A DNA stretch of 62,801 nt, from the IMG/VR virus record IMGVR_UViG_3300031460_000001, positions 1-62,801 of that record. One strand, 5' to 3'. The notes beneath the pieces are model-generated. The model was not told where the DNA came from. It saw only the letters and a list, made by a program, of their open reading frames with translations, and searched no databases. The position numbers were made by a program, and so were the translations under genes. Source of the DNA: a virus. Taxonomy: Duplodnaviria; Caudoviricetes. Numbering within the stretch: the stretch's first letter is position 1; each line of letters begins with the position of its first letter. This document shows positions 1 through 62,801 of this stretch, piece after piece.

Positions 1-301
1 TGTCGACGATCGGCGTGCGGGTCTGCGCCACCCGGTCGGCCGGGGTCGCATAGTACCAGGCATAGTCCTCGCCGCCCTCGATGTTGGACTGCAGGTAGCC
101 CTTGTCGTAGATCGCGAAGGGGCCGGCCACCGGATCGGAATCGCGGTTGGGGGCGCCGTCGCGCCAGTCGGCGACAGGCAGGTAGTTGTCGATGCCGATG
201 AAGTCGATGTTCGCATCCGACCACAGCGGGTCCATGTTGAAGATCACGTCGTTGGTGCCGTCGACGGGCCGGTGCGAATGATATTCGGTCCAGTCGGCAG
301 A
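1..301 (-). pseudogene. Downstream portion of a GTA megatron/g15-like (GTA TIM-barrel, host-specificity) gene, cut off from its 5' part by the prophage
   Basis: Minus-strand frame (not in ORF track) reads SADWTEYHSHRPVDGTNDVIFNMDPLWSDANIDFIGIDNYLPVADWRDG...YLQSNIEGGEDYAWYY. I recognise these as the conserved ADW.EY / DPLW...IDFIGIDNY.P..DWRDG / NIEGGE.Y.WYY motifs of GTA g15. An in-frame TAA (302-304) sits where a Tyr codon is expected, and AT-rich phage DNA follows. Confidence 0.8.
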
Positions 302-392
302 TTACCACGCCGTCTTTGCGAGACCCTTAACCATCAAAAATATAACGCTTAATTCGTCTCCACGCATCATGTAATTTCGTCCGGTTGGAATT

Positions 393-1427
393 TTAGTTGG
401 GCGACGCCATGCTGATTTCCAGCTTGCGGATGCCCGATTCCGCCAGCGCCACGTCGCGGTGGAAGTAGCTCTTGTCGAGGATGTTCTGCACGTCCTTGAG
501 GCTGTGGCCCGTGATAGTCGCGATCTCCGGTACCGTCGCCTCGGCTTTGGTGAGACGGAGCACAGCCGTGCCCCGGAGATCATGGAAAGTGCGGTCCTCG
601 ATCTTCGCGGACTTGGCGACGCGATGCCACGCGACCCGGAAGCTGCCGGTGGTCCATGGCCGCCCCAAGGACGAGAGCATGATGATCGGGTGCTCGCGTG
701 GGAGGGCGTCGAGGACGGACTTGAGCGTCGGGCCGACGGGGATCACGACGCGGGTGCCGGTTTTGCTCTGTTCCAGCCGGATTTGACTGCCGTCGTAGGC
801 AGACCATGGCAGAGTGAGGAGGTCGCCGTTCCGCTGCCCGGTCCAGAGCGCCAGGATCATGCCGAGTTGGATCTCGGGACGGGCCACGCCCATGAAGCGC
901 GCGATCTCGGCTTCGCTCCATATTTTCGCGGCGCGCGACCCCTTGTAGAGCCGCCCGCCTTTTTCGCAGGGGTTGGCTTCGACAAGGCCACCGTCGAGCG
1001 CCCATGACAGCACGCGCGCCAGCACCATCCACGAATAGTCTGCGGTCCTCTTTGACCGCCGACCGATCCCATCGCGCCATTCCCGGAACACACCTTTGAT
1101 GGCAGGCTGCTTCAACGCCCCTACGTTCATGGTGCCGAACTCGGTGCGGAGCCGATCGAGGATCTTGCCGTAGTCCTTCCGGGTGCGCGGCGCGAGATCC
1201 GTGAAGGCCGCGCTATCCTGATAGCGGTCGATGACGCTCTCCAGTCGCTTGTCGTCCTTCTTTGCCCTCACCTCCTCATGGGCCGCGTTGTAGCTCGCGA
1301 GGAATTCGGGCGATCCTGGCTTGCCCTCAAGTCGCGGGCCGCATTTCCATGCATAGTGGTAGGTCACGCTGGCGCCGTCGGCCCTGACCTTCCTGACGCT
1401 ATTTATGCCCTTGAGGTGCGCGCGCAT
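393..1427 (-). CDS. int: Tyrosine recombinase / phage integrase
   Basis: Catalytic motifs TGQR, K (QSKT), FHDLR, GHS and Tyr (KSYF). Start placed at ATG 1427 (MRAHLKGINSV), overlapping the upstream small gene. Confidence 0.93.
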   Translation of the reverse strand: MRAHLKGINSVRKVRADGASVTYHYAWKCGPRLEGKPGSPEFLASYNAAHEEVRAKKDDKRLESVIDRYQDSAAFTDLAPRTRKDYGKILDRLRTEFGTMNVGALKQPAIKGVFREWRDGIGRRSKRTADYSWMVLARVLSWALDGGLVEANPCEKGGRLYKGSRAAKIWSEAEIARFMGVARPEIQLGMILALWTGQRNGDLLTLPWSAYDGSQIRLEQSKTGTRVVIPVGPTLKSVLDALPREHPIIMLSSLGRPWTTGSFRVAWHRVAKSAKIEDRTFHDLRGTAVLRLTKAEATVPEIATITGHSLKDVQNILDKSYFHRDVALAESGIRKLEISMASPN

Positions 1428-1611
1428 CCCGCTCTGCCCTCCAGGCCGCGAGGTGGTCGATCTCACCGTCTGTAACATCGGCCTTCCCTGAAACGATCAC
1501 GATCTTGCCGGCTTGGTCAATCTCGACGCGGCCGACCTCGACGCCAGCCGCCTTCACGCCTCTAACAGCGCGCTGCACGTCGGCTTGGCGAAAGGCGACT
1601 CGCTTAACCAT
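1399..1611 (-). CDS. Putative excisionase / recombination directionality factor
   Basis: 70-aa basic protein (FRQADVQRAVRGVKAAG..V.RVEI) overlapping the integrase start; positional inference. Confidence 0.55.
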   Translation of the reverse strand: MVKRVAFRQADVQRAVRGVKAAGVEVGRVEIDQAGKIVIVSGKADVTDGEIDHLAAWRAERDARAPQGHK

Positions 1612-2197
1612 CCGCGCCCTCCTTCGCCCTCAGGCCCTCGTCTCGGGCGGCGTTTAGTGCGGACATCTTGTTCACCGATCCGCCCACCACATCGGGGTGA
1701 CACTCTTTCGCGGCACGCCGGTAGGCCGCGTCGATCTCGCCACGCCCTGCGGTCTGCGGCACCCCGAGCACCTGCCACCACGCCTGTGTGCCGGTCGGCG
1801 CCGGCAGCGCCACGAAGCCCGTCATCGTGGCTCGCACGAGCGCCAAGGTGCCGTGCCGCAGTTCTACGCGCCGCGCCTCAAGGACATGATGGATCGCCTG
1901 CAGGTTGGCTTCCACGGTCGTGTAGCGATCCACCGGAATGCAGACCGACAACCCCTCCCAGGTGAACCAGACGGCAACACCGGGATCGGCCGGCTTGGCG
2001 CTGCCGAGCGTGACGTTGCTCGACATCACGACGCTGTTGACGGCTTTACCACTGTCCCGCCCGAAGGCGTGAAGGCTTCCCTGGACGTTGGAGAGCGCGG
2101 CATTGAGTTGCGTGCGGAACGCCCCTGTCTCGCGACGCGGGGCACGCGGGAAGTTCGGCGGCCATGCCAGCGGGTACGCAGTCGGGGCTTCAGCCAT
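1604..2197 (-). CDS. Phage protein with C-terminal DnaJ J-domain
   Basis: WWQVLGV...IDAAYRRAAKECHPDVVGGS..KMSALNAA: J-domain with intact HPD; N-terminal YPL.WP motif. Confidence 0.85.
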   Translation of the reverse strand: MAEAPTAYPLAWPPNFPRAPRRETGAFRTQLNAALSNVQGSLHAFGRDSGKAVNSVVMSSNVTLGSAKPADPGVAVWFTWEGLSVCIPVDRYTTVEANLQAIHHVLEARRVELRHGTLALVRATMTGFVALPAPTGTQAWWQVLGVPQTAGRGEIDAAYRRAAKECHPDVVGGSVNKMSALNAARDEGLRAKEGADG

Positions 2198-2305
2198 GGG
2201 GCACCTCCACGCGATGTTCGTCCCGCGCGACGAAGCTGCCGTAGGCTCCCATCGTCTTTGCAAAGTCCTCCGGCGTGAGCCCCTCATTGATGGTTTTGAT
2301 GGGGG

Positions 2306-2563
2306 TCATGACTCGCTCCGTTCTGCCGCGAGGGCGGCGCGGCCGGTATTGGTGATGATCCAAACCGCGGGTTTTTCAGCGTCGATCTGCTCCACGAGCC
2401 CTGCTTCGGCAAGCGGGACTAAGTACGAATGCCGGAAAATCCCCATGAGACTACGGGTACCTCCGTAACCGCTTTCCCGACAGATGGTGGCATTTGTGAA
2501 ACCGCCACCGCAACTAGCGAGAAACCGCAGGGCGTTGATTTGATACTTCGGCAACCCGTTCAT
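2306..2563 (-). CDS. Hypothetical protein (winged-helix-like)
   Basis: Coupled ORF; L..AGLVE...W.IT.TGRAAL C-terminal pattern. Confidence 0.5.
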   Translation of the reverse strand: MNGLPKYQINALRFLASCGGGFTNATICRESGYGGTRSLMGIFRHSYLVPLAEAGLVEQIDAEKPAVWIITNTGRAALAAERSES

Positions 2564-3114
2564 CCCCGGTCTCCCTGTTCAGCGGCTTCGGAGCCTTGCG
2601 AGGCGAGGGCGTTCCAGAGGTTTCTGATGCAATTAATTGGGACGATTACTTCGTTAACGACGGCAGTTCTCTCCCCTTTGGTCCGTTCATTCGCTCGCTC
2701 AACAAGAGTTCTCGCTGCATCCTTCAGCCGCCCGACATCCGCCTCCGCTGCCTGGGCGCGGGCTTCGGTGGCTCGCTGCTTTGCTATGGCCTCGCGTGCC
2801 AGTCGGATCGCGCCCTTACGCTCAATATCGTCAAGAACACCTCGCTGGCGGGCTCCTTCGATTGCTGCGTCCCGCTCGCGCTCCAGCTCCGCGACCCGAT
2901 CCGCATCGCCCGTCGCTTCAGCCAGGCGGGTGGCGGCTCGACGGATGGCTTTGCCGAGCCACATGGCCTCATATGCTCCTTGGGCGCAGGCCTCGCGTGA
3001 TGGGCTGTTGTCGGGGTGCTTGGCTCCCTGGGTCTCAAGCTGCGTCTGACGCTTATCCGCGATCCGGGCAGCCTCTTCCATCGCCTCCCGGCGGACGGCG
3101 CCGGGGTCAGTCAT
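2560..3114 (-). CDS. Hypothetical phage early protein (paralogous segments with 3348-3668)
   Basis: MTDPGAVRREAMEEAARI...AIRRAATRLAEATGDA; ATGA-type coupling. Confidence 0.6.
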   Translation of the reverse strand: MTDPGAVRREAMEEAARIADKRQTQLETQGAKHPDNSPSREACAQGAYEAMWLGKAIRRAATRLAEATGDADRVAELERERDAAIEGARQRGVLDDIERKGAIRLAREAIAKQRATEARAQAAEADVGRLKDAARTLVERANERTKGERTAVVNEVIVPINCIRNLWNALASQGSEAAEQGDRG

Positions 3115-3123
3115 CGTCGTTCA

Positions 3124-3351
3124 TCATGACGGCGTCTCCTGACGATCCTGCCAAGCCTTTGCCGCATTTTCAGCAGACGCCATTATAGGCGTCGCCACGT
3201 CGACAGCACAAAAGGGGTTACCGCAGGAGATGCGATGGTGCATGTCCGTGTCGCTGGTAGCCGATAACCGCATCTGTTGAATCGCTCGCGTACCACAGAA
3301 TGGACAAGTCTTCAGATCGTCCCGCTGGATAGTTTTTGCCCATTTGCTCAT
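3124..3351 (-). CDS. Lar-family (restriction alleviation) zinc-ribbon protein
   Basis: LKTCPFCG...ISCGNPFC...AAKAW pattern typical of Lar-like proteins. Confidence 0.65.
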   Translation of the reverse strand: MSKWAKTIQRDDLKTCPFCGTRAIQQMRLSATSDTDMHHRISCGNPFCAVDVATPIMASAENAAKAWQDRQETPS

Positions 3352-3668
3352 CGCTCGGTGCTCCCTTGGCTGGATGGAGCGGGTTCAGCTGCGCTGCTAG
3401 TCCCCTCTGCCGGAGCCGGGGCGGTAGCATAGGGGGACCCCGCCTTGCACTCTGTCTCGACGTGGCCGCTCATGTGCGCTATTTCGCGCAGTCGGCGTCG
3501 CGTCGCGGCCTGGGCCGCATCGCCCGTCGCTTCGGCTGGACGGGTGGCTGCCTCACGGATGGCGGCGGCCATCTCAGAGGGTAGGCTACGTCCATTTCTG
3601 GTGCATCCCTCGACGATCCGGGTAGCCTCTTCCAGCGCCTCACGGCGGACGGCGGCGGGGTCGGTCAT
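3348..3668 (-). CDS. Hypothetical phage early protein (paralog of 2560-3114)
   Basis: MTDPAAVRREALEEATRI...AIREAATRPAEATGDA. Confidence 0.55.
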   Translation of the reverse strand: MTDPAAVRREALEEATRIVEGCTRNGRSLPSEMAAAIREAATRPAEATGDAAQAATRRRLREIAHMSGHVETECKAGSPYATAPAPAEGTSSAAEPAPSSQGSTER

Positions 3669-3907
3669 TTCAGTTCCTCTAGCAGTGCGAACAGCAGTAA
3701 AGGAAGCACAAGCAGCGGCAGGAGGCTTCTCGCGACAATAGATATGCAGATCTGGACAATCGTTATAACCAAGTATCCGACAATCCTGCTATTCCACGCG
3801 ATCATTTGCGAACCTCGTCGTCTTGGGGTGGGGCTAGCCTGCACTTGTCGGCCAGTTGGCATTGGACTGCAGCGCACTCCAGCATGCTCGGATTGGCGCA
3901 AGGTCTT

Positions 3908-4660
3908 TCATGCAACCTCGGGCCGTGGCTGAGTCGACGCGATGGCCATGCGGGCGAGTCGCCAAATTTTCAACGTGTCGTCGCCGAAGAAAAACCCCTC
4001 GCGCAATTTCGTGTCGGGACCATCAGGAAATTCTTTGGTCCACGACTGGTCGATTAGTTCACAGACCCGCAGCGCGTCGGGGCTAGGCTCAACCGGCTCC
4101 CCGGCCGGCGGATGTGGTGAGGCGCTCGCCGTCCCCCGCTCCATGCGGCCGATGGCGGCGAGCAGGGAAACGCGGGCAGCCCTGATGCCGCTGTCGTCCT
4201 CCATCTGGAGCGACCAATACGCAGTGTTGCCGTACGCATCCACCAGCGCCACGAAGTCGGCCGGGGCGGGTGGTGCCATGGCGGCGGCGTTCAGCCGGTC
4301 CACCACCTCACACGGCAGCAGCAGCCGGCCGTCGCACAGGATGGATGTGCCGCCTATGTCGACGCGCATGGAATAGCTTTGGGTGGCGGGCTCGGTGGCG
4401 GTCGCGACGGGGGCGTTATGGTCCAATTGCCGCAACATCATCTTGGCGTGCACCGAATGCGAATCGTCGCCTGGGCGAAACTTCATCGCGCGGTCAATGC
4501 GACGTCGAAAGTTTTCATACGGGACCGTGGACACGCCAACGTTCATGTCGGTCCAGATTTCCTGCAGCGCATCGATCTCGAAGCAAAAGTCTTTCACCGG
4601 ATTGGCGTTATGGCCGAAGCTTCGGGCGGCGGGTTCGGCGGCGATCGGGGTGGTCATGGG
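3908..4660 (-). CDS. Hypothetical phage protein
   Basis: ORF from MTTPIAAEPAA; GAGG-like RBS upstream on the minus strand. Confidence 0.5.
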   Translation of the reverse strand, partial: PMTTPIAAEPAARSFGHNANPVKDFCFEIDALQEIWTDMNVGVSTVPYENFRRRIDRAMKFRPGDDSHSVHAKMMLRQLDHNAPVATATEPATQSYSMRVDIGGTSILCDGRLLLPCEVVDRLNAAAMAPPAPADFVALVDAYGNTAYWSLQMEDDSGIRAARVSLLAAIGRMERGTASASPHPPAGEPVEPSPDALRVCELIDQSWTKEFPDGPDTKLREGFFFGDDTLKIWRLARMAIASTQPRPEVA

Positions 4661-4671
4661 GTAGGTTCCTC

Positions 4672-4992
4672 TCAAAACGGAATGTCGTGGTCGCAATTGC
4701 GGTGCTCGCCGACCGGTCGTTCGAAGTGCGTCAGGGGCTTGCGGCAGTCCACGCAATCGGTGCGACCCCATCGCGTGAAACGTCGCCTGATCTCTCGCCA
4801 CCATCGGCGAAGCGGTGTGAGGGTGAAGATCGGATGGGCGTAACAGTCCGGTTGCCCGGTGCCGCACCGGATGCAACGACACGAACGCTTCTCCCGCCAC
4901 CGACCGCGGCTGTCTCTGTAGCTATCGTAAATGTAGTGCTTTCGCTGATGGCCGAAGAGGCGGCAACGGAGGTGGGCGAGCCAGGCCATCAC
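4672..4992 (-). CDS. Hypothetical Cys-rich protein
   Basis: LRCRLFGH...CIRCG...CVDC...DIPF; coupled to neighbours. Confidence 0.5.
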   Translation of the reverse strand: MMAWLAHLRCRLFGHQRKHYIYDSYRDSRGRWREKRSCRCIRCGTGQPDCYAHPIFTLTPLRRWWREIRRRFTRWGRTDCVDCRKPLTHFERPVGEHRNCDHDIPF

Positions 4993-5504
4993 GCCACCTC
5001 GGTGCTGGATGGGGTGGGGACGGACGGGTCGGCTCCCGTCGCGGGCTCGGGTTGCGGGGCGGCGAGAGCCAATGCCGCATCGGCTTGTTCGCAGGCCGCA
5101 TCGGCAAATTCCGGATCGGTCCCGCCGATCACGAGCGCGCGGTGGAATTTGGCGCGAAGTGTCGTAAGCGCGGCCACGAGGGCGCCGTGCGAGTCGAGAC
5201 GCAACTTGATATCGTCGTCGCTCAGACCGTCAGTCATCGGTGCGGCCCTCCCGAGCGGCGGCGAGAGATCGAATCCCCAAATAGTCGTCCGCATGCATGA
5301 GCCGCTGGCGTTCGGCTTCGGCCTCTTCCTCGGTGATACCGAGTTCGGCAAGAGCAGCTAGCCACTTCACTCGCAGCCAGCGCAGCTCAAGGCAGGCATG
5401 GGGAGCCGCTGCAGCGGAAGCAATGCAATAGCCGCCAGCAATGACGAACTCGCGGATCTGCCGTGTCGGCCTCGCGCTCACGCCGGCCTGCACTTGTGCT
5501 TCGC

Positions 5505-5798
5505 TCACGACGGAACCTTTCCATTATTGATGCACTCGCCGAAGTAGGCGATAGAGGCCCTGGCCATCTGACCGAAATCGTCGAAGACTTTCTGAGCGAG
5601 GGGGTCCCGGCTAAAGCTATGCGTTCGCATGTCAGCTAAGATCTGCCGCGCCGATCTTCCCGGCTGACGTTTCGCACCGATGCCGATTTCCATGAGGCGC
5701 AACGTTAGTTCAGCTTCGTCGATCTCCGCGACAAAGCGTTGAGCGTGCTTCTTCGCGCTCGCGCCGGCCTGCGGTTCGGGGAGGGGCGTGGTGGTCAT
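5505..5798 (-). CDS. Hypothetical phage protein
   Basis: ATGA overlap with the recombinase stop. Confidence 0.55.
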   Translation of the reverse strand: MTTTPLPEPQAGASAKKHAQRFVAEIDEAELTLRLMEIGIGAKRQPGRSARQILADMRTHSFSRDPLAQKVFDDFGQMARASIAYFGECINNGKVPS

Positions 5799-6535
5799 GA
5801 TACGGCTTCCTGAAGAGCGGGATCGTTGACGGTCATGCGGTCGATTTCATCGGCGCGCGTTTCCCAGTCGGCGATGCGTTTGCGACCGAAAGCAGCGAGT
5901 TCGGCGCGACTACGGCCAAGACCGAAGGCGTTGAGAGCATCCCTTCCCCGGCTGGCAGCTTCGTCGCCGACGCGGATGAGACGACTGATCTCTGCAGCGT
6001 CCACGCCAGTAGGAGAGTTGACGGAGGACGTGGGGGCGGGCTGCTTCTCCTGCCGGATTTCGGCTTCCACTTCACGAATGTATTTGCTGTCGTCGAAAAG
6101 TCCCATGTGGACGTCGGCTGACATTCCGAGATGCTTCATGGCGTTGCCAAGCGCGTCGGTAAACGCCTTCTTGAAAGCTTCGTCGTCGTTTTCCCAACGC
6201 TCGGGGCGATTGTACTGTTCACTTGCCTTGATGTGGGTGACAATCTTGTCACCTCCGACACCAGGAATGTCGGATGACTTATTACCATCTTGCACAAACC
6301 ATAGAGTTAGCCAACAGAAAACCATCATTTCTTTGTTGTCGCCGGGAACAATCTGAAACTTAGGCTCGGAAAAGCCCCAACCGATGCCGACCGGCCCAAA
6401 CGTCTCCGTCATCTTCTGTTCGGTGTAGACTGGTTTGATGGCAGTTCCGGAGAAGCCTCCGCCGCGCTTGAATTTCTTGGTCTGGCTCGGATCAGTACGA
6501 CCAAGCGCGTTCCAAAGAGCAAGATTGTCGGTCAT
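5795..6535 (-). CDS. Rad52/Sak-like single-strand annealing protein
   Basis: TETFGPVGIGWG and DEAFKKAFTDAL..AMKHLG...D motifs of Rad52-like phage recombinases; next to gp157. Confidence 0.7.
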   Translation of the reverse strand: MTDNLALWNALGRTDPSQTKKFKRGGGFSGTAIKPVYTEQKMTETFGPVGIGWGFSEPKFQIVPGDNKEMMVFCWLTLWFVQDGNKSSDIPGVGGDKIVTHIKASEQYNRPERWENDDEAFKKAFTDALGNAMKHLGMSADVHMGLFDDSKYIREVEAEIRQEKQPAPTSSVNSPTGVDAAEISRLIRVGDEAASRGRDALNAFGLGRSRAELAAFGRKRIADWETRADEIDRMTVNDPALQEAVS

Positions 6536-7038
6536 CCTGTCCTCACCGTGAGAACGGGAGCGGCGTTACTGTAGCGCGCTCCGATAATGTCTTCGCCCGC
6601 ATCGAGCTTGGACTTGATCGCAGCCCGATCCGGTTTGGTCGTCGTGACGACGGTGAGGCAATCGGGCGGCAGGCCAGCCTCATCGTCGATCACGATTTGT
6701 GGACGTCCTCGGGCCATGATGATCGTGAGATCCGGCATGGTGACCTTGGTGAGGCCGGCATCCTGCATGGCCCATGACGCCACGCCACGCAGGCGTTCCG
6801 CCTTGGCGAGAAGGCGGGCCTTGCGATCCTGGGCGGCTTTGATGATGCCGCCCAGCCCGCCTGCGAAGGTTTCAGCCTCCCTGGCCTCGCGGACCACGGC
6901 CGCAATGACGGCGTCGAGGTCCGACAATCCCTCAAGAGTATCGATCAAGGCGGGGTCGTCGTCGTCAAGGCCATAGACAGCCTTGAGGCGGTCGCGCAGC
7001 TCGGCATGGATGGCGAGGGCGTGGCGAAGATCAGCCAT
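6532..7038 (-). CDS. Siphovirus Gp157-family protein
   Basis: DTLEG...coiled coil...IDDEAGLP.....KPDRAAIK..L.AGE.I.GA..S...L.VR. Confidence 0.8.
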   Translation of the reverse strand: MADLRHALAIHAELRDRLKAVYGLDDDDPALIDTLEGLSDLDAVIAAVVREAREAETFAGGLGGIIKAAQDRKARLLAKAERLRGVASWAMQDAGLTKVTMPDLTIIMARGRPQIVIDDEAGLPPDCLTVVTTTKPDRAAIKSKLDAGEDIIGARYSNAAPVLTVRTG

Positions 7039-8641
7039 CACGTGAATCCTCTTCTCTGTGGAAGTTTTCTTCGGCACGAAGTCCCTGATCCGAGCGCCAT
7101 CCATGACCATGTTCGGCGCTGATGATCTTCGTATAGTAATTGCGGTGATTTAAATTGCGGTTTGCTCCTGCATCGCAAGTCACCACATCGCGATTGCTCA
7201 TTGGCCCCATACGTCGAAAGCCTGGGTCGCTTTCGTTTTCGGTACGCGGGCGGATCTCCAAATAAAACTCAGACATGGGCATTTTCCAATTCGCGGGCGG
7301 AATCTTCAAGATAGGCCGCTTCGGTTCGGAGACGGGCCGCTGATGCTCGCAATTCGCCAGCACAGTAGATGCGGGAACGCGGACTGCATCGAGCCGCCAA
7401 GACACTGCAAAGACTGGACACGCTGCCGTGAATACGGGACAGACGGACTTCGGTGAAATCCGTCAAACACGGGAAGCGGGAGGCGAGAGGCGCGATCACC
7501 GACATGCCGCCGACCCTCCCTGTGCGACCGTGCGTCTTGTTATGCTACGAGAATTCACGCCGTAGCTATTGAAGAAATTCCATTCAGCAGAGTTCATCGG
7601 GCCGATGAAGCAGATGGCCGGCGTTGGTATCCAATATGGCCAGCCGTCATACATGCAGATTGCGACTATCTGCCGACCATTGAACAAAAACTCTTCTGGC
7701 TTCTCTTCGGCTTGAAGCCAAATATCCGGCATGTCCTTTGCCGTGGGATAAAACCAATTAACTGGCCCCATGTTCTCGCCTTCGTAAACTTCTACGGTTC
7801 GTGTTCTCACCCCGCCCTCCGCATGCACAGCGCGAGCACGGCGCCGTAGACCGAGAGAGCCGCGAGGCCGTTTATCGTGGCGTGGAGGAGATCGGGGAGG
7901 GGCATGGTGGGGGTCCGTGAGTTGGGGTGGCACGGTTTCAGGCAGCGCGTCGTCGGCGTGGTCGCTCGACCGATCGCTGTGACATCCGCTCAGTGAGTGT
8001 GACGTTGAAGGCCTCTGCGGCCGCAGCGAGATCTTCCAGCCGCATGTTCGCGGGTGCGAGCCATGAGGACGATCCGGTTGGGTAATTCGTGCGAAGGCAC
8101 ACGAGGCCGTCGCCGCCGATGTGCGCGTCGAAGGTGATCGTGGGAGCGAGGGCCATCACCGCGCCCCCGCCAGCACCAGCCGGCCCATCCCGGCGCATGG
8201 CATGGGTCGCCGCGGCAACCGCTCGGTCGGGTATGCGATCCCGGCTGCGTCGAACAGAGCCTCGAGGTGACGCGGGGTCTCGCCTTCACGCTCCGCCCGG
8301 TCGGCGAGATCGATCAGCGCGGCGTTGGTGCAATCCGAGACCGTGCCAGCCCGGAGGTCCATGGTGAGGAGCCGGGGCGTGCCGCAGTAATCGCCGGTCC
8401 AGAGGAGGGCGAGTGCGTCGGACCAAGCGAAGCCGAGCTGTGACTCGTGGATGGTATCGTCGGAGAGGAGCAGGTAGGTCGTGGCCATGTCAGCCTCCCC
8501 TTGCGATGCACATGGCCAGCACGGCCACCACGATCCCGATCGCGGCGAGCGCATCGACGAAAGCCACGACGGACTGGACGATCATGCGGGAGACGGGATC
8601 GGGCTCGGGCGGGATGAAGCCGGGTGAGATCGGGGCGGGCA

Positions 8642-9136
8642 TCACGCGGCGTCCCGTGCTTCGATCATTCGCTCGATCAACTTGAGACATAGCCTTTTAC
8701 GTCGCTCATTTTCGGCCGGCGTCACCACCTCCATGTGCCCCGGATTAACGCAGAGCTTGTTTCTGCAAAGATGATCGATATGCAACTTTGACGAAACTCT
8801 GCCATGCACAGCTTCGTAAAGTGCACGATGAGCATTCTTCTTTATCTTTGATACTTGAACAGCGCCGTATCCTTTATGATTGATAGTTCCGCTCCAATCC
8901 CAACACATAGTAATGTAACCGTGATCGGTTAATTGATAACGAGATAGGTCAGAAGTTCCTTTTTTATTGTGTCCCGATATCCTCGGTAGCGCTTTGCCTT
9001 TGGCATGGCCTAAACGCGCGTTGTTTCTTTGAGCGAGAGGTGCGGGCAAACCGCATCCACAGGCGCACATCGCGCCCTTCGCCAGCGTAGCAAGGGCGGC
9101 GAGGCGATCGGGAAGAATGGTGGCGGTCTCGGGCAT
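8642..9136 (-). CDS. HNH endonuclease (free-standing, homing type)
   Basis: CACGCG; CWDW.G...GYG; AHRALYE; IDHLCRNKLCVNPGHM. Lower GC than its neighbours. Confidence 0.85.
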   Translation of the reverse strand: MPETATILPDRLAALATLAKGAMCACGCGLPAPLAQRNNARLGHAKGKALPRISGHNKKGTSDLSRYQLTDHGYITMCWDWSGTINHKGYGAVQVSKIKKNAHRALYEAVHGRVSSKLHIDHLCRNKLCVNPGHMEVVTPAENERRKRLCLKLIERMIEARDAA

Positions 9137-9187
9137 CGGGCTATCCCATCCAGGCCGGAGCAAGGGTGCTGCCGGGGTGATGGGAGA

Positions 9188-9230
9188 GTTATGACACTCT
9201 AACACATTTCATGTCAACACCACTCGTGTT
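9188..9230 (-). promoter_or_regulatory. Leftward early promoter (PL-like) with two tandem operators
   Basis: TTGACA (minus strand, 9212-9217) and CATAAC ~18 nt downstream; operators AACACATTTCATGTC (9201-9215) and AACACCACTCGTGTT (9216-9230). Confidence 0.7.
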
Positions 9231-9239
9231 CACCCAACG

Positions 9240-9266
9240 AAAAAAAATGCCCGGCTCGAACCGGGC
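9240..9266 (-). terminator. Intrinsic terminator ending the repressor operon
   Basis: Minus strand GCCCGG-TTCGAG-CCGGGC followed by A and a T8 run. Confidence 0.8.
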
Positions 9267-9296
9267 TGAGAAAGCGGATTGGGGGAGGATGGTGCC

Positions 9297-9800
9297 CTAG
9301 AGCAGCATCTCGGCTTGATCTATCAGGCCCGGCGTATTCTCAAGCCGAATCCTCATAGCGGCAAGGGATACCCCGAACAGCCGGGCCAACACCTCATCCG
9401 AATGCCCTTTCCGGGCTTCCTGCCTTACCAACGATCTCGGCATGATGATATCGGCAGCCATGCGGTTCGCTTGCGTCTCGTAATGCCCGCTGATTTCGCT
9501 TCGATACATGGTGTCGTCGACTAGGCCCGACTCGATCAGGTCGCGATGCAGGATGTAATGCGCGATTTCGTGTGCCAGCGTGAACCGCTGACGGTTGCTG
9601 TGTTGCGTGGAATTGATGCGGATGAAGAAGCCGGATTTTGGGCTCTTGCGCCGATCCCGAATGATGTGGCCAGCGATGCCGTCGCCGAGGTCGGTGAACT
9701 CGACAGGGATATCCAGGTCGCGTGCGATCGCCTCCAGATTCACCGGGGCTCTGCCGGTGTACCTGCCCACGACTTCGAGAGGATTGACCTCATACCTCAT
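9297..9800 (-). CDS. ImmA/IrrE-family metallopeptidase
   Basis: RQRFTLAHEIAH (HExxH) and ETQANRMAADIIMP, plus C-terminal HTH-like LARLFGVS. Confidence 0.9.
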   Translation of the reverse strand: MRYEVNPLEVVGRYTGRAPVNLEAIARDLDIPVEFTDLGDGIAGHIIRDRRKSPKSGFFIRINSTQHSNRQRFTLAHEIAHYILHRDLIESGLVDDTMYRSEISGHYETQANRMAADIIMPRSLVRQEARKGHSDEVLARLFGVSLAAMRIRLENTPGLIDQAEMLL

Positions 9801-10197
9801 GACGACCCCCCGCTTGATGGGCGATGCTGTTGCCCTCGACGGATGGTGATTGCGCGGCTGCAGCGTCTTCGCGTGCACGGAAAATGGCGGGCTGCAGTTG
9901 ATCGTTGACGGCCTGCCTGACGATGCCTTCCACCATCTTGCGCCCCTCCGCGTATCCGAAAACCGCCACCGCCGCCACGCCGATCGAACCCAACCCTATC
10001 ATAACGCCAAGCGCCGTAAGCAGGATCGACACGAAATCCTTATAATCGACCGTGACCGGCACGACCGATCCGTGGCGATGGAAGACCGTCGTATGGCCGG
10101 CATCGCCTCTGAGAATGAGCCACAGCGACAGGATGCAGGACGATGCGCAACAGAGCGCGACGACGATCCAAAACCCCAAGCGCAACGCTTTGAGCAC
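9790..10197 (-). CDS. Two-TM membrane protein in the immunity operon
   Basis: Two hydrophobic stretches; lies between cI and immA. Confidence 0.65.
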   Translation of the reverse strand: MLKALRLGFWIVVALCCASSCILSLWLILRGDAGHTTVFHRHGSVVPVTVDYKDFVSILLTALGVMIGLGSIGVAAVAVFGYAEGRKMVEGIVRQAVNDQLQPAIFRAREDAAAAQSPSVEGNSIAHQAGGRHEV

Positions 10198-10203
10198 GGT
10201 CCG

Positions 10204-10890
10204 CTACCGGCTCCGCTTCGCCGCGACCTTGATGCTGAGCCGACGTCGATCGTCATGCGTCACGCGGCTCCACTGGCGCGCCCGCACGACAGTCAGAACG
10301 TCTGCGGCCCATGTAAGTTCGACACCGAGGATCGGCGACGCCGTGGCATTGACGCTGATCAAGTTGTAGACGTTCGGCACCGCGGTCCGCAGGGCAAACT
10401 TCAGGAAGCGCCGGCCGTCTGCGGTCAGCACCGCCGCTTCCTCACCGTCCGGAATGCGCTCGAATGGAGTGCCGTCCCTGGGGCAGACTACGACGTCGCC
10501 AGGGCCATAACGCGGCACCATGGAATCGCCGACCACCTCGAAGCCGATGGCGTAGGGCGGCAACGGGATCACGGCTTCGGCGTCGTAATAGCCTTCGGGC
10601 GGCACCTGCTCCACACCCGCATCGATCTCGGCTCCGGCTCCGATACGGCCCATGATGGGGATGGTGGATCGGGAGGAAGCGGATTCACCTTCACCTGTCA
10701 GAAGCCATCCAGGGCCAACCTTGAAAGCGCGTCCATAGATGGAAGCCGCGCCACTATCGAAATTGTTCTGACCGTTTTCATGCGCGGCATAGGTCGAGGG
10801 CGACCAACCAAAGCGTAAGGCGGCAGCACGAGCTGCTGTGAAGCCAGCGTCCTCTCTCGCCTTCCGCAGTCGCGAACCCATGGTGTCCAT
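10204..10890 (-). CDS. CI-like repressor (XRE HTH + S24 peptidase)
   Basis: RLRKAREDAG...YAAHENG HTH; GAG (Ala-Gly) cleavage-site region; GDSM Ser and FLK Lys. Start uncertain (10881-10905). Confidence 0.9.
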   Translation of the reverse strand: MDTMGSRLRKAREDAGFTAARAAALRFGWSPSTYAAHENGQNNFDSGAASIYGRAFKVGPGWLLTGEGESASSRSTIPIMGRIGAGAEIDAGVEQVPPEGYYDAEAVIPLPPYAIGFEVVGDSMVPRYGPGDVVVCPRDGTPFERIPDGEEAAVLTADGRRFLKFALRTAVPNVYNLISVNATASPILGVELTWAADVLTVVRARQWSRVTHDDRRRLSIKVAAKRSR

Positions 10891-10898
10891 AAAGATTG

Positions 10899-10956
10899 TT
10901 CGCACGGCGTGTTAACAGAAATCATGTTGACGTCGCGAACACATATCGTGTAGACG
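10899..10956 (+). promoter_or_regulatory. Rightward promoter (PR-like) with operators
   Basis: TTGACG 10927-10932; operators AACAGAAATCATGTT (10914-10928) and AACACATATCGTGTA (10938-10952) match the pair at 9201-9230. Confidence 0.7.
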
Positions 10957-10985
10957 GGTTAGGCGACTTAGGAGCGCCTGTCCCG

Positions 10986-11237
10986 ATGCGAACCGTCCAC
11001 GACATCTTCCGAGAGTTCGACGGCCCCAAAGGCATCGCGCGAGTGATCGGTAAGGGTCACTCGACGGCATCGGAGATGAAGCGTCGGCGCTCTATCCCTG
11101 TCGAATATTGGCGGAAGTTGATCGAAAGCGAAAAAGGTCAGGAAATCGGTCTCACGACCGATGATTTGATGATCGCGCATACGATGCCCGCCGACCCCGC
11201 CCAGCCCGCTCCCGAGCCCGAGGGAGCGCCGGCGTGA
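10986..11237 (+). CDS. Cro-like protein
   Basis: Small HTH (IARVIGKGHSTASEMKRRRSIPVEYW) divergent from cI, with AGGAG RBS. Confidence 0.75.
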   Translation: MRTVHDIFREFDGPKGIARVIGKGHSTASEMKRRRSIPVEYWRKLIESEKGQEIGLTTDDLMIAHTMPADPAQPAPEPEGAPA

Positions 11238-11478
11238 CACCCTGTCGATCCTGCGGCGGCTCCGGCAAGCTCCAAGCTTATGGCTCTCGGACGCTACGGC
11301 CGTGTTCCTCATGCAAGGGCGCCGGCTGGCTTCCTGACGCATTCGCGGACGATCGGCCGTCTGCCCAGGGGATCGGTTCCGGCACCCAAGTGATGCCGAC
11401 CGATAGTGAGGCGCCGTTTCGCCCGTCACATGACCTGCCACTCGACGATCCCGAAGCTCTGACATCGGAGGATTTCTG

Positions 11479-11763
11479 ATGCACGTCGGATGTATCGCTG
11501 GCGCCACGCGAAACCTTGGCGCGCCTCTCGACTGGGAGCGAGACAAACACGGAATATGCGGCGGCCTGCCGATCCGTGACGAGATGCATGCGCCCGGCAT
11601 GCCTCGAATGGTTTCGGCATGGCTTCCAACTCCCGAAGAACTCCGTCTCCTCAATGCCGGGGCTCCCATCTACTTGACCGTCATAGGGGACGTGCATCCG
11701 CCTGTGTTTGTTTCCGTGGGGATGCCAGCGGCTCTCGAACCAGCCTCGGAGTCGGTTCAGTGA
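11479..11763 (+). CDS. Conserved hypothetical phage protein
   Basis: LGAPLDW...CGGLPIRD...SAWLPTPEEL..LNAG...HPPV; GGAGG RBS. Confidence 0.65.
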   Translation: MHVGCIAGATRNLGAPLDWERDKHGICGGLPIRDEMHAPGMPRMVSAWLPTPEELRLLNAGAPIYLTVIGDVHPPVFVSVGMPAALEPASESVQ

Positions 11764-12809
11764 CACCCGCCTTCACGACCCTCCAATCCTGCCCGTCCTG
11801 CAGCTCCCCGATGGTGCTGCATGTCCTGCCCCCGTGCCACGATCGCCCCGGCGTGTCGTTCCTGCGGTGCGTGGACTGCGGCACCGAGGACGGCCACCGG
11901 ATCGACCCCGCCACGCCGTCGATCGCGAGCCATGCCCGGCTCGAAAGCGGGCCGGCCATGACGGTGCAAGCGGGGACGCGGCGATGACGATCGGCCAATT
12001 CCTCAACGACAACAGCTTCGGCATCTTCCTCACCCTCGTCATCATCGCTGTAATACTGAGGGGCTGATCGTGCTTCACATCTTCCTCACCTGTTTCGTTG
12101 GCTACGCCTTGATCGCCGCCCTCCTGTTGTCGCCGGCGGCGCGGTTCGTGATCGCGGCTGGCTGGCTCTTGGTAACGGTCGGGATGGTGGTGATCGCCGG
12201 GCCGATCGTGCTCATAGGCTACGCGCTGTCATGCGTCGGCCTCGTGAGCGATGCACCTGGAGCGCCCCGATGATGGCGCTCCAAATCTACGCCGTCGGCG
12301 TCTCCCTCATCGCCGCGATAGCACTGCTCGGCTGGCACGACGCCACCACGCAATATCGCCGGCTGTCCAAACTCTATTGGGCCATCCTCACCGAGCGCTT
12401 CGGCAACGACGAAGCCGTCACGAGGCTCGGGCAGCAATGATCGACGCCCTCGCACTATACGCGCTCTCGATCTGGTTCGAGCCCGGCATCGTCAAAGCCG
12501 GCACCGTGGGTTTCGTCATCGTCGCCGGGACCATGCTCGCGGCCGTCCTTTACCGCCGCCAGCCAGGGGCGGACCTGTGAACATCGCCTTTGCCGCGCCC
12601 TGCGGCTTCCCGAACCCGGCCGCTCTTTCCTCCCGGTGGTCGGTTGACTCGGGAGCGTCGAGGCTAGTCCTCCGCTCCCGCTTTGTCCTCGCGTCGATCC
12701 TTGCCGGGACCTTCGCAAATTCCGCCTGTGTCGGGCCTGTCCATGGCCGCGATACGGGCCGGGGCAGCATAGCCCCGAGGTCCAGTTCCATCTGCGTCGG
12801 GGTCATCCC

Positions 12810-13226
12810 ATGATCCGATACGCAACGCTTCATCCCGCCTCCGTCAGCAACGCTTCGATGCACTCATCATCGGAGCAAGACATGCGACAGTCCGGGCTAC
12901 AGAAACGCCTAAATGGGTGCCGCGATGCGACAATTGTCGCGGACCGCATCAACGCCTTTCTGCGTAGACGCTACCCCTACATGACGACCAAGCGGGTCGC
13001 ATCCGACACCGGCATATCTCCGGCGACAGTCAGCAAATGGCTGGAGCGCAACAGCGCGCCGAGCTGCGCGCATATGGGGCGACTCTATTTCGCTTATGGC
13101 ATCGACTTCTTCGCTGCAGCGTTTCCGTGTCCATCACTGGAGCGCGCGGCCCTAGTTGATCGACAGGCAAAACTTGAAGCCGAAGCCGAACGCATCAGGG
13201 CCAGGATCGCGGAGTGCCGCCCATGA
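12810..13226 (+). CDS. HTH protein (CII-position regulator)
   Basis: KRVASDTGISPATVSKWL HTH; located downstream of cro. Confidence 0.6.
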   Translation: MIRYATLHPASVSNASMHSSSEQDMRQSGLQKRLNGCRDATIVADRINAFLRRRYPYMTTKRVASDTGISPATVSKWLERNSAPSCAHMGRLYFAYGIDFFAAAFPCPSLERAALVDRQAKLEAEAERIRARIAECRP

Positions 13227-13596
13227 AGAGCGCAAACCGCATCATGGGGCTTTTCTGTGCCTGGCTGGCCGGGGTTCGGCTGAGGCGAGCCGACGCGCAT
13301 GTGAGGGCCTACGAGGCTTGGATGCGGCACGCCAAGGAATTCGAGGCACGCTCATGAGCGCCCACCGCACCGCACTCTCCGCCCCTCTCAACGGCCATAC
13401 CGTCGAGGTCGAGGCGCGACCGGAGACCATTACCTTTGCCGGCCATCCCTGGACCGTGATCGCACGGGACGGCGACCACATCGGCATTCGCCGGGACGGG
13501 ACCGAGATCCGCAAGTGGGTCCACCAGGATTTGCTGAAACCGCTGGCGAAGACGTGATCGACGCCATCCTAGAAACTTCGGACAGGAGAACAACAA

Positions 13597-14019
13597 ATGG
13601 AACCTCTACAGCATAACGAAGCCGTATCCTTCACAATGGAAATCGTGGTCGGCTATGTCGGCAACAACAGCGTACCGGCCGAGGATCTTCCGGGGCTCAT
13701 CCACAGCGTTTATCGCACCATCGCGGACCTCGGCTGGCCGGAGCCTGTGAAGGTGCCGGCCGAACCGCTGAAGCCGGCCGTATCGATCAAGGCTTCGATC
13801 ACGCCGGACTACCTCATCTGCCTCGACGATGGACTACGGTTCAAGTCGCTGCGGCGACACCTCGGCACGCTCGGCATGACGCCTGCGGACTATCGGGCCA
13901 AGTGGGGGTTGCCGACAGAATATCCGATGGTGGCGCCAAACTACTCCGCCAAACGCACGGAGCTGGCGAAGTCCATTGGGCTCGGCAAGGGCCGGCCGAA
14001 GCTGACGGCGGTAGCCTGA
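13597..14019 (+). CDS. mucR: MucR/Ros-family zinc-finger transcriptional regulator
   Basis: IVVGYVGNN...PAVSIKASITPDYLICLDDG..FKSLRRHL...YRAKWGLP..YPMVAPNYS..R.ELAK.IGLG. Confidence 0.92.
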   Translation: MEPLQHNEAVSFTMEIVVGYVGNNSVPAEDLPGLIHSVYRTIADLGWPEPVKVPAEPLKPAVSIKASITPDYLICLDDGLRFKSLRRHLGTLGMTPADYRAKWGLPTEYPMVAPNYSAKRTELAKSIGLGKGRPKLTAVA

Positions 14020-14021
14020 GC

Positions 14022-14144
14022 GTGGAAACTTTGATCGGCCCATGCGGGAAGTTTATAGGTTACTTCGAAACACCAGAAAAGGCACATGCTGCATACATTT
14101 CTGCATCCCAGAAAATAGCTGGTGAATTCGCGAGGTGTGAGTAA
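14022..14144 (+). pseudogene. AP2-domain remnant (fragment of an HNH-AP2 gene)
   Basis: IGYFETPEKAHAAYISASQKIAGEFAR is the C-terminus of an AP2 domain; AT-rich. Confidence 0.55.
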
Positions 14145-14632
14145 TGGCTGATCTTTGTTTTTTAGGAGTTGATCCAGGCATCTCGGGCGCGTGCGCTTTC
14201 TTCTTCCCGGCGGCCCCCAACAGGGTCGCCGTCGAGGACATGCCCGTCACCGATAAGCAGGTCGTGCCGGCCGCCATGGCCCGCATGATCCAGCGATTCG
14301 CCCCGACACATGCCTATGTCGAGGCCGTGCATTCAATGCCGAGAGACGGCCATCAGGCTGCCTTCAAATTCGGCCGCAGCTTCGGGACCGCACTCGGCGT
14401 GTTGGGCGCGCTCGACGTTCCTATGACGCTGGTGACGCCACAAACGTGGAAGCGAGCCTATCGCCTGGGCGGCGAGGACGCGAAGGAACGGGCTCGCGCC
14501 ATAGCGCAGCGGTTGTTTCCGGCCAGCGTCGAGCATTTCCAGCGCATCAAAGATCATGGGCGGGCTGAAGCGGCATTAATTGCTTTGTACGGTAGCGGCT
14601 ATTCCGTCACGAGAACGGGAGAGACCGCATGA
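14144..14632 (+). CDS. RuvC-like Holliday junction resolvase
   Basis: LGVDPGISG; YVE; AFKFGRSFG; VTPQTWK; DHGRAEAALIA. Confidence 0.85.
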   Translation: MADLCFLGVDPGISGACAFFFPAAPNRVAVEDMPVTDKQVVPAAMARMIQRFAPTHAYVEAVHSMPRDGHQAAFKFGRSFGTALGVLGALDVPMTLVTPQTWKRAYRLGGEDAKERARAIAQRLFPASVEHFQRIKDHGRAEAALIALYGSGYSVTRTGETA

Positions 14633-15165
14633 GCGCGCTGTTCCCGCCGGCCCTCATCACGGCCGTATGTTCGGCTCGATGGTCCATGACGTCGGCCGCC
14701 ATCGCGGCGCGGCACGGCATCACCCGGAACCAGGTCTGGCACCTCTGGCATACGCACCGCGGGCTCATCCCCGCGCGACCACCGACCGTCGATGGCGACG
14801 GCGCTGTGCCACCTGGCCTGCTGACTGTTCTGTACCGGGCTTTGACCGATGCAGGGGACCGAGGCCTGACGGTCGATGAGATCGTCGCGCTGACCTACGT
14901 TGGCAGGCCTCCAGCGGACTTCGCCAGGGTCACCCGGAAGCGACTGTCGAGCCTTCGCGTCCGGCTGCCAGAGGGGTCGATCGTGCCGGTGCCGGGCGAC
15001 CGCTACGCGCTGGCGAGGGTCGAGGCAGCGGAGCGGGTCGCACCACCGCCGGAGCGGCCGGCCGGGCTCGCGGAGAGCTTTGGTGTCACAGCGGTCGAGC
15101 GCCGGATCGGTGACACGATGGTGTCGCTGGCGCGGGTGCGGTTCCTCGACGGAGCGCGCCAATGA
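14629..15165 (+). CDS. Hypothetical protein with HTH
   Basis: IAARHGITRNQV; ATGA-coupled on both sides. Confidence 0.55.
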   Translation: MSALFPPALITAVCSARWSMTSAAIAARHGITRNQVWHLWHTHRGLIPARPPTVDGDGAVPPGLLTVLYRALTDAGDRGLTVDEIVALTYVGRPPADFARVTRKRLSSLRVRLPEGSIVPVPGDRYALARVEAAERVAPPPERPAGLAESFGVTAVERRIGDTMVSLARVRFLDGARQ

Positions 15166-15623
15166 CCGTCCTCGCCATGATCAAACACAACGGCGGTCTA
15201 CTCCCGATGGACGAAGCCGCGACCGAAGCGCTGGCCAAGATCGCCAAGGGCCGCGAGGTGCTGGTCGAGGTCAAGACACCTCGGAACCCACGGTTTCATC
15301 GCCTGTTCTTCGGCCTGCTCAACCTGCTGGTCGAGAACAGCAGCGCTTTCATCAACATCGAGGATGCTCTGAAGCGCGTCAAGATCGCCTGCGGCGAGGT
15401 GGACGAGTTAATCGACGCCGACACCGGGCAGGTGTTCTACACGCTGCGCTCGATCGCCTTTGCCTCGATGGATCAAACGCGATTTTCGTCGCTGTTTGAT
15501 CTCGCCGTGAAAGTGATCACCGAGAGGTGGCTCGTCGGTACGAGCCAGGACGATTTGAGGCAGCGGGTCTACGATCTCGTGGATGGACCCGTGTCGTCCT
15601 CGCTAGGCCGGAGGGTTGCCTAG
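15162..15623 (+). CDS. DUF1367-like phage protein
   Basis: PRNPRFHRLFF...SIAFASMDQTRF motif. Confidence 0.7.
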   Translation: MTVLAMIKHNGGLLPMDEAATEALAKIAKGREVLVEVKTPRNPRFHRLFFGLLNLLVENSSAFINIEDALKRVKIACGEVDELIDADTGQVFYTLRSIAFASMDQTRFSSLFDLAVKVITERWLVGTSQDDLRQRVYDLVDGPVSSSLGRRVA

Positions 15624-16119
15624 ATGCCGATCCCCGTCCCCGGCACACCCGACTACACGGCCTATCGCGGCAGCTTCATCGCGACACCGTTGCGCGAACC
15701 CTCGCGCCAACCTGTCATGACCGTACCGCCGCTCGACCTGTTGCCGGAATGCCCCGTTACGGGCTCGCGGTTCGCCACGCATCGAGAGTGGGTCGAAGCT
15801 CTCTGGGAAACCGGGGTGCTCGATACGGTCGACATAGCCGAAATCATCGGTGGCAAGACGACGGAAGCCTATGTCTGCCGCGTCCTCGCTAAGCTGCGGG
15901 AGGTGCGCCAGTGACCCGCCGCGCCCGTCTCGCCGATGGCGTCGAAGCCTACGTCTGCCCCGAATGCGACGGTATCCACCTCGCCCTCACGCACGGCGAT
16001 AGCACAGTGATGGCTGGCATCGTGCTGACTGCCGAGGAAGTCATGACGCTGGCCGGGGATCTCGTGGACTTGGCCGACGAGTCCCGCGAGCGCACGCGGC
16101 CCATGGCGGAGATGGTCCA

Positions 16120-16686
16120 TTGAGCCGTCGCCGCATCTCGACCACCGAGCGCCTGGCCCTCTTCAAGTGCCATCGCGGCAAGCCTTTAGCCGACGAAGAG
16201 CGTGGGCAGCACTCTCACATTACCGGAGAGCGATTGATTGAGCTTGAAAATTTCTGTCTCTGCGCAATACGCGAGGGCATCTCACAGGGTGAGCTTGTCA
16301 CATATCTCGGAGCTTCAAGGTCCAGAGTCTCACGTTGGTGCGTTGCTGCCGTAACAAAAAGCGGTGTTCACAATGATCGTCGCCTTATTCAACTGCATAG
16401 CAAGACACTCGTTCAGCGCCTTTTCGACAGAATGGGATCACCCGAAAACACATGCTGGACTTGGCAAGGATCGCTAGAGGATGAGCGATATGGCAGCTTT
16501 GCTTTTGATGGAACTACCACCAAGGTTCATCGTCTTGTGTACGATACATTCCTAGGTCCAATTCCTGATGGATTTGAGGTGGATCATATCTGCACAAATC
16601 CAGCCTGTGTAAATCCTAAGCATCTTCAAGTGGTTTCTAGTTCGGAGAACCAGACCTTCGCTTCTGTTCGTCGGAGAGGCAAATGA
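16120..16686 (+). CDS. HNH endonuclease
   Basis: CWTWQG...YG...VHRLVY...GPIP...VDHICTNPACVNPKHL; low-GC core. Confidence 0.85.
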   Translation: MSRRRISTTERLALFKCHRGKPLADEERGQHSHITGERLIELENFCLCAIREGISQGELVTYLGASRSRVSRWCVAAVTKSGVHNDRRLIQLHSKTLVQRLFDRMGSPENTCWTWQGSLEDERYGSFAFDGTTTKVHRLVYDTFLGPIPDGFEVDHICTNPACVNPKHLQVVSSSENQTFASVRRRGK

Positions 16687-17051
16687 GAAGGGATTTCTCC
16701 CGCAAAGTTAAACTCGCCGCCTTCGCTCGCGCCGCGGGCCGATGCGAGATGTGTTCAGGTCCGCTCAGCGTCGGGCACTTCGACTATGATCACCGGGTCC
16801 CGGACGCCCTCGGGGGCGACCCCACGCTCGACAACTGCGTTGTGGCCTGTTCGGCCTGCCACGACGGCAAGACCGCCAAGGTGGACTTGCCGACCATCGC
16901 CCGAGCGAAGCGCAGAGAGGCGTCCCATCTCGGCGCCCGCGCCGCGCCGAAGCGGCCCATCCGGTCTGCGGGCTTCCCAGCGAGCGCGAAACGCGCGGCA
17001 AATCCCATGCCGGGACTGCCTAGGCGGGCATTGTACGGGGAGGTGTCATGA
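16683..17051 (+). CDS. HNH endonuclease (CxxC-HNH-CxxC)
   Basis: CEMC...DYDH....LGG...DNC...C..CH..KT. Confidence 0.85.
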   Translation: MRRDFSRKVKLAAFARAAGRCEMCSGPLSVGHFDYDHRVPDALGGDPTLDNCVVACSACHDGKTAKVDLPTIARAKRREASHLGARAAPKRPIRSAGFPASAKRAANPMPGLPRRALYGEVS

Positions 17052-17383
17052 TCGACGCCTCTACATCGCAGGAACGCACGCGCGAAGGTCTGACCGCGCA
17101 TGAACTCGCGATGCTGCGCCTATTGCAAGATGCCATTTCAGATGAAGCCCAGCGCAAACCCACGATCGACGAGATGCAAGTATGGGCTGAGAGCATGGGG
17201 CGTCGCGAGTTCACCGCCGTACATATAGCGTCGAACGTCAACGGCTACGTGCCGACACATTACGTTCGATCGCTCGCCATAGCACGATCCCTAGATCAGT
17301 TCCTCGCTTGGTGCGTCGAACACCGTGAAGACGTCGAGACCCTATTCCGAGCGAAGCAACACAGCCGGCGGAGACAAGGGTGA
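17048..17383 (+). CDS. Hypothetical protein
   Basis: Coupled ORF with GAGG RBS. Confidence 0.55.
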   Translation: MIDASTSQERTREGLTAHELAMLRLLQDAISDEAQRKPTIDEMQVWAESMGRREFTAVHIASNVNGYVPTHYVRSLAIARSLDQFLAWCVEHREDVETLFRAKQHSRRRQG

Positions 17384-17931
17384 ACAGACCTTGGATGCCG
17401 TTCTATATTGCTGATTATCTGGCTGACACAGGCCATCTCAGCACAATGGAACACGGCGCATACCTGCTTTTGATTTTCCATTATTGGCAGAACAACGGCA
17501 TCCCGTCGGAAGACACGCGATTGGCCCGGATCGCTAGAGTAAGCGCGAAGGAGTGGAAAGCAATGAAGCCCACTATCGGAGCTTTCTTTGACGAAGACTG
17601 GAAACACGTTCGGATAGAGCGCGAAATTGCAGATAGCATTGCTAGATACGAAAGGCGAGCCAGCGCCGGTTCCCAAGGTGGCAATGCTAGAGCAATGCTA
17701 CTTCGTGGCGGTAGCAATGCTAAACCAATGCCACAGCAAAAACGCAGCAATGCTCAAGCATACGCGGGGGACGCGACAACCACAACCACAACCCTTCGGG
17801 TAACCCAGCCGAAACGAGCAGAGCCTAGGGGAGCTACTAACCTAGGGGGTAGTGGTTCACCTGGCCCGAATGGCTGCGCTCCAGCTTTCGACGACGCCCC
17901 GTTCGGCCGCGACGGCGAGGTGCCCCGATGA
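17380..17931 (+). CDS. DUF1376/YdaU-family replication initiator-like protein
   Basis: PWMPFYIADYLADTGHLS..EHGAYLLL..YW. Confidence 0.85.
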   Translation: MNRPWMPFYIADYLADTGHLSTMEHGAYLLLIFHYWQNNGIPSEDTRLARIARVSAKEWKAMKPTIGAFFDEDWKHVRIEREIADSIARYERRASAGSQGGNARAMLLRGGSNAKPMPQQKRSNAQAYAGDATTTTTTLRVTQPKRAEPRGATNLGGSGSPGPNGCAPAFDDAPFGRDGEVPR

Positions 17932-18494
17932 TGCGGGAGCTCCGGCCTCACCAAATCCAGGCTGAGCGATGGCTTCCCGTCGTCGGCTATGAGGGTTTGT
18001 ACGAGGTCAGCGACGATGGTCGAGTTCGGAGCCTGGACCGCGTTGTGGCCATGGTTTTCAACGGCAAGCCAGGAACACGGGTGTTTGTTGGCTGTATCCT
18101 GCGACCCTCTGCGCCGAAGGGTCGACGGCAGGTCATTCTGTACCGGGACCGATCCGAATCAACGCGGTCGATATCGCGACTGGTCTGCGAAGCGTTTCAT
18201 GGGTCTGCGCCGCTCGGCCATGAGGCCGCGCACGGCGATGGAAACACGCTGAACGATCATGCCTCAAATCTTCGCTGGGCTACTCACGAGGAGAACCTGA
18301 GCGACAAGGTAATCCACGGTACGGATCCTGTCGGCAGCCGCAACGGGCAGGCCAAACTGACTGAGCAGGAGGTCTCAGAAATCAAGGCACTTCGCGGACT
18401 TCGGTCACAGCGGCAAATTGCCGAACAGTTCGGCATACACCAGTCGGGAGTGTCCCAGATCTTGTCGGGCAAGATCTGGGGAGGCGCTCGATGA
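17928..18494 (+). CDS. NUMOD4-HNH homing endonuclease with C-terminal HTH
   Basis: ERWLPVVGYEGLYEVSDDGRVRS (NUMOD4); H.DGN..ND...NLRWAT..EN; IAEQFGI.QS.VS.I. Confidence 0.88.
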   Translation: MMRELRPHQIQAERWLPVVGYEGLYEVSDDGRVRSLDRVVAMVFNGKPGTRVFVGCILRPSAPKGRRQVILYRDRSESTRSISRLVCEAFHGSAPLGHEAAHGDGNTLNDHASNLRWATHEENLSDKVIHGTDPVGSRNGQAKLTEQEVSEIKALRGLRSQRQIAEQFGIHQSGVSQILSGKIWGGAR

Positions 18495-19948
18495 ACCGCA
18501 GTCTCTGGCCTCACCAAGTCGACGGCATCGCCATGCTCCGGCACTCACTCGGGTCGGGAAGGCGCCGTCCGATGCTCGCCTCGCCAACCGGATCGGGCAA
18601 GACCCTGCTGACGGCAGCCATCGTCGATGGCGCGCTTCGCAAGGGCAAGCGAGTTTGCTTCATCGTCCCCGCTATCTCGCTTATCAATCAGACCGTGAAA
18701 GCCTTCTACGACGAGGGCATTTCAGATGTCGGTGTGATCCAAGCATCGCACCCGATGACCAATCCGAGCCGACCTGTACAGGTCGCCAGCGTGCAAACCC
18801 TGCATCGTCGGGAGCGCCCTAAAGCCGATCTTTTCGTGATCGACGAGGCGCATATCCTGCACAAAACCCACAAGGATCTGCTGTCCGACGAGGCGCTTCG
18901 ATCGGTTCCCATGATTGGGCTTTCGGCGACTCCGTGGCGCAGGGGTCTGGGCAAATTCTACGACGACCTACTCGTCGTGACGACGACGCAGCGCCTTATC
19001 GACGGCGGTTTTTTGTCGCGCTTCAAGGTCTTCGCACCCTCCCATCCTGACCTCAGCGGCGTGCGGACGGTAGCAGGCGATTATCAGCAAGACGAACTCT
19101 CCGACGCGATGAACACCTCGCCGCTTGTGGCGGACGTGGTGAGCAACTGGCTGGCTAACGGCGAGGGCCGCCCGACGCTGTGCTTCGCGGTGGACCGGGC
19201 GCACGCAAAGCATCTCCAGGAACAGTTTCTCGCTGCCGGGGTGCCGGCTGGGTACATCGACTGCAACGTGGACGGGGAAGACCGCGAGCCGATCCTGAAG
19301 CAGTTCAGGCGCGGCGATCTGAAGGTGATCTGCAACGTCGGCACGATGACGACGGGTGTCGATCTCGATGTACGGTGCCTCATCTTGGCGCGCCCTACGA
19401 AAAGCGAATCGCTGTTCGTGCAGATTATCGGCCGCGCGCTCCGTACCGCGACTGGCAAGGATCACGCGATCATCTTCGACCATTCGGACACTCACGCCCG
19501 GCTGGGGTTTGTGACGGACATCCACCACGACAAACTTGATGACGGGTCCAGTCCAGGCGAGGCGAAGCCGCGACCGAAGCCGAAACCGAAGGAATGTCCT
19601 CAGTGTCATTTCCTTCGTCCGGCAAAGGTCTCACTCTGTCCCGCGTGCGGTTTCAAACCTGCTCGGCAATGTGATGTCGAGGTCGAGGATGGAGAGCTAA
19701 TCGAACTCGGCGCGGCCTCGCGAGAGAACCGCCACGCTGCCAAGGCCGAACAGCAGCGGTGGTTTTCCATGTTGCTCGGTGTCGCCGAGGCGCGCGGTTA
19801 CAAACCTGGATGGGCTGCAGCCAACTACAAGGATCGCTTCAAGGCGTGGCCTGATGGGCTCGACAAGCGCCCGTGCGAACCGAGCCCCGAAGTGGTGTCG
19901 TGGGTTCGCCACAAGATGATCCAGTTTGCGAAAAGGCGCGCCGCGTGA
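18491..19948 (+). CDS. SF2 DEAH-box helicase with zinc ribbon
   Basis: PTGSGKT; DEAH; SAT; TTGVD; QIIGRALR; CPQC...CPAC. Confidence 0.93.
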   Translation: MNRSLWPHQVDGIAMLRHSLGSGRRRPMLASPTGSGKTLLTAAIVDGALRKGKRVCFIVPAISLINQTVKAFYDEGISDVGVIQASHPMTNPSRPVQVASVQTLHRRERPKADLFVIDEAHILHKTHKDLLSDEALRSVPMIGLSATPWRRGLGKFYDDLLVVTTTQRLIDGGFLSRFKVFAPSHPDLSGVRTVAGDYQQDELSDAMNTSPLVADVVSNWLANGEGRPTLCFAVDRAHAKHLQEQFLAAGVPAGYIDCNVDGEDREPILKQFRRGDLKVICNVGTMTTGVDLDVRCLILARPTKSESLFVQIIGRALRTATGKDHAIIFDHSDTHARLGFVTDIHHDKLDDGSSPGEAKPRPKPKPKECPQCHFLRPAKVSLCPACGFKPARQCDVEVEDGELIELGAASRENRHAAKAEQQRWFSMLLGVAEARGYKPGWAAANYKDRFKAWPDGLDKRPCEPSPEVVSWVRHKMIQFAKRRAA

Positions 19949-20871
19949 GCGTCCTTGTCCCCGTTCGTGAGGCCGCTCGCGGCCGTTGGCGGGGCATCCT
20001 GCCGGCTCTCGGTGTCGACAGCCGTTTCCTGAACAAGCGGAACGGCCCCTGTCCGATGTGTGGCGGGCACGACCGATGGAGTTTCGACGACCTTGAGGGC
20101 CGGGGGACCTGGCTGTGCCGAAACTGCGGCGCCGGGGACGGTTTGAAGCTCGCCATGGCGGTTACGGGTCTCGATTTCCACGCCGCTGCCGAGCGCGTCG
20201 AGGCGTTGGTCGGTACGGTCAAGCCGCAGCCTATCTCGCAAGACCGGTCCGATCCCGACAAGCGTGCCGCCATGCGCCGGCTGTGGGCCTCTGGCAAGCC
20301 GATCACGTCAGACGATCCTGCTGGGCTATGGCTCCGTTACCGGGTGGGGTTAGTGCAATTCCCCGCCGCGCTCCGGTTCGTGCCTGGACTTCGCTACGCC
20401 GGGGAGTTGCGCCCGGCCATGATCGCTCTCGCACAGGCACCGGACGGCACCGGATCGACGGTGCATCGGACATTCCTGACGTCGGGTGGACGCAAGGCGC
20501 CGGTGGACCAGCCCCGCATGGTGATGCCGGGCCATACCGTGCCGGGCCATGCGGTGCGGTTGTTCGATGCCGCGCCCGAGCTCGGATTGGCCGAAGGGAT
20601 CGAAACCGCGCTCGCTGCTGCCAGCCTGTTCGGCGTGCCGTGCTGGTCCGCGCTGAATGCCGGCGGCGTGGCGAAGTGGATCCCGCCCGAGGGCACCGCG
20701 TCCGTGGTGATCTTCGCGGACAACGATATGCTCTTCGTTGGGCAGGAAGCCGCCATGGTTCTCGCGCGGCGCCTTGCCACCAAAGGTATTCAGGTCCGCG
20801 TCGAGATCCCGCCTGACGTCGGAACCGACTTCAACGACGTTTGGACCGAACAGGAGAAAATCGATGCGTGA
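19945..20871 (+). CDS. Primase (zinc-binding + TOPRIM)
   Basis: GPCPMCGGHDRW...C..CG; AEGIETA; FADND; DFND. Start placed at GTG 19945. Confidence 0.88.
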   Translation: MSVLVPVREAARGRWRGILPALGVDSRFLNKRNGPCPMCGGHDRWSFDDLEGRGTWLCRNCGAGDGLKLAMAVTGLDFHAAAERVEALVGTVKPQPISQDRSDPDKRAAMRRLWASGKPITSDDPAGLWLRYRVGLVQFPAALRFVPGLRYAGELRPAMIALAQAPDGTGSTVHRTFLTSGGRKAPVDQPRMVMPGHTVPGHAVRLFDAAPELGLAEGIETALAAASLFGVPCWSALNAGGVAKWIPPEGTASVVIFADNDMLFVGQEAAMVLARRLATKGIQVRVEIPPDVGTDFNDVWTEQEKIDA

Positions 20872-21217
20872 CTTCATTCCCCACGATACCCCCGCCATGC
20901 TGGCCGACCTCACGAGGCATGATGCTGGGCCTGGGAAGCCCGTGGACGGCGATCCAGCCGATCCGGTGGCCCGTGTGCCACCCGAGAACGGAAACGGGCA
21001 TGGGCGGGGCTGGGAAAGCGTCCGCACTAGGCTCGCCTACCTGGACAAACACGATCACGTTACGGTCAGCGCGGTTGGGATGATCTATGACACCGCGCTG
21101 GCGATCGTGCGTGCCGCCCCGCCCATGCCGCTGGAATCTCCGGACCCGTGGCGCGAGGACGACGATGCCTACCGACGCCGGCTTGATGGTGCCGAACAGG
21201 TCGGTATGGAGGGTTGA
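20864..21217 (+). CDS. Hypothetical protein
   Basis: AGGAG RBS, overlaps the primase stop. Confidence 0.45.
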   Translation: MRDFIPHDTPAMLADLTRHDAGPGKPVDGDPADPVARVPPENGNGHGRGWESVRTRLAYLDKHDHVTVSAVGMIYDTALAIVRAAPPMPLESPDPWREDDDAYRRRLDGAEQVGMEG

Positions 21218-21220
21218 GAG

Positions 21221-21691
21221 ATGTTCAAAAAAGCGAGCGAGAATGAGCAGGATCGTGTGTTTCGTTCAACGGTTGAAAACACTCGAAATATTCATGGGAT
21301 TGACGAAACAACTTTTCGGTCCCCTGTGGAAGAACGGTTTCAGCTTATTGGTCTAAAGAGAGATTTCGAATTTCGAAGATCAGCAATTAAGACGCAAATT
21401 GCGGAAGCAAAGTCTCGATATCATGGAACGTCAAAAGGACGATGTGTGCCGTATGAGATAGTTTTGAAGTGGGAACGAGAACTTATATCGATAGCTGACG
21501 ATTTACGGAAAGTTGAGGACAAACTTCGTGCTACTAAAATGAGACGAGCAATGCTTTCTGAAAAGCTTGAATCTTTTGAGCTGACATTTTTTGGAATATG
21601 CAAGGAGGCTTTATCCGACGAAGTCTATAGGCGTCTCGTGACCATGGCTTTGCACCGCAGGGGTGAAGAGGTTGAGGGATATAACCCATGA
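21221..21691 (+). CDS. Hypothetical coiled-coil protein (low GC)
   Basis: GGAGG RBS; markedly AT-rich codons. Confidence 0.6.
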   Translation: MFKKASENEQDRVFRSTVENTRNIHGIDETTFRSPVEERFQLIGLKRDFEFRRSAIKTQIAEAKSRYHGTSKGRCVPYEIVLKWERELISIADDLRKVEDKLRATKMRRAMLSEKLESFELTFFGICKEALSDEVYRRLVTMALHRRGEEVEGYNP

Positions 21692-21800
21692 GACGTATTC
21701 GCTTACCTCATGAAAAACCCGCCCGGCTTTCACCGGACGGGCGTCTCGCAAAGGAAAGCTCTGGCCGGGCCATTCCGAACGCGAGACATAGAGGATCACG

Positions 21801-22619
21801 ATGATCGTTTCAACTTCGGACGAGGACGGCACCCCTCGCCGTCCCCACGACGACATCCCTGACGGCGAACAGCAATCCCGTATCGACAGAGCCAGGCAGG
21901 ATGGGGCGCGGACACTGCCTGGTGACGCCGGATACGATGTCGTCGCGGCACTTGAGCATGCGCAGCTTCGTGAGCGGCTTCGCCAAGGTCGCCCTGACGA
22001 TATCGTGAATGCATTTCGACAGCACGACTTGCTCGACGCGAGGCCGATCGCCCGTCCGGTGGAAGCCGCAACGGTTCGCATCTCGGCAGATGAACTCAGG
22101 ACATGGTTCGTCGTTAAATCGACGCCGCGACGCGAGGACGATGTTGATGGGGGCTTACGTGAGTTGGGCCTTGATGCGTTCTGTCCCAAGATGCGGTTTC
22201 TGCGCACTATGCGGCGGTCGGAACCCGGCAGGCCCAAGAAGGAGGCGATCGAAGCCCCACTCTTCGTCGGATACGTGTTTGCCGGCTTCCCCGTGACCTC
22301 TGAGCGGCATTGGCTCAAGGTGCGAAGGATTGAGGGCGTTCACAGCGTGCTCGGTCATCACGGGACACCGCAGCCTGTTTCACGATGGATCGTGGACCGG
22401 CTGATGGCGGACCAGGCAGCCGGCATGTTCGATAGTACAGCCGAGAAACCCAAACCGCAGCCGGGGCAAAACGTCAGGGTGAAGTTAGGTCCTTTCGCTG
22501 GGATTTTCGCCAACGTCGAACGCTTATCCTCTTCCGACCGCGTCAAGGTTTTGTTGAAGATCCTCGGCGGTATGGTTTCCGTGGATCTCGGCATCGACGA
22601 CGTGGAAATCATGGCTTGA
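21801..22619 (+). CDS. NusG/RfaH-family transcription antiterminator (phage late regulator position)
   Basis: WFVVKS..RRE; PLFVGYVF (NGN); KOW motif VRVKLGPFAG. Confidence 0.88.
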   Translation: MIVSTSDEDGTPRRPHDDIPDGEQQSRIDRARQDGARTLPGDAGYDVVAALEHAQLRERLRQGRPDDIVNAFRQHDLLDARPIARPVEAATVRISADELRTWFVVKSTPRREDDVDGGLRELGLDAFCPKMRFLRTMRRSEPGRPKKEAIEAPLFVGYVFAGFPVTSERHWLKVRRIEGVHSVLGHHGTPQPVSRWIVDRLMADQAAGMFDSTAEKPKPQPGQNVRVKLGPFAGIFANVERLSSSDRVKVLLKILGGMVSVDLGIDDVEIMA

Positions 22620-22768
22620 TGGGGCTTGCTTTCCATTTCGGAATATGCCAATGGCTTAAAAGCAGGCCAACCTGCAGGGCAAGCATGACTACGGTCACCG
22701 GCCCTTTGCGCATGTGATCCCTATCGGGACGGCACATGCAGCAAGCCCGGAGTTCGTCTCCACATCGG

Positions 22769-22847
22769 CGCAGAGTAGGGGAGCACGGTCGTCCCCGCCG
22801 GTCTCATAAACCGGAGAACGCAAGTTCGAATCTTGCCTCTGCTTCCA
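22769..22847 (+). tRNA. tRNA with CAT anticodon (Met/fMet-like, atypical)
   Basis: Cloverleaf: acceptor (C)GCAGAG/CTCTGC(T), D-stem GGGG/CCCC, anticodon stem CCGGT/ACCGG with loop CTCATAA, T-arm GCAAG-TTCGAAT-CTTGC, encoded CCA. Confidence 0.88.
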
Positions 22848-22901
22848 AATTCGCCCGATGGGCGCGCTGAAAAACAATCAGCCGAATTCAAAGGATTTCA
22901 A

Positions 22902-23170
22902 ATGCCCGGTGGCGCACGTCCCGGCGCCGGTCGTAATAATGGCGTCCCCAACAGCAGGACACAGGAGCGTGCCGCCAAGGCGGAAGTATCCAGCTCCAGC
23001 ATGATATCAAATGTCACCTCCTCGCGTGGGAGGGAGATCGCGGTCGAGTACCGCCCCGTCGCCGCGCTTGTCGCGAATGCCAGGAACGCCCGTATTCATT
23101 CCGACGCCCAAGTCGTCGAGATCGCGAGTTCGATCCGGCGTTTTGGTTTCCTCAATCCCGTGCTGGTGTA
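22902..23170 (+). pseudogene. Remnants: terminase-small-like N-terminus fused to a ParB-like N-terminus
   Basis: MPGGARPGAGR..G.PN followed by IAVEYRPVAALVANARNARIHSDAQV..IA.SI..FGF.NPVLV, after which similarity stops. Confidence 0.55.
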
Positions 23171-23468
23171 TCGCGGCCAGGATATCGTCACCATTATTGT
23201 TCCAAGTGCCGGAAGCGCATGGACAGGGTCGCGGCGCAGGAAGTGCGCGTCCGAGTTCACGGCTCTTCAAATCACGGATGCCTTTGAGCACGGCTTCGCC
23301 GTATGCGTCGCGTTCGACCGTAGTCATGTTGCGATCATGGGCGATTCGGCGGAAGCGATTCACGCCGGGGAGATTGGGATAGTCAGGACCGAATTGATCG
23401 AGCATGATGTTATTTATCCGAGTGATCGTACGGGTCGTTCGGGGAAGGCGCGGCCGGGTCTGAAACAC
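23007..23468 (-). CDS. Hypothetical protein (possible partner of the radical SAM gene)
   Basis: ORF directly downstream of the radical SAM gene; its 3' part overlaps the ParB remnant. Confidence 0.35.
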   Translation of the reverse strand: MFQTRPRLPRTTRTITRINNIMLDQFGPDYPNLPGVNRFRRIAHDRNMTTVERDAYGEAVLKGIRDLKSRELGRALPAPRPCPCASGTWNNNGDDILAAIHQHGIEETKTPDRTRDLDDLGVGMNTGVPGIRDKRGDGAVLDRDLPPTRGGDI

Positions 23469-23487
23469 TCGGTCGTGCCACGTCTGA

Positions 23488-24288
23488 TCAATGGTGTTGC
23501 GGTACGCGCAGTGGGTTGTGGTAGTTGGCTGGCAGATAAGGTTGAAGATCCTTCTTGATGTAGTGAGCCTTGCCTAGCCGTTTGAGCTTTTCGACCATTC
23601 GGTGTGTATAGCTTTCCCAGTCAGTGGTCTTGGTGATGCCGATGTAGTTGACCCTGCCGACCTTGTAGAGGTCGACGAACTCGTGGGTCGCATCGACGAT
23701 GGCGAGCGACGCCTCGACGTCGATGGTGGGCTCCAGGCTCACCCAGGTATAGATGCCGCGCTCGTGGAAGGCGCGCAGTGTGTCGAGCCGGTCCTGGGGA
23801 TCGGCGGCGCCGCGTTCCCACTTGCGGGAGAATGTCGCGTCCAGGCTCGTCAGGGTCGACGCGAAGGCGTCCCGGTCCGGACGAAATAGATCGATGTCGC
23901 GCAGCGCGCGGCGCCCGCCTTTGGTGAGAGTACATACCGCGAGACCGTGCTCCTGCAGCGTCTGGAGCGTCCAGCGCGTGAGGTCGTGGTGCTGGGGTGG
24001 ATAGGGGTCCGTCGTGAAGGACAACATGACTTGTTCGTCGATGCCGGCGGCCTTGTATTTCGCGGCGTCTTTCAGGAGTCCGTCTCGAAAGTTTGGCCGG
24101 ATCACTGCTCCAGCATCGAATTCGACGCGATCGATGTGCAATACCTTTGGGACGTAGCAGTAGGCGCACTTGTGGCCGCAACCCCGGTAAGGGTTGGCCG
24201 ATAGGGGGGCATACTCGCCCGCCTGCCCACGAGGGCCATAAATGAATGAGCAGCCTTTGACGCTGATTCCGTCCGGGTTGAGTGTCAT
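23488..24288 (-). CDS. Radical SAM protein (spore-photoproduct-lyase-like family)
   Basis: NPYRGCGHKCAYCY (CxxxCxxC); TDPY; LTK; SLEP. Confidence 0.85.
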   Translation of the reverse strand: MTLNPDGISVKGCSFIYGPRGQAGEYAPLSANPYRGCGHKCAYCYVPKVLHIDRVEFDAGAVIRPNFRDGLLKDAAKYKAAGIDEQVMLSFTTDPYPPQHHDLTRWTLQTLQEHGLAVCTLTKGGRRALRDIDLFRPDRDAFASTLTSLDATFSRKWERGAADPQDRLDTLRAFHERGIYTWVSLEPTIDVEASLAIVDATHEFVDLYKVGRVNYIGITKTTDWESYTHRMVEKLKRLGKAHYIKKDLQPYLPANYHNPLRVPQHH

Positions 24289-24404
24289 TTTCCCACATCT
24301 CCATGTTTGGCAAGGTGAAAATGACAGCAGTGACGCCTAGTCGCAACAAATATGTTGCTTATAACGGCGTTTATGTTGCTTTACATTAGACTAGGTGCTC
24401 GACT

Positions 24405-24761
24405 ATGGCTGGAAAGCTGCCGGCCAATATTGATCTTATGCAACTGCGCAAGCTGGCACAGTTACATTGCACGATCGATGAGGCTGCTTCCTACTTCAAC
24501 TGTTGCAAGCGGACGCTCCTGCGGTGGTTGGAAAAGCCAGCATACGCGAGCGCGTGGGAAGACGGCAAAGCCGCCGGCCGGCTGAGCTTGCGGCGCCTGC
24601 AGTGGCAGCACGCCAACGGTGCCGGCTCAGCCGCAGTCCAGATGACGATCCATTTGTCCAAGCACTGGCTTGGCGAAACCGAGAAGGTGCTGAACGAGCA
24701 TTCCGGACCAGATGGCAGCCCGCTCCAGATCATCATCACCCCGGCCCAAGCCGACTTTTGA
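24405..24761 (+). CDS. Terminase small subunit
   Basis: HTH (TIDEAASYFNCCKRTL), SLRRLQW, K.WLG, EHSGPDGSPL; directly upstream of TerL. Confidence 0.75.
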   Translation: MAGKLPANIDLMQLRKLAQLHCTIDEAASYFNCCKRTLLRWLEKPAYASAWEDGKAAGRLSLRRLQWQHANGAGSAAVQMTIHLSKHWLGETEKVLNEHSGPDGSPLQIIITPAQADF

Positions 24762-26070
24762 CCTAAACCCCGGACAGGTTCGAGCGACCGAGCTTCTGCG
24801 CGGTCCCCAGCGGCATACGTTGCTCGCGGGTGGTGCACGCTCTGGTAAAACTGCGCTCTTCGTGCAGGCCATTCTTACGCGAGCGGTTCTCGGCGCCGGT
24901 TCCCGCCACGCCATCCTCCGCTTCCGCGCCAACGCTGTTCGGTCGTCTATCGCGCTTGATACGCTGCCTAAGATTACTCGACTGTGCTTCCCTGGACTAA
25001 GACTGACCGAACATAGCCAGGATAAGTTCTTCGCGCTGCCGAACGGCTCGGAAATCTGGCTCGGCGGACTTGACGACAAAGAACGAGTCGACAAGATCCT
25101 CGGGACTGAGTTTGCGACGATCCTGTTCAACGAATGCAGCCAGATTCCCTATTCATCGGTGCTGACGGCGAGGACTAGGCTGGCGCAACAGGTCGAGGGG
25201 TTGAGACAGCGGGCCTATTACGACCTTAACCCGTCCGGCACGGGGCACTGGACTTATCACGAGTTCGCGGAAGGACGCGACCCTGTCAGCCGCAAGCCAC
25301 TTGCCGATCCCGAGAACTACCGCCGCGCCTTCATCAACCCGAACGACAATGCCGCGAACCTCAGTCCCGAGTTCCTGGCTTCGCTCGCCAACCTGCCCGA
25401 CAAGCAGCGCCGCCGCTTTTTCGAAGGCCAGTACGTCGCCGAGGTCGAGGGTGCGCTCTGGACCTATGACGGGCTGGAGCGGTGCCGGGTCGATCCCGTG
25501 CCGAACGAACAGCCTGCCGACACACTCCTCCGGCTCGGCATCGGCCGGGTGGTAGTTGCTGTGGACCCTTCCGGCGCCGCTGGCGAGGAAGACAAGCGGT
25601 CCGACGAGATCGGCATCAGTGTGGTTGGCAAGGCAGGCAAGAAGGCATATGTCCTCGCGGATTGCACTTTACGGGCCGGTCCGGAGCAATGGGCCAAAGC
25701 CGCGGTGAAAGCCTTCGATGATTGGAGTGCCGACACCATCGTGGCGGAACGGAACTTCGGCGGGGCGATGGTCGAGGCGGTGATCCGTACGGCGCGACAG
25801 AATTTGCCCGTCAAGTTGATCACCGCGTCCCGCGGCAAGCATGTCAGAGCCGAGCCGGTCGCAGCGCTCTACGAGGCGGGCGACGTGGCTCATCTTGGGC
25901 GATTTCCTGATCTGGAAGACCAACTCGTAAATTTCTCGGCATCCGGCTACACGGGCGAGTGTAGTCCCGATCGTGCTGACGCCATGGTGTTCGGGATCAG
26001 TGAGTTGATGCTGGGCGCGCACATTTTCGAGACATCATCCCTCGTTCAGACCTACCGCACGAGACGCTGA
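24712..26070 (+). CDS. Terminase large subunit
   Basis: Walker A GGARSGKT; Walker B ILFNE; DLNP coupling motif; nuclease VAVDP...ERNFGG...PDRADA. Confidence 0.92.
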   Translation: MAARSRSSSPRPKPTFDLNPGQVRATELLRGPQRHTLLAGGARSGKTALFVQAILTRAVLGAGSRHAILRFRANAVRSSIALDTLPKITRLCFPGLRLTEHSQDKFFALPNGSEIWLGGLDDKERVDKILGTEFATILFNECSQIPYSSVLTARTRLAQQVEGLRQRAYYDLNPSGTGHWTYHEFAEGRDPVSRKPLADPENYRRAFINPNDNAANLSPEFLASLANLPDKQRRRFFEGQYVAEVEGALWTYDGLERCRVDPVPNEQPADTLLRLGIGRVVVAVDPSGAAGEEDKRSDEIGISVVGKAGKKAYVLADCTLRAGPEQWAKAAVKAFDDWSADTIVAERNFGGAMVEAVIRTARQNLPVKLITASRGKHVRAEPVAALYEAGDVAHLGRFPDLEDQLVNFSASGYTGECSPDRADAMVFGISELMLGAHIFETSSLVQTYRTRR

Positions 26071-27543
26071 GTGGCCGACGATCCATCTACTCCGTCTGGC
26101 GAATATCAGTGCATGGAGAACAAGTGGCGCCTCGTGTCCGACATCCTGGCCGGCGTCGAAGCAATCAGGGCACGGCGATCAACCTATTTGCCCAGGTATG
26201 AGGTTGAGAAGCAGGGTGACTATGAGCGGCGTCTCAACTCGACGCCATGGCGTCCCGAGTTTGCCGACATTCTGCAGACGCTGGCGTCCAAGCCGTTCGG
26301 ACGTGATGTTGCTCTGAGAGGCAATGTTTCCGACGATATTCAAGGGAAGGTTGATCCATCCACAAAGATGCGCTCTGGCGGGATTGTGGACGATATTGAT
26401 GGCCGGGGGAATAGCTTAACGGCTTTCGCGTCCGATGCGTTCTCTAGTGCGGTGGCCAAGGGCGCTCACGCTATCCTTGTTGACCATCCGCCGATGCCTG
26501 ATAACGCATCCCTGGCTGATGAGAAAGCCGCAGGTGCTCGTCCATACTGGATCCAGGTGCCGTTTGACAACATTATTGCGCTCTACACTGACGTTGATGG
26601 CGGACGTGAAATTATCACCCACGCCCGCATCCGTGAATGTCGAACCGAGCGGGATGGATACGGCGAGAAGATCGTCAACCAGATCCGCGTGCTGGAGCCC
26701 GGTACGTCGGAAGTATTCGAGCAGGACACTAATGGCGTTTGGGTTAGCAAAAGTGTGAAACCCATGGTGCGGGGTGGTAAGCATCAGAGCGTGCCTCTTG
26801 CACTGTGTTTCCTTGGAAAACGACTTGGCACGCAGGAGGTCAGGCTCCCGCTGCAATCTGTTGCAGACATGCAGATCGAGCTTTTTCAGGCCCTGTCGAG
26901 GTATGAGGAGATCCTGATCTATGCCGGGTCCCCAATGCTGTCGGGGAATGGGATAGCTCCACCTCCCGAGACGGAGCCTGCCCTCGCGCTTGGCCCGAAG
27001 ACAATCCTCTTCGCTCCCCGCATGGGGGATGGTCCGGCACCTTATTGGAGCTTCGTCCAACCCGACGCCGCCAACATCACCGCTATCAAGGCCAGCGTCG
27101 AAGCGATCCAGTCCGACATGCGTCGGATCGGACTTCAGCCGCTCACCGAGCAGCCTGGTAATCCAACCGCCACAGGCAAGGCCATCGACGCCGCCAAAGC
27201 TCATAGCGCGGTGAAAAGTTGGGCTTTGCTGCAGAACGATGCCTTGGAACAGGCAATGGTTTTCACGGCGCAATACCTCGGGATCGAAACCACGATCCAG
27301 ACGGAGGTGTCGACGGACTTCAGTGTACTGCCTTATGCGTCGGAGCCGCTGAAGGCACTTCTCACCGCAAGGGCCACTAAGGATATCTCGCACGAGACGT
27401 TGATTGGTGGTTTGAAGCGCTTCGACGTACTTCCTGCCGACTTCGATGTGCTTATGAATGAAGTTCAGCTTGCGGCAGAATCTGATCGCCTCGCTGCTGC
27501 TGGCGCACCTCCAACCCAAGAGACGATTAAGGTTCAAGACTGA
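26071..27543 (+). CDS. Portal protein (DUF4055-like)
   Basis: YLPRY..E....Y.RRL; IDG.G.SL; ILVD.P...RPY; follows TerL. Confidence 0.85.
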   Translation: MADDPSTPSGEYQCMENKWRLVSDILAGVEAIRARRSTYLPRYEVEKQGDYERRLNSTPWRPEFADILQTLASKPFGRDVALRGNVSDDIQGKVDPSTKMRSGGIVDDIDGRGNSLTAFASDAFSSAVAKGAHAILVDHPPMPDNASLADEKAAGARPYWIQVPFDNIIALYTDVDGGREIITHARIRECRTERDGYGEKIVNQIRVLEPGTSEVFEQDTNGVWVSKSVKPMVRGGKHQSVPLALCFLGKRLGTQEVRLPLQSVADMQIELFQALSRYEEILIYAGSPMLSGNGIAPPPETEPALALGPKTILFAPRMGDGPAPYWSFVQPDAANITAIKASVEAIQSDMRRIGLQPLTEQPGNPTATGKAIDAAKAHSAVKSWALLQNDALEQAMVFTAQYLGIETTIQTEVSTDFSVLPYASEPLKALLTARATKDISHETLIGGLKRFDVLPADFDVLMNEVQLAAESDRLAAAGAPPTQETIKVQD

Positions 27544-27628
27544 GTGTAGTTCGGAGTTGATCCAGGATCGGGTCTTTTCTGATTAGGCTGGATGGCCTTT
27601 AGCTGGCGGATGCCATGGAGAAGTTCAA

Positions 27629-28435
27629 TTGAAGCTCAAAACCGTTGTCATTGAGGGCAAAACCTACGCCGAGGTTCAGGACGACAAGCCCGTCATTGTG
27701 GACGACGATGGCAAGGATGTCGCCTTCGATCTGGCTCATACCCGGACCACGATCTCCCGCCTAAATGGCGAGAGCAAAACCCAGCGCGAAGCTCGCGAGG
27801 CCGCCGAAGCCAAGCTGAAGGCGTATGAGGGCATCGATGACGCCGACTCCGCCCGCAGGGCGCTGGAGACCGTCAAAAACCTCAAAGAGGGCGAGCTTCT
27901 GACCGCCGGTCAGGTGCAGGAAATCAAGGATGCGGCTCGCCGCGCTGCCGATGAGCAGGTTAGTGCAGCAGCGAAAGAACACGCCAAAAAGCTGAAGCTG
28001 GCCGAGACGGATCGAGATCGATTCAAAGGGGATCTCGATAGCACCCTTCTCGGTCTCGCTTTTACCCAGTCGAAGTTCATCACCGAGCGTTCGGCTGTGC
28101 CGGCCGCGATGATGAAGGCGCAATTCGGCTCGAACTTCAAGTTCGAGGACGGCAAGATGATCGCCCATTACCCTAATGGAGAAAAGATCTTTTCTGTCGC
28201 GCGTCCTGGTGATCCTGCCAATTTTGATGAGGCTATCGAGACCTTGGTGGAGCAGTACCCCTACCGGGACAGCATTCTCAAAGGCACCGGCTCGACGGGT
28301 GGTGGTTCTCGTGGAAGCGTCGCCTCCGGTGGTGGTTCAGGCCGGACCATGACTATGTCGGCCTTTAACGCGCTCCATCCTGCGCAGCAGGCGCAGATCA
28401 TGTCTGGCAAGGATCGACCTACTTTGGTCGAGTGA
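27629..28435 (+). CDS. Capsid scaffolding protein (DUF6651-like)
   Basis: TISRLNGES; coiled coil; PANFDEAIETLV..YPYRD.ILKG; between portal and capsid. Confidence 0.8.
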   Translation: MKLKTVVIEGKTYAEVQDDKPVIVDDDGKDVAFDLAHTRTTISRLNGESKTQREAREAAEAKLKAYEGIDDADSARRALETVKNLKEGELLTAGQVQEIKDAARRAADEQVSAAAKEHAKKLKLAETDRDRFKGDLDSTLLGLAFTQSKFITERSAVPAAMMKAQFGSNFKFEDGKMIAHYPNGEKIFSVARPGDPANFDEAIETLVEQYPYRDSILKGTGSTGGGSRGSVASGGGSGRTMTMSAFNALHPAQQAQIMSGKDRPTLVE

Positions 28436-28573
28436 CGTCAACATCCTCGGATGAGGTTCGGTCGCACATCTCTCGCAAACGCGCATCGCTGACCGAAGCC
28501 CTGGATGGGGATCGGTGCTCAGGCCAGATGGCAATCCTGAACATCAATCCTCTTTTTTGACAGGTTTAAAACC

Positions 28574-29728
28574 ATGGCGAATACCTTTCCAGCCGGTCTG
28601 ATTGCCCCACTCTATGAGGCACTCAATTCCGTCAGCCGCACCTTTGTTGGCTTCATCCCCGGCGTTACGCGGGATAATGGCAACTTCAGTCGAGCTGCCC
28701 TCGGTCAGACCGTGACCTCGTTCACGGTGCCGACCATAGCCGGTTCCGACATCGTGCCCAGCATGGTGCCGCCGAACGACGGTGATCAGATTTTCGGCCT
28801 GACAAATCTGACGATCAGCAAGTCGCGCTATTACCCCATCAAGTGGAACGGCGAGGAGGAACTTGCCGTCAACAACAATGGGCCGATGTTCGCCCCTATG
28901 CTGCGACAGCAGTTTCAGCAAGCGTTCAACGCTGCCGTTACTGAGGTTGAACAGAGTCTCGCCAGCACGGCCTACGCTGCCGCCTCGCGTGCCTCGGGCA
29001 CAGCAGGAACGGCGCCGTTTGGCATTGCCAATAACCTTGGCGATTTTGCTCGCACCGCTCAGATCCTCGACGAGAATGGAGCGCCCAACGTTGCTCGCTC
29101 CATCATCGTCAACTCAGGCGCGATGGCCAACCTTCGCGGTAGTCAGTCGGTTCTGTTCAAGGCGAACGAAGCTGGTACCGATGACCTCCTACGTCGCGGG
29201 ACCGTTGGCGCAGTTGAAGGCTTCAAGATCGGCTACTCCCCCGGTATCAGGGGGATCACGAAGGGGACCGGCGCTGGGTATGTGCTTGGGGCCGGAACCT
29301 ATCCGGTCGGCACCACCGCGCTACCCGTGACAACCGGCACCGGCACCGTGCTTGCCGGAGACGTGATCACCCTGGCTGGCGATACTTATCAGTACGTCGT
29401 GGCGGCTGGGGCCTCGGCGCCCGGTACCATTTCGATCCAGTCGCCTGGGCTGAAAATCGTTCATGCGGCCGGTGATGCGCTTACGATCGGTGGTAGTTTC
29501 ACCCCAAACATCGGCTTTACGCAGGACGCGCTGGTCCTGGCAACGCGCCCTCCGGCTCTTCCCCTCGGCGGAGACATGGGTGAGCATCAGCTTGTGCTCG
29601 ATGATTTCTCGGGCCTGGTTTTCGATGTCGGCCGCTACGTCGGTTATCATCAGGTGCGCTACGAAGTCGGTTTAGCATGGGGCCAAGCCGCTGTAAACCC
29701 TGCACATATTGCACTTTTGCTGGGTTAA
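28574..29728 (+). CDS. Major capsid protein (P22 coat gp5-like)
   Basis: MANT....I..LY.AL..VSR...GFIP; C-terminal YHQVRYEVGLAWG...PAHIALLLG. Confidence 0.85.
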   Translation: MANTFPAGLIAPLYEALNSVSRTFVGFIPGVTRDNGNFSRAALGQTVTSFTVPTIAGSDIVPSMVPPNDGDQIFGLTNLTISKSRYYPIKWNGEEELAVNNNGPMFAPMLRQQFQQAFNAAVTEVEQSLASTAYAAASRASGTAGTAPFGIANNLGDFARTAQILDENGAPNVARSIIVNSGAMANLRGSQSVLFKANEAGTDDLLRRGTVGAVEGFKIGYSPGIRGITKGTGAGYVLGAGTYPVGTTALPVTTGTGTVLAGDVITLAGDTYQYVVAAGASAPGTISIQSPGLKIVHAAGDALTIGGSFTPNIGFTQDALVLATRPPALPLGGDMGEHQLVLDDFSGLVFDVGRYVGYHQVRYEVGLAWGQAAVNPAHIALLLG

Positions 29729-29786
29729 GAGGCTTGCTGATAGTAGCTATATCAACTAAGGTGTTCTCGTACGCGGGAGCACCGGA

Positions 29787-30535
29787 ATGGACTGGCATAA
29801 GCACTACGATAGCCTCATTGATCGGGTGCGGACCCGAGAGATCAAAGGCTTGACCGAGCGCCATCATGTGGTGCCTCGGTTGTCTCGGTGGAGGGAATGA
29901 GGAGCGCAATCTCGTTTCCCTTACACCTGAAGAACACTACATCGCCCACCTAATCTTGTGTCGGTTACATCCTGGTAATCAAGACCTCGTTGTCGCGGTA
30001 TACCTCATGGTCACCGTCGCAAATGCGCGGTTGCTGATGTCCGATAACAAGGCTGTCGGATGGCTGCGGCGGAAGATCATTGGTGTTCCTAGAAACGCGG
30101 TAGTCAAAGCCAAATTGAGCGAAGCCGCAAAAGTAAGTCAGGCTGCGCTTGTCGCACGACATGAACTTCCTGCACGCAAAATGGGTGTTCCCCCGCTCTG
30201 CCGATACCAAAGCCAAGGTGGGCGCCGCCCATCGTGGGCGTAAACATACCGACGAGCATCGCGCTAAAATCAGTGCCGCTCTCAAGGGCAAGCCGAAGAC
30301 CCCTGAACACAACGCCAAAGTGGCGGCTGCGGCGACCGGCAGGAGAGGCGCCCGCTTCGGTGCTGTAACGAGCGAAGCCACGAAACAGAAGATGCGCGAG
30401 GCACAGCTTCGCCGCTTTTACCCAGACGGGGTGATCCCTGCAAAGCAGGTTCCAGATCCCGCCAACAGTGCCCGAGCCCACAAGGCCTGGGCTACGAAAC
30501 GAGCCAAAGCGCAGGCTGAGGCCGATAAGGATTGA
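29787..30535 (+). pseudogene. Frameshifted HNH-NUMOD3 homing endonuclease
   Basis: Three frames: MDWHKHYDSLIDR...ERHHVVPR / CLGGGNEERNLVSLTPEEHYIAHLIL / HRGRKHTDEHRAKISAALKG (NUMOD3). Shifts near ~29880 and ~30150-30190. Confidence 0.75.
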
Positions 30536-31002
30536 CCACCATGGCCGACGCGCAAACGCTCACCCCGAATTCCGATACCGAAAAGGCCAAGGCTGACGCT
30601 ATGGCGGCTCAGACCAAGGCCGTCGAAATGCAGAACAGGGCTAACGATTCTACGAAGACCAAGGAGCAGTTGTCGGCCGATAAGGCCAAGGCTGACGCCG
30701 ATAACGCAAACGCCAAGCTGGCTCAGGTCACAGCAGAAGAGACGGCGCCTGCAGGCGTCAGTACCGCCGAGGAAGCCAAGATCATGGCGCCGATCCCCGG
30801 TGACATGCCGGCTGACGAACATATGGCTCAAAAGTTCGGGAACGATCCTGCCAATCCACAGCCTCTTCCGGGCACAACGGACGGCGACGGCAAGACCGTT
30901 GATCTCTATCGGATCACGCCCGACAGCCCGGATCGGGTGACGATCAGGGTGCATCCGGATATGGTCGGTAACTACCTGCGGGCAGGCTGGAGCCGCGACT
31001 GA
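30532..31002 (+). CDS. Hypothetical virion-module protein
   Basis: Ala/Lys/Asp-rich ORF with typical codon usage. Confidence 0.6.
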   Translation: MTTMADAQTLTPNSDTEKAKADAMAAQTKAVEMQNRANDSTKTKEQLSADKAKADADNANAKLAQVTAEETAPAGVSTAEEAKIMAPIPGDMPADEHMAQKFGNDPANPQPLPGTTDGDGKTVDLYRITPDSPDRVTIRVHPDMVGNYLRAGWSRD

Positions 31003-31024
31003 TCCGGTATGCGAGGCGTAGCCG

Positions 31025-31270
31025 ATGATCCTTCCTACTGTCGCCATTCACCACCCCCTTGATCATGACGTCGTCATGAACGTCAATGCGGCCGACTACC
31101 GCGAAGATGAACATGAGATGTGGGTTGATCCCATGCCCACCGATACTGATGATTTCCGCGTCCAAAAGGGTGCGCGGGGACTTTGGTTCGTGAAGCGCGG
31201 TGGCGAAGCTCTGACGTCGGGTTTCAAGACGGAGGCAGAGGCGGAATCCGCCAAGGCTGATCTCGCTTGA
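31025..31270 (+). CDS. Hypothetical protein
   Basis: GAGG RBS; coupled to the next gene. Confidence 0.55.
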   Translation: MILPTVAIHHPLDHDVVMNVNAADYREDEHEMWVDPMPTDTDDFRVQKGARGLWFVKRGGEALTSGFKTEAEAESAKADLA

Positions 31271-31860
31271 CACTCCTCGTCGAGGATGGAACTGGCGTGG
31301 CTGCGGCAGAAAGCTATGTGAGTGTTGCTGGATGCTCCAGTTACGCGACCAGCCACAACTTGACGTTCGACGCGACTGCGCTGTCCCAAGCTGAGGCAGC
31401 AGTGAGGGTAGCCTCAGTATACATAGACAATACCTACCGGCTTCGTTTTCCAGGCTATCGGACGTTTAGGCGCGCTCAAGGCAGGGAGTGGCCGCGTACC
31501 GGCGCCTTCTACAGCTACGCCGATAATGCGACTCCATCGCCCTACTTCTACGGGTACGGCGGGGGTGGGAACGGCTACGGCTACACGGCTTGGCCCTATG
31601 ATCCCATCGGCATCAATGCGATCCCGCCCGAGATCGTCAATGCCACCTGTCTTGCTGCGGTCCGCGAATATGCGGAGCCGGGTGTTCTCCAACCGGATCT
31701 GGAACGTGGCGGCGCGGTATCGCTGCTGAAGGCCGGACCGGTCGAAGTCAAGTACGCAGCCGGAGCTTCTGCTCAGACCATCTTTCAAATCATCGACGCT
31801 GCCCTGTCCGGTCTCATCGGCGTGCGGAGCAGCCTGACGGCGCGGGCCACACGAGGATGA
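31267..31860 (+). CDS. Head-tail adaptor (DnaT-like annotated family)
   Basis: LLVEDGTG...AESYVSV; Q.REWPR; IPPEIV.A.C. Confidence 0.75.
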   Translation: MTLLVEDGTGVAAAESYVSVAGCSSYATSHNLTFDATALSQAEAAVRVASVYIDNTYRLRFPGYRTFRRAQGREWPRTGAFYSYADNATPSPYFYGYGGGGNGYGYTAWPYDPIGINAIPPEIVNATCLAAVREYAEPGVLQPDLERGGAVSLLKAGPVEVKYAAGASAQTIFQIIDAALSGLIGVRSSLTARATRG

Positions 31861-31861
31861 C

Positions 31862-31966
31862 ATGAAGAAGACCACGGCTTCCAAAACGCTCGCCAGCTCC
31901 AAAGCATCGAAGCCCGCCAAGAGCGCTGCAGCGAAGACGCTCGCCAAGGCGCCCCGTAAGAAGTGA
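31862..31966 (+). CDS. 34-aa Lys/Ala-rich basic peptide (not in ORF track)
   Basis: MKKTTASKTLASSKASKPAKSAAAKTLAKAPRKK; GAGG RBS; stop overlaps the next GTG. Confidence 0.6.
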   Translation: MKKTTASKTLASSKASKPAKSAAAKTLAKAPRKK

Positions 31967-32997
31967 CCTCGCCGCTCGCGGGCTCTCTTGCCCGCACCAT
32001 CGGCAAGGGGTTGGCTGGGCTGTTCCTGCCCGCGATCCTGACTCGCGGTGCGGTGTCCTATCCCTGCCGCGCGATCTTCGATCAATGGGGCAAGGATTCC
32101 GGTTCCGGAGGCGCTCTCACGAACCCGGACGTAAAGGCTCTCGTGCTGGCCAACTCGCTCGCGGTCGAGCCGGCCTCAGGTGACGTCGTTGCCCTTCAAG
32201 GGTCCACATTCGTCGTGGTGTCGAACATCGACACGAAGCCGGCAGTTTCCACCGATCCCGCCAGGGCGGTCTGGACCCTGATCGGCAAGTTCTCTCCGGT
32301 CGGCTCCGGTGTCCTCGCCGCTTATGCCACGACTGCGGCAGCGCTTGGCACGCCATACAGGGTTTATCGCTCGACTGGCAACAATCCGCTATCGACGGCT
32401 CTGATCGAGACCACGCCCGTCGTAGTAACGAGCGCCAAGTCCTCCGGTTTCGACTTCAAGCGGTCATCCACCTTTGAGGATCTTTTGTTCGCCATGCAGG
32501 CGGACTTTTCCAACATCAGGATCGGCGACTATCTCGTGGGGTCGAGCGGAACATTCTTCATCGCCGACATGCCGCCGCTCCGCCCCGTCGTGGCGGTACA
32601 ATGCAACCGACTTGCTACCGTCTCACGGTCGAACAGCGAGCGCAACGTGGCGGGCGGGCAAGCCCAGGGCCTGCCAAGTCAGCCAGGCAGCACCGGGCGC
32701 TACCGTGGCGTCAGCACCGCTGTCGTGCCATCCGGTGCCGGCGAGACCGACATCGTCATCGGCATCCCATGCGCCATGATCGGCTCAACGGGCCGTGCCA
32801 CGGGTACGGGTGAGACCCCAACCGACGCGCCCGGCCCGAGCCGGTGGCGGATTTATCTGCCGCAATCCGCAGCCCCGAATGGCACGATCCACGACCGCGA
32901 TATCGTGACGGACGAAGAGGGAATCCGGCATCAGGTCAGTGCGGCCGGATGGACGCCGATCGGGTACCGGCTGGAAGCCGTGAGGCTGGAGAACTAA
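31963..32997 (+). CDS. Putative head-closure/neck protein
   Basis: Position in the head-tail joining module; beta-rich. Confidence 0.55.
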   Translation: MTSPLAGSLARTIGKGLAGLFLPAILTRGAVSYPCRAIFDQWGKDSGSGGALTNPDVKALVLANSLAVEPASGDVVALQGSTFVVVSNIDTKPAVSTDPARAVWTLIGKFSPVGSGVLAAYATTAAALGTPYRVYRSTGNNPLSTALIETTPVVVTSAKSSGFDFKRSSTFEDLLFAMQADFSNIRIGDYLVGSSGTFFIADMPPLRPVVAVQCNRLATVSRSNSERNVAGGQAQGLPSQPGSTGRYRGVSTAVVPSGAGETDIVIGIPCAMIGSTGRATGTGETPTDAPGPSRWRIYLPQSAAPNGTIHDRDIVTDEEGIRHQVSAAGWTPIGYRLEAVRLEN

Positions 32998-33000
32998 GTC

Positions 33001-33393
33001 ATGCCAATATACGCGGCGCCCAAAGTCAGTCTTGATCTGAAGGCCGCTTCCGGCGGGAAACTGACGGTTGATGGTGTCACTTTGGGCGGCGTGAGCGAGG
33101 TCAACGTCCGAACGACACGTGAACTCACGACAGTTTCGCTCGACATGCATGCCGACTTCGCCATGACGGAGCGTGAAGCGGATGTGATCATCCGCATCGT
33201 AGGCCTGGACCATGAGCGGGCGGAACTGTCCAAGCGGGTTGCTGAAGCTGATACGGGTGCCGATAGCCGCGTCTTTCGTGCCGCAATCGCCGCTTTGGAT
33301 TGGCTCGTCATGCCTCACGGTCATTTGTCCGTGTCGCGCGGCATCTCCTTGGCAGATTTTGTCGGCAAGACGCTCGCCGAGAATCAGGGATGA
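33001..33393 (+). CDS. Hypothetical protein
   Basis: ORF in operon. Confidence 0.5.
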   Translation: MPIYAAPKVSLDLKAASGGKLTVDGVTLGGVSEVNVRTTRELTTVSLDMHADFAMTEREADVIIRIVGLDHERAELSKRVAEADTGADSRVFRAAIAALDWLVMPHGHLSVSRGISLADFVGKTLAENQG

Positions 33394-33653
33394 CCGAGAA
33401 CGTCATTGCCCTTCCCGGAAACACCGTCCCGCTACCGACCGGAGAGCCTTACGGCGAACTCGTCGAGATGTTGGAAGGGCTCTTGGGAGATGCCCGTTCA
33501 GGGAGGCTCGTGGCTTTCGCCCATGCGTCCGTGAAGCGTGATCCCCTCTCAATCGGAACAGCTTGGCTGGAACCCGGAAATCATAGTTTTCCCCTGATGG
33601 CGGCTGTCTCGGTCCTGCAGCATCGAGTGGCCGCGCACGCCAGCGATCAGTGA
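33390..33653 (+). CDS. Hypothetical protein
   Basis: MTENVIALPG...LEGLL.DARSG.L; ATGA coupling. Confidence 0.55.
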   Translation: MTENVIALPGNTVPLPTGEPYGELVEMLEGLLGDARSGRLVAFAHASVKRDPLSIGTAWLEPGNHSFPLMAAVSVLQHRVAAHASDQ

Positions 33654-33654
33654 A

Positions 33655-34482
33655 ATGTGCGCGGACATCACCGACGTCACCGACGCGATCGAGCAAATCG
33701 CCATCGCGGCCTGCTATCCCAACGGCACATCGTTGCCTTCTGTTTCGGGAAAACCGATCGACATTGCCCAAGGTTGGGTCGAGTCCGGGGACCTTGATAG
33801 CGGTCTGACAGCTGGCACGACCTTCGTCACGGTCTACTCGGTCCCGTCCTCGACGTCGAAGCTTCCGGTGCCGCTCAGTGGGTCCAGCGATGGCGTGATC
33901 GTGGCGCCGGTCCACGGCATGTCGGCAGTCGTGTCGGACCTGTCGTTCACGCTTTCCGGCACGCCGACGCTTGGTGAATATGCCACCGTGATCGTCGGTG
34001 GTCGTGCTTATTCCTACCTTGCTGTCGCCGGTGACACCGTCCAGATCGTGGCGGCGGCGCTCGCGGCGCAAATCCAAGGTGCTGCGGTATCGGGATCGAC
34101 GGTTTCCCTGACCTCCGGCCCATCCATCACGGTTCGCATCGGCGCGCCGGCCACGATGGGTAGGACCATCGACCGGGAAAGCCAGAACGTCATTTTGGGC
34201 GTCTGGGCGCCGAACCCGTCCGACCGGACCGTGGTGGCGCGGGTGCTTCGCGTCGCGGTGGCGCAGAACCTCGTCATCGTCATGCCAGACACGTCCGAAG
34301 CCTTGCTGGATGCCAAGGGCACGACGCAGACTGACAAGAACCAACTCGAACTCGCATGGCGCCGAGACCTCACCGTGCAAGTCACGTTCGACACCGTCGA
34401 GATGTACCCGGCCTACGAGGTCACCTCGGTGGATGTGACGCTCGATGCGGGTGCGAGCCAGCCGATCACCACCGTCCTCTGA
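33655..34482 (+). CDS. Putative tail terminator/neck protein
   Basis: AD..DV...I......YPNGT...GW; lies upstream of the sheath. Confidence 0.6.
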   Translation: MCADITDVTDAIEQIAIAACYPNGTSLPSVSGKPIDIAQGWVESGDLDSGLTAGTTFVTVYSVPSSTSKLPVPLSGSSDGVIVAPVHGMSAVVSDLSFTLSGTPTLGEYATVIVGGRAYSYLAVAGDTVQIVAAALAAQIQGAAVSGSTVSLTSGPSITVRIGAPATMGRTIDRESQNVILGVWAPNPSDRTVVARVLRVAVAQNLVIVMPDTSEALLDAKGTTQTDKNQLELAWRRDLTVQVTFDTVEMYPAYEVTSVDVTLDAGASQPITTVL

Positions 34483-34494
34483 GGGCAATCTCCC

Positions 34495-34737
34495 ATGTAC
34501 GAACTCATCGTGACGCGGCCCTTCGGGTCGCGGACGCCCGGCTATCACATCACCGATTCCGCCGAGATCAAAGCTGTCCTGAGCGGCCCGAACGCCAATG
34601 CCGTCGTCAAGACGTTCGCTCCGCCGGCAGTACCCGATCCGGACCCGGCCCCTTCCATGCCAGCGCCTCCGCTCAAGACCGTCGTCCCGCTTCCGATGAA
34701 GCCGGTCGCGACGTCTTCCGACAATCCCAGCGCCTGA
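34495..34737 (+). CDS. Small hypothetical protein preceding the sheath
   Basis: LIVTRPF......ITD..EI..VL; RBS present. Confidence 0.55.
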   Translation: MYELIVTRPFGSRTPGYHITDSAEIKAVLSGPNANAVVKTFAPPAVPDPDPAPSMPAPPLKTVVPLPMKPVATSSDNPSA

Positions 34738-34764
34738 ATCGCCCTACGCCCGTAAGGATCTCTC

Positions 34765-36795
34765 ATGTCCTCTTTTCGTGACGGCACGGTCAATCTCGCA
34801 GGCATCGTCAATCCCGGTGTCCTGGTCGACCAGATCCTGCCGACGCCGTTCATCACGGGCGTGCCGACCAACATCGAAGGCCTGGTCGGTGTGGGGACGT
34901 GGGGGCCGGTCAACTCCGCCCAATATTTCACGACGCTCGACGATTGCGCGGCCGTGTACGGGACGCCCCAGGTGCGGACCTATGATCTGCCGTTCTATGT
35001 CCAGACGGCCCGCAAGGAAGGTGGCGCGGTCGGCTTCTGCGGCATCCGCGTTTCCGATGGAACCGACACGGCGGCTTTCGCGGTCATTCCAGGCGGCGCC
35101 GGTCGTGCCACGACGCGCTACAGCGGCACGCGCGGCAATCTCATCGGCCTGACCCTGCAGGCCTCGGCTGCCGCGGGCTGTTTCGCCGCTATCGTGTCTT
35201 TCCCTGGGCGCGCCCCGGAACGGTTCGACGGCATTGCCCAGGCGCTGCAGTCCGTGACCGTGGCGCCCGGCACCGGCTACACGTCCGTGCCAACCGCAAT
35301 GGTGTCCAGTCCCCAGCGCGTTGGTGGGGTCGCGGCGACGGTCCAGCCGAGCCTCGTATCGGTGACGCAGACGCTCGGCTCGGGCGGCACCGGCCACGCG
35401 GTCGGCGACGTCGTGACCTTCGGGGCCGGCGTGCAGATCCGCGTTACGGCGATCGGCACCGGGGGCGTCGTCACGACTTTCACCGTCCTGAATCCCGGCG
35501 CGATCACCAGCGGCAACACGCTGGCGTCCTATGGCACGCAGACGTCGTCGTCCGGTGTCGGCATTAACGCGACCCTCACGCTGCTGTGGGGCCTCGGCTC
35601 GCCGGCTTTCACCAACGGATCTGGCTATCTCGCGGGCGGGCTTACCCTCACCTTGATGGGTGGCGGTTCCGGCGCTGGCTTCACGGCGGGCAGCTATACG
35701 CCCGTTCAGAGCTTCTGGGCTGCGTTGGCCCAAGCCATCAACGTCGGCACCCTTCAGCAGGGCCGTTCGCGCTACATCGTCTTCACGCCCGGCACCTCGA
35801 CGGCCTCGCCGACCCTTGGCGTCGCAATCCTGCTCACCGGTGGCACGGACGGCGCCAGCGGCGTCAACTCCGCCATCATGGTGGGGCAGGACACCCAGCC
35901 CAGGACCGGCATGTACGCCCTCCGCAGGGCTCGTGTTGACGCTTTCGCCCTGTGCGATGTGACCGATCCCTCGACCTGGGGGGCGCAGCTTTCTTTCGGC
36001 ATCTCCGAAAGCGCGTTCCCGGTTACTGCTACGGCGGTCGGCGACACGATCCTCGGTGCCGTGGCGACTCGAGCCTCCTTCGGTATCGACGATCCCTCGA
36101 TTTGGATCCTCCAGGGAGACTGGCCGACCGTCTACGACGACACGGCCGGCTATTCGCGCCTGGCTTCGCCGCAGGCCGTCGCCATCGGCCGCCTCGGCAA
36201 TCTCAGCCCCGAGCTATCGCCGATCAACAAGCCGTGCGTCTCCGTTCTCGCCACGCAGACGTCGTCGTCCGGCGTGCTGATCTCGGACGCCGACGAAGCC
36301 AACGCTCAGGTCGGCGGCATCGACCTCATCGGCAAGTCGAGCGCGCTGAACGCCGACTATTTCACCTTCCTGACCGGCCGCAACGCGTCGAGCAACACGG
36401 CTGCGAACGGGGTGGAATACACCCGCCTCACGAACTTTCTGATCAGGTCGATCGACGGCGGCCCGGCCCGCAGCATCGTTGGTCGCCTGCAATCGACCCG
36501 TCCAGACGATCCGACGCGCGCCGATGCGAAGAACTTGCTCGACAACTTCTTTCAGGGCCTCGTGGACCCTGACTCCGGCTCGGGCGGGTATGGCAAGATC
36601 GACAGCTTTTCGGTCGTCTGCGACCTCACCAACAACCCGCTGACGCTGCAGGCCATGGGCTTCCTGTTCGCGTTCTGCGCCGTACGGTATCTGAATACAG
36701 TCAGGTATTTCGTCATCAAGCTGGCGGGCGGCGGTAATGTCCCCGTCACCGTGACGTCGCAGGCAACGCCGCCTTCGGTTTCGCAACTGCTCTGA
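34765..36795 (+). CDS. Contractile tail sheath protein
   Basis: GVPTNI.G.VG...WGPVN; RV.DGTD.AA; L.GGTDG; YTRLTNF; V.CD..NNP. Confidence 0.85.
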   Translation: MSSFRDGTVNLAGIVNPGVLVDQILPTPFITGVPTNIEGLVGVGTWGPVNSAQYFTTLDDCAAVYGTPQVRTYDLPFYVQTARKEGGAVGFCGIRVSDGTDTAAFAVIPGGAGRATTRYSGTRGNLIGLTLQASAAAGCFAAIVSFPGRAPERFDGIAQALQSVTVAPGTGYTSVPTAMVSSPQRVGGVAATVQPSLVSVTQTLGSGGTGHAVGDVVTFGAGVQIRVTAIGTGGVVTTFTVLNPGAITSGNTLASYGTQTSSSGVGINATLTLLWGLGSPAFTNGSGYLAGGLTLTLMGGGSGAGFTAGSYTPVQSFWAALAQAINVGTLQQGRSRYIVFTPGTSTASPTLGVAILLTGGTDGASGVNSAIMVGQDTQPRTGMYALRRARVDAFALCDVTDPSTWGAQLSFGISESAFPVTATAVGDTILGAVATRASFGIDDPSIWILQGDWPTVYDDTAGYSRLASPQAVAIGRLGNLSPELSPINKPCVSVLATQTSSSGVLISDADEANAQVGGIDLIGKSSALNADYFTFLTGRNASSNTAANGVEYTRLTNFLIRSIDGGPARSIVGRLQSTRPDDPTRADAKNLLDNFFQGLVDPDSGSGGYGKIDSFSVVCDLTNNPLTLQAMGFLFAFCAVRYLNTVRYFVIKLAGGGNVPVTVTSQATPPSVSQLL

Positions 36796-36829
36796 TAATC
36801 CCATCCCATCTCAGTCTTAGGAGGTCGCG

Positions 36830-37267
36830 GTGGCGATCAATCGGCAAAGCGTCGGTCGTGACTATGCGATCGGTCTCTATGACAACAACACATCGAACAC
36901 AGTCGACCTCGGCATCGTCGAGGGGTGGAAGTCGAGCGCCAAGAAGCACGACATCAAGTCGATGCCTTACAATGCGCCGCCGCTGTTCGGCTACATCCCG
37001 GACGGTTACGGCGGTCACTTCACGTTGAAGCGCACCAATCCCAACCTGGAAAACCTGTTTCTGCAGCTCGTGGCGCTGTTCAACAGTGGCGGCGACCTTC
37101 TGCCCGGCTACATCAATCAGACGACGCGCAACTATGGCGGGACATACTCCCGCTACCAGTACAAGAAGGCGGTCTTTTTCCTCACCGAAGACGCCGACGT
37201 CACCCGCGAGAAGGTCGTTCCGATGACGGTCGAGTGGATGGCTTCGGAGAAGGTGGTTGTGGCCTGA
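36830..37267 (+). CDS. Tail tube protein
   Basis: Follows sheath; SVGRD...PDG..G.F...R; AGGAGG RBS. Confidence 0.75.
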   Translation: MAINRQSVGRDYAIGLYDNNTSNTVDLGIVEGWKSSAKKHDIKSMPYNAPPLFGYIPDGYGGHFTLKRTNPNLENLFLQLVALFNSGGDLLPGYINQTTRNYGGTYSRYQYKKAVFFLTEDADVTREKVVPMTVEWMASEKVVVA

Positions 37268-37644
37268 TGGCGACGTTCTCCGAAACCGTCAAGGCGCGAT
37301 ACGACGCCGTCGAGCGCGAGGCCGACACGTTCGGCCGCATGATCTCGGTGAAGCGGCTGCGTCCGGCCGAGATGCAGACCGTGCGTCGCATCGTCGAGAG
37401 CGATTCCATGTCGATCATGGGCGACGCCATGGTGGCGGCGTGCGTCCGCGAGATCGACGGCACCGTCTATCCGGCACCGAAATCCCAGATCGATCTCGAC
37501 ATCGTCTTCAACGTCCTCGACAACGAGGGTATGCAGGCGGCCGGCACGGCCTGGGTTCGGCTGATGGGCCTCGATAAGACGGCGGACGCCTCGGGTGCGG
37601 AGGCAGAGGACCCGGCAAAAAACTCAGCAGCGACCCCGGTCTGA
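37267..37644 (+). CDS. Tail assembly chaperone (with -1 frameshift extension to 37802)
   Basis: D..GR.I.V..L; ends AKNS at slippery A-AAA-AAC (37617-37623). The -1 frame is open to TGA 37800-37802 (LWLVKNGVPLDVA...YDF). Confidence 0.8.
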   Translation: MATFSETVKARYDAVEREADTFGRMISVKRLRPAEMQTVRRIVESDSMSIMGDAMVAACVREIDGTVYPAPKSQIDLDIVFNVLDNEGMQAAGTAWVRLMGLDKTADASGAEAEDPAKNSAATPV

Positions 37645-37802
37645 GACAAGCCCTCTGGCTCGTCAAGAATGGGGTCCCGCTCGACGTCGCCATGGATCTC
37701 GATCCCCACGAGTCCATGGCATGGGCGGTCATCTTCCGCGAGATGCAGACCGGCGAGACATACGATTTCGACGAAGGGACGTGGTCTGGCGATGACGGGT
37801 GA

Positions 37803-38018
37803 TCAGGCGTAGGCCTTGCCTGACGTGGGGGCTGGAATCTGCTTACCATGGCGAATGGCGTGATCGATCCATTCGCCGATCGCCTCCCGGCAATTTCGCG
37901 TAGCCTCTTCCGTCGTTTCTCCGTCCGACATGCAGCCGGGGAGATCAGGAACCCAAGCGAGATAGCCGCCACCGTCTTCGGGCGTCAGTGTCTCGATTGT
38001 GATCCGGTACTCGTTCAT
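37803..38018 (-). CDS. hicB: HicB-family antitoxin
   Basis: EDGGGYLAWVPDLPGCMSDGET.EEA..N..EAI..W. Confidence 0.9.
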   Translation of the reverse strand: MNEYRITIETLTPEDGGGYLAWVPDLPGCMSDGETTEEATRNCREAIGEWIDHAIRHGKQIPAPTSGKAYA

Positions 38019-38266
38019 CGGTTTTGTTCATCCAGGATCGTCAATATGAGCCCAACGAGGGCTCGGATGTAAACGGGCTTGATCGGCCGGCGTCTCGGAA
38101 TCGTCAGATTGAATGCGTGGCCGGCACGATAAACCTTGTAGTGCGACCCGCCGCCACGAGGTGGCTCGCAAGTCACGCCATGCTGGCGGCAGAGGGTTTC
38201 CACATCCTTAATGGTCCAATCGCCACGCGGGTTCGTTCGCATGCGGTCCAACAGCGACCCTGCCAC
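38015..38266 (-). CDS. hicA: HicA-family toxin
   Basis: GGSHYKV....LTIP...PIKPVYI; upstream of hicB. Confidence 0.85.
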   Translation of the reverse strand: MAGSLLDRMRTNPRGDWTIKDVETLCRQHGVTCEPPRGGGSHYKVYRAGHAFNLTIPRRRPIKPVYIRALVGLILTILDEQNR

Positions 38267-38271
38267 GGATG

Positions 38272-38496
38272 TCAGGCCTTATTTCGACGGGAGACGGGCA
38301 GGAAGCCCTTTGCCGACAGCGCCTCGGTGAGGATGCGGCGGATGGCTTCGGGACGCGAGGGAGCGTCGGGAAGAGCGGAAAGGTAGGCGTCGAGGGCGGC
38401 GAGCTGCTCATTGCGCAGACGGCATAAGATAGCCGTTCCCCATCCGGTCGGAGCAGGTCCGCGCCTTTTCTTTGATATCGGGGATTGACTAGCCAT
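38272..38496 (-). CDS. Ribbon-helix-helix (CopG-like) protein
   Basis: RG..PTG......RL....LAALD......SRPEAIRRIL. Confidence 0.7.
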   Translation of the reverse strand: MASQSPISKKRRGPAPTGWGTAILCRLRNEQLAALDAYLSALPDAPSRPEAIRRILTEALSAKGFLPVSRRNKA

Positions 38497-38585
38497 AGGA
38501 ACCGCGATATCACAGAAACAACGGGCCGCCAAGGTGTTCCACCACCAAGGCAGCCCTGACCACCGCGAACCTCTGGAGTCTCGCA

Positions 38586-38912
38586 ATGGCTACCTCCAAG
38601 AATACCACAGCCCCGTCCCGTTTCCACAACCTGTCCGACGCCGCCCTTGCCGATGCGCTCGGTCGCGCCGATGCCATCGCCAAGGCCGCTACGGCCGAGC
38701 TGGACGTCCTCAAGACCGAGGCCAAGCGCCGCGAGACCGAGGAGCTGGCGGGTGACGAGTTCACGGTCACCGTGACCGAGCAAATCGCCGGTCGAATCGA
38801 TACCGCGAAGGTCAAGACGTTCCTCGGTGTCCGCTACGGCGAGTTCGAGAACGCGGTGATCAGCACCGTGGTCCGCGTCCGGGCCGTCAACCGCCTCGCG
38901 CTGGCCGCCTGA
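38586..38912 (+). CDS. Hypothetical protein
   Basis: GGAG RBS; strongly host-like codon usage. Confidence 0.65.
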   Translation: MATSKNTTAPSRFHNLSDAALADALGRADAIAKAATAELDVLKTEAKRRETEELAGDEFTVTVTEQIAGRIDTAKVKTFLGVRYGEFENAVISTVVRVRAVNRLALAA

Positions 38913-38913
38913 G

Positions 38914-39273
38914 ATGGCCCCGCACGATCGCCGCGGCTTTCTCCGCGGCCTCGCCACCTTGCCGCTCATTGGCGGCTCGGTGGCCATCCTGGGTAAGCCC
39001 ACGCAAGCCGCAGTGCCGGTCACGATGGACCTGGTGCAGAGCTATCAGGCTTGGCTGCACTACGAGCACCGCATGCTGTCCTACGAAATGGCCGGCTACG
39101 ATGTCCGGCTGGCCCAGGGCATCGAGGGCTGCACCCACATGAACAACCCCGGCGCCGACTATCACTTCAGGCAGCCGTACACCGGCCGACCGCTCGCCGG
39201 CTGGCCCGATGCCCCGCAACCCTCCACCCGCGCGGCCGTGGTGCTGAGCGCGGTGGGGTGCCCGCTGGGCTGA
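38914..39273 (+). CDS. Hypothetical protein with twin-arginine-like N-terminus
   Basis: DRRGFLRGLATLPLIGG; C-terminal PSTRAAVVLSAVGC. Confidence 0.6.
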   Translation: MAPHDRRGFLRGLATLPLIGGSVAILGKPTQAAVPVTMDLVQSYQAWLHYEHRMLSYEMAGYDVRLAQGIEGCTHMNNPGADYHFRQPYTGRPLAGWPDAPQPSTRAAVVLSAVGCPLG

Positions 39274-39411
39274 ACGACCGAACACCGAAATTCCCCATCG
39301 CCAGTGGGGATTAAAGCGCGACGCTTCCGAGCTTCATCAGCCCGGTTGGTCGCACAACGACCACCTGCGCGCTTCAGGCCTGGCGGGCCGGCGCTGATGA
39401 GGACTAGAACC

Positions 39412-40383
39412 ATGAAACTTCCCACAGTAGAAGTCGCCATCGTCAATCCTGCGATGGCTATCGAGTGGCTCAGCAACGCGCTGTACGAAAGGCAGCGTAA
39501 GCGGGCCGAATGGCACGTTCGCAGACTTTCCATTGAGATCACAAAAGGTCGCCTGATACCGGGCACGCAGATTCACTTCTGTATTCTGAATGGTAAGCAG
39601 AGGTTGATTAACGGGCAACACACGCTCGCCGCGATCGTCAAGGCCGACAAGCCAGCGGTCCTGACGATCCTTAAGACGGTGGTTTCCTCCGAAGAGGAGG
39701 TGGGCCAGTTTTATGGGCGTCACGACCGGCATCGTGGCCGCACCCCGCATGACGCGCTGGGTGCCATGAATATGGCCGCGAAGCTTGATCTATCGGAGCC
39801 CGAGGTCAACGCCTTTGCCACCGGCCTTCGCTGGATCGAAAGCGGCTTCCGCCGCCTATCGGTCCACACCGACCCTGAACTTAGCGGATCTAATGACCGT
39901 ATCGCCGACTCTATGATGGAATGGGGCAAGATCGCCGGCCTCTATTTCGATGCCGTCCGGAATGCTCATCACGGCATGAAGGCGGCGTTTCGACGCGGGC
40001 CGGTGGTTGCGGTCGGGCTAGCAACGTTCAAGCATCAGCAGGACAAGGCGTCGCGGTTTTGGAGTGTTGCCGCCGACGAAGACGGGATGACCAAGAACGA
40101 TCCACGCAAGGCCCTCAACGACTATCTTCGGAAGACCACGTCCAGTTCTGGTGATCCGATCCTCTACATGAGGAACGTGGCGGCAGCCTGGAACAAGTTC
40201 TACGAGGATGGGACCCTGACGTTTCTTCGGCCGAGCGATGCCGGGAAGGTCGGCATCACGCTTCGCGGGACGCCCTACAAGGCCACAATCCGAAAAGGTG
40301 GCGTACAGGCTGGGGACGACCCTGACCCGACCCTTCGGCCCGCACCGAGTCAGCGCACTCTCGGCGAAGAGGCGAGGGCCTGA
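39412..40383 (+). CDS. ParB/DGQHR-like domain protein
   Basis: NP..A.EWL...RQR...LINGQHTLAAIV (variant of DGQHRL). Confidence 0.6.
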   Translation: MKLPTVEVAIVNPAMAIEWLSNALYERQRKRAEWHVRRLSIEITKGRLIPGTQIHFCILNGKQRLINGQHTLAAIVKADKPAVLTILKTVVSSEEEVGQFYGRHDRHRGRTPHDALGAMNMAAKLDLSEPEVNAFATGLRWIESGFRRLSVHTDPELSGSNDRIADSMMEWGKIAGLYFDAVRNAHHGMKAAFRRGPVVAVGLATFKHQQDKASRFWSVAADEDGMTKNDPRKALNDYLRKTTSSSGDPILYMRNVAAAWNKFYEDGTLTFLRPSDAGKVGITLRGTPYKATIRKGGVQAGDDPDPTLRPAPSQRTLGEEARA

Positions 40384-40385
40384 TC

Positions 40386-41078
40386 GTGATCCGAGTTCAG
40401 GAAATCGCCAGCACGTCATTCTCCTATGACTTGCTGACCGAAGAGCAGGCGGTTTCGGCGAAAGCCGATGCCGTTTGGGTCCGTGAGCAGTATGCCACCC
40501 TGGAAACCACGGCGCTTGAAACCTCCGTGGCGATCGGTCGACGCCTTCTTGATGCACGAGAGCGGATCGGTCACGGCCATTTCCTGCAATGGGTGGAGAA
40601 GGAGTTCAACTTTGGAGTCCGCAACGCCCAAAAGATGATGCAGGTCACAGAGCGCTTTGGGGAAAATACGAAACGCGTTTCGCATTTACCTCAGCGAACC
40701 GTTTATCTCCTCGCCGCGCCCTCCACCCCAGAAGCAATCCGAGAGGAGGTTCTAGCGAAGCCCCCCGAGCAAGCCCCAACTTTCGATCAACTTCGCGATC
40801 TCGTGAAGGATGCCAAGGCGAGCGAGCGCAAGGCTCGCGAGGTCGCCAAGATGCCCGCACCTCAGCGCAAGCGGGTTGAGCGTCAAGAGACAGCCAAGGC
40901 GAAGGAAGACGAGCGGTGGCGGGAAGAGCAGCGTCGGGATAAGGATGCGGCGGTCGCGGCGGTCGCTCGCCTTCAAGAGAATCTCGGCGATAGCTTCGCT
41001 GAGATCGGCTCTCTCATTCGGGATGCCGGCGCCATCAGATTTCGAGAGGCGCTGATTATGGCGCTGGACGCTGCGTGA
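40386..41078 (+). CDS. DUF3102-like protein
   Basis: IGRRL..ARE...HG.F..WVE.EF....R.AQ.MM; LY.LAAPSTPE. Confidence 0.75.
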   Translation: MIRVQEIASTSFSYDLLTEEQAVSAKADAVWVREQYATLETTALETSVAIGRRLLDARERIGHGHFLQWVEKEFNFGVRNAQKMMQVTERFGENTKRVSHLPQRTVYLLAAPSTPEAIREEVLAKPPEQAPTFDQLRDLVKDAKASERKAREVAKMPAPQRKRVERQETAKAKEDERWREEQRRDKDAAVAAVARLQENLGDSFAEIGSLIRDAGAIRFREALIMALDAA

Positions 41079-41087
41079 GGCGCAAAG

Positions 41088-41342
41088 CTACTCCCACTGC
41101 GCTACTCCACCGTGGCGCGAGCACGTCCCGCGTCGGTGTTCCGACATTGAATGCGAACCATCCCTGCATATCGCCGACTCACCCTGCAGGTGGACCGATG
41201 GCGAAACGCATGCGGGGTCTTGGATCACGTGGCCCGAGATGTTGACGTAAGTCCCACCCGCGTCGTGACAGGCTGGCTTCGATCGCGCGAGCGACGGAGA
41301 GCAGGCGATCAGAAGGATGGCGGCGGCGACCGTAAAGCGCAT
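41088..41342 (-). CDS. Secreted DUF3761-like protein
   Basis: Signal peptide; Y.N.SG; SA.CRDG..S.S.H.RGTCS.HGGV..W. Confidence 0.75.
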   Translation of the reverse strand: MRFTVAAAILLIACSPSLARSKPACHDAGGTYVNISGHVIQDPACVSPSVHLQGESAICRDGSHSMSEHRRGTCSRHGGVAQWE

Positions 41343-41471
41343 GGCTCTCTCCCTGAGATAGGGGCGGAAACATGGCATTTGCGGCTGGAATGAGTCAACC
41401 ATGGCGCATAGGCCGTCTAGCGCTGCGCTCCTATCGGTGCTTTCCTTCGTTCCCTCATCGGAGGGAACGCC

Positions 41472-42083
41472 ATGCGCTTATCAATTGCCGCGACCCTGGC
41501 TGTGTTTCTGTCGGCAACGACCGTTCACGCCAGTTTGCTCACATGCACCGAGTTTCGCCATCGGTTGACTGATGCCATCAGCGAAGGTGGCGGTAAGGTC
41601 GCGCAAGCTGACCCGTTCGTTCAAGAACGTGATGACCCAGGTATCGGAAAGAAGTTTTCCTGGAAAGGTATTGTAGGTCTGGACGGTGGTTTATCCTGCG
41701 GTCCTCAAAATCAGTTTGAATCGTTCTCGGCTGAGATTGATACTACTGACACAAATACCTACGACAAGTTTCAAGGAGTTGCACCGCGACTGGTCAATCT
41801 TGCCGCTGCGTCAGTCCGCGCCCTCACCTCTTCGTCCTATTCCGAGGCCGAAAAGTTCGCCGTCACCATGTTCGGGGCCGCGGTGCGAGGCATGAAAGCC
41901 GAAGTTGATCGCGGTGAGCGGATGCCGGCAGGAATGAACGACACCTATCTGTATCCTGAAGTAGACGCCGAGTTCGCTATCACGCCGGTTGGCGTGTCCT
42001 GGCTTCTCGGACCGCAGAACGGTCACACGATGGATGCGGCGCGTCTACCTCTCGTCCCAGAACTAAGGGATGGCACTCCATGA
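41472..42083 (+). CDS. Exported hypothetical protein
   Basis: Signal peptide MRLSIAATLAVFLSATTVHA; GAGGG RBS. Confidence 0.6.
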   Translation: MRLSIAATLAVFLSATTVHASLLTCTEFRHRLTDAISEGGGKVAQADPFVQERDDPGIGKKFSWKGIVGLDGGLSCGPQNQFESFSAEIDTTDTNTYDKFQGVAPRLVNLAAASVRALTSSSYSEAEKFAVTMFGAAVRGMKAEVDRGERMPAGMNDTYLYPEVDAEFAITPVGVSWLLGPQNGHTMDAARLPLVPELRDGTP

Positions 42084-42523
42084 CACCCCTCGCCGACGTG
42101 ATCGCTGGCCTGAAGCGAAACCAACTTGCGTTGAAGTTCGGCCTCGAACGCGAGGTCCGGCTCGGCATGGAAGCTGCGGCCGTGGAAGCCCGATCTTTCA
42201 TCGGCGTAGAACAGCCCGGATGGGCTGCGCTCGCCGAAAGCACCATCGCTGAAAAGCAGCGTCTCGGCTATCCGACCCCGCACCCGCTGGAACGGACGGG
42301 TGAACTGAAAGACAGCATCTCAAGCGAGACGGAAACGATTCCTGGGGGCGTCCATGGCGTCGTGGGGTCCACGTCGGATCTCGCCGTCCTGCATGAAATC
42401 GGCACCTCACGGATGCCAGCCAGACCGTTCCTAGGACCCGCCCTGATGTTCACGGAACCCAAGATCGCGGTCGCGCTGGCTGAACTCGCCGTGCGAACCC
42501 TCACCCCAGGATCCCGCCCTTGA
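42080..42523 (+). CDS. Virion morphogenesis / HK97 gp10-like tail completion protein
   Basis: WA.LA.STI..K...PL.RTGEL.DSI...E.GTSRMPARPFLGPA. Confidence 0.8.
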   Translation: MTPLADVIAGLKRNQLALKFGLEREVRLGMEAAAVEARSFIGVEQPGWAALAESTIAEKQRLGYPTPHPLERTGELKDSISSETETIPGGVHGVVGSTSDLAVLHEIGTSRMPARPFLGPALMFTEPKIAVALAELAVRTLTPGSRP

Positions 42524-45500
42524 GTGAAGTCTTCGCAACCGGCGCATCCCTCACCCTCCTCGATCATTTTTCGCCCGAGCTGCGGAAGATCATCGCGGGG
42601 CTAGAGGGGTTCGACAAGTCCGTCCAGACATCGCAGGCCGAACTCAGGAAACTCGGTTTCGGCGACCTCGCCGTTCGCGAGGGCAAGAAGCTTGACGCGC
42701 TAGTCGGCATGACCGGCGTCGTCGTCGACAAGATGACGGCGCACTTTGATCGTCTCGGGCTCGGCGCCGACAAGGCCTTCGACGCCGTCAAGGCAGCATC
42801 GGCCGGCGCCTTCACGGCCATGAAGACGGAGAGCGGCGAGGCTATCGCCGCGACGGTCACCGACATGGGCAATCTGTCCAAGGTCGCGACAGCTGATTTC
42901 GATGCGGTTAAGCTGGCAGCGAGTGGCGCCTTCGGGCAACTCGACGCCGACGCCAAAGCGGCCGTCAGCGGCGCCCTCACCGCGCTCGGTGACCTATCCA
43001 AAGGTGCGACAACCGAGTTCGACGCCGTCAAGGCTGCGTCTGCGGGGCTGTGGACGGGCCTGAGCGATGCTGCCAGCGCCTCGGTTGATGCGGCGCTCGG
43101 CAGTATCGGACGGCTCGACGCCGCCCTTGAGGCTGCGACCCTTCGTATGAAGGGCATGGCCGATGAAGCCGCCGCGGCTTCGGTACGGGCGGCCGGTGTG
43201 GCACCCGTTTCAGGTGTGGGACAGGCCGTCGTGACCGGCGGTGGCGCATCGCTGCGCACGCGCACGATGGCTGCGCACGATCAGAACAACGCCGCGCATG
43301 GCGGCTTCCACTTCCGCCCGCATGGCATGGCGATCCCAGGCGCTCACCTCGGGATGAGCCAGGGCGGGGGTGGCATGGCGCCGCTCGTCGGCGGTCTGGT
43401 GATCGGTGAGCTTCTCAAGAAGGGGGTTGAGGCCGGCTTCGATTTTAAGCATTGGGCGTCCGGCATGAATGGCGCCGGATTCTCCGATGCCCAGGTCGGT
43501 GAAGCTACGCAAGCCGCATGGGCAAATGCCGGGGCAAATCCAAATGCGTCGGCCACGGACAGCCTAAAAAACATCTTGGAGTTGAACAAAGCAACGGGCG
43601 ACCTCGCCGAGTCGATGAAGCTGTTGGGCGCGTTCTCAACTGCCGAAATGGGAATGCAGTCGGTCAAGGCCGAAGGGCTGCATTCCAAGTTCAACGGCGG
43701 CACGCAAGTATTGAACCTTGCACGGAGTCTTGAAGAACTCGGCGTCACGCAGATGGGTAAAACGCCCGAAGAGCGCGAAGCCAACGTCAAGCGTTATACG
43801 ACAGAAGCAATTCGAACGATGATCGCCTCGCGCGGTCTGTTTGATGGCAATGCTCTTTTCGCCTTGACAAACAACTCTGGCGGTGCCGCCCAGAATTGGG
43901 ACATGCGAATGGCTACGGTTGTCGCTCCAATTATGGGCGACATCATGAAGCACAGCAAAATGGGTAACGCCGATTACATGGCACTCAAGTCTTACGCTGG
44001 AGGCCACATTGCTTCTGATGCCGTTCAAGGTCTGATGAAGTATGGCTTGACCGACAAAGACGATACTTTCCAGGACCCGAAAGGAAGCTGGCATCTTAAG
44101 GCGAACAGCCATTTCGCCGAAGGTATGATGGCCAACGTCTATGACTGGAGCGCGGGTAAACTAGACCGTTTGCGTGAGCACGGTTTCGACCCGTCCAATC
44201 AGAAACAAATGGCCGAAATGGTCAATGAGATCGGATCAAACAAGAGTACCGGCGCAATGATGCGTATGGTGTTCGAACCTCTGACGCGCCTTCAGCTCCA
44301 AAAGGAGATGGACCTTCGCGACAAGGTGCCGACCGATGCCGCTGGCATCCTGCAGAACACCGACCCCGTCCTCAAGATGGACGCTCTCCACAAGAAGACC
44401 GAGGATTTTCTGACAGCGCTCGGTGGTCCTTTGGTGGACCCCGCCATCGCGGTTCTCACGAAACTGACATCGGGCATCAACGCCTTCGCTCAGGCCATGG
44501 AAGCTCATCCGGACCTCACGAAAGTGGGGGCGATGGGAGCCGGCGTCGCTGCGCTCGGGCTAACCGGCTACGGCGCCGCGCGAATGCTCGGTTTCGGTGG
44601 TGGAGGTGCTGCTTTGTCGGGCGCCGCTACGGCGCTCGATGCGTCCGCATTGGCTTTGAAAGAAGCTGCGGCGGCTTTGAGTGGGCGTGGGGTCGGAGGG
44701 TTGTCGGGTGGTGGCGTCGGTGGTCAATCTCCCGGCTATGCTTCCCTGATAGGGGGTACGATACCCTTAGCTTTGATGCTCTACAAATTGGCAGAAGGTA
44801 TGCCCGGCGAGTTGAAGCGCGCCGAAACCGACAATAAACCAGTCGACCCTTCTCTTGCACATGACGCCGTCATGGGCGATGCGATTCGCCACTATTGGAA
44901 AGACCATAATCCATTCGATATGGGCGCCCATGCGGCAGAGGGAGCGCCGATCCCAGGTCTCAAACCTTCCGGCGTCATCGGGCAGGCCTCCACGGCCATT
45001 GCCGGACGGCTGGGGCTTCCTGCCGGCATCGACATGTCGGGAGCGATCGAGCGCGCGACCGCAGGCCTCGGGCTGCTGCAAAAGCAGGAAGAACTGAACG
45101 TCTGGCAGTTCGGCCAGCTCACCACGTCCACCGGCATCGTTAAGGCATCGTTCGACGGGCTGAACGGTGGGTCCAGTGCGCTTAACGAAAACTTCGCCGG
45201 CCTCGGCACTGGCTCCTCTGGGCTTCGGTCTGCCCTCGACATTCTGACACAAACTGCCATGGGCGCGGCTCGGGCCTTGGCCAGCGTGGCGCTGTCGGGC
45301 GGCGTTGGTGGTGGCGGGTTCGGAGGTGGCGGGGGCGGGTTCACCAACGCCAGCTACGGCGGAGGCGGGGGCGGATTTGGCGGAGGTGGGGGCGGCCCCA
45401 TCAACCCCGGCACGCACGGCTGGTGGACGACCGATCATCAATCTCACGCGGTTGACGTGCTCATGAAGGGCGGCGTCTCCGAACTCGGCGCCAAGGCGCT

Positions 45501-46080
45501 TGTCTCGCGGTGGATGAACGTCGAGGCGAGCGGCGGTCCTTCCACCGTCAACGGCATCGGCGCGAGCGGCATCGGGCAATGGCTCGGCGCTCGTAAGGCC
45601 GGACTTCCCGGCGATTTCGACGGGCAGCTCCGCCACGCGCTCGGCGAATTGCACGGTTCCGAAAACCGCGCGCTCGGCTACCTCAACTCCGGCTCGGCAC
45701 TCGGCGCCGCCACTGGCGCGTCGCAGTTCGAGCGGGCGGAGGGCTACAATTCCCGCACCGGCATGGACAACTTCACGGCTCGCACGCTTCGCGGCATGTC
45801 GGCTGTTTCTGGAAGCGTATCGGCAGGCCGTCCCGCCGCCACCGTCTCGGCTCCTCCGCCCCGCAAGGTGAGCCCCGGCGCCCCGGCGAGCGGCAACATG
45901 ACGACGGCGATGAACGACACCCGGCCGCAACAGCATCACATCTACCTCGACGGGAAGAAGATCGCCCAAGTCGTCACGAAACATCAGGCCACGGCGATGC
46001 GGTTTCCGAACAGCATGGGGGGTCCAGACCCGCATGGACACTATACCTCGCCCGGCACGCCCTTGAGCGATGTTGCCTGA
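42520..46080 (+). CDS. Tape measure protein with C-terminal phage tail lysozyme domain
   Basis: 1186 aa, Ala/Gly-rich, with 40-aa repeats FDAVK.A; C-terminal EASG...GIGQWLG.R...QL...EL...FER. Confidence 0.85.
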   Translation: MSEVFATGASLTLLDHFSPELRKIIAGLEGFDKSVQTSQAELRKLGFGDLAVREGKKLDALVGMTGVVVDKMTAHFDRLGLGADKAFDAVKAASAGAFTAMKTESGEAIAATVTDMGNLSKVATADFDAVKLAASGAFGQLDADAKAAVSGALTALGDLSKGATTEFDAVKAASAGLWTGLSDAASASVDAALGSIGRLDAALEAATLRMKGMADEAAAASVRAAGVAPVSGVGQAVVTGGGASLRTRTMAAHDQNNAAHGGFHFRPHGMAIPGAHLGMSQGGGGMAPLVGGLVIGELLKKGVEAGFDFKHWASGMNGAGFSDAQVGEATQAAWANAGANPNASATDSLKNILELNKATGDLAESMKLLGAFSTAEMGMQSVKAEGLHSKFNGGTQVLNLARSLEELGVTQMGKTPEEREANVKRYTTEAIRTMIASRGLFDGNALFALTNNSGGAAQNWDMRMATVVAPIMGDIMKHSKMGNADYMALKSYAGGHIASDAVQGLMKYGLTDKDDTFQDPKGSWHLKANSHFAEGMMANVYDWSAGKLDRLREHGFDPSNQKQMAEMVNEIGSNKSTGAMMRMVFEPLTRLQLQKEMDLRDKVPTDAAGILQNTDPVLKMDALHKKTEDFLTALGGPLVDPAIAVLTKLTSGINAFAQAMEAHPDLTKVGAMGAGVAALGLTGYGAARMLGFGGGGAALSGAATALDASALALKEAAAALSGRGVGGLSGGGVGGQSPGYASLIGGTIPLALMLYKLAEGMPGELKRAETDNKPVDPSLAHDAVMGDAIRHYWKDHNPFDMGAHAAEGAPIPGLKPSGVIGQASTAIAGRLGLPAGIDMSGAIERATAGLGLLQKQEELNVWQFGQLTTSTGIVKASFDGLNGGSSALNENFAGLGTGSSGLRSALDILTQTAMGAARALASVALSGGVGGGGFGGGGGGFTNASYGGGGGGFGGGGGGPINPGTHGWWTTDHQSHAVDVLMKGGVSELGAKALVSRWMNVEASGGPSTVNGIGASGIGQWLGARKAGLPGDFDGQLRHALGELHGSENRALGYLNSGSALGAATGASQFERAEGYNSRTGMDNFTARTLRGMSAVSGSVSAGRPAATVSAPPPRKVSPGAPASGNMTTAMNDTRPQQHHIYLDGKKIAQVVTKHQATAMRFPNSMGGPDPHGHYTSPGTPLSDVA

Positions 46081-47258
46081 TGGCCTTCCTCGACGCCAGC
46101 GCGCTATTCCACGTGCGTTACCCGCGCGTGTGGCTGTCGCTCGGGGGTGCGATGCTGCCTTGCCTCACCGCGACCGTCACGCGCAAGAGCGAGCGATCAT
46201 CCGATACGTTCTCTGCCGAGTTGAGTGTCGATGAGACGGCATCGGCCGGCTACGGCTATGCCGAATGGGCCGACTATCAGCCGGTCGACGTCGAAGTTCT
46301 GATGTCGCTAGACGGCACTGATCCAGTCTCGGTCATAACCGGCCGCGTCGACGAGCCGAAGATCAATTGGGATGGATGCACGGTGTCCGTATCTGGCCGT
46401 GACAAGGGCGCGACCCTCACGGAAAAGCGTCGCTCGCAGCAATTCAAGAACCAGAAGTCCGGTGACATCGTCTCGACTATCGCGCATGATCATGGACTGA
46501 ACGCGGCGGTCACGGCGGGGCAGGACTTTGCTGGGAAGATTTACGACCAGGACACGGTCCACCACGTTCTGAACTTTTCCGACCACGAGATCCTGTCTCG
46601 CCTCGCTGGTCGTGAAGGTTTTCGCTGGTACGTCGACGGCTCGGATCTCGTCTTTGAGCCGAAGGGCACCGACGCCAACACCTACGACGTCCAGTGGGTG
46701 CCGCCAGATGGACAAGGGCGGGTGGGAGTCGCCACGTGCACCGCGCTCACCACGAAGCGCAATATGACGGCCGCTAAGCCGCACGCGATGGCTGTGCGCT
46801 CTTGGAATCACAAGGACGCGAAGCACTATGACGGTATGGCCCAGGCTGGCGGCATCGGGTCGGACACGGTAGCGGTCGAGCATCACCACAATGGCCGCAA
46901 TCAAGCCCAGGTTGACAAGATCGCGGATTCGCGTCTCAAGGACGCCATCCGCCACGACTGCTCGGTCACAGTCGAGGCGCCGACTGATCTCTCGGTCACG
47001 CCGCGCATGAAATTGAACCTCAGCGGCACCGGCACGATCTTCGATCAGCTCTATGATGTGGACTCGGTCACGATCACGACTTCGTGGAACGGCTCCGAGA
47101 TGACGGTCGAGGGCAAGATCGCCAAATCCGGCCGCTCCGGCACCGACGACACCGGCTCGACGCGGAATACTGCGCCCCTGCCGCCGCCCCGCCCGCCGGG
47201 GATCGGTAATTCGCCCGTAACGACCCCGGTCGGATCGGGTGGGATCGGCTCTGCGTGA
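46080..47258 (+). CDS. Baseplate hub (gpD/gp44-like)
   Basis: TG.VD; SGRD; IA..HGL; L.RLA..EG; located after the tape measure gene. Confidence 0.75.
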   Translation: MAFLDASALFHVRYPRVWLSLGGAMLPCLTATVTRKSERSSDTFSAELSVDETASAGYGYAEWADYQPVDVEVLMSLDGTDPVSVITGRVDEPKINWDGCTVSVSGRDKGATLTEKRRSQQFKNQKSGDIVSTIAHDHGLNAAVTAGQDFAGKIYDQDTVHHVLNFSDHEILSRLAGREGFRWYVDGSDLVFEPKGTDANTYDVQWVPPDGQGRVGVATCTALTTKRNMTAAKPHAMAVRSWNHKDAKHYDGMAQAGGIGSDTVAVEHHHNGRNQAQVDKIADSRLKDAIRHDCSVTVEAPTDLSVTPRMKLNLSGTGTIFDQLYDVDSVTITTSWNGSEMTVEGKIAKSGRSGTDDTGSTRNTAPLPPPRPPGIGNSPVTTPVGSGGIGSA

Positions 47259-47836
47259 CCGACGTCGACGAATTCACAAATCATGTGAGAAGGATCGTCC
47301 ACGAGGTGATGGGGCGATCGCAGTTGAAGTGGACCCTCGTCTGCACGGCTTACAATCCGAAGACCCACGCCGTGAAGGGGATCATTCAGCCTCATGGCAT
47401 CGAGTCGGGTTGGGTTCCAGTCGCGGCGCTTCATGTCGGCAACGGCTTCGGGATCCTCGTCGGACCACGCGTTGGCTCTGCCGAAAAGCTTGATGGCCAA
47501 GTCTTCGATCTTCACCAGGACGGTGGCGATCCAGACGTCATGGTCGCGCATCACCGCCAATTCTCGACGCCCGAAACGCCTCCGCAAGTTCAGTCCGGCG
47601 AGATGCTGCTACAGCACGAAAGCGGCAACAAGGTCTTCTTTGCGGCCGACAAGAGCGTGACCGTGGTCGGCCAGAGCGGTTCCCAAACCAAGCACCACGC
47701 CGATGGTAGGATCAGCATGAAGCCGGCCACCGGCAAGAATGCCTATTACGGCGGCGATCCCGAACAAGGCGGCAATTTCGATCTCGTCAAAACCGTCAAC
47801 GGGACGGCGCAGAACGTCATGGCGAAGATCGGCTGA
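47255..47836 (+). CDS. Baseplate spike (gpV-like)
   Basis: Y.P....VK..IQP..IESGW.P......GNG.G; P.V.SGE....H.SG. Confidence 0.8.
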   Translation: MTDVDEFTNHVRRIVHEVMGRSQLKWTLVCTAYNPKTHAVKGIIQPHGIESGWVPVAALHVGNGFGILVGPRVGSAEKLDGQVFDLHQDGGDPDVMVAHHRQFSTPETPPQVQSGEMLLQHESGNKVFFAADKSVTVVGQSGSQTKHHADGRISMKPATGKNAYYGGDPEQGGNFDLVKTVNGTAQNVMAKIG

Positions 47837-47840
47837 CCCC

Positions 47841-48329
47841 GTGCCCAACGACGCCCTCGCGCTCGGCCTCTTCCTGTTCACGGATTTCGCGGTGCCCGAG
47901 ACGCTTCCTGGTGGCGGCAAGCAGCAACTCAGGGTCCATAAGTTGCCGGGGGGCGACCGCATCGTCGATGCCATGGGGCCGGACGATGAAGACCGCTCAT
48001 TCGAGGTGCTGCACGTCGGCTCGGGTTCGGCCGACGATGTCCTGCTGTTGGACCAGATGCGGATCTCGGGCCTGCCCTATCCCTATTCCAACGGGATGGA
48101 AGCCCGCATCGTCGTCATCGCGTCGCACACGTGGAAGGTGGAGAAGTTCCCCAACGTGATCCATTCGTCGATGACCCTAACGCCCGTCGACAACCCAAGC
48201 GGATCGGGCGCTACCGTATCCTCGATCGACAGCTTGATCGGTTCCGACCTCGGTGGCGCGAGCGGCGTCGCGGCCGACAATGTCGCGAACTCGGTCCCGC
48301 TCGGGCAGGGCGGCATCGGCCACGCATGA
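47841..48329 (+). CDS. Tail tube initiator (gpU-like)
   Basis: L.LG.F.F..F.VPE....GG.Q.L.VHKLPGG.R..DAMG.D. Confidence 0.65.
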   Translation: MPNDALALGLFLFTDFAVPETLPGGGKQQLRVHKLPGGDRIVDAMGPDDEDRSFEVLHVGSGSADDVLLLDQMRISGLPYPYSNGMEARIVVIASHTWKVEKFPNVIHSSMTLTPVDNPSGSGATVSSIDSLIGSDLGGASGVAADNVANSVPLGQGGIGHA

Positions 48330-48655
48330 TCTCGGCACAGATCACGTCCGACCTCGCGCTACTGTCGACATCGGTCCAGGCCGCGGCCCCGATCAAGACC
48401 GCGACACCGTTGCGTAAGGCTGCTTTAGTGTCGGCGGGATACGCGCTGGTAACCGAGATTGATACTGGCCTCGCCGGAGCCGCAGGCGGCCTCGACGCTG
48501 CCGACCCCGCCGGATACGCGGGCGATCTCGTCGCCGCGCTCATGGGCCTCGCCACGGCTGCCTATGACCAGGCCACGCTCGCCGATATGCGCGGCACGGT
48601 CGGACGCGCGATGTTCAACCTTTCGGTGGCGACCGGAACGGCACTGACGAGATAG
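48326..48655 (+). CDS. Hypothetical baseplate-module protein
   Basis: ATGA-coupled; Ala-rich. Confidence 0.5.
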   Translation: MISAQITSDLALLSTSVQAAAPIKTATPLRKAALVSAGYALVTEIDTGLAGAAGGLDAADPAGYAGDLVAALMGLATAAYDQATLADMRGTVGRAMFNLSVATGTALTR

Positions 48656-48669
48656 GTGGGATCATCCCG

Positions 48670-48900
48670 ATGGCCGACCCACTCGTTCCCTACATCGGCT
48701 CCAGCCTGCCCGCCAAGATCGTCGAGACGGACGGCATCACGACGTTGTTCCGCTACGCCGCCCGCGAACTCGGTGACGCCTTGGCATGGTGGCAGATTGC
48801 CGAGCTGAACGGCTTGTCCGATCCATGGGTGAGGGCGGGCGTGAAGCTGGCCATCCCTGTCAAGGGCCAAACCGCAAACGATGGGCTCCCGCTTGCCTGA
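48670..48900 (+). CDS. LysM/gpX-like baseplate protein
   Basis: TLF..AA.ELGDA..W..IA.LNGL.DPW......L.IP. Confidence 0.75.
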   Translation: MADPLVPYIGSSLPAKIVETDGITTLFRYAARELGDALAWWQIAELNGLSDPWVRAGVKLAIPVKGQTANDGLPLA

Positions 48901-49273
48901 TTTCGATGTGCCGTGGAACGGAGATTTTGACCTGACACCAGATGGCGACCTCGCCATGGTAGACGGGATCGACCTCGACAATCAACATATTGAGCGCCGC
49001 TTGCTGACCGCTGTGAATGGCGCATTGTTCCACCTGGACTATGGGGCCGGACTGCCGCAACGCATCGGCCTCACCGCCCTCGAACGCGGCATCAAGGCCA
49101 TCGTTCGCCAGCAAATCTATCTCGAGGCCACAGTGGCCCGCGTTCCGGTGCCGGTCATCACGGTCCAATTCAAGGCCGATGCCGCCGGGCTCTGTTCGAT
49201 CCGTATCGACTATACCAATGCTGTGTCGAACACGACGGCCTCGATTGCTCTTGAAGTGCCGACTGGCCGCTAG
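48881..49273 (+). CDS. Baseplate wedge (gp25/gpW-like)
   Basis: GDL..VDG....Q...RRLLT.......H.DYGAGL. Confidence 0.75.
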   Translation: MGSRLPDFDVPWNGDFDLTPDGDLAMVDGIDLDNQHIERRLLTAVNGALFHLDYGAGLPQRIGLTALERGIKAIVRQQIYLEATVARVPVPVITVQFKADAAGLCSIRIDYTNAVSNTTASIALEVPTGR

Positions 49274-49282
49274 GAGTCTGCA

Positions 49283-50485
49283 TTGAGCACCCTGCAGACA
49301 AAAGGCTTTTCGCAAATCGTCGGGTCTATCGCGGCCGGGATGCAGGGACGGATCACGTCCCGGTTCCTGAACTTCGCGATCGGCTCGATGCTGCGCGGCT
49401 TGGCGGAAGCCGTTGCCGGCGTCGCGCTATGGCTGCAGAAGGAAAACCTAGACACTGCCAAGCTGACCCGGCTGGCGACGTCCTACGGGACCGACGTCGA
49501 CAGCTTCGTAGCGGACTTTCCGCTGTCCGGCGTGACCCGCCTCGCTGCGCAATCCGCGACGGGGCTTTGCACGTTCGCCCGCTACACGGCTTCGGGCGCG
49601 ACCGTCTATGTCCCGGTCGGGGCGACCGTGCAGACGGCCGATGGATCGCAGCGGTTCCAGGTCTATGCCGATTCGTCGAACGGCGCCTATGTGGCGTCCT
49701 ACGCGGCTCCAGGATCGCTTGTGGCGACCGGCGGCTATGCCATGCCGGCACAGGTCGGAACCGTCACGGCGTCGGTCCGTAGCGTCACCAACGGCACGAC
49801 GGGAGCGCCAGGGGCAAACGGCAATGTGGCGGCGGGCGCGATCACCAATATCGCGTCCCAAACCTTCGGCGTCGACACGGTCACCAACCCGTCAGCCTTC
49901 ACCAACGGGATCGACGTCGAGTCCGACGCATCCGTGAAATATCGGTTCGGCCTCGCGGTCCAGGGCCGCGGCGGCGGCACGGTCCCGGCTTACCTATCGG
50001 CCATCGCCAATCTCAAGGTCGGCATGACGGCCACGGTGCTGCAGGGCCAGAACCTCGACGGCACCACGAACCTCGGGATGGTCTCCGTCATCGTGGACGA
50101 TGGATCGGGCGCGATCTCCTCCGCATTGCTGGCTGCGGCACAGTCGGTGATCTCGAGCGATACCAGTGGCGTTCGGGCGGCCGGCATCAGGACCGGCGTC
50201 TATGCGGCCGTGACCCTGCCCATCAACGTCGTCATGCAGGTTACCAGCCTCCCCGGCTACATCCATCAGAACGTGGTTGCCGCGGTGGCGGCGGCGCTCG
50301 GGCTCTACATCAACGGGCTCGGGCAAGGTGCGACGGTCGGCTATTTTCCCCTCGCCGGTGTGGCTCAACGTGTCACCGGCGTCGGCGAAGTCATCCCGTC
50401 TTCCTACGCGCTGAACGGCGGCACGGCCGATATCGTCGGGACGCCGCAGAACACCCCAAAATCCGTGAATCTTGTGATTTCCTGA
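49283..50485 (+). CDS. Baseplate J-like protein
   Basis: R..A..ATG...F; G..GNV.AG.I; V.N..AF.NG.D.ESD; V.VDDG.G. Confidence 0.88.
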   Translation: MSTLQTKGFSQIVGSIAAGMQGRITSRFLNFAIGSMLRGLAEAVAGVALWLQKENLDTAKLTRLATSYGTDVDSFVADFPLSGVTRLAAQSATGLCTFARYTASGATVYVPVGATVQTADGSQRFQVYADSSNGAYVASYAAPGSLVATGGYAMPAQVGTVTASVRSVTNGTTGAPGANGNVAAGAITNIASQTFGVDTVTNPSAFTNGIDVESDASVKYRFGLAVQGRGGGTVPAYLSAIANLKVGMTATVLQGQNLDGTTNLGMVSVIVDDGSGAISSALLAAAQSVISSDTSGVRAAGIRTGVYAAVTLPINVVMQVTSLPGYIHQNVVAAVAAALGLYINGLGQGATVGYFPLAGVAQRVTGVGEVIPSSYALNGGTADIVGTPQNTPKSVNLVIS

Positions 50486-50486
50486 C

Positions 50487-51260
50487 GTGGCCGTCATCGA
50501 CAGCACCGAGATGCTCCGGCGTCTCCGCAGCATCGTCCCCCACGGATGGTTCGGCGACGTCGCACCGATCCGGGACATCGTCCTCGGTGGCGTCGCGGAC
50601 GCGCTGGTGTGGGCTCGGGCGCAAGGTCAGGTCGTACGGGCCGGTACACGGCGCGCCGGCACAACCGGATGGCTACTCGGTATCGACGCCTACGGGTTCT
50701 TCGGCACGACTTTCCTGCGGCGTCCAAGCGAGTCCGACGATGCTTGGCGCAAGCGCTTCACCGATGAGATCTTCCGGCCTCGCGTCACCCGGCATGCGAT
50801 CGACAAGGCGCTGTTTGATCTCACCGGCCGTCACCCGATCATCGTCGAGCCGTGGAGCGCGGGTGACTGCGGCGCTTACGACATCGGCGCCCTGGGATAT
50901 GCGGGCAGCGATTATGCTCCGGCACCAGCGGCTGGATACGACATCGCGGGCGCCTACGACATTGGTGTCACGTCCTACGATCCCTTGAGTGGACCGAGCG
51001 GCGGAAGCTATCCCGGCCTCGGATGCTGGGGATCTCTTGAACTGCCCTATCAGCTTTTCGTGACGGCCTTCCGCCCCTTGGGCGGCGGCATCCCGAATGC
51101 CTCTGGCACCGACACGGGAGTCCAGGGCTACGACATCGGCGCCTTTCGCTACACGGACCAAAGCGAGGTCCGATCAACCGTGAGCGATGCCGAGATCCTC
51201 GCATGCGTGGCGCGAACCGCGGCGGCCGGTGTCATCGCCTGGACCGCCATTTCGAACTGA
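50487..51260 (+). CDS. Baseplate wedge (gpI-like)
   Basis: R...T.GWL...A..FFG....R...ESD...R.R...I; follows J. Confidence 0.7.
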   Translation: MAVIDSTEMLRRLRSIVPHGWFGDVAPIRDIVLGGVADALVWARAQGQVVRAGTRRAGTTGWLLGIDAYGFFGTTFLRRPSESDDAWRKRFTDEIFRPRVTRHAIDKALFDLTGRHPIIVEPWSAGDCGAYDIGALGYAGSDYAPAPAAGYDIAGAYDIGVTSYDPLSGPSGGSYPGLGCWGSLELPYQLFVTAFRPLGGGIPNASGTDTGVQGYDIGAFRYTDQSEVRSTVSDAEILACVARTAAAGVIAWTAISN

Positions 51261-51283
51261 GCTTCACAACCTACAGGTAAACC

Positions 51284-52894
51284 ATGGATCGGCCCGTCAC
51301 CTATTTCGGGCAGGTCCCGCGGTCGCTCGATGTCCTGACGGTGGGGCAGGACGCGATGGTGGGGCTTGCGAAGCTGTCAGAGGCAGCCCTCGGCACCTCG
51401 TCGGCGGTCGCGGGCTTCGCCTGCACGGGCACGACCCCGGCATCGCTTAACGTCGTTGTCGGCCCTGGCCAAGTCTACCAGGTCGCAAACCTGGAGGCCA
51501 CGACAGTATCTGGCCTCCAGGTCGACACGCATCAGATCCTGAAGCAGGGCATCAATCTCGATCCGACGACCTTGACGCTCGTGCCGCCGACCACGGTCGG
51601 TTTCGCCGTCAACATCCTCATCGAAGCGCGGTACGCCGACGTTGATACCGGCGGCATCGTGCTGACGTTCCAAAATCCATCGGTTCCCGGACAGACATTC
51701 CAAGGGCCGGGAGGCAATGGCCAGCAGTCGAACACCTTTCGCAAGGGTATCGCGACCGTACAGCCCAACTACGGCACGCCGGCCACGTCGGGACAGCAGA
51801 CGACACCCGTTCCTGACGCCGGTTTTGTCGGTATCGCCGTCGTCACGTTGGCTTATGGTCAGACGGCCATCACATCGACCAATATCGCACCCTACAGCGG
51901 CAATGCGAACTACATCCCGACAACGTTGACGGGTGTCCCGGCCGGTGTGCTCAGCGGTACATGGACCTTCGGGACAGCTTCCGGAACGAACGCTTACGCG
52001 GCAACACTGTTTTCGACAGCGGCCTATCCTTTCGCGTTTACGACCGGGATGGAGATCCTGGTCTATTTCGCAAACGCGAACACGACCACGACTCCCACGT
52101 TCAGCGCCAATGGAACCGGTCCCAAAGCCATCGTTCGTCAGGGTGGCGGTGCTCCAGCGGTGGGCGATGTTTCGGGCTGGGTGCCCTTTGTTTACGACAG
52201 CGCAAATTGGCGGATCAATAGCCTCGTCGCGTCCGACATCCTCGCGCTGATCTTCGCCAACGGCATCGTTGGCCGCACTCAGATTTTCATCGCGTCCGGC
52301 ACTTTCACGGTGCCGGCGAATGTGACCCAGGTCGAGGTCGAGATCGTCGGCGGCGGCGGTCCGGGTGGCCCGTCATCGGACGGGTCCGGCAGCGGAAACT
52401 CAGCCGGCACGGCGGGCGGCGGCGGCGGCGCGGGCGGCTACGCCTACAGACGTATATCCGGCTTGACGGCAGGCCTGGCGATTGCCGTTACGGTGGGGGC
52501 CGGTGGAGCCGCCGTCACAACGGTCAATGTGCCAGGCCCAGCGGGCGGCACGTCGTCCTTCGGGTCCTATGCCTACAGCACGGGCGGCGGCGCAGGCCCC
52601 TCCGGTCTCAACGCCTATGGGGTCGGCGGACCCGGCGGACAGGGCAACGGCGGCGATCTCAACATCGCGGGTCAATCTGGTGGAGCGGGCGGTCCGCCGC
52701 CGACCTACAGCGCCAACCTTCCCCTCTACACCTGGAACAAGGGCGGCATTCCGGCACGCGGCTTCGGCACCTTTCCGAGCTACGGCACGGCCACGGGCGG
52801 CTCGGGGTACGGCCCCGGCGGCTCGGGTGCCTCCGGCGGCTCGGCAATCGCCGGCGCGGCGGGCAACAGCGGCCTGATCATAGTGCGCTGGTAG
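51284..52894 (+). CDS. Tail fibre protein with glycine-rich domain
   Basis: MDR...Y.GQVP; SGTFTVPA.VT....E.VGGGG.GG; ends G.IIVRW. Confidence 0.8.
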   Translation: MDRPVTYFGQVPRSLDVLTVGQDAMVGLAKLSEAALGTSSAVAGFACTGTTPASLNVVVGPGQVYQVANLEATTVSGLQVDTHQILKQGINLDPTTLTLVPPTTVGFAVNILIEARYADVDTGGIVLTFQNPSVPGQTFQGPGGNGQQSNTFRKGIATVQPNYGTPATSGQQTTPVPDAGFVGIAVVTLAYGQTAITSTNIAPYSGNANYIPTTLTGVPAGVLSGTWTFGTASGTNAYAATLFSTAAYPFAFTTGMEILVYFANANTTTTPTFSANGTGPKAIVRQGGGAPAVGDVSGWVPFVYDSANWRINSLVASDILALIFANGIVGRTQIFIASGTFTVPANVTQVEVEIVGGGGPGGPSSDGSGSGNSAGTAGGGGGAGGYAYRRISGLTAGLAIAVTVGAGGAAVTTVNVPGPAGGTSSFGSYAYSTGGGAGPSGLNAYGVGGPGGQGNGGDLNIAGQSGGAGGPPPTYSANLPLYTWNKGGIPARGFGTFPSYGTATGGSGYGPGGSGASGGSAIAGAAGNSGLIIVRW

Positions 52895-52903
52895 GAGACC
52901 GAC

Positions 52904-53407
52904 ATGTCCAGTTCCGCCCCCATCGGCGCCCAAATCATCGCCCGTATCGTCCAGGCCCTTATCCCGCCACACCCGGACGGCCATCCGCTCGAGGAATGCT
53001 TCCCGAACGTCGGCTCTCTCGACGCCGGCTTCAGCGGCATCGTACCGATCCCGTCCGGCACCAAGGTCACGCCGGGAATGACGTATGACGGCAAGGCGTT
53101 CGGCCCGCCGCCACCGGCTCCACCACCCGCGCCGCCACCGCCTCGGCAATTCACCGGCACGCAGATCAAATCCGCGATCCACGACCTCGGGCTCGATGCC
53201 TTCTTCTCCCAGGCCGTCACAGCGGTGCAAGCCACGAAGCCGATCGATGCCTGGTACTTCAACGCCATCACGCCGAACGACTTCTATGCCGAGAACAACG
53301 CCAAGCTCGGCAGGATCAGTGCGCGCGCCGCTACCCTCGCCACTGCCGCTACCCCGCCCGTGACGTTCACACTGGCGACGGTGTTCGACAAAGCAGCCAC
53401 CGAGTAA
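52904..53407 (+). CDS. Tail fibre assembly-like protein
   Basis: V.PG.TYDG..F.PP after the fibre gene; AGGAG RBS. Confidence 0.55.
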   Translation: MSSSAPIGAQIIARIVQALIPPHPDGHPLEECFPNVGSLDAGFSGIVPIPSGTKVTPGMTYDGKAFGPPPPAPPPAPPPPRQFTGTQIKSAIHDLGLDAFFSQAVTAVQATKPIDAWYFNAITPNDFYAENNAKLGRISARAATLATAATPPVTFTLATVFDKAATE

Positions 53408-53450
53408 CGGCCAATCCATTCCCGGCATTTCGCCGAGAACCAACGGAGGA

Positions 53451-54170
53451 TTGCTCATGCACTCCGTCGATCAAATGCTTGCGGATTTTGCCGATCACTT
53501 TCGGACAACGCGCGAGCATCAAGCACGTCACTCCACCAGATTGGACGATCTCATGACCTTCGCTGAACGCCTACTCACGGCCTTTAATCATCTTGCGGAC
53601 AAGGTGTCTGAAGGAAATGCCGCCCTTACGGCCAACATTACTGCCCTCACCACCATGAAAGCCGATAACGACGCCCTAAAGGCCGCCGCTGCCTCGGCAA
53701 AGTCCGACCACGAGGCGCTCGCGTCTCAGGTCGCGGACCTCACCACGAAGAACGCCGACCTCGAAAAGAAGGTGGCGGAAGAACTCGACCCGGCAGCTGC
53801 GGAAGCCATCGTGTCGAAGATCGAATCCATCACCGGACCGGTTGCGGATACGACCCTGGCATCCTCGGGCTCCGCTTCGTCCACCATGGCCCCGACCGCG
53901 CCCGTCGTCACCACGGCCGGGTCCGCCACGGTGATCGTGGTACCTGCCGCGTCGAGCACTTCGGGCATCGATCCGGCCACGGGCACTTCTGTCGCGCCGG
54001 GCACCACGGCCCACAGCGATACCTCGACGGGTGTGACCACGACGGTTCCGCATGACGGCAACGCGCCGACGGCGGTGGCTGCTTCCGGCGCCGCCGTACA
54101 GCCCGAACCGGCCGTGGTTCAGGCTGCGGTCGCGGCGAGTGCGGCGGCAGGCGTGAAGGTGGCAGCGTAA
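53451..54170 (+). CDS. Hypothetical coiled-coil + Ala/Thr-rich protein
   Basis: GGAGGA RBS; followed by a terminator. Confidence 0.6.
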   Translation: MLMHSVDQMLADFADHFRTTREHQARHSTRLDDLMTFAERLLTAFNHLADKVSEGNAALTANITALTTMKADNDALKAAAASAKSDHEALASQVADLTTKNADLEKKVAEELDPAAAEAIVSKIESITGPVADTTLASSGSASSTMAPTAPVVTTAGSATVIVVPAASSTSGIDPATGTSVAPGTTAHSDTSTGVTTTVPHDGNAPTAVAASGAAVQPEPAVVQAAVAASAAAGVKVAA

Positions 54171-54189
54171 CAATCGACCTCAACGCGAT

Positions 54190-54219
54190 GGGCGGGCTTC
54201 GGCTCGCCCTCTTCTTTTT
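54190..54219 (+). terminator. Intrinsic terminator
   Basis: GGGCGGGC-TTCG-GCTCGCCC followed by a T-rich tail. Confidence 0.7.
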
Positions 54220-54231
54220 GAGGGATGCAAA

Positions 54232-54798
54232 ATGCTCCACGATCTTGCCCTCGCGGCCCTCGTGCCATGTTTGGCCTTCATCCACCGTGTCCGTGGCGGG
54301 CTGTTCCCGAACTGGCACCCTCTGAAATCCACCTACTGGATCTGGACCTTCGTCGCCGCCCTAGCCTTCCTGGCTGGCGACGCATGGCCCGTCGCGCTAG
54401 CTTGGGGTCTGGGCTACCTCGTTTGGACCTTGCCGGCGTGGATGTCCGTCCTCACACGAGCCGTGGGCGTTCCAGTACCGGCCGGGCAGATCATGGGCTC
54501 GGGATGGGATGTCAGGCTCGTCGATGCCATGAGCTTCGGCAGTCCCAAGTTCGGCTGTTGCGTGCGGGCAGCGGTATTCCTACTACCGCTTGCGGTGGCG
54601 CTGGCCTGCCTCGACGTCTTCGATGGTGATGGCTCGTTGCTCAACATTGTGCCGCTGCTCATCATCGTGGCGGCTTTCCTGCCGAGCTACATCATCGGTT
54701 ACCGGCTTCGTCCGACCGACATGTCCAGTATCGCTGAATGGATCGTCGGCGCGAGCTGGGGCGCTGCGATGCTACTAACCTTTGCGGGTTCATTTTGA
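54232..54798 (+). CDS. Multi-pass membrane protein
   Basis: About 5-6 hydrophobic segments; HRVRGG; EW.VGA.WG. Confidence 0.65.
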   Translation: MLHDLALAALVPCLAFIHRVRGGLFPNWHPLKSTYWIWTFVAALAFLAGDAWPVALAWGLGYLVWTLPAWMSVLTRAVGVPVPAGQIMGSGWDVRLVDAMSFGSPKFGCCVRAAVFLLPLAVALACLDVFDGDGSLLNIVPLLIIVAAFLPSYIIGYRLRPTDMSSIAEWIVGASWGAAMLLTFAGSF

Positions 54799-54803
54799 CT
54801 ACT

Positions 54804-55277
54804 ATGACCGCCGTTGCACCTGCATCTCCCGCCTATCTCGCCGCCACATGGCGTTACGTAGGCGACGACTGGTCTGGATCGAATGCTCTCATCTATCAGG
54901 TGTGGACCACTCCGCCTGTTCCGGCGGTCTATGCTGCCGACGGCGTGACGGTCGTGACTCCGGCTGTGGCGGGCGTACCTTATAACCTCACGGGATGTGC
55001 GGTGTCGGGAACGCTGCGCTACACGCCGCGGCCGTTCGGTGCATCAGGCGCGGTCCCGTTCAGCGGGTTAGCGACGCCAACGGGATCCATCGTCGGTGCG
55101 CCGACCGCAGGCGCCATCGCGCTATCGGTCTTGCGAGGCACCACCGTCGGCATCCCGCGCCAGGACATGAGCGGCTATGGCCAGCCTGGCACGTCGCTAT
55201 TGCTGGCGCAGCCGATGATTACGGACGCGACGGGCATGCTGGTGACGGTGGGCGTGCAACCCGTATGGGTATTCTAG
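54804..55277 (+). CDS. Hypothetical (BppU-N-like) structural protein
   Basis: GD.W...YNLTGC.V...LR pattern; weak. Confidence 0.45.
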   Translation: MTAVAPASPAYLAATWRYVGDDWSGSNALIYQVWTTPPVPAVYAADGVTVVTPAVAGVPYNLTGCAVSGTLRYTPRPFGASGAVPFSGLATPTGSIVGAPTAGAIALSVLRGTTVGIPRQDMSGYGQPGTSLLLAQPMITDATGMLVTVGVQPVWVF

Positions 55278-55278
55278 C

Positions 55279-55758
55279 ATGGTCGCGGGGTCGACGCTCT
55301 ATCCGCAAGGAATTACGGGGGCCGCCGTTGGGCAAGCCTCGATCTCCGTGACCACTGCCGCTGAGCAAGGTCCGGCCGGGCCTCCTGGTGCTTCCGGCCC
55401 CACAGGTCCTCCAGGAGCCATTCCGGTCTACACGGCGGGTGCCGTGCTATCTGGCGACAAGGCCTTGATGTTCTCTGGCTCCGGCCTCGTGATCCCGGCC
55501 GATCCGACCCAACCCGGCTACGTCTACGCCGGGATTGCCACGAACGCCGCGCAGTCCGGCGGCACGGTCGCGGTCGTGACGTCAGGCGACATCCAGGCGG
55601 CATTCTGGTCATGGATCTCCGGGTTACCAGTCTTCGCTGCACCCGGAGGGAACCTGACGCAGGCGCCGCCGACCTTCGGCCGCTCGCATCTCATCGGATG
55701 GGCGCTCGACGCCCACACGATCCACCTCGCCCCCGATCCCGTGATCCCGATCATCTAA
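55279..55758 (+). CDS. Hypothetical structural protein with short collagen-like repeat
   Basis: QGPAGPPGASGPTGPPG; GIA..AA..G..V.V...G. Confidence 0.6.
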   Translation: MVAGSTLYPQGITGAAVGQASISVTTAAEQGPAGPPGASGPTGPPGAIPVYTAGAVLSGDKALMFSGSGLVIPADPTQPGYVYAGIATNAAQSGGTVAVVTSGDIQAAFWSWISGLPVFAAPGGNLTQAPPTFGRSHLIGWALDAHTIHLAPDPVIPII

Positions 55759-55771
55759 TAAGGACATCCCC

Positions 55772-56272
55772 ATGACCATTCGCTTTGTTCAGCGCGTCGC
55801 CGGCGTTCTCACCGACTTGGCCGCCGCCGTAGTGGCGACCTCCAACTCCATCGTCGCCACCAACGCGGCCGGTACCATCGACCCGTCGTTCATGCCAGCA
55901 GGCTTCGGCGCCGACGTCGTGACCGCTACGGCGTCCGAGGCTTTAGCGGCTGGTGCCATCGTCAACCTGTGGAGCAACGCCGGCGCCGCTGCGGCCCGCA
56001 ACGCCGACGCCGGCACCGGCGCCGCCGGCAAGAAGGCATCCGGTTTCGTGCAGTCCGCCGTGGCGTCCGGAGCGATCGCAAACGTCTACCGTACCGGCAT
56101 GAATACAGGGCTCACTGGATTGACACCCGGATCTGACTACTACCTCGGCGCGTCCGGGGCCGTGACCATCACGCCGCCCTCCACGAGCGGTACGACATCG
56201 CAGTACGTTGGAACGGCAATTTCGGCGACCGTGCTCGACGTGCAGCCACAGACCCCAATCGCCATCAACTGA
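55772..56272 (+). CDS. Hypothetical structural protein
   Basis: ASEAL.AG..VN...A.GFV..AV..G...GLT.G..YYL...Q.VG.A.SAT. Confidence 0.65.
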   Translation: MTIRFVQRVAGVLTDLAAAVVATSNSIVATNAAGTIDPSFMPAGFGADVVTATASEALAAGAIVNLWSNAGAAAARNADAGTGAAGKKASGFVQSAVASGAIANVYRTGMNTGLTGLTPGSDYYLGASGAVTITPPSTSGTTSQYVGTAISATVLDVQPQTPIAIN

Positions 56273-56282
56273 TTCCTAACCC

Positions 56283-56744
56283 GTGGCAAATCTTCCTGCA
56301 CTCACGATCTCCGCTGGGCAGGTCCGCACCGCTACGGCGACCGACACCATCGTGGGAGCCGTCGGCTACGGGGCGATCCAGTCCCTCTCGCAGGTGCAGC
56401 AGGCGCAAGCGCTCTCAAACCTCGGCCTTGACGTCACCAGGGTCACGGCCAATCCGCAGTCCGGCGCCGCCTACACGCTCGCACTATCAGATGCGGGGGA
56501 GGTGGTCGAATGCACGTCGGCATCCGCCGTGGCGGTCACGGTGCCGCTGAACGCGACGGTCGCCTTCCAGGCAGGTACGGTGGTCGAGGTGCTGCAATAC
56601 GGCGCCGGTCAGATCACATTGAGCCCCGCCTCGGGCGTCACGCTCAGGACCCCGTCGAGCCTGACGAGCCGGGCGCAGTATTCGTCGCTGTCGCTGCGCT
56701 ATCGCGGCGGCAACGAGTGGGTCGTTGGCGGGGATCTTACCTGA
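56283..56744 (+). CDS. Tail-fibre-associated protein
   Basis: QAQA..NLG; YTL..SDAG...VTVP....AF..GT....Q.GAG...W...GDL. Confidence 0.65.
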   Translation: MANLPALTISAGQVRTATATDTIVGAVGYGAIQSLSQVQQAQALSNLGLDVTRVTANPQSGAAYTLALSDAGEVVECTSASAVAVTVPLNATVAFQAGTVVEVLQYGAGQITLSPASGVTLRTPSSLTSRAQYSSLSLRYRGGNEWVVGGDLT

Positions 56745-57517
56745 TGCCCCGGCCCTTAATGTTCGGGCGTCGGAGCCTTCGCCATCGCTTCCTCTGGACG
56801 CCGTTGGCCCTCGGCTCGACGCTGGTGGCATGGTGGGACCCGGCTACTGGCGTAACGCAGGCGGGTGGCTCCGTTTCGACGTGGACGGATCGCGTCAGCG
56901 GACTCGTGGCGAGTCAGGCGACAGCGGCCAGTCAGCCCACGATGACAACGCTCAACAGCAAGCCACGACTGGCCTTCAATGGATCGCAATCGCTAGCGTT
57001 CAGCGGCGCGACATTGCCGCAAGGCACAGCCGTCACGGGCCTGTTTGTGGCAGCTTCGTGCGCGGCAACCGATAGCATTTTCCGCTCTCCCTTTGGCTAC
57101 GCGGCGGACAGCCATACGGCGCGGCTCTTCTACGCCAATCCAACAGCCGCATTCGCCAATGCGGGCGGCCCGGATAACAGTACAGGCATATCGTGGGCGA
57201 ATAATGAATTTTTCGCGGAAGCCATAATCGACGTATCGAGTATCGTCACGGTATTGCTCGATGGGACACAGTACGTCAACACGGCACTTGCCCAGGTCCC
57301 GCCAGGAGGCAGCCAAGCGGGCGGGATTGGCGTGTGGCCATCCTATGGATCGGCGTGGGTAGGCACGGTCGCACAAATCCTCGTCACCGGGACACTGACG
57401 CTGAGCCAGCGGCAGAAAATCGAGGGATGGGAAAGCTGGGCTGACGGGAAAGCCGGATCGAACCTGCCTGCCAGCCATCCCTACAAGGTTCGCGCCCCCT
57501 CGGTTGGCGATCCATAG
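56744..57517 (+). CDS. LamG/concanavalin-like carbohydrate-binding protein
   Basis: WTP..L....AWWD...V..W.D; QPT; F.G; RQKIEG.......LP..HPYK. Confidence 0.65.
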   Translation: MPRPLMFGRRSLRHRFLWTPLALGSTLVAWWDPATGVTQAGGSVSTWTDRVSGLVASQATAASQPTMTTLNSKPRLAFNGSQSLAFSGATLPQGTAVTGLFVAASCAATDSIFRSPFGYAADSHTARLFYANPTAAFANAGGPDNSTGISWANNEFFAEAIIDVSSIVTVLLDGTQYVNTALAQVPPGGSQAGGIGVWPSYGSAWVGTVAQILVTGTLTLSQRQKIEGWESWADGKAGSNLPASHPYKVRAPSVGDP

Positions 57518-57555
57518 TCTGCCCACGATCCAAACCCATACAAGACAATGCATCC

Positions 57556-58584
57556 GTGAGCGTCACCATGTCAGTTCAATCCGAAGTCGACTTCCTCACC
57601 GCCGGAATCGCAATGCTGCAACAGCGGCTTGCGCTCATCAGGACGCCAGCCTCGGCGTCCGTCCCCGTTCCGGCGAGGAAAGGCGTCCCCATCGCCTTTC
57701 CCGGCGTCAACATCGCCAGTGCCGAATTCGCGTCCGACAAGCTGCCCGGTACAATGGGGCAGACCTACCTCTATCCAGACGATTGGGTGATCACGCCATG
57801 GGCCGCCAAGGGCGTCAAGCTCGTTCGCATCCCGTTCCTGATCGAGCGGGTCCAGCCTCAGAACCATGGTGAGTTCTCCGCTCCCGACATCGCGGCGCTC
57901 GATCGCATCGTGGCGACCGCTGCAGGTGCTGGACTGACGGTCGTCCTCGACGCCCATAATTACGGACAGCGCGCCGGGGCCAAGATGGACGTCGATGACG
58001 CTCCGAACTTCTGGTGGCGCATGGCGACGCGCTACCGCGACGCTTCCAACGTCATGTTCGGCGTCATGAACGAGCCCTCGGCATGGTCGCCGACTGACTG
58101 GCAGGTGACGCTGCGCAAGTGCGTTCACGGAATCCGGGTCACCGGGGCAAAACAGACCATTATGGCGCCTGGCGCTGGCTGGAACGGCGCGCACGACTTC
58201 GTCACGGGCGGCAACGCCGCGGCGTTCACTGGCTTCACCGATCCCCACTTCATGATCGAGGTCCACCAATATCTCGATGGCGACAATTCCGGCTCGCATC
58301 TGCAAGAGTACGTCGCTGGCAAGGGCTCCAGTGTGTTAGCCGACATCACCGCATGGGCGCGATCCAAGGGTTTCAAGCTGTTCCTCGGGGAATTCGGCTT
58401 CGCCATGCCGGCCGGACAGGTCGAGGCGACCGCCATGCTGAAGTTCATGACGGACAACAGCGACGTGTGGACCGCTTATGCGATCTGGGCGGCCGGGCAA
58501 TGGTGGGGCGACTATGCGTTCAGCGTCGAGTCCGGCGTAACCGATAAGCCGCATCTGGCGGTCTTGCAGAGCTTCATAGCCTGA
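57556..58584 (+). CDS. Glycoside hydrolase family 5 (endoglucanase/cellulase-like)
   Basis: GVN.A.AEF; RIPF..ER.Q; LDAHNY; MNEP (acid/base Glu); EVHQYLD; LGEFG (nucleophile Glu); WAAG.WW.DY. Confidence 0.9.
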   Translation: MSVTMSVQSEVDFLTAGIAMLQQRLALIRTPASASVPVPARKGVPIAFPGVNIASAEFASDKLPGTMGQTYLYPDDWVITPWAAKGVKLVRIPFLIERVQPQNHGEFSAPDIAALDRIVATAAGAGLTVVLDAHNYGQRAGAKMDVDDAPNFWWRMATRYRDASNVMFGVMNEPSAWSPTDWQVTLRKCVHGIRVTGAKQTIMAPGAGWNGAHDFVTGGNAAAFTGFTDPHFMIEVHQYLDGDNSGSHLQEYVAGKGSSVLADITAWARSKGFKLFLGEFGFAMPAGQVEATAMLKFMTDNSDVWTAYAIWAAGQWWGDYAFSVESGVTDKPHLAVLQSFIA

Positions 58585-58874
58585 AGCTGTTCGTATCGCG
58601 TCGTGACCGATGCCAGCCTCGGCCTAGCGGTCGACGCTGTCACGTTCCAATGGGCATGACTTCGCAGTCGCACTAACATGCTCCAAGCCGATACCTACAC
58701 CTGCGCAAGCTGCCGGCGTGTGTTTCGGCCGGGCGATCACGATCGTGCCGCAGCCGAAGCGGTGCGGACCTGCGCTGGCGTCGCGCCCGAGGATTGCTCG
58801 ACCGTGTGCGACACCTGCTTCAACGAGATCTGGCTCGACGTGTTCGGCGTCAAGCCGCCGGGCGTAGTGCTGCA

Positions 58875-59702
58875 TTAGACCAAGGCCGCTTCGATCTCGG
58901 CAGCCAATGCAGGATGGCCGGCAATCCTAACGATTTCCGCCGCCCGCTTCGTCGCCGCCGCATAGGCAGGATGGGCTTTCAGTTTCGCCGCAGGGTCCAT
59001 GGGCGCCCGCTCGACGTGCTTGGCCGTGGCGCGGTCCTTCCCGGCCGCGCGAGCCTTGGTGACGGCTTCGGCGAGCACTTCCGTTGCTCTGGCATCATCG
59101 CCCTTGGCGGCCCGCATGGTGTCGATGGCGAGCCCGGCCGAGATGGTGCCGGCCTTGACCATGTCGGCCACGGGTTTCGGGGCCGCCCGCAGTTTGAGGA
59201 GGTCGGCGACGCGCTGGCGGGTCAAACCGACTTTCGCGGCGATCTCGGCTTCCTTCCATCCGAGGTCCATGAGCTTGGCGAAGACGTTGCCTTTCTCGAA
59301 GGGCTCAAGCGGCTTGCCCGAGTTCCGCACGATCTGGCTCAGGACCCGGTCGGCCTCGTTGGCGTGCTTTCCCTCGGTCTGGACGGGCACGGACTGGATC
59401 TTGGCACCGAGGACGTCCATGGCGTAGAGCGTCGCGGCGAGCCGCCTGTGACCGTCCGTGATGACCGGCACGCCGGCCCGCATGTAGACGGTGACGGCGC
59501 TCTTCACGCCGACTTCCGCTATGGACCGGGCGAGTTCGATGTCATCCGGGTCGGCGGGGTCGAAATCCTTTGTACGTGAATTCCACCCGGGGTCCACGGT
59601 GAGATCGCGCGGCGCCATGCGGAACAGGTCGACGCGCCCGAGCGCCATGTCCTGAATGCCGCGGGTCTTGGGCTTGGTGTCGGCGGGTTCGGCGCGGATC
59701 AT
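58875..59702 (-). CDS. ParB/Srx-like protein with HTH
   Basis: G.NSR; LA.SI...GV; TDGHRRL; N.GKPL.P.E; EIA.KVG.TRQ.V...L.L. Confidence 0.8.
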   Translation of the reverse strand: MIRAEPADTKPKTRGIQDMALGRVDLFRMAPRDLTVDPGWNSRTKDFDPADPDDIELARSIAEVGVKSAVTVYMRAGVPVITDGHRRLAATLYAMDVLGAKIQSVPVQTEGKHANEADRVLSQIVRNSGKPLEPFEKGNVFAKLMDLGWKEAEIAAKVGLTRQRVADLLKLRAAPKPVADMVKAGTISAGLAIDTMRAAKGDDARATEVLAEAVTKARAAGKDRATAKHVERAPMDPAAKLKAHPAYAAATKRAAEIVRIAGHPALAAEIEAALV

Positions 59703-59729
59703 GGGGTGGAGTCCTTGGGTGATCTGGGT

Positions 59730-59969
59730 TCACTTCATCCTCACGCCGTGCCCGCCCGAGCGCACGTCACCAGGATCAAGAAAGAGGATGCCGGCAGCAT
59801 CGAACGTCGCCTTGATCGCAGCAAGGTTTCGGGTCTGCATGTTCGGCATCTCGTCTACGGACTCGGCCCGCTGGACGGCAGCATATGAAAGGCCGCAGCG
59901 GTTCGCGAGATCGTGCGCCGACCATCTCAGCATCGCCCTCGCGGCGCGTATCTGTGCTCCCGTCAACAT
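59730..59969 (-). CDS. XRE-family HTH regulator
   Basis: MLTGAQIRAARAMLRWSA.DLA...G.S...V.RAE...AGI.F......G.GVR. Confidence 0.85.
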   Translation of the reverse strand: MLTGAQIRAARAMLRWSAHDLANRCGLSYAAVQRAESVDEMPNMQTRNLAAIKATFDAAGILFLDPGDVRSGGHGVRMK

Positions 59970-60092
59970 GCGTTCGGCTTCTAGCCGTGGTGTGTCTGGG
60001 GCGAAAGCTACATTCACTCGCATGGGCGCTGGGAACTCTGCAGAGGGCGCAGCCGAAAGACTCGATTGTGAGAGATTTTCTAGCTATTAGGC

Positions 60093-60121
60093 TTGATAAG
60101 ATAATTCATGCGCGATAAGTT
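60093..60121 (+). promoter_or_regulatory. Putative sigma70 promoter for the RAMP-like operon
   Basis: TTGATA-N17-TAAGTT in an AT-rich divergent intergenic region. Confidence 0.45.
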
Positions 60122-60192
60122 CTCAACTGCAAACGCAAGGGCAAGGGTTCATTGGGAGCCATGAAAGCCTCAACGCGGTGCAGGAGTGCCAC

Positions 60193-60954
60193 ATGGCTGC
60201 GAAGAAAGAGACCTTGAAGGCCGAACCGGCTAAGGGGGATACCGAGACCGTCCGAATCGCCTTGTCGAGCAAGCCGCTGTTCAAGCGTTTCACGATTTGG
60301 TTGGTCGGCGACACGCCGCTTATCACTCACGCTTGGTCGGAGAAGGCCCGTCGCGAGATGCTGGCGAAACAGGTGAAGGGCACCAAAGCCGGTAAGGAGG
60401 CCCGAGACCCCGAGAGCGATTTCGTCAACTCGCTCTACGACATGGATGGCGGCTACGGGTTCCCGGCCATGGGGTTCAAGAACTGTGTTCTTTCGGCTGC
60501 CCATAAGGACAAGGGCATCGCCCGTTCGGCCGTCATGTCGGCGCTGTGGATCGATGCCGATATGGTACGTGCTCGACCGGCTCTCGCCGGCGCAATCTGC
60601 GACATGCCGCTCATCCGCATCTACGGCTCGAAACCCGAGATGCGCGAGGACATGGTCAAGGTTGGCGCAGGGCTGAACAAGACTGCTTCGCTAGCGTACC
60701 GCGGGCAGTTCACGACATGGGCAATCCGGGTCACGGGACGTTTCAACGCTTCCGTGCTGACCGCCGAAGCGCTGGCGTTCCTCATTCAAGAAGCCGGGAT
60801 CTCCTACGGCCTCGGCGAATGGCGGAACGAGAAGAGGGGCGTTTTCGGCGCCTTCCATCTTGCCGATGCGAAGGAGGAAGCAGGATGGGAAGCCTTCGCG
60901 ATGGGTACGGGGCCGATGCCGTCCGCCGTGCCCTCCGCGATGGCTGCGGAGTAA
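60193..60954 (+). CDS. Cas7/RAMP-like RNA-binding protein (Vipr-like effector candidate)
   Basis: N-terminal beta strand I.LVGDTPLITH; FPA.GFK (RAMP 'P..s.KG' position); C-terminal G-rich loop AG.SYGLGEWR.EKRG.FG.F. No cas1/cas2/cas3 nearby. AGGAG RBS. Confidence 0.7.
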   Translation: MAAKKETLKAEPAKGDTETVRIALSSKPLFKRFTIWLVGDTPLITHAWSEKARREMLAKQVKGTKAGKEARDPESDFVNSLYDMDGGYGFPAMGFKNCVLSAAHKDKGIARSAVMSALWIDADMVRARPALAGAICDMPLIRIYGSKPEMREDMVKVGAGLNKTASLAYRGQFTTWAIRVTGRFNASVLTAEALAFLIQEAGISYGLGEWRNEKRGVFGAFHLADAKEEAGWEAFAMGTGPMPSAVPSAMAAE

Positions 60955-60960
60955 TCCATC

Positions 60961-61473
60961 ATGCCGACGTATAACTTCCGCGATGACGAGCCTGTCCGTC
61001 TCAAGGCATCCAAGAACGCTGATCCGCAGGTAATCGGCGATGCCCTAGAAGCCATTGCCAAAACGAACGGCGGTGAGATCGTACCGAAGGCGGTCGTCGA
61101 TGCTGCGCGGTCACCGAAGCACCCGCTGCACCCGCACTTCGAATGGGATGACAAGTTGGCGGCCGAAGCACACCGCCTCGACCAAGCCCGTAGCTTGATC
61201 CGTATCGTGCGGGTCGAGGATGCAAGCGCCACGGACGGCACAAGCAGGGCGTTTCTGTCCATCTCGGAAAAGGCCGGCACCTCCTATCGGTCACTCGCCG
61301 ACGTGAAAGCCAGTATCGGGATGCAAGACGCGATCCTGAAAGCGGCGGCCCGCGACCTGGACGCTTTTCAGCAGAGGTACCGAGATTTGACCGATATTTG
61401 TGAGTTCGTGAGCAAGGCCAAAGAGGCAATCACGCGCCGCCAAGAAAAGCAAAGCCAGCGTCGAGCGGCTTAG
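60961..61473 (+). CDS. Small helical partner protein of the RAMP-like gene
   Basis: VVDAAR....PLH..FEWDD..AA..HRL.QAR.LI; 6 nt after the RAMP-like stop and directly before the array. Confidence 0.75.
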   Translation: MPTYNFRDDEPVRLKASKNADPQVIGDALEAIAKTNGGEIVPKAVVDAARSPKHPLHPHFEWDDKLAAEAHRLDQARSLIRIVRVEDASATDGTSRAFLSISEKAGTSYRSLADVKASIGMQDAILKAAARDLDAFQQRYRDLTDICEFVSKAKEAITRRQEKQSQRRAA

Positions 61474-61480
61474 CATCAAA

Positions 61481-62049
61481 TGATTGGCAAGGCAGGCTTA
61501 GTGCCGCACGGCGCGACTCTGACAGGTACAGTTCTGAACTGAATGGCTGTCGTGGCGTGGCGAGTCAGCGCGTAGACTGGCAAGCTCAGGGGTGGATCGG
61601 TAAGGCAGTCTAGGCTGAGTCCGTCAAAGATCGGGTGAGAGCGTAACGGCGTCGTAAGTATTGGCGAGGCAGTCAAGTCAAGTTCCGTCGCGTCGCTTCG
61701 TGTAACGGCCTTGAGGTGTGAAGCAGTCGCGGGCTGTTTTGAGATGAAAAGTAGTGCAAGGCTGGGCTAGGCAAGGCAGTCTAGTCAAGGATCGGTAGGT
61801 ATCAGAACTTCTCGTATCTGACCGGATTAGCAAGGCAGGCACGGCGGGGATTAGCTTGTCGCGGTCAGTCAGAGACCGTCCCGCATCGGTAAGGCAGGCA
61901 AAGATAGGCGCTGTTCTGAATGTAGCGTTTAGTACGGTCAGTGATCGGCAAGGCAGTCAAGGTTCGGCACGTTTTTGATTTGCGGGGTCGAGCAAGTAGC
62001 GGATCTGCATCGCAAAGCAGTCATTGCTTGGCAAGTCGCCGCAGTGAGA
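61481..62049 (+). repeat. Non-coding pentamer-periodic array: 9 complete units plus 1 partial, each GGCA + 10-12 x (GGY-like triplet + NN); candidate guide-RNA array
   Basis: Unit starts 61491, 61545, 61604, 61668, 61722, 61775, 61834, 61893, 61952, 62016. Spacings are 54, 59, 64, 54, 53, 59, 59, 59, 64, i.e. 5n+4 except one. Confidence 0.88.
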
Positions 62050-62080
62050 CAACGTCCATTCGCTGTTAGGAAATGCGTAG

Positions 62081-62106
62081 CGGCCATCCTTCGGGGCGGC
62101 CGTTTT
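62081..62106 (+). terminator. Intrinsic terminator closing the array
   Basis: CGGCCATCC-TTCG-GGGCGGCCG-TTTT. Confidence 0.75.
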
Positions 62107-62121
62107 ATATGGAGTATCCCC

Positions 62122-62337
62122 ATGACACCCGACCTCAAAGACAGCCTCGACGCCGAGGCTTTCGCGACCGCGTGCGCGGCTGTGCCTGACGTGGATCCTG
62201 AACGGTTGCGTACCGCGATCAACAGCTACTGCGGCGACCTTCACCTCGCGATCCATCACGTTTACACCGAAGTCGAACTGACGCCCGAAGAAGTGCTGGA
62301 CGCTTTCCGGCCGCGCGACGTCACGGTGGAGTCCTGA
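62122..62337 (+). CDS. 71-aa acidic hypothetical protein
   Basis: GGAG RBS, ATG 62122; MTPDLKDSLDAEAF...LDAFRPRDVTVES. Confidence 0.65.
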   Translation: MTPDLKDSLDAEAFATACAAVPDVDPERLRTAINSYCGDLHLAIHHVYTEVELTPEEVLDAFRPRDVTVES

Positions 62338-62340
62338 ACC

Positions 62341-62581
62341 ATGCCAGATTTCGCCAAAGCCCTTGTGCTTGTCCTCAAATACGAGGGCGGGAAAGTCGAT
62401 AGAAAAGACGATCCCGGCGGGCGCACGGCCTACGGCTGCACACAGACAACTTTCGATGCTTGGTGCGGGTCGAATGCCGTAACTAAACGCGACGTGTTCA
62501 CGATCACGCCAGCCGAACTCGAGGCGATATATCACAATCGCTATGCTTCGGCGATCCGTTTCGACGATCTTCCCGAAGGTG
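62341..62581 (+). pseudogene. Glycoside hydrolase family 108 endolysin, truncated by IS
   Basis: VLKYEGG.V....DPGG.T.YG.T...IY...Y.......LP.GV, then an abrupt stop inside the IS end. Confidence 0.85.
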
Positions 62582-62801
62582 TGTAGGGCGGTGACAAAGC
62601 AGGCCACTGGAGCGCCGGCGAAGTGCTGACGCGGGCGGAGTAAAATCCGGCCAGTGGATAGGCTCCCGGTTTTGGGGGGGCCGGGGATGTTCGTCGTGGA
62701 GATCTACGCCGCCGTTCGGAAATTCGTGTTCATCGAAGGTCACAGCCGCCGGGAGGCCGCCCGGGTTTTCGGACTGAACCGCGAGACGGTGCTGAAGATG
62801 T
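62582..62801 (+). mobile_element. IS21-family insertion sequence, left end
   Basis: Terminal TGTAGGGCGG..., internal repeated GGCG-GTGACAAAGCAGGCCACTGG / GGCGGAGTAAAATCCGGCCAGTGG, followed by the transposase start. Confidence 0.8.
62687..62801 (+). CDS. istA: IS21 transposase IstA (5' part, runs off window)
   Basis: MFVVEIYAAVRKFVFIEGHSRREAARVFGLNRETVLKM, the N-terminal HTH typical of IstA. Confidence 0.8.
   Translation, partial: MFVVEIYAAVRKFVFIEGHSRREAARVFGLNRETVLKM

Follow-up and report, generated by a model that had tools for sequence, protein, structure and literature searches.

Downstream of the tail genes of a temperate phage, two small genes are followed by a stretch of DNA with a five-nucleotide rhythm, which raises the question of what kind of system this unit encodes and against whom it is directed. 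We analysed a window of 62,801 nucleotides, a complete temperate phage record in which integrase, repressor, terminase, portal, capsid and tail genes were identified. The order of genes around the unit is tail and fibre genes, a ParB-like gene, an HTH gene, vipr, vap, the array, an ORF of 71 amino acids and a GH108 lysin (Table 1); the lysin ORF next to the unit stops early. The locus was found in five DNA sequencing runs, all of them rock metagenomes, and in none of the RNA sequencing runs. Our data indicate that 60193-62109 is very probably a temperate-phage VIPR, composed of a Vipr RAMP, a vap-like protein and a staggered array of about ten vrRNAs.

VIPR is an RNA-guided gene-silencing device that was first described in 2026, in three preprints including 10.64898/2026.04.26.720920 (PMC13142463) and 10.64898/2026.04.26.720927, and according to their searchable text it has been characterised in enterobacterial and Pseudomonas phages only. 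The same text describes a vrRNA as 9-16 tandem pentanucleotides in which GGY (or a related consensus) alternates with a hypervariable NN, targets that are read through the NN dinucleotides with a one-nucleotide skip, and a minimal locus of vipr and a vap gene without cas genes, mostly in viruses or proviruses. Vipr is described there as a small RAMP with a single RRM, a G-loop and a thumb, with which expressed vrRNAs co-purify, and the systems are divided into types I-VII by Vipr phylogeny and into the vap classes vap1-6. A first-pass annotation of the DNA had proposed a match to this architecture. The proposal is confirmed by the 2026 preprints and by the similarity of the first gene product to SUSP1 Vipr, and the novelty that the annotation suggested was overstated, since the kind of system and the staggered array layout are already in print. 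What may be new is the target cargo.

Table 1. Features of the VIPR unit and its upstream neighbours (positions in the window)
Feature	Position	Strand	Basis or remark
ParB-like gene	58875-59702	-	
HTH gene	59730-60023	-	
vipr, 253-aa Vipr-type RAMP protein (by homology and predicted fold)	60193..60954	+	phrog_4652, SUSP1 Vipr match, RAMP fold
vap-like accessory gene, 170 aa	60961..61473	+	phrog_15946
Leading boundary-motif copy (GATTGGCAAGGCAG)	61482..61495	+	9 nt past vap stop codon
Staggered vrRNA array, ~10 units	61495..62079	+	pentamer lattice and boundary motifs
Guide 2, predicted target P4-type tyrosine integrase gene	61549..61607	+	
Guide 3, predicted target ImmA/IrrE/CapP-family metalloprotease gene	61608..61671	+	
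Guide 7, predicted target CBASS phospholipase effector gene capV	61838..61896	+	
Terminator-like hairpin and U tract, closes the unit	62079..62109	+	RNAfold

The genes for proteins of 253 and 170 amino acids that the first-pass annotation had listed are both present on the + strand, and GGAG is located 9 nt 5' of the vipr ATG. Its putative promoter was not recovered, as a scan of 59900-62400 for sigma-70-like sites gave none on the + strand. The region 61474-62121 is free of long ORFs, as described, and the terminator placed at the end of the unit was found by RNAfold as a 7+3-bp hairpin with a UUCG loop (62079-62104) followed by UUUUAUAU, though a simple terminator scan is blind to it. The energy of the hairpin, -18.1 kcal/mol, corresponds to a z of -0.73 and is therefore not exceptional. 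The reported lack of cas genes is supported: a six-frame search of the window gave no match to Cas1, a PHROG scan that covered 43 of the 81 larger ORFs recognised no cas gene, and neither a CRISPR repeat-spacer array with contiguous spacers nor Cas10, Cas5 or Cas6 was seen in the window.

By sequence comparison and by its predicted fold, ORF1 is a Vipr homologue, a Vipr-type RAMP protein. It matches phrog_4652 (E 2e-21) and no Pfam family. Its sole sequence match in the PDB is the 'SUSP1 Vipr protein' 36pp_D, with E 0.0013 for the single sequence (phmmer), and a profile of 26 homologues again retrieved this entry alone (E 2.8e-5). Residues H46, R170, E209, W210 and R211 align to SUSP1 H17, R138, D177, W178 and R179 and are invariant across the 26 homologues; the searchable text of 10.64898/2026.04.26.720927 states that these SUSP1 residues read the GG. 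The AF2 model of ORF1 is of moderate confidence (pLDDT 75.6, with the G-loop 210-213 below 50). Both Foldseek and VIA-align matched it exclusively to Csm3/Cas7/Cmr RAMPs, and the top 50 VIA rows were all CRISPR RAMPs (Z 9.1-6.9, residues 27-227). The RAMP/RRM layout that had been read from the letters of 60193-60954, with the advice to search by structure, is thus what the predicted model displays. The clade of ORF1 comprises 2044 protein clusters and 439 viral loci.

ORF2 is an accessory (vap-like) gene of no known family. It matches phrog_15946 (E 2.4e-24), nothing in Pfam above cut-off, and 170 homologues, every one of them unnamed. The AF2 model (pLDDT 91.1) consists of an N-terminal alpha/beta domain and a helix, 119-169. 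Foldseek returned weak winged-helix-like rows (E 0.5-2) and no match at E <= 0.001, and a wide VIA search gave coiled-coil matches to the C-terminal helix alone (Z <= 6.5).

The region downstream of the two genes is built on a 5-nt lattice. At lags of 5, 10 and 15, base autocorrelation in 61474-62121 reaches 0.365, 0.335 and 0.34, compared with approximately 0.22 at other lags. The periodicity statistic of the array is 0.118, about 10 sd above 1000 mononucleotide shuffles (mean 0.0003, sd 0.011, maximum 0.041). When segments of 640 nt were slid across the window, the 8 highest of 622 all overlapped the array, and 61477-62079 has the strongest 5-nt periodicity in the 62.8 kb. We determined the composition of 100 pentamers from nine of the ten units, unit 5 being excluded for an internal slip. 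G makes up 64% of position 1, and position 2 is G in 61% or T in 31%. At position 3, C accounts for 47%, A for 31%, T for 18% and G for 4%, while positions 4 and 5 are near-uniform with 0.07 bits each. The consensus is therefore G-K-H-N-N, looser than GGY, and the description of a conserved triplet, more degenerate than GGY, with a variable dinucleotide was correct. Full GGY is strand-specific, with 45 occurrences on the + strand versus 9 on the - strand. A search of Rfam gave nothing for the array at E up to 1.

Superimposed on this lattice are units that start at 61495, 61549, 61608, 61672, 61726, 61779, 61838, 61897, 61956 and 62020. Their lengths of 54, 59, 64, 54, 53, 59, 59, 59 and 64 nt follow 5n-1, unit 5 excepted, and each unit holds 11-13 pentamers. 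A unit ends in ..GGATC GGYAA GGCA and the next begins with G(G/T)C, with one G common to both, so that each ..GGCA|G(G/T)C boundary shifts the register by -1. The boundary motif is 11-16 nt long and occurs in nine copies, about 59 nt apart. There are irregularities: the boundary at 61549 is degenerate, unit 5 contains its register slip, and unit 10 lacks a closing boundary.

Periodic arrays following the homologues had been named as a check, and this association was found. Of 93 related loci, 76 have the start of their most strongly periodic 300-nt segment at -100 to +2000 nt relative to where the Vipr homologue ends, with a median of +600 nt. An identical boundary motif with 5n-1 spacing is present in six of these loci (L026, L027, L029, L030, L032 and L033). 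The periodicity of the phage's own array, about 0.12-0.13, lies at the low end of the family range of 0.10-0.34, and the GGC repeats of two relatives (L049 and L076) are far cleaner. Together with the frequency of only 61-64% G at pentamer positions 1 and 2, the slip in unit 5 and the early end of the neighbouring lysin ORF, this would fit an array that, next to vipr and vap genes that may be intact, is a decaying relic whose degenerate triplets no longer load Vipr and whose target matches are leftovers. We consider such decay improbable. Guides 3 and 7 retain 20/20 matches to real genes, all five GG-contact residues are kept in Vipr, and the preprint, in its searchable text, admits 'a related consensus' in other VIPR types. 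The E209 that replaces SUSP1 D177 could accompany a relaxed first base of the pentamer.

That the array is a set of guides, as had been suggested, is supported by sequence matching, in which guides find targets under the published 1-nt-skip rule. Guides from 92 arrays were pooled, and exact 14-base gapped seeds were sought outside the arrays. We obtained 90 seeds at skip 1 versus 19, 24, 25 and 26 at skips 0, 2, 3 and 4, with 16-33 in shuffled controls. Counted as independent guide events, skip 1 gave 38 and the other skips 18-24, and perfect runs of 10 and 12 units occurred exclusively at skip 1. Contiguous matching (skip 0) was not enriched, neither for the pooled guides nor at capV loci. 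Some guides are directed at other VIPR loci, as one vrRNA (L076) has an in-frame match of 10/10 NN to the vap genes of two relatives (L069 and L062). Against their own phage the guides reached at best 17/24, and the ten guides of this array, compared at skips 0-3 with the window and the 93 related loci, gave no target above shuffled nulls. An L049 guide matches vipr at its AAHKDKG codons in 17 loci, one of which is 60496-60515 of the window, but the match covers only 7 units with no extension; it was therefore treated as chance level and discounted.

The boundary motifs might instead be binding sites on the DNA for the neighbouring ParB-like protein or the ORF2 protein, as iterons or a centromere, and no RNA array at all. 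A ParB-like gene is located 1.8 kb upstream on the opposite strand, nine motif copies are regularly spaced, and the ORF2 model has its weak winged-helix-like fold matches. However, the 5-nt periodicity fills all the space between the motifs and is strand-specific, the dinucleotides match coding genes elsewhere under the 1-nt-skip reading only, and arrays follow vipr homologues in 76/93 loci. On these grounds we rejected the iteron/parS reading and hold it to be very improbable. Class 1 CRISPR-Cas was likewise rejected: there is no Cas1, the repeats are 11-16-nt boundaries within a pentamer lattice, and skip 0 is unenriched.

The clearest target matches belong to guide 7. Sites with at most two mismatches were found in 21 of 401 genomes of the bacterial order, two of them perfect and seven with one mismatch, compared with 7 hits for a reversed-pattern control; by our own estimate, about 0.003 perfect hits are expected by chance. 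Eleven loci were inspected, and in nine of them the site falls on the DGG[ILV]WANNP codons of a patatin-like ORF, with wobble phasing and in antisense orientation relative to the guide. PADLOC assigns these ORFs to the phospholipase effectors of CBASS (E to 1e-119), and a CD-NTase, E2 or capP gene adjoins seven of the nine. The locus of one perfect site (G086) adjoins a type I R-M system and comprises genes for a patatin, a DncV-like cyclase, E1/E2 and JAB. Other arrays in the family also carry capV guides. The guides of four arrays (L046, L043, L030 and L001) carry AG, AC or AT for the Leu/Val/Ile codon, in agreement with the respective capV alleles, a fifth array (L068) has a sense-strand guide on the catalytic-Asp site, and a guide of a sixth (L037) matches the GTSTG serine motif of capV at 10/10. 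At capV loci, 23 guide windows score at least 18/20 at skip 1, versus 1, 0 and 0 at the other skips. The predicted target of guide 7 is the catalytic-Asp codons of capV, with sites that come from genomes of the order.

Guide 3 gave 25 sites in 23 of 400 genomes, one perfect and eight with one mismatch, versus 4 control hits. It matches the HExxH codons (FTVAHE[LF]GHY) of ImmA/IrrE/CapP-family proteases, and these metalloprotease codons are its predicted target. Proteases of the ImmA/CapP type cleave repressors, both in prophage switches and in the capH-capP modules of CBASS. The perfect site (G040) falls within a capP gene of full length that has capH and a CBASS effector as neighbours; in this genome guide 7 has no site with at most two mismatches. 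In three other genomes (G033, G338 and G199), the guide-3 site is 3.1 kb from the guide-7 site. Guide 3 also has 19 exact matches in viral contigs, where it meets phage-borne capH-like/capP-like pairs; no CBASS genes were found within 1.5 kb of these sites, and guide 3 therefore need not concern CBASS.

For guide 2, the sequence matches predict as target a conserved box, V(V/I)E(K/R)(V/I)LNHVS, of P4-type tyrosine integrases. One exact, in-frame match to this box of an integrase gene came from a metagenome collection large enough to yield about one by chance. Genome matches with one or two mismatches numbered 12 versus 3 for the control, and seven of the 12 fall within ORFs of the Arm-DNA-bind_3 + Phage_integrase type. 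When viral contigs were scanned for exact matches, none was obtained for guides 8, 6, 2 and 9. Guide 8 in 400 genomes (three two-mismatch hits versus 1 control hit) remained at chance level, as did guide 6 (two three-mismatch hits versus 1) and guide 1 (3 hits versus 4) in five capV-bearing genomes, in which guide 2 gave one three-mismatch hit versus 1 control hit and guide 9 none. Altogether, no targets were found for seven of the ten guides, of which guides 4, 5 and 10 were compared with the window and the 93 related loci alone.

How the locus would act can be outlined from these data. We infer that the array is transcribed and cut, presumably at its boundaries, into about ten vrRNAs of approximately 54-64 nt. 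By analogy with the SUSP1 complex, Vipr protomers would polymerise along each vrRNA into a ribonucleoprotein, one per pentamer, burying the G-(G/T)-(C/A/T) triplet and presenting the two variable bases. The first-pass annotation had proposed this arrangement, and for SUSP1 the searchable text of a cryo-EM preprint (10.64898/2026.04.26.720927) reports one Vipr per pentamer, with the triplet held and the dinucleotide displayed. About ten NN dinucleotides would pair with double-stranded DNA, every third target base being skipped; the skipped base would fall on the codon wobble position, and transcription would be blocked. The last two pentamers (GGYAA GGCA) are constant and may be an invariable 3' end or a processing boundary rather than guide. 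In a prophage, the array could hold down rival elements and silence the CBASS immunity of the host ahead of induction.

A working VIPR may also serve solely as a weapon between mobile elements, capV and capP being cargo of rival prophages, islands or satellites. According to their searchable text, the preprints report satellites, prophage switch regulators and other VIPR loci as natural targets. Here, guide 2 matches mobile-element integrases, the 19 exact viral matches of guide 3 are repressor/protease pairs without CBASS genes nearby, and the CBASS of G086, which adjoins an ArdC-like gene and the type I R-M system, could be part of an integrative element. Still, we regard this restricted role as rather unlikely. 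Guide 7 is exact in none of 2.9 million viral contigs, yet it has two perfect and seven one-mismatch sites in the 401 bacterial genomes. Moreover, a Pfam scan of our ORF calls, which are poor around the G338 operon, detected no phage structural gene up to 10 kb from the sites in G086 and G338, and guides against capV are present in at least six arrays.

The capP protease de-represses CBASS after DNA damage. Evenly balanced, in our judgement, is the proposal that the VIPR of this phage acts in counter-defence, vrRNA 7 silencing capV and vrRNA 3 silencing capP, so that the prophage is induced without abortive infection. Under this proposal the guides lie on the first two bases of catalytic codons, and therefore synonymous escape would be impossible and escape by amino-acid exchange self-defeating. 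Silencing an effector that is already expressed would be useless to a freshly infecting phage. If the proposal is true, the reach of VIPR extends from conflict between viruses to bacterial immune genes, which it would silence directly and programmably. An RNA-guided class would join the known anti-defence strategies, and the placement of guides on catalytic-motif codons would be explained, provided that the matches to capV and capP are functional. A role of VIPR in silencing host CBASS was not found in the searchable text of the 2026 preprints. In a large alphaproteobacterial phage clade, natural target matches alone suffice to read the staggered layout and the 1-nt-skip code.

The closest known relatives are the staggered VIPRs, whose vrRNA array with 1-nt overlap is described in the legend of Fig. 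S18 of 10.64898/2026.04.26.720920; adjacent vrRNAs overlap by 1 nt, so that every vrRNA begins at the end of its predecessor. Like the locus of this phage, they are phage-borne and combine a small Vipr RAMP with one vap gene and no cas genes, they consist of pentamers of a conserved triplet and NN in which successive vrRNAs overlap by 1 nt, and their natural targets match by 1-nt skip in codon phase, with some guides against VIPR loci. They differ in the triplet, which is GGY instead of G-(G/T)-(C/A/T), and host CBASS targets are unmentioned in the searchable text of that preprint. The type II VIPR of SUSP1 (36pp) has a homologous C-terminal G-loop (GVGDWR versus GLGEWR in ORF1), the thumb Arg and the beta-sheet His are conserved, and in both loci one vap gene and an array are located downstream. 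The two proteins resemble each other only marginally in sequence (E 0.0013, with about 60 residues aligned), SUSP1 Vipr has 202 aa compared with 253 aa, and D177 is E209 in ORF1. Furthermore, SUSP1 vrRNAs are about 100 nt long with a structured, pseudoknotted 3' tail, whereas the units here have 54-64 nt and a constant end of 9 nt.

More distantly, ORF1 shares the RRM/RAMP fold with Csm3/Cas7 of types III and VII (VIA Z 9.1-6.9, rmsd 3.3-5.0 A, 112-153 residues aligned), and Csm3/Cas7 and Vipr both place one subunit per fixed count of guide nucleotides. The register is 6 nt in Csm3/Cas7 but 5 nt here, where the guide is noncontiguous, and the locus, in a window where no Cas1, Cas10, Cas5, Cas6 or repeat-spacer array was found, is not a member of type III/VII CRISPR-Cas. 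With regard to the proposed function, the phage anti-CBASS proteins Acb1 and Acb2 destroy or sponge the cyclic nucleotide signal, and the CRISPR-Cas system of the Vibrio phage ICP1 aims RNA guides at the PLE element. The Acb proteins act on the signal, whereas the effector gene would be silenced at the level of transcription here, and a nuclease is not evident in this locus. In its proposed role, the VIPR would resemble Acb1, Acb2 and the ICP1 system in being a phage-encoded countermeasure against an anti-phage system of the host or resident in the host.

We found that the unit at 60193-62109 is very probably a member of the VIPR systems. The first-pass annotation had described the product of its first gene, ORF1 (vipr), as RAMP/Cas7-like and had pointed to a likeness to VIPR, and both statements held up: the fold matches are Csm3/Cas7 RAMPs, the only PDB sequence match is a Vipr protein and the published code fits the targets. 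ORF1 matches no Pfam family and its sole PHROG match is unnamed. Its family is large and comprises 2044 clusters (E <=1e-3); among viruses, 439 loci are related, and 80 of these were kept for analysis. Against all PDB sequences a single match was obtained, 36pp_D 'SUSP1 Vipr protein' (E 0.0013), and a profile of 26 ORF1 homologues matched this chain with E 2.8e-5. The residues H46, R170, E209, W210 and R211, all five invariant in the 26-sequence ORF1 alignment, align to SUSP1 H17, R138, D177, W178 and R179, which the accessible part of the cryo-EM preprint gives as contacts of two guanines and the pyrimidine (10.64898/2026.04.26.720927). The AlphaFold model of ORF1 (pLDDT 75.6) matches in its fold solely CRISPR RAMPs. 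Best Foldseek rows were Csm3 and type VII Cas7 (probability ~1.0, E ~1e-3), and RAMPs accounted for 50/50 of the VIA rows listed (Z 9.1-6.9, residues 27-227).

The array at the 3' side of ORF2, where ~600 nt lack long ORFs, is real. The 5-nt periodicity proposed for it from the sequence was confirmed, with a statistic of 0.118 vs 0.0003 +/- 0.011 (maximum 0.041) in 1000 shuffles, and when 622 sliding windows along the phage are ranked, each of the 8 highest-scoring ones overlaps the array. Base autocorrelation has maxima at lags 5, 10 and 15 (0.365, 0.335 and 0.34) vs ~0.22 elsewhere. A register-tracking parse gave ~10 units, with lengths of 54, 59, 64, 54, 53, 59, 59, 59 and 64 nt. All are pentamer runs closing with ..GGATC GGYAA GGCA, the following unit opens with G(G/T)C, and the one G common to adjacent units shifts the register by -1 at every boundary. 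In the 100 pentamers counted, G makes up 64% of position 1, G or T 92% of position 2 and bases other than G 96% of position 3, and positions 4 and 5 have 0.07 bits each. The pattern is strand-specific. The array is absent from the Tandem Repeats Finder output, and the Rfam search gave no match for it.

Looking for periodic arrays after homologues, as had been suggested earlier, we examined 300-nt windows of 93 related loci, of which genomes supplied 13 and viral contigs 80, with a periodicity statistic of at least 0.10. Measured from where the vipr match ends, the best window starts at -100 to +2000 nt in 76/93; the median, +600, lies just beyond a vap-sized gene. The strongest window is upstream of vipr in three loci (L047, -1866; L009, -3669; L005, -1051) and further downstream in two, and 12 fall below the threshold, 4 of them with <1 kb of downstream sequence. 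Several relatives share the boundary motif of the array described here, again at 5n-1 spacings. The related locus L080 is 5-nt periodic across ~3 kb (800-3850; whole-locus median statistic 0.167), which suggests a very long array.

To examine the targeting code, we collected 5204 different NN words of seven units from 92 array sources and searched the window and the loci, arrays excluded, for exact gapped matches to them. With NN dinucleotides pairing and every third target base skipped (skip 1), 90 exact seeds were found vs 19, 24, 25 and 26 at skips 0, 2, 3 and 4, and 16-33 with shuffled words; the count of 90 is inflated by homologous targets, and independent guide events are 38 vs 18-24. 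With pooled guides, only skip 1 yields perfect runs of 10 and 12 units. The first vrRNA of the related locus L076 (5182-5240) matches 10/10 NN in the vap-like genes of two others (L069:4846-4874, L062:4870-4898); this match is in frame, the skipped bases are wobble positions and the peptide is GLIRAVVAVY. From sequence, this looks like VIPR-against-VIPR targeting inside the clade. The 10/10 match covers the ten units that come directly after the boundary. Since the last two, constant pentamers are unmatched, GGYAA GGCA probably represents the invariable 3' end of the vrRNA unit. Eight units of this vrRNA are also matched in five further loci. In L040, a solo vrRNA-like run (3877-3940) upstream of vipr, followed by a strong hairpin, matches 12/12 NN on the - strand of another phage's locus (L035:3752-3786). 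In vipr of 17 loci, including window 60496-60515, 7 units (AAHKDKG codons) agree with an L049 guide; as a target this match was rejected, 7 units without further extension being at chance level alone.

The record is a complete temperate phage of 62.8 kb (topology class linear, CheckV completeness 100), which also encodes recombination and replication genes. Its terminase, portal, major capsid, tail, baseplate and fibre genes extend to ~57.5 kb. The ORF leaving the record end presumably resembles the start of an IS transposase that interrupts the lysis region.

Features of the phage and of the vipr unit
Feature	Position	Strand	Basis
Integrase	393-1478	-	PHROG scan
ImmA/IrrE-like protease, adjoining repressor	9297-9878	-	PADLOC capP model 2.4e-29
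Repressor	10204-10905	-	PHROG scan
ParB-like gene and small HTH gene, divergent from vipr	58875-60023	-	ParB-like: phrog_1033, E 2e-49
ORF1 (vipr), 253 aa	60193-60954	+	ORF call
ORF2 (vap-like), 170 aa	60961-61473	+	ORF call
Guide 2	61549-61607	+	
Guide 3	61608-61671	+	
Guide 7	61838-61896	+	
Hairpin and U tract	62079-62109	+	RNA folding
GH108 lysin ORF, ends after 81 aa within domain	62341-62586		profile positions 3-73 of 85
3'-open ORF leaving record end	62654-62800		HTH_28, E 5e-4 (weak, under the cut-off)

The window's own guides have no target in the phage itself (best 17/24), and an exact search of viral contigs gave no match for guide 7. Among 401 genomes of the order around a Tianweitania genome in which a related prophage resides, 21 have guide 7 sites with <=2 mismatches (2 perfect, 7 one-mismatch, 12 two-mismatch). 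The reversed control gave 7 by our count, and chance expectation under uniform base frequencies is ~0.003 perfect and 0.2 one-mismatch sites. In 9 of the 11 loci inspected, the site lies antisense and wobble-phased at DGG[ILV]WANNP of a patatin-like ORF. These ORFs match PADLOC models of CBASS phospholipase effectors (capV; E down to 1e-119), and a CD-NTase, Cap2-like E2 or capP gene adjoins 7/9 of them. The perfect locus in genome G086 comprises patatin, DncV-like cyclase, E1/E2 and JAB genes beside a type I restriction system. In locus L161 (G086:C14:10700-30699), which contains this CBASS operon, the adjoining type I R-M system includes a Fic gene, and an ArdC-like gene is nearby; this region is a defence island that may sit on an integrative element.

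The capV reading of guide 7 is strengthened because related phages carry allele-matching guides. Those of L046, L043, L030 and L001 (the Tianweitania prophage) differ only at the Leu/Val/Ile codon (AG, AC, AT) and the last codon, and each fits a natural capV allele. L068 has a sense-strand guide on the same site, and a guide of L037 matches the nucleophile motif LIAGTSTGGII 10/10. Across ten capV-hit loci, 23 ten-unit guide windows reach at least 18/20 at skip 1 vs 1, 0 and 0 at other skips.

Guide 3 matches the HExxH codons of ImmA/IrrE/CapP-family proteases at 25 sites in 23/400 genomes (1 perfect, 8 one-mismatch; control, by our count, 4). The gene with the perfect site is a full-length capP, flanked by both capH and a CBASS effector, and in three genomes a guide 3 site is 3.1 kb from a guide 7 site in one operon. 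Of 19 exact matches in viral contigs, 12 have a capH-like gene directly upstream. No CBASS gene was found within 1.5 kb of these 19, and five genome matches are short ImmA-like ORFs; for these reasons guide 3 is best read, on its matches, as aimed at repressor-cleaving proteases generally. The phage's own protease has the homologous HExxH site (9556-9590), matched at 17/24, and seems to escape self-targeting. Guide 2 has one exact metagenome match. With <=2 mismatches there are 12 genome matches (control, by our count, 3), 7 of which read in the sense direction and in frame at V(V/I)E(K/R/T)xLNHVS. This motif has the HDLRR box on one side and the catalytic Tyr on the other, in integrases of 413-470 aa whose domains are Arm-DNA-bind_3 and Phage_integrase. 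Target searches stayed at chance level for guide 8 in 400 genomes and for guides 1, 6 and 9 in five. Guides 4, 5 and 10, compared with the window and the 93 related loci, gave no target that exceeded the shuffled nulls.

Beyond the observed homology, fold, array anatomy, conservation and code-consistent target matches, analogy with SUSP1 suggests that the array would share a transcript with vipr-vap and be cleaved where boundaries overlap. Each unit would then be coated by Vipr, one protomer per pentamer, and the complex may bind dsDNA target sites and block transcription. Guides cover bases 1 and 2 of catalytic-motif codons and should therefore combine breadth across alleles with no harmless escape mutation; the abstract of the October preprint argues likewise for a satellite recombinase. 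In the prophage, constitutive silencing of rival integrases and switch proteases could hold competitors in place, and silencing of capV could disarm CBASS before induction. Silencing of capP would prevent the damage-induced de-repression of CBASS that CapH/CapP control. Overall, we lean slightly towards a genuine anti-CBASS role of the array.

Neither the PMC text of the discovery preprint (PMC13142463) nor the October preprint text contains the words 'Patatin', 'CBASS' or 'anti-defense'; supplementary target tables could still list such matches. Our literature search found no paper combining 'vrRNA' with 'CBASS'. The accessible text of three 2026 preprints (including PMC13142463) describes VIPR as a small Vipr RAMP with a vap gene, in seven types, with vrRNAs of 9-16 YNNGG repeats that read dsDNA via NN dinucleotides with a one-base skip on codon wobble positions. 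ORF2 has 170 homologues, all unnamed, and a confident model with an N-terminal alpha/beta domain and a 50-residue helix; its weak, winged-helix-like fold matches loosely agree with the 'predicted DNA binding' vap proteins of the VIPR preprint. A staggered array, with adjacent vrRNAs overlapping by 1 nt, appears in the legend of Fig. S18 (PMC13142463). The -1 slip of the window array is therefore an already described layout, and the VIPR system as such is likewise known.

Follow-up and report, generated by a model that had tools for sequence, protein, structure and literature searches.

VIPR systems, whose code was described in 2026 for phages of E. coli and Pseudomonas, consist of a phage-encoded minimal Cas7-like RAMP protein (Vipr), an accessory gene (vap) whose product has a DNA-interaction domain and small RNAs known as vrRNAs, which typically end in an invariant, structured 3' tail (10.64898/2026.04.26.720920). 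Each vrRNA is built from 9–16 pentamer repeats in which a conserved GGY triplet alternates with a hypervariable dinucleotide (NN), and the dinucleotides pair with double-stranded DNA according to a '1 nt skip rule', the base skipped in the target usually being a codon wobble base (10.64898/2026.04.26.720920). The targets are found in competing phages, prophages and satellites, and perturbing NN pairing abolished silencing. In that analysis targets were called at an 80% NN match and no self-targets were reported at or above this level (10.64898/2026.04.26.720920). Seven types of VIPR system have been published, covering 664 loci, and in types other than that of the best-described example the consensus takes related forms (NNNGG, YNNNG and NNNNG) and tail-less staggered arrays occur (Fig. 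S18 legend, 10.64898/2026.04.26.720920). Structural work places one Vipr protomer on each repeat, identifies the residues contacting the triplet bases (G1, G2, Y3) as well as the skipped base of the target, and describes the third-base pocket of Vipr from phage SUSP1 (a type II system) as accepting pyrimidines only (10.64898/2026.04.26.720927). Competition with satellites is the subject of a further preprint (10.64898/2026.10.15.759431).

Here we describe a locus in an uncultured phage (Caudoviricetes; IMG/VR record IMGVR_UViG_3300031460_000001) and compare it with these systems. Throughout, the window refers to the whole stretch of DNA analysed, 62,801 nt in length. In our view, positions 60107–62114 of the window very probably constitute a complete phage VIPR cassette, in which vipr is followed by an accessory gene, then by a staggered array of nine to ten vrRNAs and finally by a terminator, with one array unit (U3) aimed at the M78 peptidase genes of other phages (Table 1). 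The locus qualifies as a member of the VIPR group; the mechanism itself has already been published. In common with SUSP1, it combines a homologous RAMP protein, a two-gene operon and RNAs made of pentamers with two free bases. SUSP1 infects E. coli, whereas the phage described here has some other host: the window has a G+C content of 61.8%, and the sequencing runs that contain its DNA are rock metagenomes, with no RNA run listed among them.

Table 1. Features of the putative VIPR cassette and its near-self site (window coordinates; each unit spans the interval between the C residues of successive AAGG-C motifs, both included)
Feature	Position	Strand	Remarks
U3 near-target in the phage's own Peptidase_M78 gene	9556..9584	+	17/20 specified bases
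Upstream cassette edge, presumed promoter region	60107..60177	+	relative's contigs alignable from 60107
vipr, minimal Cas7-like RAMP, 258 aa	60178..60954	+	homologous to SUSP1 Vipr
Accessory (vap-like) gene, 170 aa	60961..61473	+	phrog_15946
U1	61493-61547	+	pentamers start at 61498
U2	61547-61606	+	pentamers start at 61552
U3	61606-61670	+	pentamers start at 61611
U3 guide part, ten NN	61611..61657	+	TA TG CC AA TC TG GC AC GT AA
U4	61670-61724	+	pentamers start at 61675
U5 (irregular, 53-nt spacing)	61724-61777	+	
U6	61777-61836	+	pentamers start at 61782
U7	61836-61895	+	pentamers start at 61841
U8	61895-61954	+	pentamers start at 61900
U9	61954-62018	+	pentamers start at 61959
Degenerate region trailing the final punctuation (AAAG-CAGTC)	62018..62078	+	pentamer register weak
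Terminator-like hairpin, TTCG loop then TTTT	62079..62108	+	-16.7 kcal/mol

The relationship between the window's RAMP protein and the characterised Vipr was examined by profile comparison. SUSP1 vipr is YP_009199429.1 (195 aa), flanked by (NNGGT)n arrays in NC_028808.2, the accession given for SUSP1 in bioRxiv 10.64898/2026.10.15.759431. Its translation carries H17, K33, E71, M72, R138, C173, D177, W178 and R179, and because all nine of these residues, which are those named in the structure preprint, coincide, YP_009199429.1 can be equated with the characterised protein. A profile of 34 homologues of the window's protein aligned with SUSP1 Vipr over 177 columns (hhalign probability 98.0%, E 1.7e-13), bringing H51, K67, R175, E214, W215 and R216 into register with SUSP1 H17, K33, R138, D177, W178 and R179, respectively. 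Six of the residues to which the preprint assigns contacts with G1, G2, Y3 or the target backbone are thus either retained or conservatively changed. None of the 34 homologues departs from R175 or R216, and at least 90% of them keep G211, G213 and E214. The vipr ORF opens at GTG 60178; the form of the protein in the database cluster is 253 aa in length, which suggests that the true start may be an ATG five codons downstream of this GTG.

An AlphaFold2 model of the 258 amino acid protein (pLDDT 81) is of low confidence in the thumb, with residues 132–140 falling below pLDDT 50. The best Foldseek matches to the model are Csm3, Cas7 and Cmr proteins (best E 2.5e-4), and a VIA-align search lists nothing but CRISPR RAMPs in its first 36 rows (best Z 9.6). 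The protein shares the RRM core fold and glycine-rich loop of the Cas7 filament proteins of Class 1 systems (Csm3, Cmr4 and type I Cas7) and, by analogy, would resemble them in seating one protomer per fixed step of RNA and in using its thumb to break the guide–target duplex periodically. The step differs, being 6 nt with one flipped base in the Class 1 proteins and 5 nt in VIPR, with three bases withheld and one target base skipped. A search with the single protein for related loci in genome contigs returned one distant locus only. Homologues of vipr lie unannotated in at least 32 records of cultured actinophages, and in one of these phages, Gordonia phage Ecliptus, an (NNGGY)n array adjoins the vipr homologue.

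The accessory protein belongs to a PHROGs family (phrog_15946) listed there as of unknown function. Its AlphaFold2 model has a pLDDT of 93.5. Foldseek gave weak matches (E 0.1–1) to winged-helix proteins of the forkhead, MecI/BlaI and ArsR groups, whilst the VIA-align rows are dominated by coiled-coil matches (Z about 6) to the last helix, a C-terminal element of about 50 residues (119–169). From the model, the protein appears to comprise a winged-helix-like N-terminal domain followed by a long C-terminal helix. It is unrelated to the product of SUSP1 vap1, no homology between the two being found by hhalign (probability 0.3%).

The limits of the cassette can be drawn by comparison with a relative that is about 93% identical across vipr and the accessory gene (106 differences in 1446 nt). 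Upstream of 60107, the contigs of a related phage (from runs X3–X5) bear sequence unrelated to that of the window, and downstream the homology with the relative stops at 62114, just past the terminator-like hairpin. A scan of the + strand found no sigma-70-like site upstream of vipr in 60107..60177. The hairpin has an internal mismatch and escaped a consensus terminator scan, and its fold is not exceptional when set against shuffled sequences (z -1.25). The array itself is bounded on one side by the 170-aa ORF and on the other by a small ORF and an endolysin fragment.

Running on the + strand from 61482 to 62030, the array is composed of nine to ten head-to-tail units of 54–65 nt, every one of them a run of pentamers in which NN is followed by a G-rich triplet. 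An initial annotation, made from the letters of the sequence alone, had written out the variable dinucleotides of eight units (U1–U4 and U6–U9) and likened them to spacers. All eight strings are reproduced letter for letter from the pentamer starts given in Table 1 and all differ from one another, and the same pentamer register was recovered by an independent dynamic-programming parse. Two details of that description need amendment: the variable dinucleotides number 8–10 in each unit rather than 10–12, the ends being conserved punctuation, and the register slips by one base at each unit boundary. Units contain 11–13 pentamers, of which the first (CA-GKC) and the last two (TY-GGY and AA-GG) make up the punctuation, and each unit overlaps its neighbour by 1 nt (AAGG[C]AGKC). 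Punctuation anchors lie at 61489, 61543, 61602, 61666, 61720, 61773, 61832, 61891, 61950 and 62014. Successive units are spaced 54, 59 or 64 nt apart, each of these values leaving a remainder of 4 on division by 5, with the irregular U5 (53 nt) as the exception; the staggered 1-nt overlap accounts for this arithmetic both here and in the wider family, where 115 of 171 adjacent AAGGCAGKC pairs, counted over all fetched loci, are spaced 4 mod 5. The punctuation is exact in six units and further degenerate copies also occur. Allowing up to one mismatch, the motif GGYRAGGCAGKC is found 16 times in the window, seven of these within the array, compared to a mean of 3.53 matches per window in shuffled controls, none of which (0/100) reached 16. 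The region that trails the last punctuation is possibly a final, eroded unit.

The periodicity was quantified with a register statistic that scores G at the first triplet position plus G or T at the second, taking the best phase in every 30 nt. For 61482–62030 the value is 9.10, against 7.25 ± 0.15 (maximum 7.68) for 1000 dinucleotide-preserving shuffles, none of which reached the observed value (z = 12.3). The top scores anywhere in the window are those of the array tiles, and the signal is specific to the + strand, the reverse complement scoring 5.82. Neither a simple Fourier test for period 5 across the entire array nor Tandem Repeats Finder detects anything here, because both are blind to a repeat whose register shifts at unit boundaries.

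The eight units together give 79 pentamers, in which both NN columns are close to random, with entropies of 1.95 and 1.86 bits. The first triplet position is G in 50/79 (63%), the second is G in 53/79 (67%) and T in 23/79, giving G or T in 76/79 (96%), and the third is G in only 2/79 (97% non-G). The triplet of the window is therefore relaxed to G-(G/T)-(not G), where SUSP1 has GGY. The third position is rich in purines, with A in 28/79, which is at odds with the pocket of SUSP1 Vipr, described as accepting only pyrimidines, and counts against assigning the locus to VIPR.

A further difference from SUSP1 concerns the RNAs themselves, which in SUSP1 are about 100 nt in length, each with a pseudoknotted tail, and here would derive from 54–65-nt units that overlap by 1 nt. 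Where a 3' tail might be expected, the sole conserved element is the punctuation GATYGGYAAGGCAGKC, of about 16 nt. Folding of single units revealed no structure beyond that of shuffled sequences (z -0.1 to -1.2) and no conserved structure of the 3' tail, and no Rfam family, hammerhead ribozymes included, matches inside the array at an E-value of 5 or below, the only match listed being a chance-level one outside it. The overlap and the relaxed GG are features shared with other VIPR types, as a figure legend and the Methods of the preprint describe them. Taken as a group, the relaxed triplet, the lack of tail structure, the five of six guides with no target above chance and the unrelated accessory gene are counted against the VIPR reading.

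The three-part arrangement is conserved. A homologue of the accessory gene was found in 13 viral contigs, and in 13/13 a vipr homologue lies directly upstream. The region downstream was inspected in 11 of the 13 loci, L007 and L008 being left out as they have the same coordinates and scores as L006, and a pentamer-periodic G-rich array was present in 11/11. Most of these arrays are plain (NNGGC)n and one is (NNGGA)n; in four loci (L003, L004, L009 and L013) G+C-rich inverted repeats resembling terminator hairpins follow the array, the hairpins having been read by eye. Arrays always follow the Cas7-like gene, whether or not a ParB gene is present. Of the fetched viral loci, L001 is the one whose vipr and accessory homologues come nearest to those of the window (71% and 58% identity, respectively), and its triplets are relaxed in much the same way as those of the window; the relaxation is therefore read, on this sequence comparison, as a trait of the clade. 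A scan for two punctuation motifs 45–60 nt apart returned 119 further viral stretches, 45 of which contain a homologue of one or both genes, the others being short contigs or unrelated coding repeats.

For the family as a whole, taken as 859 pentamers from 101 distinct units, entropies in the NN columns are 1.97 and 1.98 bits, whilst the triplet columns are G in 77%, G in 78% and, at the fifth base of the pentamer, C in 54% and T in 24%. The 101 family units show the NN/GGY pattern known from the publications and confirm that the initial annotation had placed the variable bases in the correct register.

The initial annotation had proposed that targets are read as NN-x-NN-x with every third base skipped, so that recognition could ignore codon wobble positions and resist synonymous escape. 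To look for such targets, six guides and one control were scanned for exact matches at a 1-nt skip, U3, U6, U7, U8 and U9 in viral contigs and U2 in a metagenome collection. U3, whose ten dinucleotides specify 20 bases, was matched exactly at 19 sites in viral contigs; the control, the U3 dinucleotides in reversed order, was matched at none. All 19 sites lie inside an ORF, antisense to the guide, and encode RFTVAHE[FL]GHY, and in 19/19 the skipped base is codon position 3, with the NN at codon positions 1 and 2. The wobble-skipping proposal is accordingly supported by U3, though the mechanism it describes was already in print. One consequence is that synonymous changes could not free a target from the guide, because the skipped base is the wobble position.

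The sites fall on the HExxH motif of the target ORFs, and 5/5 of the target ORFs tested proved to be Peptidase_M78 (IrrE/ImmA-like) proteins. The 19 sites amount to 18 different 29-mers, drawn from contigs whose G+C content ranges from 26 to 65%. The DNA flanking them shows no relationship (median identity 0.31), and none of the nine skipped positions is constant, each showing between two and four different bases. The flanking CA and TT dinucleotides of the unit mismatch at the target sites, and therefore the guide corresponds exactly to the variable part of the unit. In one of the contigs (L142) the gene that is targeted lies immediately behind an HTH_3 gene. An HTH_3/XRE regulator and an ImmA/IrrE-type protease are a usual pair, linked to prophage induction.

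As in SUSP1, the match has one skipped base in wobble phase and lies within a coding sequence of another phage, and there is likewise no apparent PAM-like requirement here. The identity of the target differs, being an M78 peptidase motif in the present case and a satellite recombinase and cI/cro-type regulators in SUSP1. The main texts of two of the three VIPR preprints make no mention of M78, ImmA, IrrE or peptidase.

The enrichment of gapped matches holds for U3 and does not extend to the five other guides scanned (U2 and U6–U9), whose counts are at chance level. In viral contigs at a 1-nt skip, U9 (a 20-base guide) and U8 have no exact match, U7 has a single match, in a Mu-like major head gene, and U6 has two, in a DUF2201 gene and a gene of a giant-virus MAG; the U7 and U6 matches are all in wobble phase. 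U2 has 16 heterogeneous matches in metagenomes, with 6/16 in wobble phase, among them a histidine kinase, luciferase-like monooxygenases and one phage integrase. The counts for U2, U6, U7 and U8 are compatible with chance for 18-base patterns.

Other gap sizes, which the initial annotation had suggested checking as well, yielded no guide target in the approximately 1.3 Mb of local sequence over which gaps of 0, 2 and 3 were covered. Against 1.27 Mb of related viral DNA, and with up to two mismatches allowed, none of the eight window guides matched at gaps of 0–2, and at a gap of 3 the perfect matches were trivial self-matches only; nothing was found for the other window guides in the 19 U3-target loci (0.2 Mb) at gaps that included 0, 2 and 3. 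When 98 guides from related arrays were run against the same 1.27 Mb at a gap of 1 there were 1, 6 and 100 matches at 0, 1 and 2 mismatches, respectively, which is not an enrichment, as the same guides with their dinucleotide order shuffled gave 0, 7 and 124; the outcome on the target loci was the same.

Comparison with the ~93% identical relative also reveals how the array changes. The relative keeps U1, U3 (13 differences in 74 nt), U7 (2 in 59) and U9 with the trailing region (6 in 165; over 61950–62114 there are six differences plus one inserted base). It carries other sequence in place of U2 (48 nt replaced by 122 nt) and of U4–U6 (157 nt replaced by 109 nt) and lacks U8 altogether, with a clean 59-nt skip between anchors, from 61890 to 61950. 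The small ORF beyond the terminator is also missing from the relative. Since whole units are kept, replaced or lost, the alignment indicates that guides turn over as whole units.

Four other explanations of the locus have to be weighed against the reading of it as a VIPR cassette directed at rival phages. The one nearest to it accepts the VIPR array and holds that U3 binds the phage's own M78 gene, tuning the switch between lysis and lysogeny rather than attacking competitors. This gene (ORF 9297–9995, minus strand) encodes the motif RFTLAHEIAHY, and its near-target is the only site for U3 with three mismatches or fewer in the 62.8-kb window, such a site appearing in 0/100 shuffles. At 17/20 specified bases (85%) the match exceeds the preprint's 80% level for calling targets (10.64898/2026.04.26.720920), so the absence of self-targets at or above 80% reported for VIPR does not hold here, and this 85% match is itself counted against the VIPR reading. 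The retention of U3 in the relative would also suit a regulatory role. However, exact 20/20 targets occur in 19 other viral contigs, and the conservation of the motif makes any M78 gene a near-match. The three mismatches at the own site fall in separate dinucleotides and are all non-synonymous (V to L, F/L to I and G to A), changes that look like escape from the phage's own guide, and disturbed NN pairing abolished silencing in the published system, in which no self-targets of 80% or more were reported (10.64898/2026.04.26.720920). We regard self-regulation as unlikely. The case for a decaying, non-functional array, with the relaxed triplets as signs of erosion and the U3 match as a relic, draws on the lower triplet G content here (63% and 67%, against 77% and 78% in the family), on the irregularity of U5 and of the trailing region and on the want of a clear target for 5/6 guides. 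Yet both the vipr and vap ORFs are intact with key residues retained, L001 is similarly relaxed, the punctuation is exact in six units and the unit-precise gain and loss between ~93% identical relatives points to ongoing turnover; nor would a 20/20 match at 19 independent sites be expected of drifting sequence. Decay is thus a distinctly improbable explanation.

Two further readings dispense with VIPR entirely. Direct repeats of a 12–16-bp motif at regular spacing, with a ParB-like gene 1.8 kb upstream, might bring to mind DNA sites bound by protein, whether iterons, a ParB-like partition site or a packaging site. Against this, the signal is strand-specific (9.10 against 5.82), the periodicity is 5 nt with two unconstrained bases per repeat, a Cas7-like gene invariably precedes the array, with ParB or without it, and the variable bases of one unit match a foreign gene when one target base in three is skipped; we think it extremely unlikely that this is what the array represents. 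A CRISPR-like mini-array, in which the ~45-nt stretches between repeats are ordinary contiguous spacers, has almost no chance of being correct despite the repeat–spacer-like anatomy, the unique inter-repeat sequences and the RAMP gene alongside. The inter-repeat stretches are pentamer-periodic, with three of every five positions constrained; blastn of 60961–62340 against 50,697 phage records found no match; and the concatenated NN (gap 0) had no match with up to two mismatches in 1.27 Mb. Pfam and PHROGs assigned no Cas family, cas1 and cas2 included, to the genes between 57556 and 62586 and, unlike Class 1 CRISPR loci, this one has neither a palindromic repeat nor genes for large or small subunits. 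Also considered were a binding RNA for a TRAP-like ring protein, a CsrA sponge, a G-quadruplex array and a pac or partition site, all of which were dropped on the evidence.

If the locus is indeed a VIPR cassette aimed at other phages, the published systems provide an analogy for how it might work. Transcription of the array would accompany or follow that of the two genes, and the transcript would be processed into RNAs of about 55–65 nt. One Vipr protomer would assemble on each pentamer, holding the G-rich triplet and leaving the two variable bases free, and the resulting filament would present 8–10 free dinucleotides for pairing with double-stranded DNA, every third base of the target being skipped and the bound gene silenced. 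U3 would be aimed in this way at the stretch encoding the catalytic HExxH motif (FTVAHE[FL]GHY) of ImmA/IrrE-type M78 genes in other phages.

Several aspects of the locus are absent from the main texts of the VIPR preprints: a guide target in a catalytic motif that is common to very different phages, a paralogue in the carrier that is three bases away from being a target itself, and the replacement of guides unit by unit between phages that are ~93% identical. The locus also illustrates that a wobble-skipping code, together with a concrete natural target, can be picked out of the raw sequence of an uncultured phage. There is a lesson here for annotation too, as gene callers sometimes translate VIPR arrays.

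Somewhat speculatively, it is possible that a guide such as U3 reads an amino acid motif and not one particular genome. U3 could then silence M78 genes across unrelated phages, with the carrier's own M78 gene escaping solely by means of its three non-synonymous changes (to L, I and A) beside the active site, and the Vipr of this clade would read a looser RNA code than that of SUSP1. If this tentative picture is true, the arms race between these phages would be played out at the level of protein, and the carrier's own enzyme would be constrained by it.

The flanks of the VIPR cassette, which comprises vipr, its accessory gene, the vrRNA array and a terminator, are summarised in the table below, together with two genes lying further upstream. 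A ParB-like gene and a small HTH gene are found divergently oriented and immediately upstream of the cassette. Comparison with a related phage (~93% identical across vipr and the accessory gene) indicates that these two genes are not part of the cassette, as the sequence of the relative differs upstream of position 60107. The GH5-family protein encoded beyond them is possibly a virion-associated depolymerase.

Features of the window flanking the cassette or common to other viral loci
Feature	Coordinates	Description	Match
SF2 helicase	18491-19948	485 aa	ResIII + Helicase_C
GH5 cellulase-family protein	57556-58584	342 aa, after tail-fibre-like genes	E 2.4e-39
ParB-like gene + small HTH gene	58875-60023	minus strand	ParB-like: phrog_1033, E 2e-49
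Small ORF	62122-62337	71 aa, within 62115-62340	
GH108 endolysin ORF	62341-62586	stops after 81 aa	
New ORF	opens 62654	runs off window end (62801)	

Past the terminator lies a small ORF whose product has no match in Pfam or PHROG. This ORF is absent from the relative, where the terminator region is joined to the endolysin gene via seven other nucleotides, and for these reasons it looks like a moron that has been either inserted or deleted. The window and the contigs of the relative diverge from ~62390, within the endolysin ORF, and the new ORF that opens further downstream may resemble the N-terminus of a transposase. The region 62341-62801, which ends the contig, has the appearance of a disrupted lysis gene.

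The guide U3 of the array has 19 exact matches in viral contigs when read with one nucleotide skipped after each pair, all on the HExxH motif of an ORF; five of five of these proteins tested belong to Peptidase_M78. Besides the M78 gene, the only gene common to the window phage and eight of these 19 loci is the SF2 helicase, with 27-31% identity to its counterparts there. A further match is seen among arrays in other viruses: the 8-NN guide of the unit at 535 in locus L132 has one exact 16-base match with single-nucleotide skips, at 6574 on the plus strand of a different viral contig (L130), where a scan of 98 guides over 2.5 Mb of strands would give ~0.06 such exact matches by chance.

In 32 phage records (27 Mycobacterium, five Gordonia), Vipr homologues go under the label 'hypothetical protein'. 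In Gordonia phage Ecliptus (L173, OP820472.1), genes 19 and 20 are separated by an obvious (NNGGY)n array punctuated by GGCAGG (3197-3457). In certain family members (L038 1816-3360, L039 7816-9350 and L073 6094-7638) the punctuated array is placed between vipr and the accessory gene rather than after both. One database homologue of Vipr, P0027, has a 140-residue N-terminal extension (alignment columns 1-140) with many G, A, R, K and W residues, which reads like the translation of a pentamer array from upstream of the gene, suggesting that vrRNA arrays can be absorbed into ORFs by gene callers.
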